Origin: a virus
Taxonomy: Duplodnaviria; Heunggongvirae; Uroviricota; Caudoviricetes
Length of the DNA stretch: 11,476 bases
Direction: 5' to 3' (one strand)
Virus record (IMG/VR): IMGVR_UViG_2609460354_000010
Span: 1 to 11,476 of that record
Part shown: one piece after another, positions 1 to 11,476 of the stretch
Position numbering within the stretch: position 1 is the stretch's first letter
Layout: the number at the start of each line of letters is the position of its first letter
The notes under the pieces: generated by a model
Told to the model about the DNA's origin: nothing
The model's input: the letters and a program-made list of their open reading frames with translations, nothing else
The model's database searches: none
Made by a program: the position numbers and the translations under genes

Positions 1-21
1 ATGGCGCTCATAAATCTGGTA

Positions 22-27
22 TACTTA
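22..27 (+). promoter_or_regulatory. Candidate -10 hexamer (TATACT) of the ssrA promoter
   Basis: TATACT lies about 13 nt upstream of the mature tmRNA 5' end (G40), consistent with a short processed leader. The -35 would be outside the window. Confidence 0.3.
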
Positions 28-39
28 CCTTTACACATT

Positions 40-402
40 GGGGCTGATTCTGGATTCGACGGGATTTGCGAAACCCAAGGTGCATGCCGAGGGGCGGTTG
101 GCCTCGTAAAAAGCCGCAAAAAATAGTCGCAAACGACGAAAACTACGCTTTAGCAGCTTAATAACCTGCTTAGAGCCCTCTCTCCCTAGCCTCCGCTCTT
201 AGGACGGGGATCAAGAGAGGTCAAACCCAAAAGAGATCGCGTGGAAGCCCTGCCTGGGGTTGAAGCGTTAAAACTTAATCAGGCTAGTTTGTTAGTGGCG
301 TGTCCGTCCGCAGCTGGCAAGCGAATGTAAAGACTGACTAAGCATGTAGTACCGAGGATGTAGGAATTTCGGACGCGGGTTCAACTCCCGCCAGCTCCAC
401 CA
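40..402 (+). ncRNA. ssrA: tmRNA (transfer-messenger RNA, SsrA), 363 nt, E. coli type
   Basis: Begins GGGGCTGATTCTGGATTCGACGGG and ends GGTTCAACTCCCGCCAGCTCCACCA (tRNA-like acceptor/T-arm and CCA), matching E. coli tmRNA as I recall it. It contains the internal tag reading frame. Confidence 0.96.
129..161 (+). other. tmRNA tag-peptide reading frame (resume codon GCA; encodes ANDENYALAA, stop TAA)
   Basis: GCA AAC GAC GAA AAC TAC GCT TTA GCA GCT TAA read directly from the sequence; this is the canonical enterobacterial degradation tag. Confidence 0.9.
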
Positions 403-435
403 CTTGCTCTTCCGGATACGTCCGGAGAAATCCTG

Positions 436-470
436 AAAGCCCGCATGGCACAAGCTTTGCGGGCTTTTTT
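436..470 (+). terminator. Rho-independent terminator downstream of ssrA
   Basis: AAAGCCCGCA (436-445) pairs with TGCGGGCTTT (458-467) around a 12-nt loop, followed by a T-run (465-470). Confidence 0.6.
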
Positions 471-515
471 GTGTCTACCGTTGTCCGAGGATATCCAGCT
501 AAATCCAGTGATTAT

Positions 516-566
516 TGGTATACGTTTAGGTATACGGTAGGATATATACCTAAACGCGTATACCAA
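516..566. repeat. Imperfect palindrome (TTGGTATACGTTTAGGTATA / TATACCTAAACGCGTATACCAA) upstream of int; candidate Int arm-type or operator site
   Basis: The two arms are reverse complements except for a 2-nt insertion (CG). They end about 20 bp upstream of the int start and overlap where an int promoter would lie. Confidence 0.45.
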
Positions 567-586
567 TTCATGAAGGAGCGGCCAAA

Positions 587-1783
587 GTGGCAAGAACGAC
601 ACGCCCCCTGACCAACACAGAAGTTCTGCGCGCTAAAGCGTTAGAAAAGGATCTAACGTTGCATGATGGCGATGGTCTTTTTCTGCTCGTTAAAACGAAC
701 GGTAAGAAGTTATGGCGTTTCCGTTATCAACGTCCAGCAACAAAACAGCGAACAATGATGGGGCTAGGTGCCTTCCCCACCCTTTCACTTGCTGACGCCC
801 GACGGTTAAGAGCGAATTACCTTTCCTTGTTAGCCAACGGAATTGACCCGCAAATTCAAGCTGAAATTGCAGTGGAACAGCAGCAAATCGCACTGGACAG
901 TATTTTTTCAACCGTCGCCGCTAACTGGTTCCAGCTTAAAAGCAAAAGCGTTACCCCTGATTACGCAAAAGACATTTGGCGCTCACTGGAGAAAGATGTA
1001 TTTCCTGCCATTGGTGAGATTCCCGTTCAGCAAATCAAAGCCCGAGCATTGGTTGAAGCACTTGAGCCAATCAAAGCTCGTGGGGCACTCGAAACAGTTC
1101 GTCGTCTAGTGCAGCGTATTAACGAGATAATGATTTATGCAGTTAACACTGGTTTGATTGATGCTAACCCTGCATCTGGTGTTGGCATGGCTTTTGAGAG
1201 ACCTAAAAAGAAAAATATGCCGACTTTACGACCGGAAGAACTACCTAAGCTGATGCGCTCTTTGGTTATGTCAAACTTGTCTGTTCCGACGCGTTGTCTT
1301 ATTGAGTGGCAGCTCCTGACCCTTGTGCGCCCTTCCGAGGCTTCCGGTGCTCGGTGGGCAGAGATCGATCTCGATGCAAAGCTCTGGACTATTCCAGCCG
1401 TACGGATGAAAGCGAAGCGTGAGCACATTGTACCGCTATCTCCTCAGGCATTAGAGATTCTGGAAGTGATGAAGCCAATCAGTGCTCATCGTGAACATGT
1501 TTTTCCGAGCAGAAATGATCCCAAAAAACCGATGAACAGCCAAACTGCGAATGCTGCTTTGAAGAGAATTGGGTATGAAGGTAGGTTAGTAGCTCATGGG
1601 TTGCGTTCGATTGCGAGCACTTACCTGAATGAATCAGAATTTAATTCAGATATTATTGAGGCAGCATTGGCTCACGTCGATAAAGATGAAGTAAGACGAG
1701 CCTATAATCGTACAACTTACTTGGCGCAGCGAGTAGAATTAATGAATTTTTGGGGCTTAAAGATAAAGAGTGAGAAACTATAG
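587..1783 (+). CDS. int: Tyrosine recombinase / phage integrase (P4-type), 398 aa
   Basis: GTG start with AAGGAG 8 nt upstream. The C-terminal region has the HxxR box (HGLRS) and a candidate catalytic Tyr (AYNRTTY). It lies directly beside the tmRNA gene. The 3' end is AT-rich like the downstream cargo. Confidence 0.93.
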   Translation: MARTTRPLTNTEVLRAKALEKDLTLHDGDGLFLLVKTNGKKLWRFRYQRPATKQRTMMGLGAFPTLSLADARRLRANYLSLLANGIDPQIQAEIAVEQQQIALDSIFSTVAANWFQLKSKSVTPDYAKDIWRSLEKDVFPAIGEIPVQQIKARALVEALEPIKARGALETVRRLVQRINEIMIYAVNTGLIDANPASGVGMAFERPKKKNMPTLRPEELPKLMRSLVMSNLSVPTRCLIEWQLLTLVRPSEASGARWAEIDLDAKLWTIPAVRMKAKREHIVPLSPQALEILEVMKPISAHREHVFPSRNDPKKPMNSQTANAALKRIGYEGRLVAHGLRSIASTYLNESEFNSDIIEAALAHVDKDEVRRAYNRTTYLAQRVELMNFWGLKIKSEKL

Positions 1784-2959
1784 ATGAAATTTGAATCAAC
1801 ATCGTTAGTCAACATTATCACAGGTAATAATGGGTCAGGGAAAAGTTCGATATTAGCTGAAATTTCAAAGCAAGAATACGTTACAGGAAAAAATGTAATA
1901 TGCTTATCAAACACATCAACCAATAAATTCCCCAAAATAAAAAGCCATCGTTTTCACATTCTTAATCAGTCATCTAACACACTTACCAAAGCATTAAAAA
2001 AAGTTGTAGTAAGCAATAGTCACAATAAGATCGGGTCATCGCACGCACACATTTTCCCAAGAGTATTGGCGTATTTAGATTTCAATGAGCAACTCACATT
2101 TAAATTTACAATCTTCCCTTATGAAAGTTTCATTAGAAAATTTCAATCCGAGATGTACAACAATGAGTTAATCGGTAGTGATATCGATGAAATAACGAAT
2201 CACTTAAGAAATCTAATCGAAATAAACGATGACACTGCTAGCTCTACTGATCATGGAGTGAAAGGCTCTCACATACTTTATTTGGAGTATGCTTTCACAT
2301 ATGAATCAGAAAAAAGAATTAACACCATTCATAATCGCCTCATTGAACTAATGTTAAAGCATGAGCGCATTCTAAAAAAGAACCATTTAATACATGACAT
2401 TGAAATAACCTTAAGTCGTGGCCATAGTATAATACCATCATCTCATTTAAGCTCTGGTGAAGCGTGCTACATGGCAACACTTGCTTTTATCCTTACATAT
2501 ATATCGGATAACAGCGTAATAATAATTGATGAGCCAGAGAATAGTTTACATCCTCGTTGGCAAAAAAAATACACATCAAACCTTCTGGATCTATTATATT
2601 ATTTCGACATAAGAATAATATTAGCGACACATTCACCAATGATTGTTATAGGGGCGGTAGAAGACCATAGTGGCCTAAGTGTTTTCAAATCCGAAAATAG
2701 TACCCTTTCTCCCCTTGAAGGAAATGAAACTAATATTGATGAAGTAATGGTGGATGTGTTCGGTGTATTAACGTCAAGAAGCAGATATTTCAGCTACAAG
2801 ATAAATGAGATTCTTAATGAATACAACAATAAAAAAATAGATATAAATTCAGCACGCGACAAATTAAATAAAACAAAATCACTCGGGCCTGATGAAAGCC
2901 AAGTAAAAATAATTGAAGCAGCCAATGAAATATTAAATCAGATGGTGAAAAATGCCTAA
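1784..2959 (+). CDS. ABC-type (SMC/RecF-like, AAA15/AAA21-like) ATPase, 391 aa; PtuA-like candidate defense ATPase
   Basis: Walker A GNNGSGKSS (res 14-22, K20 codon 1841-1843), ABC signature-like LSSGE (222-226), Walker B IIIDEPE (246-252), H-loop LATHSP. The ATG follows the int TAG with no gap. The gene is AT-rich. Confidence 0.88.
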   Translation: MKFESTSLVNIITGNNGSGKSSILAEISKQEYVTGKNVICLSNTSTNKFPKIKSHRFHILNQSSNTLTKALKKVVVSNSHNKIGSSHAHIFPRVLAYLDFNEQLTFKFTIFPYESFIRKFQSEMYNNELIGSDIDEITNHLRNLIEINDDTASSTDHGVKGSHILYLEYAFTYESEKRINTIHNRLIELMLKHERILKKNHLIHDIEITLSRGHSIIPSSHLSSGEACYMATLAFILTYISDNSVIIIDEPENSLHPRWQKKYTSNLLDLLYYFDIRIILATHSPMIVIGAVEDHSGLSVFKSENSTLSPLEGNETNIDEVMVDVFGVLTSRSRYFSYKINEILNEYNNKKIDINSARDKLNKTKSLGPDESQVKIIEAANEILNQMVKNA

Positions 2960-3548
2960 CTTCACATTTACAGCAGAGAATATCTCTCATATCCGCACTG
3001 CTATATCCGAAAATAAACTCGATGACAAAGTAAAGGTGTGGGAGCACAAATTGCTTAAATCCATGAGAAGAGAACTCAAACAATATATTCTTTCCAACCG
3101 TAATGATGGTTTCAAATGTGCTTATTGCTTAAAGGATTTCCATAATGAACACAATATGAATATTGATGTTGAACACATTCTCCCCAAGTCACAATATCCA
3201 GAATATACGTTCACACTTAAAAATTTAGCGGTGGCCTGCAAGAGATGTAACCTATTAATAAAGAGAAATGATGTTTCATTTTTAAATGCTAACTTCATAA
3301 GAAAAAAACCGTTTAACTCAAAATATTATAAAATATTCCATCCTGTTATCGACAGAAAAAATCACTTATCTCTTCTGGATGTCCATTTTAATGGGTGCCA
3401 CATTATCAAGTATCAAACAAATAGTGAAAAAGCAAACAACACCTACATTTACTTCAAGTTAAATGAAGTTGAGATAGAAACATTAAACAACGCACAAGGA
3501 ATAGAACAGATAATTGATTTACTTCACACATACAACCCAAGAAATTAG
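2952..3548 (+). CDS. HNH-family endonuclease (HNN variant with CxxC...CxxC zinc-finger), 198 aa; PtuB-like candidate effector
   Basis: C56-x2-C59, catalytic-type His in DVEHILP (H75, codon 3174-3176), N91, C96-x2-C99-N. The start overlaps the ATPase stop by 8 nt (ATGCCTAA), indicating translational coupling. Confidence 0.88.
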   Translation: MPNFTFTAENISHIRTAISENKLDDKVKVWEHKLLKSMRRELKQYILSNRNDGFKCAYCLKDFHNEHNMNIDVEHILPKSQYPEYTFTLKNLAVACKRCNLLIKRNDVSFLNANFIRKKPFNSKYYKIFHPVIDRKNHLSLLDVHFNGCHIIKYQTNSEKANNTYIYFKLNEVEIETLNNAQGIEQIIDLLHTYNPRN

Positions 3549-3568
3549 AAACAAAACAATATCTAATT

Positions 3569-3587
3569 AGCCGCCACAAGGCGGCTT
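3569..3587. terminator. Hairpin between convergent genes (candidate bidirectional terminator)
   Basis: AGCCGCC-ACAA-GGCGGCT stem-loop flanked by AT-rich sequence, located between the HNH gene end (3548) and the minus-strand small gene end (3596). Confidence 0.5.
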
Positions 3588-3595
3588 CTACTCAA

Positions 3596-3820
3596 TTAGC
3601 CTTTGGATTTTTTTGGATCATCTTTCCGCTGATAAGTACGCTCTTCCTGAAATCGCCCGTCCTCTTTGTGGATTTTAACCGAGCCTGTTTTATCAGTCAT
3701 ATATTCTTGCATTTCTCTGACAATCTCATTTTTAGTCGTCGCCGTCTTACTTGGTCTTTCATTACCTTCTTTCTGAAGTTTCCATTTATCACCATCCTTA
3801 GTAATGTGATATTTATCCAT
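3596..3820 (-). CDS. DUF2188-like small protein (74 aa from the ATG at 3820; the ORF track gives a TTG-initiated 78-aa form)
   Basis: The motif pattern H-I-T-K-DGDKW-K-KEG...IHKEDGRFQEERTY resembles the DUF2188 family as I recall it. GGAGG lies 5-6 nt upstream of the internal ATG (MDKYH...), so the shorter start is favoured. Confidence 0.65.
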   Translation of the reverse strand: MDKYHITKDGDKWKLQKEGNERPSKTATTKNEIVREMQEYMTDKTGSVKIHKEDGRFQEERTYQRKDDPKKSKG

Positions 3821-4032
3821 TAGAACCTCCAAATGTAGTTAGACATATGAGATGACAGTAAAAATTTTATACGGAAAGAGGCACTAGATTTGTGCCATAA
3901 CTCTCATTCTGAAAATACGCCTCCGATAAACACAATAAATGACATTGGCAACTTATCGACGGTTGGTATTACTGCATCTACATATCGCATACCTGAGATC
4001 ATATTAATATTACGTTCAACCGCTAGCGCGCA

Positions 4033-4051
4033 ATGCTTTCCCCGCCTCGCC
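4033..4051 (-). other. cos site: P2/P4-type 19-nt cohesive end sequence (18/19 match)
   Basis: The minus strand reads GGCGAGGCGGGGAAAGCAT against the P2/P4 cohesive end GGCGAGGCGGGGAAAGCAC as I recall it. It sits between the cargo islet and psu, as expected for an integrated P4-like element. Confidence 0.75.
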
Positions 4052-4074
4052 CGCCCGCTTTGCGGGGCGGTTTT
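4051..4074 (+). terminator. GC-rich hairpin plus TTTT immediately next to cos
   Basis: CCGCCCGC-TTT-GCGGGGCGG followed by TTTT; it would stop plus-strand read-through from the cargo islet. Confidence 0.4.
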
Positions 4075-4153
4075 AATGCAGTTGCACTGACACGCTCAGA
4101 CCGCGCCGGGAATGGTGCGGTCTGCAGAAAATGAGGCAGGAAAACGCATGCAA

Positions 4154-4185
4154 AGCCATGCACCTTATCGATGCATGGCTTTTTT
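4154..4185. terminator. Hairpin with flanking T/A runs between cos and psu (candidate bidirectional terminator)
   Basis: AGCCATGCA (4154-4162) pairs with TGCATGGCT (4172-4180), followed by TTTTT on the plus strand; on the minus strand the hairpin is followed by TTTGCATGCGTTTT. The psu stop is at 4216. Confidence 0.5.
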
Positions 4186-4215
4186 CAGTAAAAACGGGCG
4201 GATTTTCGGGGAATT

Positions 4216-4788
4216 TTACACAGACTGACGTGATGCCAGTTGCGCACTTTTACGCGAAAAAATCATGTTCTGCGCAGGAGTGAATTTTTCACGGCTGTCA
4301 TCCACCGAAGCCGCGTCAGGCCTGAATCCGATGGCCGTTAAAATGTCGCTATCCTGTACGGAATAATTAATTTTTTCACCCTTCGCAAGCCAGGACAGAA
4401 GGGCTTCACGCAGGGCATCTGTGGCACGCTGTATGGCACAGTTTCGGGCAATGGCCGTCAGCTCACTGTAGCCCATCAGCTCCGGTGCCAGTGCCGCCGC
4501 CAGTGCTGTGCCGTGCTGCTGCATAAAATCATTCAGCCGGTCGCGGATGCTGATGTGCTGAACGGCTTCATGCGAACGAATATAACGACCGGCGGCCTGA
4601 TTCACCTGCCATTTTCTGACTTCGATAATATTGCGTAATTCGTCCAGGCGACTGACGTTTCTGCCTTCTCCTGACTGAAGCCGCAGATATTCCTGTTCGG
4701 CCGCTGCCAGCTCATTTTTGCGTTGCAGCCATGCTGCTTTGTTATTCTGACAGGTGTCAAAGGCCTGCTGTAAGGCTGTGCTTTCCAT
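4216..4788 (-). CDS. psu: Polarity suppression protein Psu (capsid decoration / Rho antagonist), 190 aa
   Basis: 190 aa, the same length as P4 Psu; the sequence (MESTALQQAFDTCQNNKAAWLQ...) matches P4 Psu as I recall it. It is the last gene of the sid-delta-psu operon. Confidence 0.92.
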   Translation of the reverse strand: MESTALQQAFDTCQNNKAAWLQRKNELAAAEQEYLRLQSGEGRNVSRLDELRNIIEVRKWQVNQAAGRYIRSHEAVQHISIRDRLNDFMQQHGTALAAALAPELMGYSELTAIARNCAIQRATDALREALLSWLAKGEKINYSVQDSDILTAIGFRPDAASVDDSREKFTPAQNMIFSRKSAQLASRQSV

Positions 4789-4861
4789 CGTTATCTCTTT
4801 CTCATCATGCTGAAGAATAAAAATACGGTGTGCGGCGACGGCCGGGGTTAACCGGCAGCCC

Positions 4862-5362
4862 TCATTCCAGACGCAGCGAATATGATTGTGTTTTTAACCG
4901 TACTGGCGGCAGTTCCTGTTTTTCATGCAGGCGTTCTGCCAGTTCGTCCGGTGTGACCGGGCGGACAATGAAGCGGTTGATGGTCTGAAGCGTTTTAAAC
5001 ACCAGACCACAGCCCGGATCCGTGCACACATAAAAACGTTCGGTGACTTCCTGAGACAGACGCCGCGATGTTCTTGACAGTGCAAGGCCTTTACATCTCC
5101 GACAACAATATCCGGTAACAAGCATTCTTTTCGGGCGTTTCATACTGCCGGAGGCAGAAGTCAGTGAATCGCGGTATCTCTGTTTGCCTGAAATGTATTC
5201 CATTCCTGAATCTTTACTGTCAGAGAAAAAGCTTTCACTCGCTTCAAATGTCGCAGAGCAATAAATATTCCGGCACTGTGCAATCATTATCTTGGTGCCA
5301 TCGTCCATGAAATGTGCGCGGCGGGTGTGAGCAACATGTCCACACGACGGGCAGTAAATCAT
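4862..5362 (-). CDS. delta: Delta late-gene transcriptional activator (Ogr-family zinc finger, duplicated), 166 aa
   Basis: Begins MIYCPSCGH...CRNIYCSATF (Ogr/Delta Cys4 motif) and a second Cys-rich repeat follows. 166 aa as in P4 Delta. The start overlaps the sid stop (ATGA). Confidence 0.92.
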   Translation of the reverse strand: MIYCPSCGHVAHTRRAHFMDDGTKIMIAQCRNIYCSATFEASESFFSDSKDSGMEYISGKQRYRDSLTSASGSMKRPKRMLVTGYCCRRCKGLALSRTSRRLSQEVTERFYVCTDPGCGLVFKTLQTINRFIVRPVTPDELAERLHEKQELPPVRLKTQSYSLRLE

Positions 5363-6093
5363 GACAGCAGTCCTCTGGCCTTAAGCTCTGCTCCCTGCTG
5401 GTCTATTTTGTCCTGCCACACCTTGCGCTGTGCCGGTGTGCCTGCCACCTCATAATCCATGTGCGGAAGTGTTGCCGCTGACAGTCCGGTCAGCCGGAGA
5501 ACCGGCTCGCCGGTGAGGCTGATTTGCATCTGTTTAATTTTCTGTTCCAGCGATGATTTCACCTGCTGCATGACAGCCTTTTCCGGTGCGACGTAGCCCT
5601 GATGGCCGGTGGCGTTGGCGAGCGGATTTTCCTGTACCAGAATGCTCAGATGCATTGCCCGGACAAGCGCCTCACAGGTTTCATTCAGGGCGTGTTCCAG
5701 CTCATGCTCTGCATACAGGCTCAGCAGGTGATGGTGTGCCTTCCGGTAGGCGGTGGCCGTGCTGTCACACGCCCCTTTCAGGCGTTCGCGTTCAAAATTC
5801 AGCACCACGGCCAGATTGTCATATTCCTGTACCAGCTCCCGGCGTGCCACGCGCTCAATGTGGCGCTGTTTCAGCTCGTCGCTCAGGACACCACCGGCTG
5901 CACGAAAGGCCGTGCGCCAGTCGTCAGCGTCGTTTCCGTCGGCCTGCGCCAGCGCATTTTTTTCCTGCTCTGCCCGTTCAATGGCCGTGACGGTCTCATC
6001 CATCAGGCGGGCGTTCTCAAGATGAGCGGCTCTGGCCTTTTCCAGTTGTGCCAGCGCGGGTTGCAGATATTCAGGGATGGTGTTGTCAGACAT
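5359..6093 (-). CDS. sid: Sid capsid size-determination (external scaffold) protein, 244 aa from the ATG at 6093
   Basis: The ORF track starts at a GTG (6111), but GAGGAG lies 7 nt upstream of the internal ATG (MSDNTIPEY...), giving 244 aa as in P4 Sid. The protein is coiled-coil rich. Confidence 0.9.
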   Translation of the reverse strand: MSDNTIPEYLQPALAQLEKARAAHLENARLMDETVTAIERAEQEKNALAQADGNDADDWRTAFRAAGGVLSDELKQRHIERVARRELVQEYDNLAVVLNFERERLKGACDSTATAYRKAHHHLLSLYAEHELEHALNETCEALVRAMHLSILVQENPLANATGHQGYVAPEKAVMQQVKSSLEQKIKQMQISLTGEPVLRLTGLSAATLPHMDYEVAGTPAQRKVWQDKIDQQGAELKARGLLS

Positions 6094-6127
6094 TTTCCGG
6101 CTCCTCGTCACTTCAGGTTAAGAAAAT

Positions 6128-6183
6128 TGTGACGTACACCGGACAACAACACGACGCATTGCAGATGTGCCAGCCCTGACACA
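6128..6183 (-). promoter_or_regulatory. Psid-like late promoter with two TGT-N12-ACA activator (Delta/Ogr) sites
   Basis: TGTgacgtacaccggACA (6128-6145) and TGTgccagccctgacACA (6166-6183), centres 38 bp apart. Placing them at about -18 and -55 predicts a minus-strand start near 6119, 26 nt upstream of the sid ATG. Confidence 0.6.
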
Positions 6184-6262
6184 GGAGACTCATCCTCAGA
6201 CCGGCAAGCCAGGAAAAGGTCGCAGGAAAAACCGGCTTACTGTTTGTTTTTTTATATTTTAC

Positions 6263-6366
6263 TGTTCACCTCTGTTCACCATAAGAAAAAAGATAAGTAA
6301 TACAGTAAGTTAAAGGGTGAACAATCGCAGTAATGACTGTTCACCGTCTGTTCACCACTGTTCACC
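6263..6366. repeat. Iteron cluster: six copies of TGTTCACC (five direct, one inverted); crr/ori-type alpha-binding repeats
   Basis: Copies at 6263-6270, 6273-6280, 6317-6324 (inverted, GGTGAACA), 6338-6345, 6349-6356 and 6359-6366, spaced about 10-11 bp within clusters. TGTTCACC is the type I iteron bound by P4 alpha. An AT-rich tract follows (6370-6470). Confidence 0.75.
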
Positions 6367-6524
6367 CGTTGATGGGCTTTTTGTGCTGTTTATTACTTTT
6401 TATTTTTATTAATTCACTGAAATAAATAAGAAAAAACAATTTGTATTTCACTATAATTTTTTCCAGCTCCTTCCAGAGCGTTTTAAAGCTATCTGGCGCT
6501 GATGTACAAAAAATACACAGCCAT

Positions 6525-6542
6525 TGTAAGGCTGCCGGAACA
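6525..6542 (+). promoter_or_regulatory. Candidate PLL-like late promoter activator site (TGT-N12-ACA) upstream of vis
   Basis: TGTaaggctgccggaACA, with a degenerate second site (TGC-N12-CAA, 6561-6578) 36 bp downstream. Predicted plus-strand start is near 6588; the vis ATG is at 6645. Confidence 0.4.
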
Positions 6543-6644
6543 AATCCCCCCTGTTGCGTCTGCCGAAAATATTCACAAAATAAAGCGCTACCCGAAGCCG
6601 GACGGACTTATCCGGTGCTGTATGGACATTAACGAGGTAGCCCG

Positions 6645-6911
6645 ATGCAAGCTGTTTTTTCTTCCCCGTCTCCCGCCCCTGTGACGCCACTGATGCCGCT
6701 GCCGGACATCACGCAGGAGCGTTTTTTACGTCTGCCGGAAGTGATGCACCTGTGCGGCCTGTCACGCTCGACCATCTACGAACTCATCCGTAAGGGGGAA
6801 TTTCCGCCGCAGGTGAGTCTTGGCGGTAAAAATGTGGCCTGGCTGCACTCTGAAGTCACCGCATGGATGGCCGGGCGCATTGCCGGACGCAAACGGGGGT
6901 ACGACGCGTGA
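6645..6911 (+). CDS. vis: AlpA/Vis-family HTH regulator (excisionase-like), 88 aa
   Basis: HTH core [42 protein letters not shown] is typical of the AlpA/Vis family. GAGG lies 7 nt upstream of the ATG. Its position between the late promoter and the immunity region matches P4 vis. Confidence 0.8.
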
Positions 6912-6946
6912 TGATACCCGTCCTGCAAAAACTCCCTTTTTCTGGC

Positions 6947-6976
6947 TTGCCTTTTTCCGGCATTTGCGGATATAGT
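6947..6976 (+). promoter_or_regulatory. Candidate sigma70 promoter (PLE-like): -35 TTGCCT, 18-bp spacer, -10 TATAGT
   Basis: Hexamers read from the sequence; located between vis and the immunity leader. Only a motif match, not verified. Confidence 0.3.
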
Positions 6977-7002
6977 TTTTCCGCTGCCGCAAAATCGGCA
7001 GC

Positions 7003-7288
7003 CGGGCGTGAGAACCCGAGCAATTCACAGGCGACATATGACGCGCCACGCGTCTTTTTTTGTGTCGCAATCAATGCCACAGAGCGCCAGATTATGGTGT
7101 GGTGTGTGGTCAGTCGTGCAGATGGCATTCCGTGCATCCTGCCCGCGTCCGCTCATTATGCCGCAGAGTCAATGGTAGCTCAGGCGGGGCAGCCTCCGGG
7201 CTGGCCGGTATCCTGTGAAGCCGGTATTCTCACCCCCGTCTGGGCTATCGCCATCGAGCGTGAGAACTCCGGCGATAGCGTTATTTGC
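7003..7288 (+). ncRNA. Candidate P4-type RNA-immunity leader region (seqA/seqB/seqC-like elements and terminator hairpins); exact RNA ends unknown
   Basis: Direct repeat GCGTGAGAAC at 7006-7015 and 7258-7267. A segment at 7220-7233 (GCCGGTATTCTCAC) is complementary to both in 12 of 14 positions. Hairpin plus T7 at 7040-7061 (GACGCG-CCA-CGCGTC-TTTTTTT). Hairpin GCTATCGCC/GGCGATAGC (7244-7279) followed by TTATTT. No convincing coding frame across 6912-7309. Confidence 0.3.
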
Positions 7289-7309
7289 TATTCACAGGAG
7301 GCTGCCATC

Positions 7310-7507
7310 ATGGCTACAACCCTTACCCCCTCACACCCTGAATTTGTCTTTGTGTTTGCGGCTGTCCGTCGCACAGACCGTCATCCCCGTATCTGTATGC
7401 TTCGCACCGTCGCCGGTGATGAACGCAGCGCCCGCCGTTCCCTTGTCCGTGACTATGTGCTCTCCCTTGCTGCCCGTCTGCCGGTGGTGGAGGTGTCCCG
7501 TGCGTAA
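7310..7507 (+). CDS. kil: Small protein, 65 aa; Kil-like by position and size
   Basis: AGGAGG lies 8 nt upstream of the ATG and third-position codon bias is strong. It is the first gene after the immunity leader. The name is assigned from P4 synteny and size only. Confidence 0.6.
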
Positions 7508-7787
7508 TAAAAAAGCCCCTCAGACCGTCTCAGCGCGTCATGACGCCCGTGAACACCTCAGCATTGAGGCTTACCATAAGCTCAACCGCGCCAGCGCCGT
7601 ATCCCAGTTTGTTGGGGGTGATTTGATTCACCGTGAACTCTCCGGCCTGCATCAGCTCTACATTCCGCATATTTTCAGTTACCTGAATGAAGATATTGAT
7701 TTTGTGCTGAATGAGCTGAAAGCCAAAGGCCTGTGCCGCGATTTTCTCGCCCAGCAGAAAGACCGGGGAGACAGGACGCATGTTTGA
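7500..7787 (+). CDS. epsilon: Small protein, 95 aa (GTG start); epsilon-like (antirepressor) by position
   Basis: GTG start 6 nt after GGTGGAGG, overlapping the kil stop; coding-like codon usage. The ORF track's longer 190-aa version has a low-complexity N-terminus that overlaps kil and the leader. The name is by synteny only. Confidence 0.55.
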
Positions 7788-8235
7788 TTTTCCCCAGCCC
7801 GGTGAGATTTACCGTTCTGCCGGTTTTCCCGATGTGGCCGTGGTCGGCATTCTGGAAGACGGTATTCCGTGGGAAATGCCGTACCGCTGCCCGGACATTG
7901 TCTGGAACCCGTACCGCCGTAAATTCAGTATCCTTGTGCGTATCCTCGCTGACGGACGCACCACAGACATCCCGCTGGGGCGTTTTCTGCGGGAATTTAC
8001 CTGTGACCGTCCTGACCTGTTTAAACGCAGCCCCGTAAACCGGCATGCGGTACTGAAAGAAATGGCCGGAGACCCGGAATTACAGAAATGGCGGGAAAAA
8101 TATCTGGATATTTACCCGCAGGCCCCTGTTCCGGTCAGCCGGGCGGCACCGGTGGCGCGGGAATGGCGGGAAATTCCCCGCACGGAGCCTGACCCGGAAA
8201 TCACCCCGGATAACAGTTACCGCAATTATCTGTAA
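7780..8235 (+). CDS. Conserved hypothetical protein, 151 aa (P4 orf151-like)
   Basis: The ATG overlaps the upstream stop (ATGTTTGA), indicating translational coupling. Size and position match P4 orf151 as I recall it. Confidence 0.7.
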   Translation: MFDFPQPGEIYRSAGFPDVAVVGILEDGIPWEMPYRCPDIVWNPYRRKFSILVRILADGRTTDIPLGRFLREFTCDRPDLFKRSPVNRHAVLKEMAGDPELQKWREKYLDIYPQAPVPVSRAAPVAREWREIPRTEPDPEITPDNSYRNYL

Positions 8236-8370
8236 TTAAAAAACGACACCCGAAAAATTAAATGTGCGTATTCGCGCAGGGATACGCACGTCTTCAGGAG
8301 ACGCAGATATGCCTTATCAGTTAATGCAACCGGCACGGAATGCAGTCATCTGTCACAGGGAGGAAAGCAA

Positions 8371-8691
8371 ATGAAAACCCCCTTACCGCCCGTCTTACGC
8401 GCAGCCCTTTACCGTCGCGCTGTCGCCTGTGCCTGGCTGACCGTGTGCGAACGTCAGCACCGCTACCCGCATCTCACCCTTGAATCACTGGAGGCGGCCA
8501 TCGCCGCTGAGCTGGAAGGCTTTTATCTGCGCCAGCACGGTGAGGAAAAAGGGCGTCAGATAGCCTGTGCCCTGCTGGAAGATTTAATGGAATCCGGCCC
8601 CCTGAAGGCCGCGCCGTCGCTGTCCTTTCTCGGGCTGGTTGTGATGGATGAACTCTGTGCCCGTCACATAAAAGCGCCGGTACTGCACTGA
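8371..8691 (+). CDS. cnr: 106-aa protein immediately upstream of alpha; Cnr-like (copy number regulation)
   Basis: GGAGG-containing RBS before the ATG; 106 aa, directly preceding alpha as for P4 cnr (orf106) as I recall it. Confidence 0.65.
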
Positions 8692-8705
8692 AGGAGAACA
8701 ACACC

Positions 8706-11039
8706 ATGAAAATGAACGTAACCGCCACCGTCAGCCATGCACTCGGCCACTGGCCGCGTATTCTCCCGGCGCTGGGGATTCAGGTGCTGAAAAACCGTCA
8801 TCAGCCCTGTCCGGTCTGTGGCGGGAGTGACCGCTTCCGTTTTGATGACAGGGAGGGGCGCGGCACCTGGTACTGCAATCAGTGTGGTGCCGGTGACGGC
8901 CTGAAACTGGTTGAAAAGGTGTTTGGTGTTTCCCCGTCCGACGCGGCCACAAAGGTGGCTGCCGTGACCGGCAGTCTGCCCCCGGCTGACCCGGCAGTGA
9001 CGGCCGCCGCCGTTGCTGAAACAGAAGCCGCCCGGAAGAACGCCGCCGCACTGGCACAAACCCTGATGGCGAAAACCCGTCCCGGAACCGGTAACGCCTA
9101 CCTGACCCGCAAGGGCTTTCCCGGCCGGGAATGCCGGATGCTGACCGGCACACACAGAGCCGGTGGCGTGAGCTGGCGCGCCGGTGACCTTGTGGTGCCA
9201 CTGTATGACGACAGCGGCGAACTGGTTAACCTTCAGTTAATCAGTGCTGACGGCCGTAAGCGCACCCTGAAAGGCGGACAGGTCAGGGGCACCTGTCACA
9301 TCCTTGAAGGACAGAATCAGGCCGGAAAACGTCTGTGGATAGCGGAGGGATACGCGACCGCACTTACCGTACATCACCTGACCGGTGAAACGGTGATGGT
9401 GGCGCTTTCTTCCGTGAACCTCCTTTCTCTGGCCAGCCTTGCCCGGCAGAAGCATCCGGCCTGTCAGATTGTCCTTGCCGCAGACCGTGACCTCAGCGGT
9501 GACGGCCAGAAAAAAGCCGCCGCAGCCGCAGATGCGTGTGAGGGTGTTGTTGCCCTGCCGCCGGTCTTCGGTGACTGGAATGATGCCTTCACGCAGTACG
9601 GCGGGGAAGCCACCCGTAAGGCCATTTATGATGCCATCCGGCCACCGGCTGAAAGCCCGTTCGACACCATGAGCGAAGCGGAGTTTTCCGCCATGAGTAC
9701 CAGCGAAAAGGCCATGCGTATCTATGAGCATTACGGCGAGGCGCTCGCGGTCGATGCCAACGGCCAGCTTCTGTCCCGCTATGAAAATGGTGTCTGGAAG
9801 GTGCTGCCGCCACAGGACTTTGCCCGGGATGTGGCCGGGCTGTTTCAGCGGCTGCGTGCGCCGTTCTCCTCCGGGAAGGTGGCCTCCGTGGTGGACACCC
9901 TGAAGCTGATTATTCCGCAGCAGGAAGCCCCCTCCCGCCGCCTGATTGGCTTTCGTAACGGCGTGCTCGACACGCAGAACGGCACGTTCCACCCGCACAG
10001 TCCGTCACACTGGATGCGCACCCTGTGCGATGTGGATTTCACCCCGCCGGTGGAAGGGGAAACGCTGGAAACCCACGCCCCCGCGTTCTGGCGCTGGCTT
10101 GACCGTGCCGCCGGTGGCCGTGCGGAAAAACGCGACGTGATTCTGGCCGCACTGTTTATGGTGCTGGCAAACCGCTACGACTGGCAGCTCTTTCTGGAGG
10201 TGACCGGTCCCGGCGGCAGCGGCAAAAGTATCATGGCCGAAATAGCCACCCTGCTGGCCGGTGAGGATAACGCCACGTCGGCCACCATCGAGACGCTGGA
10301 ATCCCCGCGTGAACGTGCCGCGTTAACTGGCTTCTCACTGATACGCCTGCCGGACCAGGAAAAATGGAGCGGCGACGGAGCCGGACTCAAGGCCATCACC
10401 GGCGGCGATGCAGTGTCCGTTGACCCGAAATACCGGGATGCGTACTCCACGCACATCCCGGCGGTGATTCTGGCCGTGAACAATAACCCGATGCGCTTCA
10501 CCGACCGCAGCGGCGGCGTGTCACGCCGGCGGGTGATTATTCACTTCCCGGAACAGATAGCCCCGCAGGAGCGCGACCCGCAGCTTAAGGACAAAATCAC
10601 CCGCGAGCTGGCGGTCATCGTGCGTCACCTGATGCAGAAATTCAGCGACCCGATGCTCGCCCGGTCACTGCTTCAGTCCCAGCAAAACTCAGACGAGGCG
10701 CTGAACATCAAACGGGATGCCGACCCGACGTTTGATTTTATCGGCTATCTGGAAACCCTGCCGCAGACCAGCGGCATGTATATGGGGAACGCCAGTATCA
10801 TCCCGCGTAATTACCGTAAATACCTCTATCACGCCTATCTGGCCTACATGGAGGCAAACGGCTACCGGAATGTACTCAGTCTGAAAATGTTCGGGCTGGG
10901 GCTGCCGGTGATGCTGAAGGAATACGGACTGAATTACGAGAAGCGCCATACCAAACAGGGGATACAGACCAACCTGACGCTGAAAGAGGAAAGCTACGGC
11001 GACTGGCTGCGTATTACCGTGAAGGAGATCGGTGAGTAA
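8706..11039 (+). CDS. alpha: Alpha replication protein (primase-helicase with C-terminal origin-binding domain), 777 aa
   Basis: 777 aa, as for P4 alpha. N-terminal zinc-binding CPVCGG...CNQCGAG (primase zinc finger), Walker A GPGGSGKS (helicase), AAGGAG RBS. The TGTTCACC iterons it would bind are at 6263-6366. Confidence 0.95.
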   Translation: MKMNVTATVSHALGHWPRILPALGIQVLKNRHQPCPVCGGSDRFRFDDREGRGTWYCNQCGAGDGLKLVEKVFGVSPSDAATKVAAVTGSLPPADPAVTAAAVAETEAARKNAAALAQTLMAKTRPGTGNAYLTRKGFPGRECRMLTGTHRAGGVSWRAGDLVVPLYDDSGELVNLQLISADGRKRTLKGGQVRGTCHILEGQNQAGKRLWIAEGYATALTVHHLTGETVMVALSSVNLLSLASLARQKHPACQIVLAADRDLSGDGQKKAAAAADACEGVVALPPVFGDWNDAFTQYGGEATRKAIYDAIRPPAESPFDTMSEAEFSAMSTSEKAMRIYEHYGEALAVDANGQLLSRYENGVWKVLPPQDFARDVAGLFQRLRAPFSSGKVASVVDTLKLIIPQQEAPSRRLIGFRNGVLDTQNGTFHPHSPSHWMRTLCDVDFTPPVEGETLETHAPAFWRWLDRAAGGRAEKRDVILAALFMVLANRYDWQLFLEVTGPGGSGKSIMAEIATLLAGEDNATSATIETLESPRERAALTGFSLIRLPDQEKWSGDGAGLKAITGGDAVSVDPKYRDAYSTHIPAVILAVNNNPMRFTDRSGGVSRRRVIIHFPEQIAPQERDPQLKDKITRELAVIVRHLMQKFSDPMLARSLLQSQQNSDEALNIKRDADPTFDFIGYLETLPQTSGMYMGNASIIPRNYRKYLYHAYLAYMEANGYRNVLSLKMFGLGLPVMLKEYGLNYEKRHTKQGIQTNLTLKEESYGDWLRITVKEIGE

Positions 11040-11083
11040 CGGCGTTTTTCAAGGTAGTTGTCGCCTTTTGTAATAAAATTACG

Positions 11084-11476
11084 TTATGCAGCCTCTTTTT
11101 CTGGATTCAGGTAGACTTCTGATATGTAGTCCCAGTTACGTAGATGCTTTCCCCAACGTTCAGGATGCTGTTCGCGTGCCAGCTGGTATACTGCTTTTCT
11201 GGCCGCCAGTATTTTCATATCATTACCTTGATGACGCTCGGCTGGCGTGACGTATTTGATCCCGCTGTGCTTATGTTCAAAGTTGTACCAGTTTACAAAA
11301 CGGTTTACCCATATTCTGGCATCATTAATAGTGCGAAAACCGTTCTCAGGCCACCAGGGACAATATTTGAGAGTCCGGAACAAAGATTCTGAGTAAGGAT
11401 TATCATTGCTGACTCTTGGCCGGGAATAAGAACTTAGCACACCAAGCGCATACATTTTCGCCAACAACGTGTAACT
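11084..11476 (-). CDS. IS3-family DDE transposase (OrfB), C-terminal part; gene continues beyond the window edge
   Basis: DNPYSESLFRTLK resembles the IS3-family catalytic-Glu region, with a C-terminal ...YVTPAE... tail. The reading frame is open to the window end. GC content differs from the satellite backbone. Confidence 0.8.
   Translation of the reverse strand, partial: SYTLLAKMYALGVLSSYSRPRVSNDNPYSESLFRTLKYCPWWPENGFRTINDARIWVNRFVNWYNFEHKHSGIKYVTPAERHQGNDMKILAARKAVYQLAREQHPERWGKHLRNWDYISEVYLNPEKEAA

Follow-up and report, generated by a model that had tools for sequence, protein, structure and literature searches.

P4-like satellites carry a hotspot for defence systems between psu and int that adjoins cos; in the available part of the survey by Rousset et al. 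(2022, PMC9122126), the systems there point in either direction, and Septu is one of those named. These defence loci are swapped rapidly, by a mechanism that was not mapped in the available part of the study by de Sousa et al. (2026, PMC13586616), where the defence genes are described as entering the hotspot ‘through a presumably different mechanism’ and the integrase was left out of the core-gene analyses. As far as the available parts of PMC9122126 and PMC13586616 go, the hotspot is delimited at the level of genes, and a left boundary inside int, an Int tail and a decay of linkage are not described in them; published large surveys, to the same extent, use the integrase to mark a boundary or omit it.

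Here, we analyzed a window of 11,476 nt (IMG/VR virus record IMGVR_UViG_2609460354_000010) and conclude that the known int-psu/cos defence hotspot, here occupied by a known system, extends from position 1757 to about 4018-4025, with nothing different in kind. The window shares with the published hotspot, as presented in the available text, its position (int, cargo, cos, psu), the element family, the host species and an AT-rich variable cargo beside cos. It adds a modest new detail: the 3′ end of int travels with the cargo and abuts ptuA. In one integrase family, we find a graded left boundary within int and an abrupt right boundary at cos. In P4 itself, the non-essential region between cos and int, as reportedly described by Ghisotti et al. 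in 1990, comprises gop, beta and cII. We take this to be the same map slot as that of the cargo in the window, with P4 cII presumably also following int on the same strand, but the genes of the P4 region are unrelated to our cargo, and the P4 int is too diverged for a DNA-level alignment with the int studied here.

A P4-like satellite in Escherichia coli ssrA

Judging from its sequence, the window consists of E. coli ssrA and, behind it, a P4-like satellite. EC14 (E. coli) is 100% identical to it, and the cargo was found in 10 of 5426 complete E. coli genomes. The integration target ssrA (tmRNA) lies at 40..402 on the plus strand (ARAGORN; Rfam RF00023, 295.8 bits). Element-specific sequence begins at about 389-403, and a truncated copy in strain S43 matches from 389. 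At the 3′ end of ssrA lies attL; a second copy of this 3′ end was not found within the window. The satellite is laid out as attL/ssrA, int, cargo, cos, psu-delta-sid, CI RNA and alpha, and the P4 core order (int, psu, delta, sid, alpA, epsilon/ash, alpha) is kept. Pfam families matched across the element were Phage_integrase, Psu, Ogr_Delta, Phage_AlpA, Phage_ASH, Derepression and DUF5375, with Zn_Ribbon_Prim, Toprim_3 and D5_N in the alpha primase; the gene in the sid position matches PHROG 6165. An immunity RNA of the CI/C4 type is present (Rfam C4 at 7168-7255, 74.9 bits, plus isrK and c4-a1b1). A fragment of an IS transposase follows alpha.

The cargo is a predicted type I Septu pair with a convergent DUF2188 gene

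Profile and motif matches identify the genes behind int as a type I Septu pair, ptuA and ptuB, so that the original prediction was right to speak of cargo. The putative Septu ATPase gene ptuA (1784..2959, plus strand) encodes a protein that matches PADLOC PtuA1 (PDLC00303) over its full length (residues 1-391, E 4.9e-162) as well as Pfam AAA_21 and AAA_15, and its Walker A (GNNGSGKS), signature (LSSGE), Walker B (VIIIDEPE) and H-loop (ATHSP) motifs are intact. The HNH nuclease gene ptuB (2952..3548, plus strand; PADLOC PtuB1, PDLC00352, E 8.2e-86; Pfam HNH) is immediately downstream and overlaps ptuA by 8 nt; its product has the motif CAYC ... DVEH ... CKRCN, that is, an HNH with two cysteine pairs. 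The two overlapping genes, the full-length PtuA1 and PtuB1 matches and the ATPase and HNH motifs are all shared with type I Septu. In the PDB, PtuA and AriA chains match the PtuA of the window, where the solved PtuA chains cover only the C-terminal ATPase part (E ~1e-7), and among the solved chains no PtuB chain matches our PtuB by sequence.

The name Septu reportedly goes back to Doron et al. in 2018, whom PMC9122126 cites. In published work, the PtuAB complex is described as acting against phage via nuclease activity, and tRNA-Tyr has been reported as a cleavage target of one Septu and of the related PtuAB of retron-Eco7; phage restriction is the predicted function of the Septu in the window. 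Since retron-Eco7 (Ec78, a type I-A retron) has a homologous effector pair of a PtuA ATPase and a PtuB nuclease, this system was considered as well. It was rejected, because no reverse transcriptase domain was found in any scanned ORF of the window and no retron ncRNA is among the four Rfam hits at the gathering threshold in the window, leaving a stand-alone Septu.

The second cargo gene (3596..3820, minus strand, 74 aa) is convergent to ptuB and encodes a DUF2188 protein (Pfam DUF2188, E 2.5e-16; PADLOC candidate family PDC-S16, E 6.8e-12; annotated in RefSeq in S43); its start codon ATG (3820-3818) is preceded by GGAGGT. Between the convergent genes lies a GC-rich hairpin (3569..3586), a probable bidirectional terminator, and the fold of 3540-3610 reaches −17 kcal/mol (z = −3.05), with 0 of 200 shuffles being as stable. 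The variable region ends in AT-rich non-coding sequence (3821..4018, GC ~0.37) that is conserved only in Septu-carrying relatives; the promoter of the DUF2188 gene presumably lies within it.

The right boundary is at cos and the left boundary is inside int

On the right side, for 12 of the 13 E. coli relatives that carry other cargo, identity rises to 90-100% at 4015..4027 without any gradient, so that it returns abruptly 6-18 nt before the cohesive end. At 4033..4051 (minus strand), the 19-nt cos sequence matches the reverse complement of what we take to be the P2/P4 cohesive end, GGCGAGGCGGGGAAAGCAC, in 18 of 19 positions, and position 4052 of the window is where the P4 record X51522 ends (11624) in the alignment. 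The first conserved core gene right of the hotspot, psu (4216..4788, minus strand; Pfam Psu, E 3.7e-88), is 98.8% identical to that of P4, as is the psu-cos stretch, and the right flank is 93-100% identical throughout among the E. coli elements.

The alignments of the relatives run from 1 to 1755 and resume from 4017-4026. Homology to relatives with other cargo is lost at 1756, the end of the conserved ...WWG motif of Int (Gly390, 1754-1756), and in 187 of 191 loci the tblastn match goes no further than Int residue 390. Aligning the relatives, as had been suggested in the original prediction, thus placed the break in similarity inside the 3′ end of int, with the strict homology break at 1756. 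It follows that the cargo side supplies the last eight Int codons and the stop (LKIKSEKL + TAG, 1757..1783, plus strand), the first sequence without homology in relatives with other cargo. Such tails vary with the cargo and are conserved among Septu carriers (LKIMSEKK, LKINRERK).

Low GC at the 3′ end of int is shared by the whole integrase family

The low-GC block is real, with a GC content of ~0.33-0.38 versus ~0.48-0.56 around it. Within int, GC was 0.484 over 587-1500, 0.440 over 1501-1600 and 0.383 over 1601-1783; it was 0.333 in ptuA, 0.323 in ptuB and 0.380 in the DUF2188 ORF, and to the right of the latter 0.369 (3833-4000) and then 0.530 (4001-4215). The maximum-likelihood change point for the left edge was 1627 with a 2-log-likelihood support interval of 1557-1756, and placing it at the int stop (1783) was ~3.9 log-likelihood units worse. 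The drop from about position 1600, inside int, that had been read from the sequence is acceptable given this interval, but the fall is gradual by segment and not sharp. For the right edge the change point was 4019 (support 4007-4027), adjoining cos, so the earlier placement of the end at about 3850 was off by ~170 nt.

However, this composition tells nothing about a breakpoint. Among the relatives, mean GC3 was 0.297 in the equivalent of 1547-1756 versus 0.495 in the 5′ third of int; it was lower in the 3′ part in 156 of 158 genes, with the drop spanning the last ~270 nt, and the value of the window (0.34 in the 3′ segment) is not unusual. At synonymous sites, the low GC near the 3′ end of int characterizes the entire family rather than this element. 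Relatives with unrelated cargo share the low-GC end of int, which is the outcome that had been named beforehand as a refutation in the original prediction, and since the GC3 drop is family-wide, composition alone is uninformative on the breakpoint.

If the AT-rich 3′ end is merely intrinsic to int, the Gly390 codon (1756) could be the sole real boundary, and cargo could be replaced up to cos by illegitimate or end-joining events with no crossovers in int. The GC3 drop, present whatever the cargo, and the sharp homology breaks at 1755/1756 and 4015-4027 agree with such replacement at the junction, and illegitimate recombination was considered possible by the authors of PMC13586616, in the part of the article available. 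What argues against it as a complete account is the history of int itself.

The integrase gene is a mosaic

The gene int (587..1783, plus strand) starts with GTG and encodes a P4-family tyrosine integrase of 398 aa (Pfam Arm-DNA-bind_3, Phage_int_M and Phage_integrase). Its 5′ block (587..950, plus strand, end approximate) is 99-100% identical in sliding windows to E. coli ssrA satellites with unrelated cargo (L001, L002 and L009), and over 587-886 the identity to these three was 97-100%, versus 53-78% to Septu carriers. Left of the best breakpoint, 138 informative sites are of the E. coli type and 4 of the Septu type. The 3′ segment (1520..1756, plus strand), with its low GC3, appears from identity and maximum chi-square to have been inherited with the Septu cargo, with the breakpoint estimated at 1500-1560. 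Over 1547-1756 it is 92% identical to L025, 83% to L018 from Klebsiella and 80% to L022 from Serratia, and over 1587-1686 the values were 96, 86 and 86%, compared with 69-76% for the first-sampled E. coli elements with other cargo; in a wider set, the best non-Septu match over 1547-1696 was 79%. Maximum chi-square reached 98-120 with L025 or L018 as the Septu-side parent and 65 with L022, whereas the null gave at most 21 in 500 permutations, and the breakpoints fell at 1501-1561.

By these measures int is a recombinant, its 5′ third being of the common E. coli type and its sequence from about 1500-1560 onwards belonging to a Septu haplotype of Klebsiella, Serratia and a metagenome. The middle of the gene (~950-1500) is roughly equidistant from both lineages. 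The history comprises more than one event, and an exact crossover cannot be fixed. Recombination within the 3′ end of int, as originally predicted, thus stands on the mosaic, with a breakpoint at ~1500-1560, despite the failure of the GC argument from which it had been derived.

The cargo is linked more closely to the 3′ end of int than to the 5′ end

Unrelated cargo is present in 16 E. coli relatives whose int and cos-psu flanks are those of the window. In a pairwise comparison among 158 family members spanning many genera, in which kinship among loci was ignored, 31 of the 218 pairs that were at least 95% identical in the 5′ third of int shared their cargo, but 39 of the 45 pairs with at least 95% identity in the 3′ segment did so. 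Along int, the identity of the 187 different-cargo pairs falls from at least 0.95 to 0.90, 0.85 and finally 0.755. Hence, in these sequences, similarity at the 3′ end of int predicts shared cargo, similarity at the 5′ end does not, and linkage decays from 3′ to 5′. The six pairs of 45 that differ in cargo despite near-identical int 3′ ends speak for replacement at the junction and indicate that some replacements took place right at 1756, possibly by illegitimate recombination. As the complete account, however, junction-only replacement is largely refuted and very unlikely: the mosaic, with an E. coli-type 5′ third and a Septu-type 3′ segment, is highly significant, and the progressive decay of identity between different-cargo loci is not expected from replacement at the junction.

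We therefore return to exchange by homologous recombination. In this model, the cargo would be swapped by two crossovers, one in the nearly identical cos-psu flank and the other somewhere in int or ssrA. The divergence of the int 3′ end (~25-30% between cargo types) would suppress crossovers next to the cargo, which may be why the int 3′ end stays linked to it. Taken as a whole, the combination of P4 hotspot, Septu cargo, recombinant int and exchange by crossovers is, in our view, highly probable as the best explanation of the locus. The placement of crossovers in cos-psu and int and their suppression by local divergence make a testable model that could be of use in studies of the movement of defence systems, and the cargo can in practice be typed by the 3′ end of int.

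The gradient in int could also stem from ordinary chromosomal recombination among strains of E. coli, with tracts entering from the conserved smpB-ssrA flank and ending in the prophage, which would make exchange between satellites unnecessary. Identity is indeed highest beside ssrA (98-100% over 401-940) and falls with distance, and a right flank of 93-100% identity in E. coli elements is as expected of a backbone homogenized within the species. The data do not separate this route from satellite exchange, but the same decay appears in a set that spans many genera, and we consider the chromosomal route unlikely. As both involve homologous recombination with a crossover in int, it would refine rather than replace crossover exchange. 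In E. coli, gnd beside the O-antigen cluster shows sharply raised divergence and mosaicism facing a diversity-selected cassette, an analogy only. Unlike gnd, the flanking gene int is part of a mobile element, and only one side is affected, with no gradient in the cos-psu flank.

The junction of int and ptuA and expression of the Septu genes

The int stop (TAG, 1781-1783) directly abuts the ptuA start (ATG, 1784-1786), as had been noted at the outset. Both genes are on one strand with no intergenic spacer and no terminator between them, as in an operon, and a weak purine-rich stretch precedes the ptuA ATG within the Int tail. In every case found, the PtuA clade of the window (at least 48% identity) sits immediately after a P4-type integrase, without an upstream spacer, whereas homologues at ~33% identity are chromosomal and have upstream spacers of ~300-560 nt. 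The junction reads TAGATG in the window and L025, TAATG in L018, GTGA in L022, ATGA in L027 and TTGA in L029, and the genes abut in L193. We favour co-transcription of the cargo with int, given that the stop/start coupling is preserved in each of the seven satellite lineages of this clade.

A single int-ptuA-ptuB message from the int promoter to the hairpin at 3569-3586, with translation of PtuA coupled to the termination of Int, is the reading we would put forward, with confidence evenly divided. If true, such an operon would tie defence expression to the regulation of the integrase. Alternatively, ptuAB may be transcribed from a promoter of their own within the AT-rich 3′ coding part of int, and the abutment may reflect compaction only. 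Such DNA offers weak promoter-like sites: sigma-70-like sequences with 8-9 of 12 matches lie at 1611-1640, 1629-1656 and 1681-1708. The second of these (ATGAAT-16-TATTAT) is conserved in all four Septu-lineage genes (window, L025, L018 and L022), the identity of Septu carriers peaks locally at 1581-1670 (96%, 87% and 87%), and, in the available part of PMC9122126, hotspot systems, in a set without this Septu, were active when cloned ‘with native promoters’. However, no match with at least 9 of 12 positions and at least four per hexamer was found on the plus strand upstream of ptuA. The third site (TAAAGA-16-TATAAT) includes a perfect TATAAT (1703-1708) which is formed by Tyr-Asn codons of a catalytic motif and is not enriched with same-strand cargo (31 of 72 versus 39 of 76, p = 0.33). 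Moreover, the overlapping GTG and TTG junctions of L022 and L029 are typical of translational coupling, which needs a shared mRNA. A separate promoter is thus possible, albeit somewhat doubtful.

In 23 of the 158 family loci, including the whole satellite Septu clade, the first cargo gene overlaps or abuts int. Returning to the shared message, we tentatively suggest, with less than even confidence, that int may be part of the hotspot in two ways. Its last ~250 nt and the C-terminal tail would form a cargo-linked haplotype, which heterology, by suppressing crossovers next to the cargo, would keep divergent and rich in AT in all lineages, and the first defence gene would be translationally coupled to int in this sizeable minority. 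In coupled elements, the autoregulated promoter of the integrase would then determine the dosage of defence, which would shift with the state of integration or excision. Just upstream of the ribosome-binding site of int, a near-perfect palindrome of 54 nt (514..567), whose inverted repeats I1 and I2 are both 100% complementary, is a candidate regulatory or arm-site region of this gene.

Element and cargo

The tmRNA gene ssrA (40-402, found by ARAGORN and Rfam) is followed in the window by a gene for a P4-family tyrosine integrase (int, 587-1783), genes for a 391-aa ATPase (ptuA, 1784-2959) and a 198-aa HNH protein (ptuB, 2952-3548), which overlap by 8 nt, and a DUF2188 gene convergent to ptuB. 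Beyond these stand psu, delta and a gene in the sid position, all on the minus strand, and the downstream part holds alpA, an Ash/epsilon-like pair, a DUF5375 gene, the alpha primase gene and a P4-type immunity RNA (7168-7255, Rfam C4). Phage P4 and the window share 98.8% identity over the psu-cos part, in an alignment that ends exactly where the P4 record does (11624, window position 4052); we therefore placed the 19-nt cohesive-end sequence at 4033-4051. The chromosome of E. coli EC14 (NZ_CM169487.1) matches the window with 100% identity. This gene set, the P4-type psu-cos part and the chromosomal match identify the window as a P4-like satellite integrated at ssrA.

Within the window, no second copy of the ssrA 3' end that would mark attR was found. 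About 45 nt past the alpha stop codon is the end of an open reading frame on the minus strand (11084-11467) with an IS-type integrase core domain (Pfam rve_3, E 1.4e-12). An IS may have disrupted the satellite's right end, or this end may be located outside the window. The gene in the sid position (5359-6111, minus strand) had no Pfam match and matched PHROG 6165. The label of that family, "polarity suppression Psu-like", seems to have been transferred in error, since the true psu is at 4216-4788. A truncated copy corresponding to window 389-4143 (int, Septu, DUF2188 gene and cos) is present in E. coli S43 (NZ_CP010237.1, 3001-6754) and MB06022. There it is fused to an AIDA-repeat pseudogene and lies behind another island (SIR2, ankyrin), not directly at ssrA; these copies look like tandem or decayed islands.

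The ATPase matched the PADLOC family PtuA1 over its whole length (PDLC00303, E 4.9e-162) and contains a Walker A motif (GNNGSGKS), the signature LSSGE, a Walker B motif (VIIIDEPE) and an H-loop. The HNH protein matched PtuB1 (PDLC00352, E 8.2e-86) and has the motif series CAYC...DVEH...CKRCN. Solved PtuA and AriA chains matched the C-terminal ATPase region of PtuA, and none of the solved PtuB chains matched the window's PtuB by sequence. A type I-A retron was ruled out, because no reverse transcriptase is encoded in the window and no retron RNA was among the Rfam hits; we therefore regard the pair as a stand-alone Septu system. Among the mechanisms described for Septu-type PtuAB proteins is cleavage of tRNA-Tyr, by one Septu and by retron-Eco7 (PMC13096335, PMC12673091). 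The element shows all testable defining features of two known kinds, the P4-like satellite hotspot and type I Septu, and is a member of both.

For the DUF2188 gene, the best reading is 3596-3820 (ATG start, 74 aa), as in the RefSeq annotation of strain S43; the gene matches the PADLOC candidate family PDC-S16. It stands beside Septu in elements from E. coli (the window), Klebsiella (L019), Serratia (L022) and a metagenome (L025). In the more distant Septu-carrying satellites L027, L029 and L193 it is absent or replaced, for example by a DUF4747 gene, and so it behaves as a separate second cassette adjoining cos. Between the convergent ptuB and DUF2188 genes lies a stable, GC-rich hairpin (3569-3586).

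Composition of the cargo region and of the int 3' end

The original prediction described a low-GC island from about 1600 to 3850. Such a block is genuine: GC content is 0.484 in int up to 1500 (587-1500), 0.440 at 1501-1600, 0.383 at 1601-1783, 0.333 in ptuA, 0.323 in ptuB and 0.369 at 3833-4000, and then rises to 0.530 at 4001-4215. In a two-segment likelihood scan the left change point was at 1627 (2-log-likelihood support interval 1557-1756), and a change at the int stop (1783) was about 3.9 log-likelihood units worse. A left edge at about 1600 is hence acceptable, but the fall is gradual rather than sharp. The right edge had to be moved from 3850 to 4019 (support 4007-4027), the 190 nt from the DUF2188 start to cos still being AT-rich.

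To interpret the AT-rich int 3' end, we compared it with the corresponding part of related integrase genes. The stretch corresponding to 1601-1780 is equally AT-rich in 16 E. coli relatives, with mean GC values of 0.39, 0.40 and 0.37 in three 60-nt bins (0.35, 0.43 and 0.37 in the window). In a set of 158 unique genes of this integrase family, drawn from E. coli, IMG/VR and some 80 further species, GC at third codon positions (GC3) averages 0.495 over the 5' third, 0.44-0.45 over the central part and 0.297 over the equivalent of 1547-1756. The original prediction had read the low GC here as suggesting cargo exchange within the int 3' end and had named, as evidence to the contrary, the same low-GC int 3' end beside unrelated cargo. 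This is what we observed: GC3 in the equivalent of 1547-1756 is below that of the 5' third in 156 of the 158 genes, and the window's value of 0.34 is above the mean. We conclude that low GC of the int 3' end alone is no sign of cargo. GC3 of this segment and GC of the adjacent cargo gave a Spearman r of 0.11 (p = 0.17, 158 loci), a comparison without power and hence uninformative, as all cargos are AT-rich with little spread in GC (mean 0.336, sd 0.034). P4 itself could not be used for comparing composition, since its int gave no DNA-level alignment to that of the window. Over many genera, the drop in GC3 spans the last ~270 nt of int (equivalent of 1487-1756), from ~0.48-0.50 to ~0.27-0.34 in 156 of 158 genes; it may stem from selection, from less frequent recombination or from a long association with AT-rich cargo.

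Boundaries of the variable region

The limits of the exchanged region were mapped with 16 other E. coli ssrA satellites whose cargo is unrelated to that of the window and includes DUF262/HEPN, restriction endonuclease and ABC-three-component genes, a kinase/phosphatase pair and DUF4435/AAA. All 16 align from ssrA up to 1755/1756 and no further. Their Int proteins are conserved up to ...LMNWWG and have unrelated tails thereafter. Likewise, tblastn matches ended at Int residue 390 (Gly, 1754-1756) in 187 of 191 loci, and the tail beyond is 1-20 residues long in the 158 unique loci. The variable region therefore starts inside int, and the last 8 Int codons come from the cargo side. The expected break of similarity within int was thus found, but only 27 nt before the stop.

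On the right, 12 of 13 E. coli relatives show no similarity to the window until 4015-4027, where identity is at once 90-100%, with 6-18 nt left before the cohesive end; this identity holds right up to the edge without a gradient in the cos-psu flank. The exception, L010, has a diverged psu lineage. The hotspot boundaries are asymmetric: an identity gradient a kilobase long on the int flank (950-1756) versus an abrupt edge at 4015-4027. Directly after the cohesive-end sequence, a terminator-like hairpin on the plus strand (4051-4070, CCGCCCGCTTTGCGGGGCGG followed by TTTT) is placed where it would keep cargo transcripts from running on into psu in antisense.

Mosaic structure of int

A PtuA protein search with one genome per species gave no match; relatives were gathered by protein homology search and contig look-ups. 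The closest PtuA proteins (86, 76 and 71% amino acid identity) are encoded in a metagenome (L025), Klebsiella (L018-L021) and Serratia (L022-L024), in all cases by ssrA-type P4-like satellites with the arrangement int-ptuA-ptuB-DUF2188. At int 587-886 the window is 97-100% identical to E. coli satellites with other cargo (L001, L002, L009) and 53-78% to the Septu carriers. At 1587-1686, identity to E. coli satellites with other cargo is 69-76%, versus 96% to L025 and 86% each to L018 and L022. The window's Int tail, LKIKSEKL, has counterparts (LKIMSEKK, LKINRERK) in Septu carriers only.

Up to the best breakpoint (~1045), informative sites favour the E. coli type by 138:4; they are mixed at ~950-1500 and almost purely of the Septu type from ~1547 on. 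Maximum chi-square reached 98-120 when L025 or L018 served as Septu-side parent and 65 for L022, compared with a permutation maximum of 21 (n = 500). When the closest non-Septu parents available are used, int changes to the Septu-linked haplotype at 1501-1561, which is 220-280 nt ahead of its stop codon. Beyond int, the window is 71-97% identical to L025 through the cargo, and similarity decays again right of cos, where the flank is of the E. coli type. These patterns show that the window's int is a mosaic whose 3' end goes with the cargo. Recombination in the int 3' end, as originally proposed, is supported by this mosaic, with a switch near the predicted boundary, and not by GC composition. 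The H42 locus (DUF262/HEPN), considered as an example of the same cargo with a different int 5' end, was uninformative, its integrase protein being identical to that of L002.

Cargo linkage along int and a proposed model of exchange

The linkage of int to cargo was followed in 12,403 pairs of integrase family members, with pair counts not corrected for shared ancestry. Of the 218 pairs with 95% or more identity in the int 5' third, only 31 have the same cargo; of the 45 that reach this identity in the 3' segment, 39 do. The 187 different-cargo pairs with such 5' identity fall along int from at least 0.95 to 0.90, 0.85 and 0.755, against a background of 0.73. Among 15 E. coli elements, third-position identity averages 0.74 over the 5' third but 0.48 over the 3' segment. 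The effect is clear in both direction and size, with 3' similarity tracking cargo and 5' similarity not.

We propose that cargo would be swapped by homologous recombination, with one crossover in the near-identical cos-psu flank and the other anywhere in int or ssrA. The int 3' end would stay tied to its cargo, as crossovers would be rare there given the 25-30% difference between cargo types. Six near-identical int 3' ends carry different cargo, evidence that cargo is also replaced right at the 1756 junction. The recombining partners could be either satellites or entire chromosomes that come in from the side of smpB-ssrA.

The window's slot is exactly the hotspot described in the retrieved passages of Rousset et al. 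2022 (PMC9122126), a P4 defence hotspot between psu and int, adjoining cos, with systems in either orientation and Septu included. De Sousa et al. 2026 (PMC13586616, retrieved passages) report very rapid swapping of P4 hotspot loci. The island as such is therefore already explained. Some observations go beyond those passages: a left boundary graded within int as against an abrupt right one at cos, an Int tail specified by the cargo, an int 3' end that is diverged and AT-rich throughout the family, and a satellite-specific Septu clade whose coupling to int is conserved. They refine a known system and do not define a new kind.

Expression of ptuAB

As originally noted, the int stop (TAG, 1781-1783) directly abuts the ptuA start (ATG, 1784-1786). 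In all seven lineages of the PtuA clade (48-100% identity), ptuA lies directly behind a P4-type int, including L027, which is not located at ssrA. The junction is altered in form but never opened: TAGATG (window, L025), TAATG (L018), GTGA (L022), ATGA (L027), TTGA (L029) and abutting genes (L193). PtuA homologues at ~33% identity are chromosomal and have upstream spacers of ~300-560 nt. Family-wide, 72 of 158 loci have their first cargo ORF on the same strand as int, and in 23 of these 72 it overlaps or abuts the int stop. Same-strand cargo is packed on int in other E. coli ssrA satellites as well, with a 4-nt overlap (L006, 2403-4040), an 18-nt gap (L016, 7207-9933) and a 41-nt gap (L009, from 7251), and opposite-strand cargo can overlap the int stop convergently (4 nt in L003).

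A consensus promoter/terminator scan of 400-4300 found 7 promoter-like sites, compared with 10.7 in shuffled sequence, and no plus-strand match of at least 9/12 upstream of ptuA, which is weak negative evidence only. The closed junction in seven lineages and the promoter scan lead us to favour, at about even confidence, an int-ptuA-ptuB transcript with translational coupling. A promoter for ptuAB embedded in int is a serious rival, which we hold somewhat less probable: a laxer scan did give sites of 8-9/12, and the one at 1629-1656 is kept in four Septu-lineage genes, but nothing upstream of ptuA reached the stricter threshold. The perfect TATAAT at 1703-1708 was rejected as a selected internal promoter, since it equals the Tyr-Asn codons of the catalytic motif, occurs in 73 of 158 genes and is not enriched beside same-strand cargo.

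Negative regulation of P4 int by Int and Vis has been reported (Piazzolla 2006, by its title in the references of PMC7286903). If the favoured int-ptuAB operon is true, Septu dosage would follow this control of int. Directly 5' of the int ribosome-binding site and GTG start lies a near-perfect 54-nt palindrome (514-567), in which each of the arm pairs 514-524/557-567 and 523-534/545-556 is 100% complementary; the palindrome could serve in the regulation of int, as an operator or a cluster of arm sites.

Follow-up and report, generated by a model that had tools for sequence, protein, structure and literature searches.

A two-gene locus, very probably a compact type I Septu system, in the int-cos cargo slot of an ssrA-integrated P4-like satellite

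Directly behind the integrase gene in the 11,476-nt stretch of viral DNA analysed here (the window) lie two overlapping genes for an ATPase and an HNH nuclease, and the question raised by this locus is whether they make up a new anti-phage system or belong to one that is already known. Our results indicate that the pair is very probably a type I Septu system of the compact subtype, carried as int-cos hotspot cargo by a P4-like satellite integrated at ssrA. The pair is ordinary, because a 2022 survey of the same slot had already listed identical proteins as Septu; it is therefore a known system with a published name.

The element itself is a P4-like satellite integrated at ssrA, in which the backbone genes and sites int, cos, psu, delta, sid and alpha were recognised. 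The features on which the argument depends are as follows.

40..402, plus strand: ssrA (tmRNA), the satellite's chromosomal attachment side; ARAGORN, and Rfam RF00023 at 295.8 bits.
587..1783, plus strand: int, a P4-type tyrosine integrase; Pfam Arm-DNA-bind_3, Phage_int_M and Phage_integrase.
1756..4025, no strand: variable cargo slot (defence hotspot); comparison with the satellite of E. coli MDR_56.
1784..2959, plus strand: ptuA, a compact (391 aa) ABC/SMC-type ATPase, assigned to Septu type I; PADLOC, Pfam, motifs, fold and a published identical sequence.
2952..2959, plus strand: 8-nt overlap of the ptuA stop and the ptuB start, ATGCCTAA; read directly from the sequence.
2952..3548, plus strand: ptuB, a 198-aa HNH nuclease, assigned to Septu type I; PADLOC, Pfam, motifs, fold and a published identical sequence.
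3596..3820, minus strand: DUF2188 gene, 74 aa from its ATG; Pfam DUF2188 at E 2.5e-16 and PADLOC PDC-S16 at E 6.8e-12.
4033..4051, minus strand: cos core, the cohesive-end sequence of P2/P4; it bounds the cargo slot on the right.
4216..4788, minus strand: psu, for the polarity suppression protein, with which the backbone resumes past cos; Pfam Psu at E 3.7e-88.
4862-5362, minus strand: Ogr/Delta; Pfam.
8706-11039: alpha primase; Pfam.

The limits of the slot are well defined. Homology to the MDR_56 satellite ends at position 1755 and restarts at 4026, with a backbone that is 98.4% identical to that of the window and a different cargo (DUF262+HEPN). The cos core matches 18 of 19 positions (one mismatch) of GGCGAGGCGGGGAAAGCAC, the P2 cos 19-mer, and no such match was found in 200 shuffles. 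Within the slot there are only three genes, ptuA, ptuB and the DUF2188 gene, and in other strains this satellite backbone is found with DUF262+HEPN, SIR2 or ABC-three-component cargo. The pair thus has the placement of P4-like hotspot cargo, between int and cos/psu on a backbone whose cargo varies among strains. Rousset et al. named Septu among the known systems of the P4 psu-int hotspot (Rousset et al. 2022, PMC9122126). The position claimed from the sequence alone, in an int-cos slot known for anti-phage cargo, is borne out by this survey together with int, cos, psu and the slot limits.

Both proteins retain the motifs expected of a Septu ATPase and nuclease, and every motif and codon position named in the sequence-only reading was located where it had been placed, as was the gene overlap. 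PtuA carries a Walker A motif (GNNGSGKSS, residues 14-22, with the K20 codon at 1841-1843), the signature LSSGE (222-226), a Walker B motif (IIIDEPE, 246-252) and an H-loop (LATHSP, 280-285). The distance from Walker A to the signature motif is about 200 residues, and the description of this ATPase as compact holds. Residues G14, N16, G17, G19, K20, S21, S223-E226, D249, E250 and H283 are invariant in 46 PtuA homologues. The motifs of PtuB are C56xxC59, H75 (codon 3174-3176), N91 and C96xxC99-N100, and all seven of these residues (C56, C59, H75, N91, C96, C99 and N100) are invariant in 33 homologues. With 697 homologues at E<=1e-5, this conservation is far above chance. The nuclease is indeed the HNN variant that had been noticed, but this is the norm of the family and not a mark of novelty.

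Profile searches gave the same assignment from end to end. Against PADLOC PDLC00303, PtuA scored 537.4 bits (E 4.9e-162, residues 1-391 against profile positions 4-385 of 386), and it exceeded the cut-offs of Pfam AAA_21 (52.7 bits) and AAA_15 (32.6 bits). PtuB scored 284.9 bits (E 8.2e-86) against PADLOC PDLC00352 and 31.7 bits against Pfam HNH. The ATPase therefore combines intact ABC motifs with a full-length match to a curated profile, and the nuclease combines a catalytic His, a metal-binding Asn and zinc CxxC pairs with a match of the same kind, which together bear out the proposed Septu layout of an ABC-type ATPase and an HNH protein. The two PADLOC profiles (386 and 206 positions) were built on the loci that Doron et al. 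2018 list as Septu; their lengths fit the compact proteins, and the pair in the window is a typical member. NCBIfam was of no help in naming the pair, because its matches (retron PtuA and PtuB, and a restriction-associated AAA ATPase) were all sub-threshold.

Single-sequence phmmer against the PDB gave only C-terminal ATPase matches for PtuA and no match for PtuB; profile and fold searches were therefore required. A sequence profile of PtuA found PARIS AriA as its best match among PDB sequences (E 3.6e-19) and reached the PtuA of 8ee4 only over the Walker B region (E 8.5e-10), while the PtuB profile placed PtuB/TIGR02646 proteins first. The AlphaFold models of the two proteins were good (pLDDT 84.1 and 84.7). 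In Foldseek searches of the PDB with these models, the top 49 matches of PtuA were all PtuA chains (E 1.8e-8 to 2.6e-5) and the top five of PtuB were PtuB chains (E 3e-3 to 4e-2). These matches point to fold-level kinship with the solved PtuA and PtuB proteins, with low global TM-scores of 0.24-0.41.

The most direct evidence for the identity of the pair comes from an earlier catalogue. Rousset et al. list, as system 26 of their Table S1B, an "AAA_21 | HNH" system with 56 occurrences, labelled "Septu (Doron et al., 2018)" (PMC9122126), and the two proteins of the window are string-identical to its proteins 1 (PtuA) and 2 (PtuB). The RefSeq proteins of the window, WP_032172939 and WP_050427836 with the neighbour WP_032172940, likewise appear together in their Table S1A (PMC9122126). 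Sequences, RefSeq proteins and slot (that of E. coli P4-like satellites) are all the same, and there is no sequence difference between the two. The suggestion of a divergent new subtype or a distinct family is therefore not supported, as the proteins have full-length PADLOC Septu profiles of their own and were listed as Septu by Rousset et al. The sequence-only reading had held that a close match to an already characterised Septu subtype would speak against its proposal. In spirit this is what we found, as an identical pair is catalogued, but the match is not to a studied subtype: system 26 is absent from the table of tested systems in that paper, we found no experimental test of the compact subtype, and the main texts of the papers searched mention neither WP accession of the pair.

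Comparison with the studied E. coli Septu I systems (ATCC 25922, PDB 8EE4/8EE7/8EEA/8SUX; EcB88) shows both the likeness and the distance. They have the same two-gene operon of ATPase and HNH nuclease, H75 and N91 of PtuB carry the same numbers, and their chains are among the nearest PDB folds of the pair. However, the studied PtuA has 465 aa (Walker A K43, Walker B D316) and the PtuA of the window 391 (K20, D249), the studied PtuB has 243 aa and that of the window 198, and identity is only 13-23% in the Foldseek-aligned regions, with the low TM-scores given above. The trigger and substrate of the studied systems may not carry over to the compact subtype.

The two genes appear to be coupled to each other and may be expressed together with int. 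Their 8-nt overlap implies translational coupling; orthologues whose PtuA is as little as 48% identical have it too, in the form ATGCCTAA, ATGCCTGA or ATGGCTAA. As in other Septu operons, there are two adjacent, co-oriented genes without an obligatory third. The int stop codon directly adjoins the ptuA start codon (junction ...CTATAG/ATGAAA), and we infer from this a single predicted int-ptuA-ptuB transcript. In a promoter and terminator scan of positions 1400-4300, promoter-like sites were fewer than in shuffled sequence, and no sigma-70-like site was present on the plus strand upstream of ptuA, a result that speaks neither for nor against an internal promoter.

The pair is rare in E. coli, being present in only 10 of 5,426 complete genomes. 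Other satellites, from Klebsiella, Serratia and two further assemblies, hold orthologues of 48-76% identity in this slot. In all four of these related loci, as in the window, the stop of int adjoins or overlaps the start of ptuA, so that the arrangement covers 48% to 100% PtuA identity. Among homologues of 29-76% identity the pairing of ptuA with ptuB and the overlap of the two genes are kept, including in distant ones from Scandinavium and Flavobacterium; in Vibrio lentus the pair stands two genes away from an OLD-like ATPase-TOPRIM gene. The examined homologues of at least 48% identity were all in satellite cargo slots and the more distant ones in small islands. A tblastn search of a phage collection gave no close relative (the best match, at 28% identity, was in an unannotated contig of a faecal phage), which means that within this collection the pair is not a phage gene.

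These relatives also bear on the base composition of the cargo. The sequence-only reading was right that the cargo is AT-rich, with a GC content of 33.7% (about 34% for the slot) as against 46.4% in int and 56.2% in the backbone, but the recent acquisition that it drew from this does not stand: in the related satellites ptuAB has 29-33% GC and int 45-47%. As orthologues of 48-76% identity in the same slot share the low GC, it is, on this comparison, a stable trait of the cargo. This cargo has accompanied a single lineage of satellite integrases through deep divergence at about 31% GC, which calls for caution in taking AT-richness as a sign of recent acquisition.

How the pair may act can be proposed from related systems. 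A PtuA:PtuB complex of 6:2, with a nuclease that is inhibited by ATP and substrates that depend on context, has been described, a complex with such an ATP-inhibited nuclease being known for EcSeptu (PMC12640716). [quoted passage not shown] By analogy, PtuA would oligomerise and hold PtuB through its C-terminal helical domain, and ATP-bound PtuA would keep the nuclease inactive. Phage infection would free or activate PtuB, which would then cut nucleic acid; growth arrest or abortive infection would follow and block the spread of the phage, to the benefit of the lysogen, the satellite and possibly a P2-type helper. The trigger and substrate of the compact subtype are likewise inferred from these studied systems. 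Compared with the solved PtuAs, the PtuA of the window has a shorter arm from Walker A to the signature motif, and its oligomeric state could therefore differ from theirs.

Other assignments of the two proteins have to be weighed against a standalone Septu. The folds nearest to both proteins are chains of the PtuA and PtuB of type I-A retrons (Retron-Eco7/Ec78 and Retron-Eco4/Ec83; "Septu type II"), which show the same pairing of ATPase and HNH protein, with Eco7, Ec78 and Ec83 chains at the top for PtuA, and there are weak NCBIfam matches to the retron Ec78 proteins. The pair might then be the effector half of such a retron, or, given the AriA match in the PDB, part of a system like PARIS, whose AriA shares the AAA_15/21 class of ATPase and whose genes occupy a P4-hotspot kind of slot. 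Retron PtuAs are, however, about 550 aa long and restrained by RT-msDNA. The slot holds no reverse-transcriptase ORF, no retron RNA family was matched in the window, where Rfam found only tmRNA, C4, c4-a1b1 and isrK, and the NCBIfam scores are far under the cut-offs (NF041760 for PtuA, 42.3 bits against 500; NF041761 for PtuB, 28 against 150). The likeness to AriA spans only some 80 residues around Walker B, and the PADLOC AriA profiles score 51-60 bits on PtuA against 537 for the PtuA profile, about ten times lower. The PARIS effector AriB is a Toprim/DUF4435 nuclease, and none lies beside ptuA, whose partner is the HNH nuclease. That the pair is part of a retron or a PARIS-like system is thus highly improbable. 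Weak, below-threshold Pfam and NCBIfam likeness to the P-loops of SMC_N, RecF and Rad50 would be the only hint of a role unrelated to defence, be it as an ATPase-nuclease of housekeeping DNA repair (RecF/RecN/SbcCD-like) or as a selfish HNH endonuclease of the homing kind. All strong matches are to defence profiles only, the composition is foreign to the backbone, and the scarcity of the pair in E. coli, the cargo-slot and island settings of its homologues and the OLD-like neighbour in V. lentus all speak against this reading, which is almost certainly wrong.

Two further readings accept the proteins as PtuA and PtuB and concern what they do and with which partner. The pair could serve mainly to stabilise the satellite, as an addiction (toxin-antitoxin-like) module, its anti-phage activity being secondary or absent. 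Retron-Eco7 PtuAB, if expressed in the absence of the RT-msDNA that inhibits it, is toxic (PMC12640716), and the pair has kept its link to the satellite integrase through deep divergence. Against this, there is no obvious antitoxin-like component, anti-phage systems are documented for this hotspot, and standalone Septu cloned on plasmids protects against phages while uninfected cells survive (PMC13096335; preprint 10.1101/2022.08.21.504612). Addiction and defence are also mutually compatible roles, and addiction as the main one seems very unlikely. The DUF2188 protein could also work with PtuAB in a three-gene module, in the role of regulator, antitoxin or sensor, for instance. This gene (RefSeq WP_032172940; a TTG-started ORF extends to 3832) adjoins ptuAB in E. 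coli and Serratia satellites, in those of Klebsiella, where its product shows 85% aa identity, and in S43, a truncated element; it matches a PADLOC defence candidate, and a published prediction links DUF2188 to defence (preprint 10.1101/2022.04.27.489752, citing Burroughs & Aravind 2020). However, it lies on the opposite strand, convergent with ptuAB; the Scandinavium, Flavobacterium and Vibrio loci lack it, as do the satellites whose PtuA is 52% and 48% identical; it is found with unrelated genes in the P2 hotspot; and system 26 of Rousset et al. is defined as AAA_21 | HNH only. A three-gene module is accordingly unlikely. Judged from this distribution, DUF2188 is dispensable across the ptuAB family, and it is a separate candidate defence gene outside the defined Septu components.

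With the pair read as a standalone compact Septu, its discovery value is small, as the proteins, the Septu label and the P4-hotspot position were all published in 2022 and PADLOC calls the pair at once. It is nevertheless a clean, intact example of the compact subtype, and may help to define the part of the PtuA arm that assembly and nuclease control require. A more far-reaching proposal is that compact Septu is more than interchangeable cargo and has long been associated with the ssrA-type P4 integrase, with an int-ptuA-ptuB operon that would link defence to integrase expression, perhaps with a trigger or substrate of its own and DUF2188 as a modulator; we regard this as rather unlikely. Two observations are open to such a reading, namely the abutment or overlap of int and ptuA over the whole range of 48-100% PtuA identity and the DUF2188 gene that travels with the pair in its closer relatives.

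The window is a P4-like satellite integrated at ssrA, and the ATPase-nuclease pair that it carries in a mobile defence hotspot is an intact Septu system that had already been catalogued in 2022. The features that bear on this reading are the following.

Features of the window
40-402, tmRNA (ssrA)
587-1783, integrase (int)
1784..2959, + strand, ptuA, 391 aa (ORF call)
2952..3548, + strand, ptuB, 198 aa (ORF call)
3596-3820, - strand, DUF2188 gene, 74 aa, convergent with ptuAB inside the cargo slot
4033-4051, cos core, 18 of 19 bases matching P2 cos (none expected by chance)
4216-4788, - strand, Psu
4862-5362, - strand, Ogr/Delta
6970-7022, + strand, c4-a1b1 targets, above the Rfam gathering score
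6983-7060, + strand, isrK, above the Rfam gathering score
7168-7255, + strand, C4 antisense RNA, above the Rfam gathering score
8706-11039, alpha primase-helicase

With int, cos and psu placed, the pair falls in the int-cos slot, as the sequence-only reading had proposed. Alignment with the satellite of E. coli MDR_56 delimits this variable slot to 1756-4025; MDR_56 carries DUF262+HEPN there on a backbone 98.4% identical to that of the window, while its integrase matches window 587-1755 at only 91.6% nucleotide identity. GC content is 33.7% in the cargo, 46.4% in int and 56.2% in the backbone. The P4 immunity region is intact (6970-7255, + strand; c4-a1b1, isrK and C4), which favours reading the satellite as functional and not as a leftover. 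Within the slot, between DUF2188 and cos, lies about 190 bp of AT-rich non-coding DNA (3833-4025), and a GC-rich hairpin with a T-tract directly follows cos (4051-4070); RefSeq relatives have no annotation in either stretch.

The reading frames were found where the sequence-only reading had put them, with the 8-nt overlap ATGCCTAA and every motif that it had named. The ABC-type ATPase contains a Walker A motif, GNNGSGKSS (residues 14-22; K20 is codon 1841-1843), followed by LSSGE (222-226), IIIDEPE (246-252) and LATHSP (280-285). The HNH nuclease contains C56xxC59, H75 (codon 3174-3176), N91 and C96xxC99-N100. These residues are invariant among 46 PtuA and 33 PtuB homologues, indicating that both are real genes under selection. 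Both proteins are intact, and the two genes are translationally coupled.

The assignment of this pair to Septu (type I) has strong support. PtuA matches the PADLOC profile PDLC00303 at 537.4 bits (E 4.9e-162; residues 1-391 on profile positions 4-385 of 386), PtuB matches PDLC00352 end to end at 284.9 bits (E 8.2e-86), and the Pfam matches are AAA_21/AAA_15 and HNH. The PADLOC profiles are built from clustered proteins of the Septu loci of Doron et al. 2018; as the PtuA profile has 386 positions, the compact form was already within the founding Septu set. Rousset et al. 2022 (PMC9122126) list Septu among the known systems of the psu-int hotspot in P4-like satellites. Their Table S1A gives the arrangement WP_032172939 + WP_032172940 + WP_050427836, which are RefSeq proteins on the satellite of strain WGS1363, 99.6% identical in nucleotides to that of the window. 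Their Table S1B prints both sequences of system 26, "AAA_21 | HNH" (56 occurrences), and marks it "Septu (Doron et al., 2018)", and string comparison showed both window proteins to be identical to these. The exact pair was thus already known, and the suggestion of a divergent subtype or a distinct family is not supported. The identical match is to a catalogued Septu subtype and not to an experimentally studied one: the tested-systems table of Rousset et al. holds neither window sequence nor any HNH entry. Full-text searching found neither RefSeq accession of the pair in the main text of the papers covered, and the literature searched contained no experimental test of the compact subtype.

Experiments and solved structures for E. 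coli Septu concern a longer subtype (ATCC 25922, PDB 8EE4/8EEA; EcB88; and the system that Wu et al. call "Septu I"), whose PtuA has 465 aa (Walker A K43, Walker B D316) and whose PtuB has 243 aa, compared with 391 aa (K20) and 198 aa here. When the compact PtuA family is searched as a profile, its match to 8ee4 is confined to the region of Walker B (E 8.5e-10). AlphaFold models built from the family alignments (pLDDT 84.1 for PtuA and 84.7 for PtuB) retrieve their namesakes: by Foldseek against the PDB, the first 49 PtuA matches are all PtuA chains (retrons Eco7/Ec78/Ec83 and E. coli Septu) and the first five PtuB matches are PtuB chains, albeit at 13-23% identity and TM-scores of 0.24-0.41. 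PtuB/TIGR02646 proteins also rank first in a PtuB profile search of PDB sequences. Profiles and models together place the compact subtype far from the Septu subtypes of known biochemistry.

By analogy with other PtuAB systems, PtuA oligomers would bind PtuB, ATP binding would inhibit the nuclease, and upon infection PtuB would cut nucleic acid, leading to growth arrest or abortive infection. In EcSeptu the complex has a 6:2 PtuA:PtuB stoichiometry, and PtuB binding stabilises the PtuA C-terminal domain (PMC12640716). Reported PtuB activities are plasmid nicking for standalone Septu, ssDNA cleavage for Retron-Eco4 and cleavage of the tRNA-Tyr variable loop for Retron-Eco7 and Septu EcB88 (PMC12640716, PMC13096335). 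The compact PtuA model keeps a three-helix C-terminal domain (helices 334-348, 354-365 and 371-390), to which PtuB could dock. Between Walker A and the signature motif, however, the arm is shortened, so assembly may differ from that of the studied systems. The int stop abuts the ptuA ATG directly (TAG|ATG, 1781-1786), and a promoter scan found no + strand sigma-70-like promoter upstream of ptuA, which is weak evidence; together these suggest expression from an int-ptuA-ptuB transcription/translation unit. The int stop likewise abuts or overlaps the ptuA start by 1-4 nt in four related satellite loci (L002, L012, L013 and L014; PtuA identity 48-76%).

Among 5,426 complete E. coli genomes, 10 have the pair at 99% identity or above, in every case chromosomally, and 8 of these 10 carry the whole satellite. 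Compact PtuAs of about 365-400 aa form a large family, with 697 matches at E<=1e-5. Four orthologues, with pairwise PtuA identities of 76% (Klebsiella quasipneumoniae), 70% (Serratia marcescens), 52% and 48%, all occupy the same slot of P4-like satellites (three beside smpB) with the same ptuA/ptuB overlap. In all four, ptuAB has 29-33% GC against 45-47% in int. The low GC is thus a lasting trait of the cargo, and its AT-richness does not show the recent acquisition proposed earlier. Between E. coli and Klebsiella, int and cargo share 77-85% amino acid identity (int 85%) and Psu and Sid about 60%. Together with the greater divergence of int from MDR_56, this hints that int and cargo move or are passed on as a single unit. 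Homologues further away (Scandinavium, Flavobacterium and Vibrio lentus) still overlap with a partner gene encoding 187-206 aa and lie in small islands; in one case an OLD-like ATPase-TOPRIM gene is two genes away. E. coli S43 (NZ_CP010237.1, 7607-11360) matches window 389-4143 only, at 99.97% identity, retaining int, ptuAB, DUF2188 and cos and missing the psu-to-alpha backbone. Flanking it are a SIR2-family gene, an ankyrin-repeat gene, IS elements and a second truncated integrase, indicating a decayed satellite within a composite island.

It is possible that, in close relatives, DUF2188 acts with PtuAB as a three-gene module. The protein matches the PADLOC defence candidate PDC-S16 (E 6.8e-12), DUF2188 has been linked computationally to defence (preprint 10.1101/2022.04.27.489752), and it accompanies compact Septu in E. 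coli, Klebsiella (85% amino acid identity) and Serratia satellites. However, the gene lies on the opposite strand, the more distant PtuAB loci lack it, and it is found independently elsewhere. In L013, the satellite with PtuA at 52%, its place (6871-8381, - strand) is filled by a 297-aa DUF4747 protein together with an unannotated protein of 205 aa, possibly another cargo system lying next to Septu.

An addiction module, which would be compatible with defence, seems to us improbable. A retron effector was rejected because no RT gene lies in the slot, retron RNA families gave no match in the window, and equivalog scores fall far below cut-off. The compact PtuA profile scores PARIS AriA (E 3.6e-19) higher than 8ee4, but this similarity is local (about 80 residues) and the partner here is an HNH protein, so PARIS was also set aside. 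Housekeeping repair, whose contexts the sequence-only reading had named as a counter-indication, was rejected on the distribution among E. coli genomes and on genomic context, the homologues examined lying in satellite slots or small islands.

The right end of the satellite bears the marks of a rearrangement or an IS insertion. Every related satellite ceases to be similar at 11010 (11011-11476 differs), attR is absent from the window, and the alpha primase-helicase has its final 9 codons replaced (…DWLRITVKEIGE* versus …DWLPKCDDPATT* in related satellites). A 127-aa ORF 3' of the altered alpha end (11084-11467, - strand) resembles, in a comparison by eye only, an IS3-family transposase integrase core.

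Follow-up and report, generated by a model that had tools for sequence, protein, structure and literature searches.

P4-like satellites share a core gene set made up of int, psu, delta, sid, alpA, epsilon and alpha (de Sousa & Rocha, PMC8628076), and the psu–int interval, adjacent to cos, is a hotspot for defence genes in which Septu is one of the systems listed (Rousset et al. 2022, PMC9122126). The P4 cos site, which has 19-nt ends, is enough for P2/P4 to package plasmids of 5-10 kb (PMC2231350, PMC9942202). Three articles (PMC2231350, PMC5694545, PMC3931495) credit Ziermann & Calendar 1990 with the definition of a cos core of ~55 bp.

The window, i.e. the whole stretch of 11,476 nt analysed here, coincides, at 100% identity, with the final 11,476 bases of contig JNPG01000055.1 (assembly GCA_000703745.1). 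Direct comparison with P4 (NC_001609 / X51522) shows that window positions 4052-11010 are colinear with P4 11624-4665, with 98.1% identity over 6960 bp, and Pfam searches, gene calls and this colinearity together reveal the full P4-like core set in the conserved order. The minus strand carries psu (4216-4788, 190 aa, Pfam Psu E = 3.7e-88, in DNA that is ~98% identical to P4), delta (4862-5362, 166 aa, Pfam Ogr_Delta, colinear with P4) and sid (5359-6093, 244 aa as called, identified by gene calling and colinear with P4 sid). On the plus strand lie (i) vis/AlpA (6645-6911, from annotation); (ii) the CI/C4 RNA immunity region (6970-7255), in which Rfam recognizes the C4 antisense RNA, isrK and the c4 a1/b1 targets; (iii) epsilon, orf151 and orf106 (~7500-8691, from annotation); and (iv) the alpha primase-helicase gene (8706-11039), whose product of 777 aa is identical to P4 alpha at 761 of 768 residues and ends with nine residues derived from an insertion sequence (IS). 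The P4 CI-RNA immunity region is apparently intact and is located inside a 214-aa ORF of the Ash family (6863-7507). Siblings of the element, with 98.7-99.6% identity and a length of ~11.2 kb, occupy this ssrA site in eight complete E. coli genomes. Altogether, the window is nearly the whole of a P4-like satellite prophage inserted at ssrA, with defence cargo lodged between int and cos.

The ssrA (tmRNA) gene (40-402, plus strand; ARAGORN, Rfam) is followed by a terminator that holds a putative attL core, TGCGGGCTTTTTT (458-470), the whole feature spanning 40-470. This 13-mer occurs twice in a sibling of the element that is devoid of the IS (L006, positions 3453 and 14691), the two copies being 11,238 bp apart. 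It corresponds to the 3' half of the ssrA terminator hairpin, and the attR of the sibling restores a shorter terminator; arm-type repeats of the form ATTGGTATACG(T/A)TTAGGTATACG are found on both sides of the element. Beside ssrA lies the gene for a tyrosine integrase of 398 aa (587-1783, plus strand; Pfam Arm-DNA-bind_3, Phage_int_M and Phage_integrase), followed by the Septu cargo (1784-3548, plus strand), which consists of the overlapping ORFs ptuA (1784-2959, PADLOC PtuA E = 4.9e-162) and ptuB (2952-3548, PADLOC PtuB E = 8.2e-86). A PtuA ATPase and a PtuB HNH nuclease, the pair by which Septu is recognized, are thus encoded in one operon. Between ptuB and cos, the minus strand carries a DUF2188 gene (3596-3820, 74 aa as called; Pfam DUF2188 E = 2.5e-16, PADLOC PDC-S16 E = 6.8e-12). 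This gene, a match to the PADLOC candidate family PDC-S16, co-travels with the Septu module.

In GenBank, the P4 and P2 entries open with GGCGAGGCGGGGAAAGCAC and that of phage 186 with GGCGTGGCGGGGAAAGCAT. The first-pass annotation had pointed to an 18/19 match to the P2/P4 cohesive end on the minus strand of the window, and such a match is found exactly at 4033-4051, where the 19-nt sequence GGCGAGGCGGGGAAAGCAT differs from the P2/P4 end only at base 19, which is T instead of C, T being the base of phage 186. A chance match can be ruled out, as the 19-mer occurs only once in the window, with shuffled sequences giving an expectation of 0.01 at <=3 mismatches, and as it sits exactly where the ends of P4 join, the right end of P4 (11624) corresponding to window position 4052. 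Moreover, the junctions of P2, P4 and 186 can be aligned base for base with that of the window. Written as right arm, 19-mer and left flank, the window junction is ...CCGCCCCGCAAAGCGGGCG / GGCGAGGCGGGGAAAGCAT / TGCGCGCTAGCGG, its counterparts being ...TGCATTAAAACCGCCCCGCAAAGCGGGCG / GGCGAGGCGGGGAAAGCAC / CGCGCGCAAACCG in P4, ...CCGCCCCGTGAAGCGGGCG / ...GCAC / TGCGCGCTGACGG in P2 and ...CCGACCCATAAAGTGGGCA / GGCGTGGCGGGGAAAGCAT / TGCGCGCCAGAGG in 186. If the cut geometry annotated for cos in phage 186 is applied here, the predicted nicks, at 4052|4051 (minus strand) and 4033|4032 (plus strand), would leave 5' overhangs.

To place this site among its relatives, we used two samples drawn from IMG/VR and the GTDB genomes: 86 loci chosen by the presence of a Psu homologue alone, six of which were contributed by the genome-contig search, and 120 loci chosen for a match to bases 1-18 of the 19-mer, base 5 being left free. 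A cos-like 19-mer lies ~164 nt past the psu stop codon in every Psu-selected locus that extends far enough (81/81), with a variation of ~1 nt among close relatives, which makes cos a constant component of such satellites. The conservation profile of 168 unique cos regions, P2-like and P4-like, delineates a conserved block that reads TGCAaCTGCATTAAAACCG.CCC....AAGCGGGC., then the 19-mer, then TGCGCGC. In the window, the corresponding core of ~57 bp spans 4026-4082 on the minus strand (TGCAACTGCATTAAAACCGCCCCGCAAAGCGGGCG, the 19-mer and TGCGCGC), and its extent is consistent with the 55-bp core credited to Ziermann & Calendar 1990. At none of the columns conserved in >=90% of the 168 regions does the window deviate. 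The 19-mer itself conforms to the general form GGCG(A/T)GGCGGGGA(A/G)AGCA(C/T), each of its bases being a state found in natural P2-like or P4-like sites.

The same profile rules out a degenerate terminase-recognition flank, the outcome that alignment to the P2 and P4 cos regions could have revealed. As for base 19, T occurs naturally in 186, which is a functional phage, and whichever base is present will pair with its complement at the other end of the molecule, so that the sequence gives no reason to expect a defect. The P4-end junction, the constant offset from psu and the lack of deviation at conserved columns all bear out the description of the locus as an apparently intact P2/P4-type cos; we consider it very probable that this is a genuine, sequence-intact cos site belonging to a P4-like satellite, and cleavage and packaging would be expected to occur at it.

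The psu side of the site contains three hairpins, at the positions that the first-pass annotation had assigned to them. The accompanying description of a cos flanked by structured elements holds as regards the presence of these hairpins, but has to be re-read as regards their nature: hairpin 1 belongs to the core, hairpin 2 varies between lineages and hairpin 3 is the psu terminator. Hairpin 1 (4051-4070) is a G+C-rich imperfect palindrome followed by TTTT on the plus strand, and is called a plus-strand terminator by the terminator scan. It can be dismissed as a significant structure: its folding z-scores with respect to shuffled sequences are -0.5 and -1.0, and one arm alone is conserved in phages, where the left arm varies and the right arm, AAGCGGGC, is near-invariant, which indicates that the sequence and not the pairing is conserved. 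Hairpin 2 (CAGACCGC/GCGGTCTG, 4097-4124) folds with z-scores of -4.7 and -3.4 and is followed by no T-run on either strand. In an alignment that includes L080, L014 and L087, most satellite lineages display a stem-loop at this position, with stems that differ, one lineage having a register-shifted perfect stem of ~10 bp; P2 is devoid of a stem-loop there, 186-type phages have a related palindrome, and the median z-score of the phages is ~0. Hairpin 2 is thus, as judged from folding and alignment, a lineage-variable stem-loop that satellites appear to keep as a structure. Hairpin 3 (4155-4185, minus strand) is the terminator of psu, i.e. of the sid operon: it begins 36 nt past the psu stop codon, consists of a stem (4155-4179) followed by T6, has T-runs on both sides and folds with z-scores of -4.3 and -5.3. 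The psu terminator of P4 is identical to it.

Hairpin 3 overlaps a cluster of three TGCAT-type repeats (4149-4176), with TGCA at 4149, 4159 and 4172; further TGCA copies in the window are located at 4123, 4083 and 4077. Counted from the nick, these six positions correspond to -101, -111, -124, -75, -35 and -29, respectively. Among unique sequences, TGCA is found at -124, -111, -101, -35 and -29 in 77-99% of the satellite-like ones, and at -111, -101, -35 and -29 in 56-95% of the P2-like phage ones, -124 falling below the 40% reporting threshold in the latter; the two class labels come from a fuzzy psu-terminator motif, so that some 186-like phages are misfiled in these percentages. The window has TGCA at each of these shared positions (-124, -111, -101, -35 and -29). 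In the -160 to -100 bin, the number of TGCA copies is 2.5-3.0, to be compared with 0.23 expected, and some phages (among loci L094-L213) contain four tandem copies of TTGCATTA with a spacing of 10 bp. We propose that the TGCAT repeats are candidate terminase recognition elements, possibly binding repeats for the small terminase subunit; in the accessible literature, we found no description of TGCAT repeats at -100 to -125 as a small-terminase binding array.

Another account, which we regard as unlikely, is that the hairpins are transcription signals and nothing else, serving as a terminator of psu and as insulation of cos against transcripts of the cargo, with no part in packaging. The location of hairpin 3 just downstream of psu and its T-runs on both strands agree with this account, as does the terminator call for hairpin 1 and its TTTT, which faces transcripts coming from the cargo side. 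However, the TGCA repeats in and near hairpin 3 keep their distances from the nick in P2-like phages, which have no psu and whose sequence is otherwise unrelated; hairpin 1 falls within the conserved core, and shuffled sequences fold just as stably; and the missing T-run sets hairpin 2 apart from a terminator. Besides, roles in transcription and in packaging are compatible with each other.

Our proposal is framed in terms of a packaging region that has two parts: positions 4026-4082 constitute the cos core, and the ~100 nt on its psu side (to ~4180) would form an extension common to the helper phages. On the model of established P2/P4 biology, from which we infer the sequence of events, excision and alpha-dependent replication would yield a covalently closed satellite circle; a helper of the P2/186 type would then supply its terminase (gpM as the small subunit, gpP as the large one), which would recognize the cos region and nick each strand once, with a stagger of 19 nt, at 4052|4051 (minus strand) and 4033|4032 (plus strand); and the resulting linear DNA would be threaded into small capsids remodelled by Sid.

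The T at base 19 sets the window apart from most of its relatives. In the 120 sites sampled by their 19-mer, bases 5 and 19 are strongly linked: 84 sites have A...C (the P2 type), 34 have T...T (the 186 type), and only two have A...T, as in the window. One of these two is a phage-sized contig of 29 kb (L139), which contains the exact window 19-mer. Of 5426 complete genomes of E. coli, 13 contain the exact 45-mer around cos, and 875 contain it at 95-99% identity (~1 mismatch). All the examined carriers of the allele that combines T19 with a 186-type flank possess the same int-PtuAB-DUF2188 module.

This allele also differs on its cargo side. The left flank of cos (4004-4032, minus strand) is 186/Eganvirus-like: over 30 nt, it matches Eganvirus-type phages of Yersinia and Klebsiella at 24 positions, versus 15 for P4, and its score from +8 to +30 is 18/23, shuffled flanks reaching 15 at most. 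A phage-like left flank is likewise present in only 1 of 58 unique satellite flanks, a comparison in which the Psu-selected loci alone were taken as satellites. BLAST matches to phages end at window position 4004. On the opposite side, the psu-side arm is identical to that of common P4-type satellites that have C19. These features suggest that the cos is chimeric, a P4-type backbone and a module with base 19 as its first position having been brought together by a crossover inside the cohesive end; a point mutation at this base combined with a fortuitous similarity of the flank is a less likely origin for the same allele.

We tentatively take the crossover hypothesis further, in a reading to which we give somewhat better than one chance in three: the cos would be a recombination scar, with a crossover between bases 6 and 18, and, as a separate matter, the TGCAT repeats might be a small-terminase binding array common to all P2-like phages and their satellites. 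On one side of the crossover would lie the P4-type right arm and backbone, and on the other the T at base 19, the 186-type flank, the DUF2188 gene, Septu and the ssrA-specific integrase. If so, DNA would be exchanged at cos itself between helper and satellite, or between satellites with different cos types, and cos would be one of the homology anchors for the swapping of defence cargo. The DUF2188 protein has no match at 1e-5 in the phage collection, and there is thus no evidence for a phage origin of the cargo.

Further variation of the cohesive end is seen among satellites. Divergent P4-like satellites from Enterobacter, Citrobacter, Tatumella and Kluyvera, whose Psu is ~60% identical (L009-L013, L087-L092), have a distinct 19-mer, GGCGTGGCGGGGAGAGCAT, and that of a Photorhabdus satellite is GGCGTGGCGGGGATAGCAT. 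A few P4-type backbones of E. coli also carry GGCGTGGCGGGGAGAGCAT, which means that cos alleles and backbones reassort.

Could the allele instead be specific for a helper? In this hypothesis, T19 and the 186-type left flank would shift specificity towards terminases of the 186/Eganvirus type, so that packaging would be efficient with that lineage only. The linkage between bases 5 and 19 and the scarcity of the A...T combination (2/120) fit with such a shift, as do the fact that the bottom-strand nick adjoins base 19 and the 24/30 resemblance of the left flank to Eganvirus-type phages. Nevertheless, the right arm, which bears the conserved repeats, is of the P4 type, and P4, which has C19 and a left flank of its own, uses both P2 and 186 as helpers. 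In addition, satellite sequences are highly variable past +7, hence the left flank is probably dispensable. We therefore hold a helper-specific allele to be quite improbable.

From the intact cos, the first-pass annotation had gone on to conclude that the element can be packaged by a P2-like helper and its cargo mobilized. The premise stands; the conclusion does not follow for this copy, as an IS3-family element is inserted in alpha and an intact cos alone does not show that the copy can move. The end of this IS occupies 11002-11476 (minus strand), where the C-terminus of a transposase runs off the window, which is also the end of the contig. The region is 99.8% identical to IS3-family copies present in many E. 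coli genomes, and its gene contains an rve_3 domain. Neither P4 nor any sibling shows homology beyond 11010, which is 29 nt short of the alpha stop codon, and the IS starts at ~11002; at the protein level, the alignment with P4 alpha ends at residue 768 and the final nine residues are replaced. The source contig stops within the IS, and crr and attR lie beyond the end of the window and contig. A search of metagenome contigs for the alpha-IS junction gave 0 matches. In another copy of this IS, the inverted repeats are ~1.67 kb apart; a simple insertion of ~1.7 kb into the 11.24-kb sibling would bring the element to an estimated length of ~12.9 kb. By comparison, the IS-free sibling measures ~11.24 kb and P4 11.6 kb, and the capacity of the small capsid is quoted as ~12 kb (Rousset et al. 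2022, PMC9122126).

Related remnants retain cos but not the P4 backbone. In E. coli S43 and MB06022 (L216 and L217), only the segment corresponding to window 389-4143 is left, with 99.97% identity: int, Septu, DUF2188, the cos core and hairpin 2 are kept, and the TGCAT cluster and all of psu...alpha are gone. Since both strains retain the same cos and cargo without the backbone, the presence of cos alone is no evidence of mobility, and an intact-looking cos can sit in an immobile remnant. A truncated AIDA-repeat pseudogene adjoins the breakpoint in these two strains.

In line with these remnants, the window might represent an immobilized, decaying satellite, in which the site can be cut and the cycle is blocked, cos being a relic and Septu effectively chromosomal; we rate this as a serious possibility, if somewhat short of an even chance. 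The IS may damage alpha, whose last nine residues it replaces, may separate the element from crr and attR or remove them, or may push its length beyond the capacity of the small capsid, as the ~12.9-kb estimate suggests. The abrupt end of P4 and sibling homology at 11010, with IS3-family sequence up to the contig end, and the two strains that hold on to cos and cargo without a backbone point in the same direction. Moreover, a 2026 survey (PMC13586616) reports next to no transposable elements in P2/P4 elements, a rarity that would be consistent with selection against insertions in mobile copies. On the other hand, the rest of the element in the window shows no damage and has 98% identity to functional P4, suggesting that the insertion is recent, and replication functions could be supplied in trans, or heads of P2 size could accommodate the DNA. 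On balance, we put the odds that this copy can still be mobilized at about even. The IS-free siblings (~11.2 kb) do look mobilizable from their sequence.

An intact cos is thus necessary but not sufficient for mobilization, as illustrated by the IS in alpha here and by the sister loci that have cos without the backbone. More generally, the Septu system described here sits in a known cos-adjacent satellite hotspot, a route by which defence cargo spreads between enterobacteria, and the chimeric allele and the TGCAT repeats could guide work on DNA recognition by terminases of the P2 family and on cargo exchange at the hotspot.

Compared to P4, the locus shows 98.4% identity over 249 nt in the psu-side arm, 18 of the 19 cohesive-end bases, the same location of cos after psu-delta-sid and a hairpin 2 that is the same bar two substitutions. 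The differences lie at base 19 (T in the window, C in P4), at base +1, where the window has T, as do P2, 186 and most satellites, and P4 has C, a rare state, and in the cargo-side flank, which is unrelated to the gop side of P4 (15/30). Besides, the integrase and the attachment site (ssrA) are not those of P4, and the cargo is Septu plus DUF2188 in place of gop-beta-cII. Compared to 186 and Eganvirus-type phages, the window has in common the T at base 19 followed by TGCGCGC, a left flank that is similar over ~30 nt, and the TGCAT cluster, the GGCGCGG motif and TGCAACTGCATTAAAACC at equal distances from the nick. It differs from 186 at base 5 (A in the window, T in 186) and in its right arm, which is of the P4 type (CCGCCCCGCAAAGCGGGCG, with CCGACCCATAAAGTGGGCA in 186), and from both 186 and Eganvirus-type phages by the lack of phage genes beside cos. 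Finally, with int, a variable defence cargo, cos and psu, and with Septu among the systems listed, the locus matches the hotspot of Rousset et al. 2022 (PMC9122126), from which it departs by a rare chimeric cos allele tied to a cargo module and by the IS3-family insertion in alpha. The locus type is therefore one that has already been described (Rousset et al. 2022), and what is new in this instance is mildly so: a cargo-linked chimeric allele that is rare, the conserved placement of the TGCAT repeats and an IS insertion.

Follow-up and report, generated by a model that had tools for sequence, protein, structure and literature searches.

Organization of the satellite element

The stretch of DNA analysed here, to which we refer as the window, comprises 11,476 bases. 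Its genes follow the order psu, delta and sid (leftward) and then orf88/vis, the immunity region, epsilon, orf151, ORF106 and alpha (rightward), and its left 4 kb are not P4-like. The genes and RNAs on which the analysis draws are listed below.

40-402: ssrA (tmRNA), the integration site
587-1783: tyrosine integrase of 398 aa, unlike the 440-aa integrase of P4
1784-3548, plus strand: Septu anti-phage pair PtuA/PtuB, between the integrase and cos, in place of gop-beta-cII of P4
3596-3832, minus strand: small DUF2188 protein, matching the PADLOC candidate defence family PDC-S16 (E = 7e-12), between Septu and cos
5359-6093, minus strand: sid, 244 aa, at the head of the leftward late operon sid-delta-psu
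6645-6911, plus strand: orf88/vis, AlpA-family HTH protein, 87/88 identical to P4, at the head of the rightward operon
7168-7255: P4-type immunity RNA (C4 family; C4/CI), from Rfam
8371-8691, plus strand: ORF106 (cnr in the P4 literature), DUF5375, from the P4 annotation and gene match
8706-11039, plus strand: alpha primase-helicase-origin-binding protein, 777 aa, residues 1-768 P4-like and the last 9 from an IS
11008-11476, minus strand: end of an IS3-family element with terminus TGCGTATTACC..., rve_3, the transposase C-terminus occupying 11084-11476

PtuA (391 aa) and the HNH nuclease PtuB (198 aa) were recognised with E values of 5e-162 and 8e-86, respectively, and the cos site is intact (about 4033-4051). 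The element is best described as a P4-type satellite prophage at ssrA, with defence cargo in the usual variable position. The pairing of the ssrA site with the 398-aa integrase is an instance of the integrase and attachment-site swapping that occurs among P4-like satellites. Just upstream of the C4 RNA, Rfam also called isrK (an Hfq-binding sRNA) and c4-a1b1 targets, at 6983-7060 and 6970-7022, and both calls are consistent with a P4 immunity region.

The iteron array between sid and orf88/vis

A cluster of TGTTCACC octamers lies in the 551-bp gap between the divergently oriented sid and orf88/vis genes. Its parts and the AT-rich DNA beside it are given below together with their P4 equivalents and, where available, the mean column conservation among 29 distinct origins, taken from different genera and aligned.

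6243-6366: conserved ori core of 124 bp, composed of a T-rich leader, six iterons and the AT spacer; conservation 0.85-0.98
6243-6262: T-rich leader; conservation 0.85
6263-6270, plus strand: type I iteron 1, TGTTCACC; P4 9406-9413; conservation 0.87
6273-6280, plus strand: type I iteron 2; P4 9396-9403; conservation 0.94
6281-6315: AT-rich spacer within the iteron array, 35 bp; GC 0.20; sequence conservation 0.87
6316-6323, minus strand: type I iteron 3, inverted; P4 9353-9360; conservation 0.98
6338-6345, plus strand: type I iteron 4; P4 9331-9338; conservation 0.98
6349-6356, plus strand: type I iteron 5; P4 9320-9327; conservation 0.94
6359-6366, plus strand: type I iteron 6; P4 9310-9317; conservation 0.97
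6367-6470: AT-rich tract right of the iterons; GC 0.25, and 0.16 over 6380-6460

Six exact copies of TGTTCACC were found in the window, five on the plus strand and one on the minus strand, spanning 104 bp (6263-6366); a search of both strands of the whole 11,476-base window returned no exact copy outside this span. Dinucleotide-preserving shuffles contained 0.39 copies on average and three at most, and none of them (0/200) reached six, which places the octamer frequency above chance. When one mismatch was allowed, 16 sites were obtained in the window against 8.8 expected; the excess corresponds to the six exact copies, and the 10 one-mismatch sites beyond the array are dispersed and at background level. 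The start-to-start distances between consecutive iterons are 10, 43, 22, 11 and 10 bp. They are best fitted by a period of 10.74 bp with a resultant length R of 0.98, and therefore the six iterons lie on one face of the helix. Iterons 3 and 4 form an inverted pair (6316-6345) that makes a hairpin-like dyad with an 11-bp stem. The longest direct repeat within 6100-6700 measured 19 nt, and no 120-bp repeat was found there. GC content is 0.50 over the window, compared with 0.25 over 6367-6470 and 0.16 over 6380-6460. The initial annotation had described five direct octamers and one inverted octamer at roughly helical spacing followed by an AT-rich tract of ~100 bp, and the exact count, the fitted period and the GC content bear out each part of this description. 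In a full-text literature search with TGTTCACC, all matches were unrelated primer sequences.

Correspondence with the replication origin of P4

Window positions 4052-11010 aligned to positions 11624-4665 of the P4 genome (X51522) in a single match of 98.2% identity. The depositors of that record annotated a rep_origin that extends from 9086 to 9809 and, within it, six 'ori type 1 repeats' (9310-9413); a base-by-base alignment showed that the window iterons are identical in order, orientation and spacing to these repeats on the P4 minus strand. The earlier proposal that the octamer is the P4 iteron is upheld by this one-to-one match to the type 1 (type I) repeats. Both regions are collinear, with 96% identity over 561 bp and ~98% over the 124-bp core, where the only two mismatches fall in the 35-bp spacer. 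Several substitutions distinguish the AT tract from that of P4, and the annotated rep_origin of P4 also takes in the equivalent of this tract (6367-6470).

We conclude that the cluster at 6263-6366 and its surroundings are almost certainly the ori (ori1) of a P4-type satellite prophage, serving vegetative as well as plasmid replication. Sequence and annotation of the P4 origin, iterons included, date from the 1980s, and the copy in the window is an ordinary, already known one.

Conservation of the origin among relatives

The family set consisted of 80 alpha loci from species-representative genomes of other species, with alpha proteins 57-100% identical; the genera represented include Enterobacter, Citrobacter, Klebsiella, Raoultella, Kluyvera, Edwardsiella, Pantoea, Pectobacterium and Serratia. 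In these relatives, exact copies of TGTTCACC gather at two places, 1.6-2.6 kb upstream of the alpha gene and 80-340 bp beyond its end. Because exact-octamer counts drop in relatives whose alpha is 57-75% identical, the most clustered 7-mer of each locus of ~12 kb was also determined de novo, with no motif supplied. For alpha at least 79% identical, the top 7-mer in most loci was a sub-word of TGTTCACC (TGTTCAC, CTGTTCA or GTTCACC), and loci with such a sub-word on top had the upstream cluster (1.6-2.6 kb from alpha) in all cases and the downstream cluster (80-350 bp from alpha) in most. Two distant elements carry a variant word at both of their own sites (CTTCACC in L078 and ACTGTTC in L083), as would be expected if a single protein reads both. 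In many loci with alpha below 75% identity, the most clustered word was a palindrome or tandem repeat of no relation to the octamer, and the test did not single out an iteron.

Two further observations were made in this set. In six loci (L013, L030, L032, L035, L038 and L058) the crr-like cluster lies 0.8-3 kb past alpha and not ~80 bp from it, therefore insertions between alpha and crr occur elsewhere too; L032 and L030 each seem to have two clusters on the downstream side. Many relatives (e.g., L036, L047, L051 and L054) have a single inverted TGTTCACC or TGTTCAC inside alpha, at about nt 1766-1770, which is absent from both the window and P4 and may simply reflect a conserved codon string.

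Across the 29 aligned origins, column conservation is highest in the six iterons (0.87-0.98) and falls abruptly to 0.5-0.6 right after iteron 6 (6366), with values of 0.52 for 6367-6385, 0.61 for the AT tract at 6386-6460 and 0.55 beyond 6460. The constrained unit is therefore 6243-6366, and the AT tract of ~100 bp keeps its composition, and not its sequence, in the relatives. Deletion mapping by Tocchetti and co-workers in 1999 is reported to have narrowed ori1 down to ~123 bp, with six iterons and an AT-rich region of 35 bp, which would coincide with the block 6243-6366. Of 5426 complete E. coli genomes, 1051 (~19%) carry the same origin segment, always on the chromosome, and it was unannotated in every genome among the matches listed. 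The core at 6243-6366 provides a comparative definition that can be used for annotating this origin in E. coli genomes.

An IS3-family insertion at the position expected for crr

The crr of P4 is a separate feature (X51522 4291-4590), directly 3' of the alpha terminator and adjoining attP, and is made up of a pair of 120-bp direct repeats with ~60 bp between them; each repeat holds several iterons, which occur in both orientations. A P4-engineering preprint (2026) describes crr at the int/att side of the non-essential region as the 'cis required region for replication'. In the window, codon 768 of alpha is followed by an IS3-family insertion (junction 11008/11011), and the alpha terminator is lost. 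The sequence comes from the draft contig JNPG01000055.1 (GCA_000703745.1), whose last base is window base 11476, inside the IS, so that the contig ends within the IS at the expected start of crr and the window holds no crr partner in cis. The initial annotation had noted that no second iteron cluster, named there as ori1, is seen in the window; none was indeed found, but the cluster that is absent is crr and not ori1. It is out of sight because of the IS insertion and the draft-contig end at the place where crr normally follows, and its absence from the window does not reflect the biology of the element.

Copies of the IS that are 100% identical and have the same terminus are located at unrelated E. 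coli sites, where they are annotated as IS3 family transposase. An exact-protein match showed that the fused alpha, with its 9 codons read from the IS, is on record on two contigs, and the alpha/IS junction was found in none of the 5426 complete E. coli genomes, in which every long match stops at 11010. The closest long match among these genomes is a sibling prophage in strain WGS1363 (L003), 99.6% identical, which has the same ori and then a normal alpha C-terminus, the terminator, a crr at 14095-14366 and chromosomal glaH. Its crr consists of two repeat units with 5 exact octamers and 5 single-mismatch copies. The lineage thus has a crr, which in the window copy is displaced or lost. The clean IS terminus, common to the other copies, speaks more for a simple insertion, which would leave crr ~1.3 kb farther away, than for a deletion. 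Under a simple insertion the other IS end would be followed by CCAAAATGTGACG..., crr and glaH.

The domains of alpha are a Zn ribbon, Toprim, D5_N, an SF3 helicase and an origin-binding domain in which 98 of 100 residues are identical to those of the crystallised domain (PDB 1KA8), up to the residues GDWL. After GDWL, at codon 768, RITVKEIGE replaces PKCDDPTTA of P4. The DNA-binding domain of alpha is essentially intact, and the origin is intact in sequence.

Such an origin could nevertheless be orphaned, the IS3 element having crippled the replicon and the iterons surviving as a relic in a domesticated defence island. This outcome is suggested by the IS3 terminus after codon 768 with its nine foreign codons and the lost alpha terminator, by the lack of crr within the window and the contig, and by the Septu pair, which could be selected on its own. 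Nevertheless, we regard it as unlikely, albeit worth serious attention, in view of the DNA-binding domain, of whose 100 crystallised residues 98 are untouched, the clean IS terminus that favours insertion over deletion, and the remaining P4 genes and cos, which are intact and 97-99% identical to P4. Moreover, 4.5 kb naturally separate ori from crr, and six relatives have crr 0.8-3 kb from alpha, therefore distance alone should not matter. Since the DNA-binding domain is essentially intact, the IS terminus is clean and ori and crr act over a natural distance of 4.5 kb, the replicon is probably alive rather than dead, with a real but clearly smaller chance that it is crippled.

The stretch equivalent to the type 2 repeats

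One segment of the origin region differs from P4 as a block:

6459-6505: patch replacing the three 'ori type 2 repeats' of P4, with flanks nearly identical to P4

The P4 'ori type 2 repeats' are three 10-bp repeats at P4 9176-9205. They were not found in the window patch, which contains only two copies of TTCCAG, a number not above chance. Relatives in the 29-origin alignment do not share a conserved sequence here, and therefore this array was not treated as a defining feature of the P4 ori.

The relatives compared at this position were L035, L026, L043, L022, L013, L017 and L039. Many relatives carry there 4-8 copies of a lineage-specific hexamer at a strict spacing of 10-11 bp: TTGTCA is present eight times in L035 and seven times in L026, and GGCCAA five to six times in L043 and L022, with no more than 4-5 copies in shuffled sequences. 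Vis was considered as the protein that binds the type 2 patch and rejected: it is 87/88 identical to P4 yet the patch differs, without co-variation. The stretch may be a lineage-specific protein-binding array of which the window copy is a natural variant lacking the array, a proposal that we hold to be doubtful. If true, an array at this position could set the specificity of the origin or of the late promoters independently of alpha.

Promoter context and other readings of the cluster

Candidate promoter elements flank the iterons on both sides:

6128-6183: two TGT-N12-ACA dyads on the sid side, starting at 6128 and 6166
6525-6542: TGT-N12-ACA dyad on the orf88/vis side, where an activator of the rightward late promoter may bind

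TGT-N12-ACA is the Ogr/Delta-type activator motif of P2/P4 late promoters. Three of its four matches in the window fall in the sid-orf88 gap, flanking the iterons (6128, 6166 and 6525), where about 0.12 would be expected by chance when the whole-window shuffle mean of 2.53 is scaled by length. An older P4 record (X02534) gives the -10 sequence of the leftward transcript, equivalent to window 6175-6181. No sigma-70 consensus promoter was detected in 6050-6700, as expected for activator-dependent promoters, for which such a scan is uninformative. The placement of the array between divergent late promoters, also proposed in the initial annotation, is reasonable in the light of the dyads on both sides and the divergent genes.

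This setting raises the question of whether the iterons are mainly a transcriptional operator, at which alpha, bound between the late promoters, regulates sid and orf88 instead of, or besides, acting in replication. Although the activator-type dyads on either side of the cluster (6128/6166 and 6525) and the hairpin-like inverted pair with its 11-bp stem (6316-6345) would suit an operator, the same octamers occur at crr without promoter context and the P4 depositors annotated the region as origin, and we consider this role very improbable. A secondary regulatory effect may exist, but it would not replace the origin role.

The label that the cluster had received at first, that of a crr-type auxiliary site cooperating with an origin elsewhere, finds an echo in the same TGTTCACC octamers of the P4 crr, but it is scarcely credible and was rejected on position (P4 crr lies 3' of alpha beside att, the cluster between sid and orf88), on repeat structure (two 120-bp direct repeats in P4 crr, a longest direct repeat of 19 nt here) and on homology (collinear with the P4 rep_origin, ~98% identical, iteron for iteron), while siblings and most relatives have a separate crr-like cluster after alpha. 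From that overall reading the P4 type I iteron, the sid/orf88 location and the lack of a second cluster stand, and the names have to be corrected: the cluster in the window is ori, and the one out of view is crr.

Proposed mechanism of initiation at ori

The alpha protein of P4 binds octamers at ori and crr, two sites that cooperate in cis, and it unwinds and primes DNA without the host proteins DnaA, DnaB and DnaG. ORF106 (8371-8691) we take to be Cnr, which limits copy number. The element in the window encodes its own cognate initiator with a predicted iteron-binding winged-helix domain; for alpha as cognate initiator we drew on the title of Ziegelin et al. (1993; cited in PMC8628076). In the proposed mechanism, the C-terminal winged-helix domain of alpha would recognise the TGTTCACC octamers, and the six iterons (6263-6366), all facing the same side of the helix, would bring alpha together on the DNA. 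The adjacent AT-rich DNA would be the likely site of strand opening, helicase loading and self-priming. Firing would also need crr in cis, ~4.5 kb away just past alpha, as in P4, and Cnr (ORF106) would control copy number. Alpha binding, unwinding, the ori-crr interaction and control by Cnr are inferred from published work on P4.

Comparison with known systems

The P4 ori (X51522 / NC_001609) resembles that of the window in its location between sid and orf88, in its succession of two direct iterons, a 35-bp AT spacer, one inverted iteron and three direct iterons, in having the same cognate alpha gene, and in the distance of the cluster from alpha (~2.3 kb upstream). It differs in a patch of ~45 bp, in which the three type 2 repeats of P4 are replaced in the window. 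The elements themselves differ in that P4 integrates at leuX and carries gop-beta-cII, whereas the window element lies at ssrA, has a different integrase and carries Septu. The P4 crr has the TGTTCACC octamer in common with the window cluster, hence the octamer does not discriminate between ori and crr, and its copies at crr would be recognised by the same protein as the window iterons. Unlike the window cluster, crr lies 3' of alpha by attP and has paired 120-bp repeats.

Iteron origins in general combine short, helically phased repeats with an element-encoded initiator and adjoining AT-rich DNA (PMC2777425). This iteron logic is shared by the P4-type ori with the origins of plasmids and of other phage satellites such as SaPI/PICI elements (ori next to pri-rep), although the P4 type differs from other iteron origins in being bipartite, with ori and a distant crr. 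The P4 initiator is a single primase-helicase-winged-helix polypeptide, in contrast to a Rep protein that recruits the host DnaB and DnaG.

Follow-up and report, generated by a model that had tools for sequence, protein, structure and literature searches.

What is encoded in the roughly 400 bp that lie between vis and the first small gene downstream of it, and is this DNA read as RNA, as protein, or as both? In the window (the whole stretch of DNA that was analysed, 11,476 nt), a first-pass annotation made from the letters had placed here a non-coding leader with the repeat and complement geometry of a P4-type RNA immunity system. The interval measures 398 bp, from the vis stop (6911) to the kil ATG (7310), and our analysis indicates that the region around it (6900-7520) is almost certainly satellite phage P4's own RNA immunity switch, which would work as described for P4. 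The locus is already known: it is the type example of the P4 immunity region, and nothing at this site is new. Since it is P4's own, novelty can come only from the comparative picture, which concerns how the RNA elements and the reading frame that crosses them vary among related satellites.

Pairwise alignment of window positions 6900-7520 with the P4 sequence X51522 gave 99% identity over 621 nt, including an exact match from 6985 to 7372 that spans the four target blocks, CI, t1, and the kil start. A BLAST search against phage records likewise matched 6900-7320 to bacteriophage P4 (98.6% identity). Given the exact match, the region can be identified as PLE, seqA, t1, cI, seqC, and kil of P4, and the proposed CI/seqA/seqB/seqC arrangement is borne out. 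On the plus strand, three Rfam families matched at full length, all above their own gathering scores: the C4 antisense RNA (RF01695, 7168-7255, 74.9 bits versus 45), isrK (RF01394, 6983-7060, 69.7 bits versus 50), and c4-a1b1 (RF03163, 6970-7022, 49.5 bits versus 46.7). Alignment to the P4 cI region and a covariance-model search, both of which had been suggested as checks, therefore point the same way. Similarity extends well beyond the leader, as window positions 4052-11010 align to P4 4665-11624 at 98.2% identity, with the gene order psu, delta, sid, ori, vis, leader, kil, epsilon, orf151, orf106, alpha. The few substitutions relative to P4 in the immunity region all fall outside the RNA elements. 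The locus marks the window as a P4-type satellite prophage, and the element should, judging from its sequence, be homoimmune with P4. One discrepancy concerns the reference itself. At 6982-6983, the window and all 11 homologs read CGCTG(C/T)CG, versus GCCTGCCG in the P4 records of the 1980s and 1990s, a CG/GC inversion at about positions 8692-8693 of X51522. With the window's reading, leader hairpin 1 has a perfect 7-bp stem, and the P4 reference probably carries either an inversion error or a laboratory-strain change at this point.

The element that hosts the locus differs from P4 in its integrase, in its attachment site (ssrA instead of leuX), and in its Septu cargo. The prophage adjoins the E. 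coli ssrA gene (tmRNA, 295.8 bits, 40-402), and its tyrosine integrase (398 aa, 587-1783) is unrelated at the DNA level to the leuX-specific int of P4. The order smpB-ssrA-int...alpha-ypjA in E. coli EC14 places the element at the K-12 CP4-57 site; an attR repeat of the 3' end of ssrA is absent from the window. Between int and psu lie the Septu genes ptuA (AAA_21 ATPase, PADLOC 4.9e-162, 1784-2959) and ptuB (HNH, 8.2e-86, 2952-3548). Rousset et al. 2022 described this int-psu hotspot of P4 and named Septu as one of the systems it holds. A small gene of the DUF2188 family (3596-3832, minus strand, RefSeq annotation) separates the Septu pair from psu and lies near window position 4052, the point at which the window starts to match the end of the linear P4 record, taken to be the cos region. 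At the other end, P4 similarity stops at 11010, shortly before the alpha stop (11039), and no P4-like sequence follows alpha. A minus-strand open reading frame (11084-11467) that almost reaches the window end is, as a guess from its sequence, an IS3-type transposase remnant; RefSeq annotates no feature between alpha and ypjA.

Table 1. Elements of the immunity region and flanking genes, with positions in the window
Feature	Position	Strand	Basis or remark
vis	6645..6911	+	P4 ORF88, AlpA-family excisionase/regulator; Pfam Phage_AlpA 7.3e-21; ORF88 annotated in the P4 record
eta frame	6911..7507	+	ATG at 6911 (RefSeq GTG at 6908); kil nested at 3' end
Predicted PLE promoter	6947..6976	+	-35 TTGCCT 6947-6952, 18-nt spacer, -10 TATAGT 6971-6976
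Leader hairpin 1	6983..7002	+	GCUGCCG-CAAAAU-CGGCAGC; isrK covariance-model alignment, MFE fold
seqA target	7003..7031	+	Block a1 in hairpin loop, block b1 in linker
Block a1	7008-7014	+	GUGAGAA; loop of hairpin 7003-7018
Block b1	7024-7031	+	UUCACAGG; single-stranded linker before t1
t1 intrinsic terminator	7040..7061	+	GACGCG-CCA-CGCGUC, then U7; 3' hairpin of isrK model
Variable spacer	7062..7167	+	106 nt, between t1 and CI
cI, gene for CI RNA	7168..7255	+	RF01695, identity to P4
CI outer stem	7173-7189 / 7234-7250	+	C4 model alignment
CI hairpin 1	7190-7203	+	C4 model alignment
CI hairpin 2	7204-7225	+	b' (CCUGUGAA, 7212-7219) in loop
a'	7227-7233	+	UUCUCAC, single-stranded; a' and b' together form seqB
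seqC target	7244..7298	+	a2 in hairpin loop, b2 over kil Shine-Dalgarno
seqC hairpin	7244-7252 / 7271-7279	+	Perfect 9-bp inverted repeat; a2 GUGAGAA 7260-7266 in loop
Block b2	7291-7298	+	UUCACAGG; overlaps kil Shine-Dalgarno AGGAGG 7296-7301
kil	7310..7507	+	65 aa, Icd-like cell-division inhibitor; NCBIfam phage_ICD_like 8.8e-22
timm	7310-7466	+	X51522 8365-8209 mapped through pairwise alignment; inside kil
epsilon (derepression protein)	7500..7787	+	Pfam Derepression 7.7e-51; P4 annotation

The elements at the start of the leader (Table 1) agree with what is recorded for P4. The candidate sigma70 promoter of the first-pass annotation is present and is the sole sigma-70-like site in 6600-7600; its -10 falls on the "-10 consensus" marked in the P4 record X02534, and the site is kept in homologs. 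From this -10, we infer that transcription starts near 6983, seven bases downstream, where the isrK model also begins. The minimum free energy (MFE) fold of the region, another of the suggested checks, forms both leader hairpin 1 and the hairpin at 7040-7061. The latter had been called a terminator and is indeed canonical, with a run of seven T residues; it lies between PLE and cI and is conserved in all homologs. We refer to it as t1, the name of this terminator in P4. In the spacer that follows, length classes among homologs differ only by multiples of 3.

The C4 fold of CI is well supported by comparison, as its 27 base pairs are 100% paired in 11 distinct sequences and include compensatory changes. 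Mature CI is reportedly about 69 nt long, produced by RNase P and PNPase. The second hairpin terminator that had been proposed, at 7244-7288, holds up in part: the perfect 9-bp hairpin is real and covaries (98% paired across homologs, with 3 pairs changed on both sides), but it is no canonical intrinsic terminator. A terminator scan makes no call there because the loop is 18 nt long and the tail (GTTATTTGCTATT) is weak and not conserved. In P4, an atypical Rho-independent site between cI and timm, t4, is said to be the main block to transcription. We tentatively regard the seqC hairpin with its weak U-rich tail as the best candidate for t4, a label that is kept tentative because no conserved U-tract follows the hairpin. 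The same hairpin shares a segment with CI: 7244-7250 pairs with 7173-7179 in the CI outer stem and with 7273-7279 in the seqC hairpin. Since both helices are maintained across homologs, the comparison suggests that this segment acts as a conformational switch between mutually exclusive folds. We also considered a third contact between CI and the kil leader, in which GGCAGCCTCC of CI hairpin 1 (7188-7197) would pair with the kil Shine-Dalgarno region (GGAGGCTGCC, 7297-7306), the two being complementary at 10 of 10 positions. This contact was rejected as a supported interaction because hairpin 1 is invariant and the Shine-Dalgarno region varies without compensation. The match partly reflects a resemblance of the Shine-Dalgarno region to hairpin 1's own 3' arm; in P4 itself, the contact may still occur.

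The geometry first noticed at this locus was that of a 10-nt direct repeat and a complementary segment between its copies. The repeat, GCGTGAGAAC, is exact at 7006-7015 and 7258-7267, has no other exact copy in the 11.5-kb window, and extends to a 22-nt imperfect repeat (7003-7024 and 7255-7276). The segment 7220-7233, described as complementary to both copies, is not fully complementary over its 14 nt, but contains an exact 7-nt core: TTCTCAC at 7227-7233 pairs with GTGAGAA at 7008-7014 and 7260-7266. This pairing extends imperfectly to 16 nt at 88% with seqA and to 19 nt at 79% with seqC. The first-pass annotation had missed a second block of complementarity, in which TTCACAGG occurs at 7024-7031 and 7291-7298 and both copies are complementary to CCTGTGAA at 7212-7219. 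Hence, seqB pairs with each of its targets at 7 of 7 positions in block a and 8 of 8 in block b.

Comparison among related elements provides strong evidence for this pairing model. A first set of 11 homologous loci comprised 5 from other enterobacterial genera and 6 from E. coli at 70-90% identity, and isrK and C4 matches were found in the same order in all 11. A search with the 65-aa Kil protein returned 5 loci only, and the wider set was obtained by scanning IMG/VR for the invariant CI core as a DNA pattern, giving 112 distinct loci (IMG/VR and genomes). In the alignment, the sequences of blocks a and b vary from element to element, and whenever they do, seqA, CI, and seqC all change together. 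In block a, for example, seqA and seqC read GUGAGAA opposite UUCUCAC of CI in the window, UUGGCGU opposite ACGCCAA in L003, UUUGCAG opposite CUGCAAA in L004, GUGGAAA opposite UUUCCAC in L008, and GUAGGAA opposite UUCCUAC in L010. In block b, the corresponding pairs are UUCACAGG and CCUGUGAA in the window, CUUAUUGG and CCAAUAAG in L003, CUUCAAGG and CCUUGAAG in L004, GUUAUCGG and CCGAUAAC in L008, and UCUGAAGG and CCUUCAGA in L011. For seqB and seqC, 99.4% of positions in the first-set alignment are paired, versus 71% in shuffles and 34-43% in slid registers, and 11 of 14 pairs change on both sides in that alignment. Predicted duplexes between CI and its own targets are about 10 kcal/mol more stable than non-cognate ones (-33.5 versus -20.9 kcal/mol with seqA; -32.0 versus -23.8 kcal/mol with seqC). 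Across the wider set, all four targets are fully complementary to their own CI in 103 of the 112 distinct loci. The blocks also reassort, with at least 9 a-types and at least 22 b-types in 44 combinations among the 112 loci (L003-L134). This covariation supports the pairing independently of the P4 experiments. The six blocks (a1, b1, a', b', a2, and b2) changing in concert may, as read from these sequences, define many heteroimmunity groups. Our literature search found no systematic survey of such RNA addresses, and a census of P4-like elements makes no mention of the immunity RNA (PMC8628076).

The same covariation bears on a different reading of the leader, in which the transcript from PLE to t1 (6983-7060) acts mainly in trans, as an IsrK-type small RNA that activates a downstream open reading frame on a long transcript. 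Besides the full-length isrK match (69.7 bits), this reading draws on Gifsy-1, where IsrK works in this way (PMC4825925), and on TraDIS data from S. Typhi, in which IsrK-like elements of P4-like prophages were required (PMC3632133). We consider it unlikely to be the main role here. Blocks a1 and b1 covary with a' and b' of CI in 103 of 112 loci, which identifies CI as the conserved partner of the leader RNA. Moreover, the leader RNA bears in seqA the very blocks found in seqC and so lacks complementarity to seqC and to the kil Shine-Dalgarno; no independent evidence for a trans role was found in this analysis. A role of the leader RNA as a decoy or sponge for CI is compatible with the P4-type switch.

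The region may also be read as protein. The first-pass annotation had seen no convincing coding frame between vis and kil, which is true of coding signal but not of the frame itself: the list of open reading frames shows the kil frame open from 6854 to 7507, across the whole leader. In RefSeq (PGAP), 6908-7507 is a single CDS of 199 aa, "host cell division inhibitor Icd-like protein" (WP_032172943.1), and no ncRNA is given. The same 199-aa annotation was noted at two further loci (L014, 7309-7908, and L135, 8561-9160). The translated RNA leader matches Pfam PF10554 (Phage_ASH, 5e-21), a family whose name traces to the old "ash/cI 137 aa" annotation in P4 records. The kil/eta frame is open in 12 of 12 loci, versus 2-9 stops in each of the other two frames. 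Of 108 loci in a larger set, 101 keep it open past PLE and 7 have it broken, with the other two frames stop-free in only 3 and 1 loci.

On these grounds, the region could be simply protein-coding, as the N-terminus of an Eta protein of 199 aa ("Ash family" or Icd-like), with incidental RNA features; in favour of this are the RefSeq CDS, the Pfam match, and the open frame with its length variation in multiples of 3. The way in which the sequence diverges makes this very improbable. In the two-thirds of the frame before kil, the three codon positions diverge equally, with no codon-position bias and a dN/dS of 0.6-0.9, whereas kil itself has a coding signature (divergence of 0.449 at third positions versus 0.213 and 0.175 at the others; dN/dS 0.25). 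The conserved "amino-acid" blocks upstream of kil coincide exactly with the translated -10 box, the hairpins, t1, and the C4 core of CI, and the helices show compensatory changes. The old annotation of a "cI/ash protein" in P4 has itself been superseded by the RNA (PMC4825925, PMC10111431). Translation of eta is real in P4, yet it forms part of the P4-type switch rather than an alternative to it. The vis stop overlaps the eta start (TGATG), and kil is nested in eta, which starts upstream of PLE. In the part of PMC10111431 that summarises Forti 1999, eta of P4 starts at the vis stop, the leader lies inside the eta open reading frame, eta is translated only from the upstream late promoter, and this translation prevents termination.

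A frame conserved in homologs had been named as the finding that would count against an RNA locus. Such a frame exists, but as there is no amino-acid-level constraint upstream of kil, it does not refute the RNA reading; the RNA gene and the translated frame are both true of the same DNA. Selection appears, from these divergence patterns, to keep the eta frame open for ribosome transit and not for a particular protein sequence. The N-terminal part of Eta ("Ash family" or Icd-like) may thus be an RNA gene kept stop-free only for ribosome passage, in which case what a Pfam family and thousands of RefSeq annotations describe is in part an RNA gene that is translated. We see evenly balanced prospects for the joint proposition that P4-like satellites use a two-block combinatorial RNA "address" and that the N-terminal part of Eta is such a stop-free RNA gene. 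The principle behind both readings is foreshadowed in the P1/P7 and P4 literature. Finally, the idea that the repeats and their complement match by chance in intergenic DNA rich in GC, for which the shortness of the exact core (just 7 nt) could be cited, can be dismissed with near certainty, given a 10-mer found exactly twice in the window with both copies in this region, three covariance models over threshold, identity to P4, and four sites that covary in more than 100 loci.

How the P4-type switch would operate can be described from the mapped elements. In P4, termination at t1 is enhanced by CI via seqA, which serves CI autoregulation. At this locus, the constitutive promoter PLE would transcribe the leader, and a small stable CI RNA would be cut out of it (within 7168-7255), promoter activity, processing, the part played by each terminator, and the immunity phenotype being predicted or drawn from the literature. 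CI would expose two recognition blocks, b' in the loop of hairpin 2 and a' in the unpaired stretch next to it, and on nascent transcripts from PLE these would pair with seqA upstream (through a1 and b1) and with seqC downstream (through a2 and b2). Pairing with seqA would lead to more stopping at t1 and limit the synthesis of CI itself, and pairing with seqC would cover the ribosome-binding site of kil, the first gene translated from PLE transcripts, and leave it untranslated. Transcription would stop short of the derepression and replication genes (epsilon, orf151, orf106, and alpha), at an atypical site close to the seqC hairpin and at timm, the Rho-dependent site inside kil. Epsilon would accordingly be one of the downstream genes that the immunity system silences. 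Transcripts that start at the late promoter upstream would escape, as ribosomes arriving from vis would translate eta through seqA, cI, and seqC. The termination mechanism and the nesting of kil in eta are summarised by Hershko-Shalev et al. (PMC4825925) and Mageeney et al. (PMC10111431). Together with PMC3632133, these secondary sources describe CI as processed from the PLE leader and pairing with seqA and seqC, and the resulting premature termination as keeping the P4 replication genes off. The timm fragment of the Milan laboratory, a Rho-dependent terminator, corresponds to X51522 8365-8209 (PMC3177188).

The route from pairing of CI with seqA to termination at t1 is not evident from sequence, as the MFE fold forms t1 regardless. 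Candidates for an antiterminator that would compete with t1, and so explain CI-dependent termination, comprised only 4-5 bp. Both GGCG (7030-7033) with CGCC (7043-7046) and GCGUG (7006-7010) with CACGC (7047-7051) were rejected as invariant or inconsistent across homologs.

As a textbook antisense-RNA transcription-termination switch in its original element, the locus carries little weight for discovery. It is useful in showing that RefSeq presents an RNA locus solely as a 199-aa protein, without an ncRNA feature, and in providing a natural three-way RNA covariation data set of more than 100 loci, which could help predict cross-immunity among P4-like satellites with anti-phage defence cargo. 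What is added here is modest, namely the second recognition block, the large-scale three-way covariation, and an annotated protein without codon-level constraint over the leader.

Among known systems, immI of P1/P7 (c4-icd-ant) belongs to the same RNA family, with C4 (RF01695) and c4-a1b1 (RF03163) matches, and has the same layout of an a1/b1 target, a processed antisense RNA, and a2/b2 blocks over the ribosome-binding site of an Icd-like gene. The window contains the C4 RNA, the two-block targets, and the Icd-like gene downstream, and the P1-like phages RCS47, D6, and JL22 are 72-76% identical to it over 7169-7317. The c4-icd-ant mechanism itself has reportedly been worked out in P1. In place of the Ant antirepressor gene that follows icd in immI, the P4 region has epsilon (the P2 derepression protein) and replication genes: kil is followed by epsilon (Derepression family), orf151, DUF5375, and the alpha primase, and a domain search found no ANT-type domain downstream of kil. 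Features of the P4 region beyond the immI layout are the intrinsic terminator t1 and the eta frame in which kil is nested. With no Ant gene downstream, the locus works like immI, yet it is no immI operon.

The leader RNA, with two hairpins and a terminator, resembles Gifsy-1 IsrK (STnc1160 locus) of Salmonella; it fits the isrK family (RF01394) over its full length and belongs to that family by score. The conserved partner differs, being CI for the P4-type leader RNA and a downstream mRNA segment for Gifsy-1 IsrK. The short, Hfq-binding IsrK RNA of Gifsy-1 works in trans, switching on translation of orf45-anrP, and a CI-like nature has been proposed for a processed RNA located downstream that is complementary to IsrK (PMC4825925). 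The anti-immunity locus of the telomere phages N15, phiKO2, and PY54 is also similar: phiKO2 aligns to 6960-7272 at 76% identity in two pieces, and with PY54 and several N15-like phages of Klebsiella the alignment covers the CI region. Unlike the P4-type satellite, these are full temperate phages, in which a small processed RNA reportedly controls an antirepressor operon. With the P4 immunity region (PLE as a predicted promoter, seqA, t1, cI/CI RNA, seqC, kil/eta, and timm), the locus has every sequence element in common, and every defining feature that can be assessed computationally is present at the sequence level. Barquist et al. (PMC3632133) equate the Rfam IsrK and C4 families with seqA and the CI RNA of P4.

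Follow-up and report, generated by a model that had tools for sequence, protein, structure and literature searches.

An ISEc12-type composite element appears to interrupt the end of alpha, at a contig end, in a Septu-carrying P4-like satellite of Escherichia coli

The DNA analysed here, referred to as the window (the whole stretch of 11,476 nucleotides), carries a P4-like satellite that ends on its right in a transposase gene, and the question raised by this locus is whether the insertion has cost the satellite the sequences that serve its replication and excision. A preliminary description had placed an IS3-family element 44 bp after the primase-helicase gene alpha, where the origin ori1 and attR were expected, and had suggested that both might be displaced or disrupted, leaving the satellite replication-defective and its defence cargo fixed in the chromosome. 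The core P4 genes int, psu, delta, sid, alpA and alpha are present in P4 order, and Pfam domains recorded on the genes of the source contig comprise Phage_integrase, Psu, Ogr_Delta, Phage_AlpA and a primase-helicase set. The attL site, int and the left operon are also present, as is cos with one mismatch. Between int and cos (window 1784–3548) lies a Septu pair, PtuA (E = 4.9e-162) and PtuB (E = 8.2e-86), predicted with PADLOC, whereas the cargo of P4 is gop/beta/cII; this position agrees with the published defence hotspot of P4 (PMC9122126).

The alpha gene was predicted as a plus-strand ORF of 777 codons (8706–11039) with the Pfam domains Zn_Ribbon_Prim, Toprim_3, D5_N and Pox_D5. It shows 98.5% identity to P4 alpha across window 8706–11010, and the P4 homology ends at 11010, 29 nt ahead of the stop codon. 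The alignment breaks after ...GACTGGCTGC, and the sequence from 11008 onwards (TGCGTATTACC...) is that of a mobile-element terminus, with the junction between satellite and foreign DNA at 11007|11008, inside alpha and 32 nt ahead of its stop. As a consequence the C-terminus reads ...DWL-RITVKEIGE in the window against ...DWL-PKCDDPTTA in P4, the substituted tail RITVKEIGE and its stop codon being encoded by the ISEc12 arm at 11008–11039. Judged from these alignments, alpha is interrupted at codon 768/769 and its last nine codons and stop are element-derived. Since the arm supplies nine replacement codons and a stop, gene callers still see an alpha of 777 aa, and annotation pipelines will score this chimera with an IS-terminus tail as intact. 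The 44 nt that had been counted after alpha do separate the two stop codons (11040–11083); however, as the foreign DNA begins at 11008, within alpha, this stretch is IS DNA and not a satellite spacer of non-iteron sequence. It should also be noted that a second interrupted gene, which encodes a transposase fragment (E. coli BEC1, L004 3792–4037), has received the same tail from an ISEc12 arm (…LRITVKEIGE), and any ORF running into this arm in that frame will seem complete to gene callers.

Table 1. Positions of the features discussed in the window, in phage P4, in the intact relative WGS1363 (L007) and in other records.
Feature	Position	Strand	Remarks
Window: tmRNA gene	40–402		
Window: attL core TGCGGGCTTTTTT	458–470	+	In ssrA terminator; repeated at right end of WGS1363 satellite
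Window: arm-type int-binding repeats (T)TGGTATACG / TAGGTATACG	515–567		Recur at right end of WGS1363 satellite
Window: equivalent of P4 ori	6263–6366		Six perfect TGTTCACC iterons, order and orientation as in P4
Window: alpha (primase-helicase), satellite-derived part	8706–11007	+	Codons 1–767 and first base of codon 768
Window: predicted 5-bp target site CTGGC	11003–11007		Predicted from 5-bp duplications of the same composite elsewhere
Window: ISEc12 (IS21 family) terminal inverted-repeat arm	11008–11039		32–33 nt, TGCGTATTACCGTGAAGGAGATCGGTGAGTAA(C)
Window: nested IS3-family element, IRR end and subterminal region	11040–11083	-	Starts CGGCGTTTTTCAAGGTAGTTGTCGCC...
Window: IS3-family orfB, 3' part	11084–11476	-	C-terminal 130 codons; cut by contig end, not by biology
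P4: attP arm repeats, int side (second set)	3621–3965		
P4: attP core	4078–4097		P4 record annotation
P4: attP arm repeats, alpha side of core	4151–4174		
P4: crr	4291–4590		Two 120-bp repeats with type-I iterons; P4 record annotation
P4: t-alpha terminator	4604–4628		P4 record annotation
P4: ori	9310–9413		Six type-I iterons
WGS1363: terminator after alpha			GACCGGCATCTGCCGGTCTTTTTTT
WGS1363: crr	17090–17209 and 17270–17389		Two 120-nt repeats with TGTTCACC iterons
WGS1363: arm repeats ATTGGTATACG and TTAGGTATACG	17453–17475		
WGS1363: attR core TGCGGGCTTTTTT	17691–17703		13 bp; repeats window core 458–470
IS3-family element in IS21-type tip, L013	2440–4170		
IS3-family element in IS21-type tip, L016	2000–3700		
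IS3-family element in IS21-type tip, L010	2470–2530		
IS3-family element in IS21-type tip, L017	2000–2040		

The 469 nt of foreign DNA visible before the contig ends (window 11008–11476) are identical at 469/469 positions, inner junction included, to part of a complete element in BEC1 (L004). On this comparison the inserted DNA is best described as a composite, in which an IS3-family element is nested inside a shortened ISEc12 shell. Complete copies, for which both ends were defined in BEC1 and in PA45B (L005), measure 1,695 bp; alignment to them places the start of the tip TGCGTATTACCGTGAAGGAGATC... at window 11008, with its inverted partner ...GATCTCCTTTCATGAAAATACGCA 1,695 bp distant. Of ISEc12 the shell retains only 33 nt at one outer end and 34 nt at the other, without istAB, and within it the IS3-family element proper, of about 1.63 kb and intact, starts at approximately 11040 in the window. 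This is also the coordinate from which the preliminary description had the IS3-family element start, but the terminus at the junction itself is that of ISEc12, a member of the IS21 family. In strains 64.1 (L001) and 146 (L011) the exact 32-nt match of window 11008–11039 opens with base 1 of ISEc12, and the identical arm is present in L004 and L005 as well; in strain 64.1 an ISEc12 annotated as IS21 family lies between the same outer sequences of 33 and 34 nt. A sample of 30 rows out of 2,256 matching records showed the ISEc12 homology beginning at this base (11008) or no more than a few nt away from it.

Clean duplications of 5 bp border the composite at three unrelated E. coli loci, namely ACTGC in L004, CCTGG in L005 and CGTAC in L015, where the copy splits cbtA. 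The window holds one flank of the insertion only, and the target duplication was seen at these three loci and around a bare shell in JJ1886 (L009). A published ISEc12 insertion likewise carries a 5-bp duplication (PMC10711316). The composite thus shares with ISEc12 its outer tips and the length of its target duplication, and differs in lacking istA and istB, with the IS3-family element in place of the interior. Neither istA nor istB was found in the complete composite copies, in which the IS3-family orfAB are the only genes between the tips; with regard to its IS21-type ends, the composite is, from its gene content, expected to be a non-autonomous ISEc12 derivative. A reading of TGCGTATT...TACGCA as the inverted repeats of the IS3-family element itself was rejected, the same tips being present on ISEc12, and it is also ruled out by the existence of a bare 62-bp shell and of IS3-family copies without these tips.

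The bare shell was read in JJ1886 (L009 3551–3612), where two ISEc12 tips alone form an element of 62 bp flanked by the duplication CCTGG, at the same locus as the composite of PA45B (L005 4005–5700). In ACN002 (L012) this locus is occupied by ISEc12 itself, so that ISEc12, the bare shell and the shell with its IS3-family passenger are found in different strains against the same flank, beside an Eco31I-type restriction-modification system. The bare shell is apparently common to many other complete genomes at this locus, with at least 24 rows matching the flank and the first 30 nt of the tip; JJ1886 is the one genome in which it was read, the others being identified from these flank-plus-tip matches. 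A 33-bp exact match to window 11008–11040 was also detected within a 'hypothetical protein' in the PhiR12 phages (PV340549–PV340553), four Escherichia phages, and this may represent ISEc12, a shell or a remnant.

The gene that occupies the right end of the window is a minus-strand ORF running from a stop codon at 11084–11086 past the window end and encoding the last 130 residues of a DDE transposase. The fragment contains an rve_3 domain (E = 1.4e-12), and full OrfB from identical copies gave rve (E = 9.8e-16) and rve_3 (E = 5.4e-12) and scored 169.8 bits against the NCBIfam model NF033516 'IS3 family transposase' (cutoff 160), which bears out the family assignment made in the preliminary description. 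In BEC1 the element encodes an OrfA of 180 aa and an OrfB of 273 aa; the HTH_Tnp_1-like match of OrfA (E = 3.7e-4, 21.1 bits) lies below the Pfam cutoff of 24.1. In RefSeq the two are given as one joined CDS marked 'programmed frameshift' (L004, L005, L013, L015 and L016), and the window holds the 3' part of orfB only. There is no name for this element in RefSeq. Its nearest relatives named by PGAP are ISAs20, ISPsy31 and ISSpu6, with 56–60% OrfB identity, and a DNA-level match also names ISAzo10 (79.6% nucleotide identity).

The OrfA, the OrfB with its rve and rve_3 domains and the score above the model cutoff are shared with the IS3 family, whereas the canonical TG...CA tips of that family were not recognised in the element. 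The inner ends of the element, CGGCGTTTTTCAAGGTAGTTGTCGCC and GGCGACAACTATGCTGACACAGGGG, have a 12-nt perfect inverted core with no clear TG/CA tips, and an internal inverted repeat (TAGTTGTCGCCT / AGGCGACAACTA) is present. In copies outside the shell the homology starts exactly at the inner boundary (11040), in agreement with the flanks of L010, L013 and L016. Those in L013 and L016 are simple insertions 29–34 nt inside an ISEc12 tip; both orientations occur, the 5-bp duplication is GTTAT/ATAAC, and in L010 the element lies 32 nt inside a related IS21-like tip. Wherever flanks were read, the element lay 29–34 nt within a terminal repeat, either that of ISEc12 or that of a related IS21-type element (Table 1). 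The recurrence of this position suggests that the IS3-family element targets IS21-family tips site-specifically. A comparable arrangement exists in the In2 integron of Tn21, where IS1326 (IS21 family) contains IS1353 (IS3 family); this likeness serves as a lead only. It is quite possible, and is proposed here tentatively, that such a tip specialist deleted the ISEc12 interior and so gave rise to a shell with passenger of 1.7 kb, on which the IS21 transposase acts in trans. The passenger would then profit from the transposition machinery of a different family, and the window would record one hop, with the replication gene of a satellite as its target.

To assess what the insertion may have affected, the layout of P4 itself has to be considered. 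In the P4 record, alpha is followed by a terminator, crr and attP, and ori lies elsewhere, between orf88 and sid, so the earlier placing of ori1 just beyond alpha does not hold for P4. The ori cluster of the window satellite is likewise distant from the insertion, intact and untouched by it, which disposes of the suggestion that the origin was displaced or disrupted; the element at stake would be crr, annotated in the GenBank record of P4 as 'cis required region'. In P4, crr is needed for replication. No TGTTCACC iterons were found downstream of alpha in the window, as had been observed in the preliminary description, and the crr repeats were not seen there either. Compared with the right end of P4, the window has the insertion and the contig end in place of the terminator-crr-att segment. 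It was correctly recognised that an IS occupies the usual place of right-end sequences, and this IS even clips alpha, but the lack of a right end goes back to the contig break, and no deletion was observed.

With respect to the attachment site, the attL core forms part of the hairpin of the ssrA terminator, 56 nt beyond the 3' end of the tmRNA and outside the tmRNA gene. The window satellite sits at this terminator and not at the attachment site used by P4. In WGS1363 (L007) the attR core is the same 13-bp TGCGGGCTTTTTT of the hairpin, 56 nt past the tmRNA, and not the duplicated ssrA 3' segment that had been anticipated.

The satellite of the window, including its int, Septu cargo and alpha, is found in eight complete E. 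coli genomes in which alpha is uninterrupted and the identity over window 1–11007 is 98.7–99.6%. The region downstream of alpha was read in two of the eight, WGS1363 and EC14 (L008), and this comparison with intact relatives, which had been proposed earlier, showed that both carry a terminator, the crr iterons and the arm repeats beyond alpha. The arm-type repeats GGTATACG of window 515–567 recur at the right end of both. The attR core was found in WGS1363, where the element measures 11,251 bp from core to core; a scan of the right end in EC14 gave 9-nt matches only. The intact relatives thus share with P4 the terminator, the two 120-nt crr repeats with TGTTCACC iterons and the int arm repeats, together with an att core in WGS1363. 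The chromosome that follows the satellite at ssrA is glaH-lhgO-gabD in WGS1363 and ypjA in EC14, so that the chromosomal surroundings on the right of the ssrA site are not the same in all lineages.

Two further strains show what ISEc12 itself has done in this part of the satellite. In strain 146 (L011 4777–7357) a full ISEc12 lies in crr repeat 1 with the duplication CAGTG, and in strain 64.1 (L001 7059–9639) a full ISEc12 lies in an int arm-type site with the duplication GTATAC. Both copies are oriented as the element of the window, and both are simple insertions in which crr, the arm sites and attR have been kept. Three independent ISEc12-type insertions are accordingly known within about 700 bp, and a full ISEc12 is present there in 2 of approximately 2,800 complete genomes with an alpha match. 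The insertion in alpha was absent from all complete E. coli genomes searched, which points to a recent and strain-specific event.

The last base of the window is also the last base of the draft contig JNPG01000055.1 (36,861 bp; assembly GCA_000703745.1). The window thus stops at a break of the draft assembly inside a repeat, and the transposase gene that had been described as running off the window does so for this reason and not for a biological one. Nothing about deletion can be concluded from the lack of crr and attR in the window, given that the contig breaks off within the repeat. The exact chimeric alpha and the partial transposase product are recorded only on this contig, so that an extension of the sequence, which was attempted, stopped at the window end, and the partner contig was not found in the four collections scanned for junctions. 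In these collections (5,426 complete E. coli genomes, the GTDB representative genomes, the JGI metagenomes and IMG/VR) there was no match to the left junction, nor to the right junction predicted with a 5-bp duplication, for which a chimeric 802-nt query and exact patterns were used. Of the features that had been named as worth looking for, both inverted ends of the element were read in L004 and L005, and target-site duplications, of 5 bp, in L004, L005 and L015. A scan of 10900–11476 for promoters and terminators gave nothing, which agrees with the loss of the alpha terminator from its usual position.

A simple insertion of the composite, with an intact right end beyond it, is probably the correct explanation of this locus, and a simple, recent and strain-specific insertion was judged the most likely course of events. 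It would be different if DNA beyond the insertion had been lost, through an IS-mediated adjacent deletion or through recombination between IS copies, for a satellite without crr, arm sites and attR could neither replicate from ori and crr nor excise, and Septu would be fixed. The window indeed shows no crr, arm site or attR after alpha, but this is fully accounted for by the contig end. The IS3 passenger is evidently capable of deletion, given that the composite seems to have arisen when an IS3-mediated deletion removed the interior of ISEc12; the contig also goes 469 nt into the repeat before it breaks, which is compatible with an unusual local structure, and the predicted right junction was found nowhere in the collections scanned. 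Against this, the left junction coincides precisely with an element tip, as transposition predicts, the insertion is limited to one assembly and is thus recent, and the flanks were kept with intact duplications in all three composite copies from complete genomes and in the two ISEc12 copies of the same interval. An associated deletion is on this evidence considered unlikely.

The composite could also have been assembled in place, by a full ISEc12 or a bare 62-bp shell that entered alpha and later received the IS3-family element in its tip region, the interior then being deleted in the case of a full ISEc12. The three forms do all exist at the PA45B locus in different strains, and the IS3-family element inserts site-specifically 29–34 nt inside ISEc12 tips in either orientation; yet the composite of the window equals the BEC1 copy base for base over 469 nt, inner junction included, composites with their own clean 5-bp duplications are found at unrelated loci, as fits movement as a unit, and neither ISEc12 nor a bare shell occupies this position of alpha in any complete genome. 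Such a stepwise course is therefore held to be improbable. A chimeric join of alpha and IS by the assembler might be suspected in a short-read draft with a contig that ends in a repeat, but is extremely improbable for a join that meets a transposable-element terminus exactly where this starts, and not within a shared repeat, and is followed by 469 nt of the element without a mismatch.

Under the preferred reading of a simple insertion, a non-autonomous composite of 1,695 bp would have transposed into codon 768/769 of alpha in a Septu-carrying P4-like satellite at the ssrA terminator of the E. coli strain represented by GCA_000703745.1. Because its ends and 5-bp duplications are of ISEc12 type, a resident ISEc12 would have supplied the IstA/IstB that mobilised it in trans. 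The last 29 nt of the original alpha, the terminator, crr, the int arm sites and attR would be expected intact about 1.7 kb further, on another contig. The right junction is predicted to consist of an ISEc12-type right arm ending in ...CATGAAAATACGCA (ATACGCA), followed by (A)CTGGC and TGCCAAAATGTGACGACC, and beyond it the order would be the terminator GACCGGCATCTGCCGGTCTTTTTTT, two 120-nt repeats with TGTTCACC, then ATTGGTATACGATTAGGTATACG and TGCGGGCTTTTTT.

With regard to function, the crystallised origin-binding domain of P4 alpha (PDB 1KA8) corresponds to residues 671–770, and the window protein is identical through residue 768, so that the exchange of the tail affects two residues of the 1KA8 construct and seven beyond. 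As the domain is kept to this extent, alpha is, on sequence grounds, probably still active. In the absence of the terminator, transcription of alpha would read into the IS, antisense to the transposase, and a simple insertion would place crr about 1.7 kb further away from alpha. With the insertion, the excised element would measure about 12.95 kb instead of the approximately 11.25 kb of the intact relative, a length that may make its packaging into small capsids of P4 size difficult. A replication defect with chromosomal fixation of the cargo, as proposed in the preliminary description, is less likely, as the right end is kept in the ISEc12 precedents of strains 64.1 and 146 and the alpha domain shows no change up to and including residue 768.

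What had been noticed is genuine, but it is an ordinary IS insertion that lies at the end of a contig and gives no evidence for the loss of an origin, and a right end that is missing at a contig break in a repeat should not be taken as the loss of crr or attR. An IS3-family element that nests in IS21 tips and travels in the shell will be of modest interest to IS specialists. For the P4-like satellites, the window adds one more ISEc12-type insertion in the interval of alpha, crr and attR to those of strains 146 and 64.1, and it is plausible that insertions in this interval represent a first step towards the immobilisation of a defence-carrying satellite.
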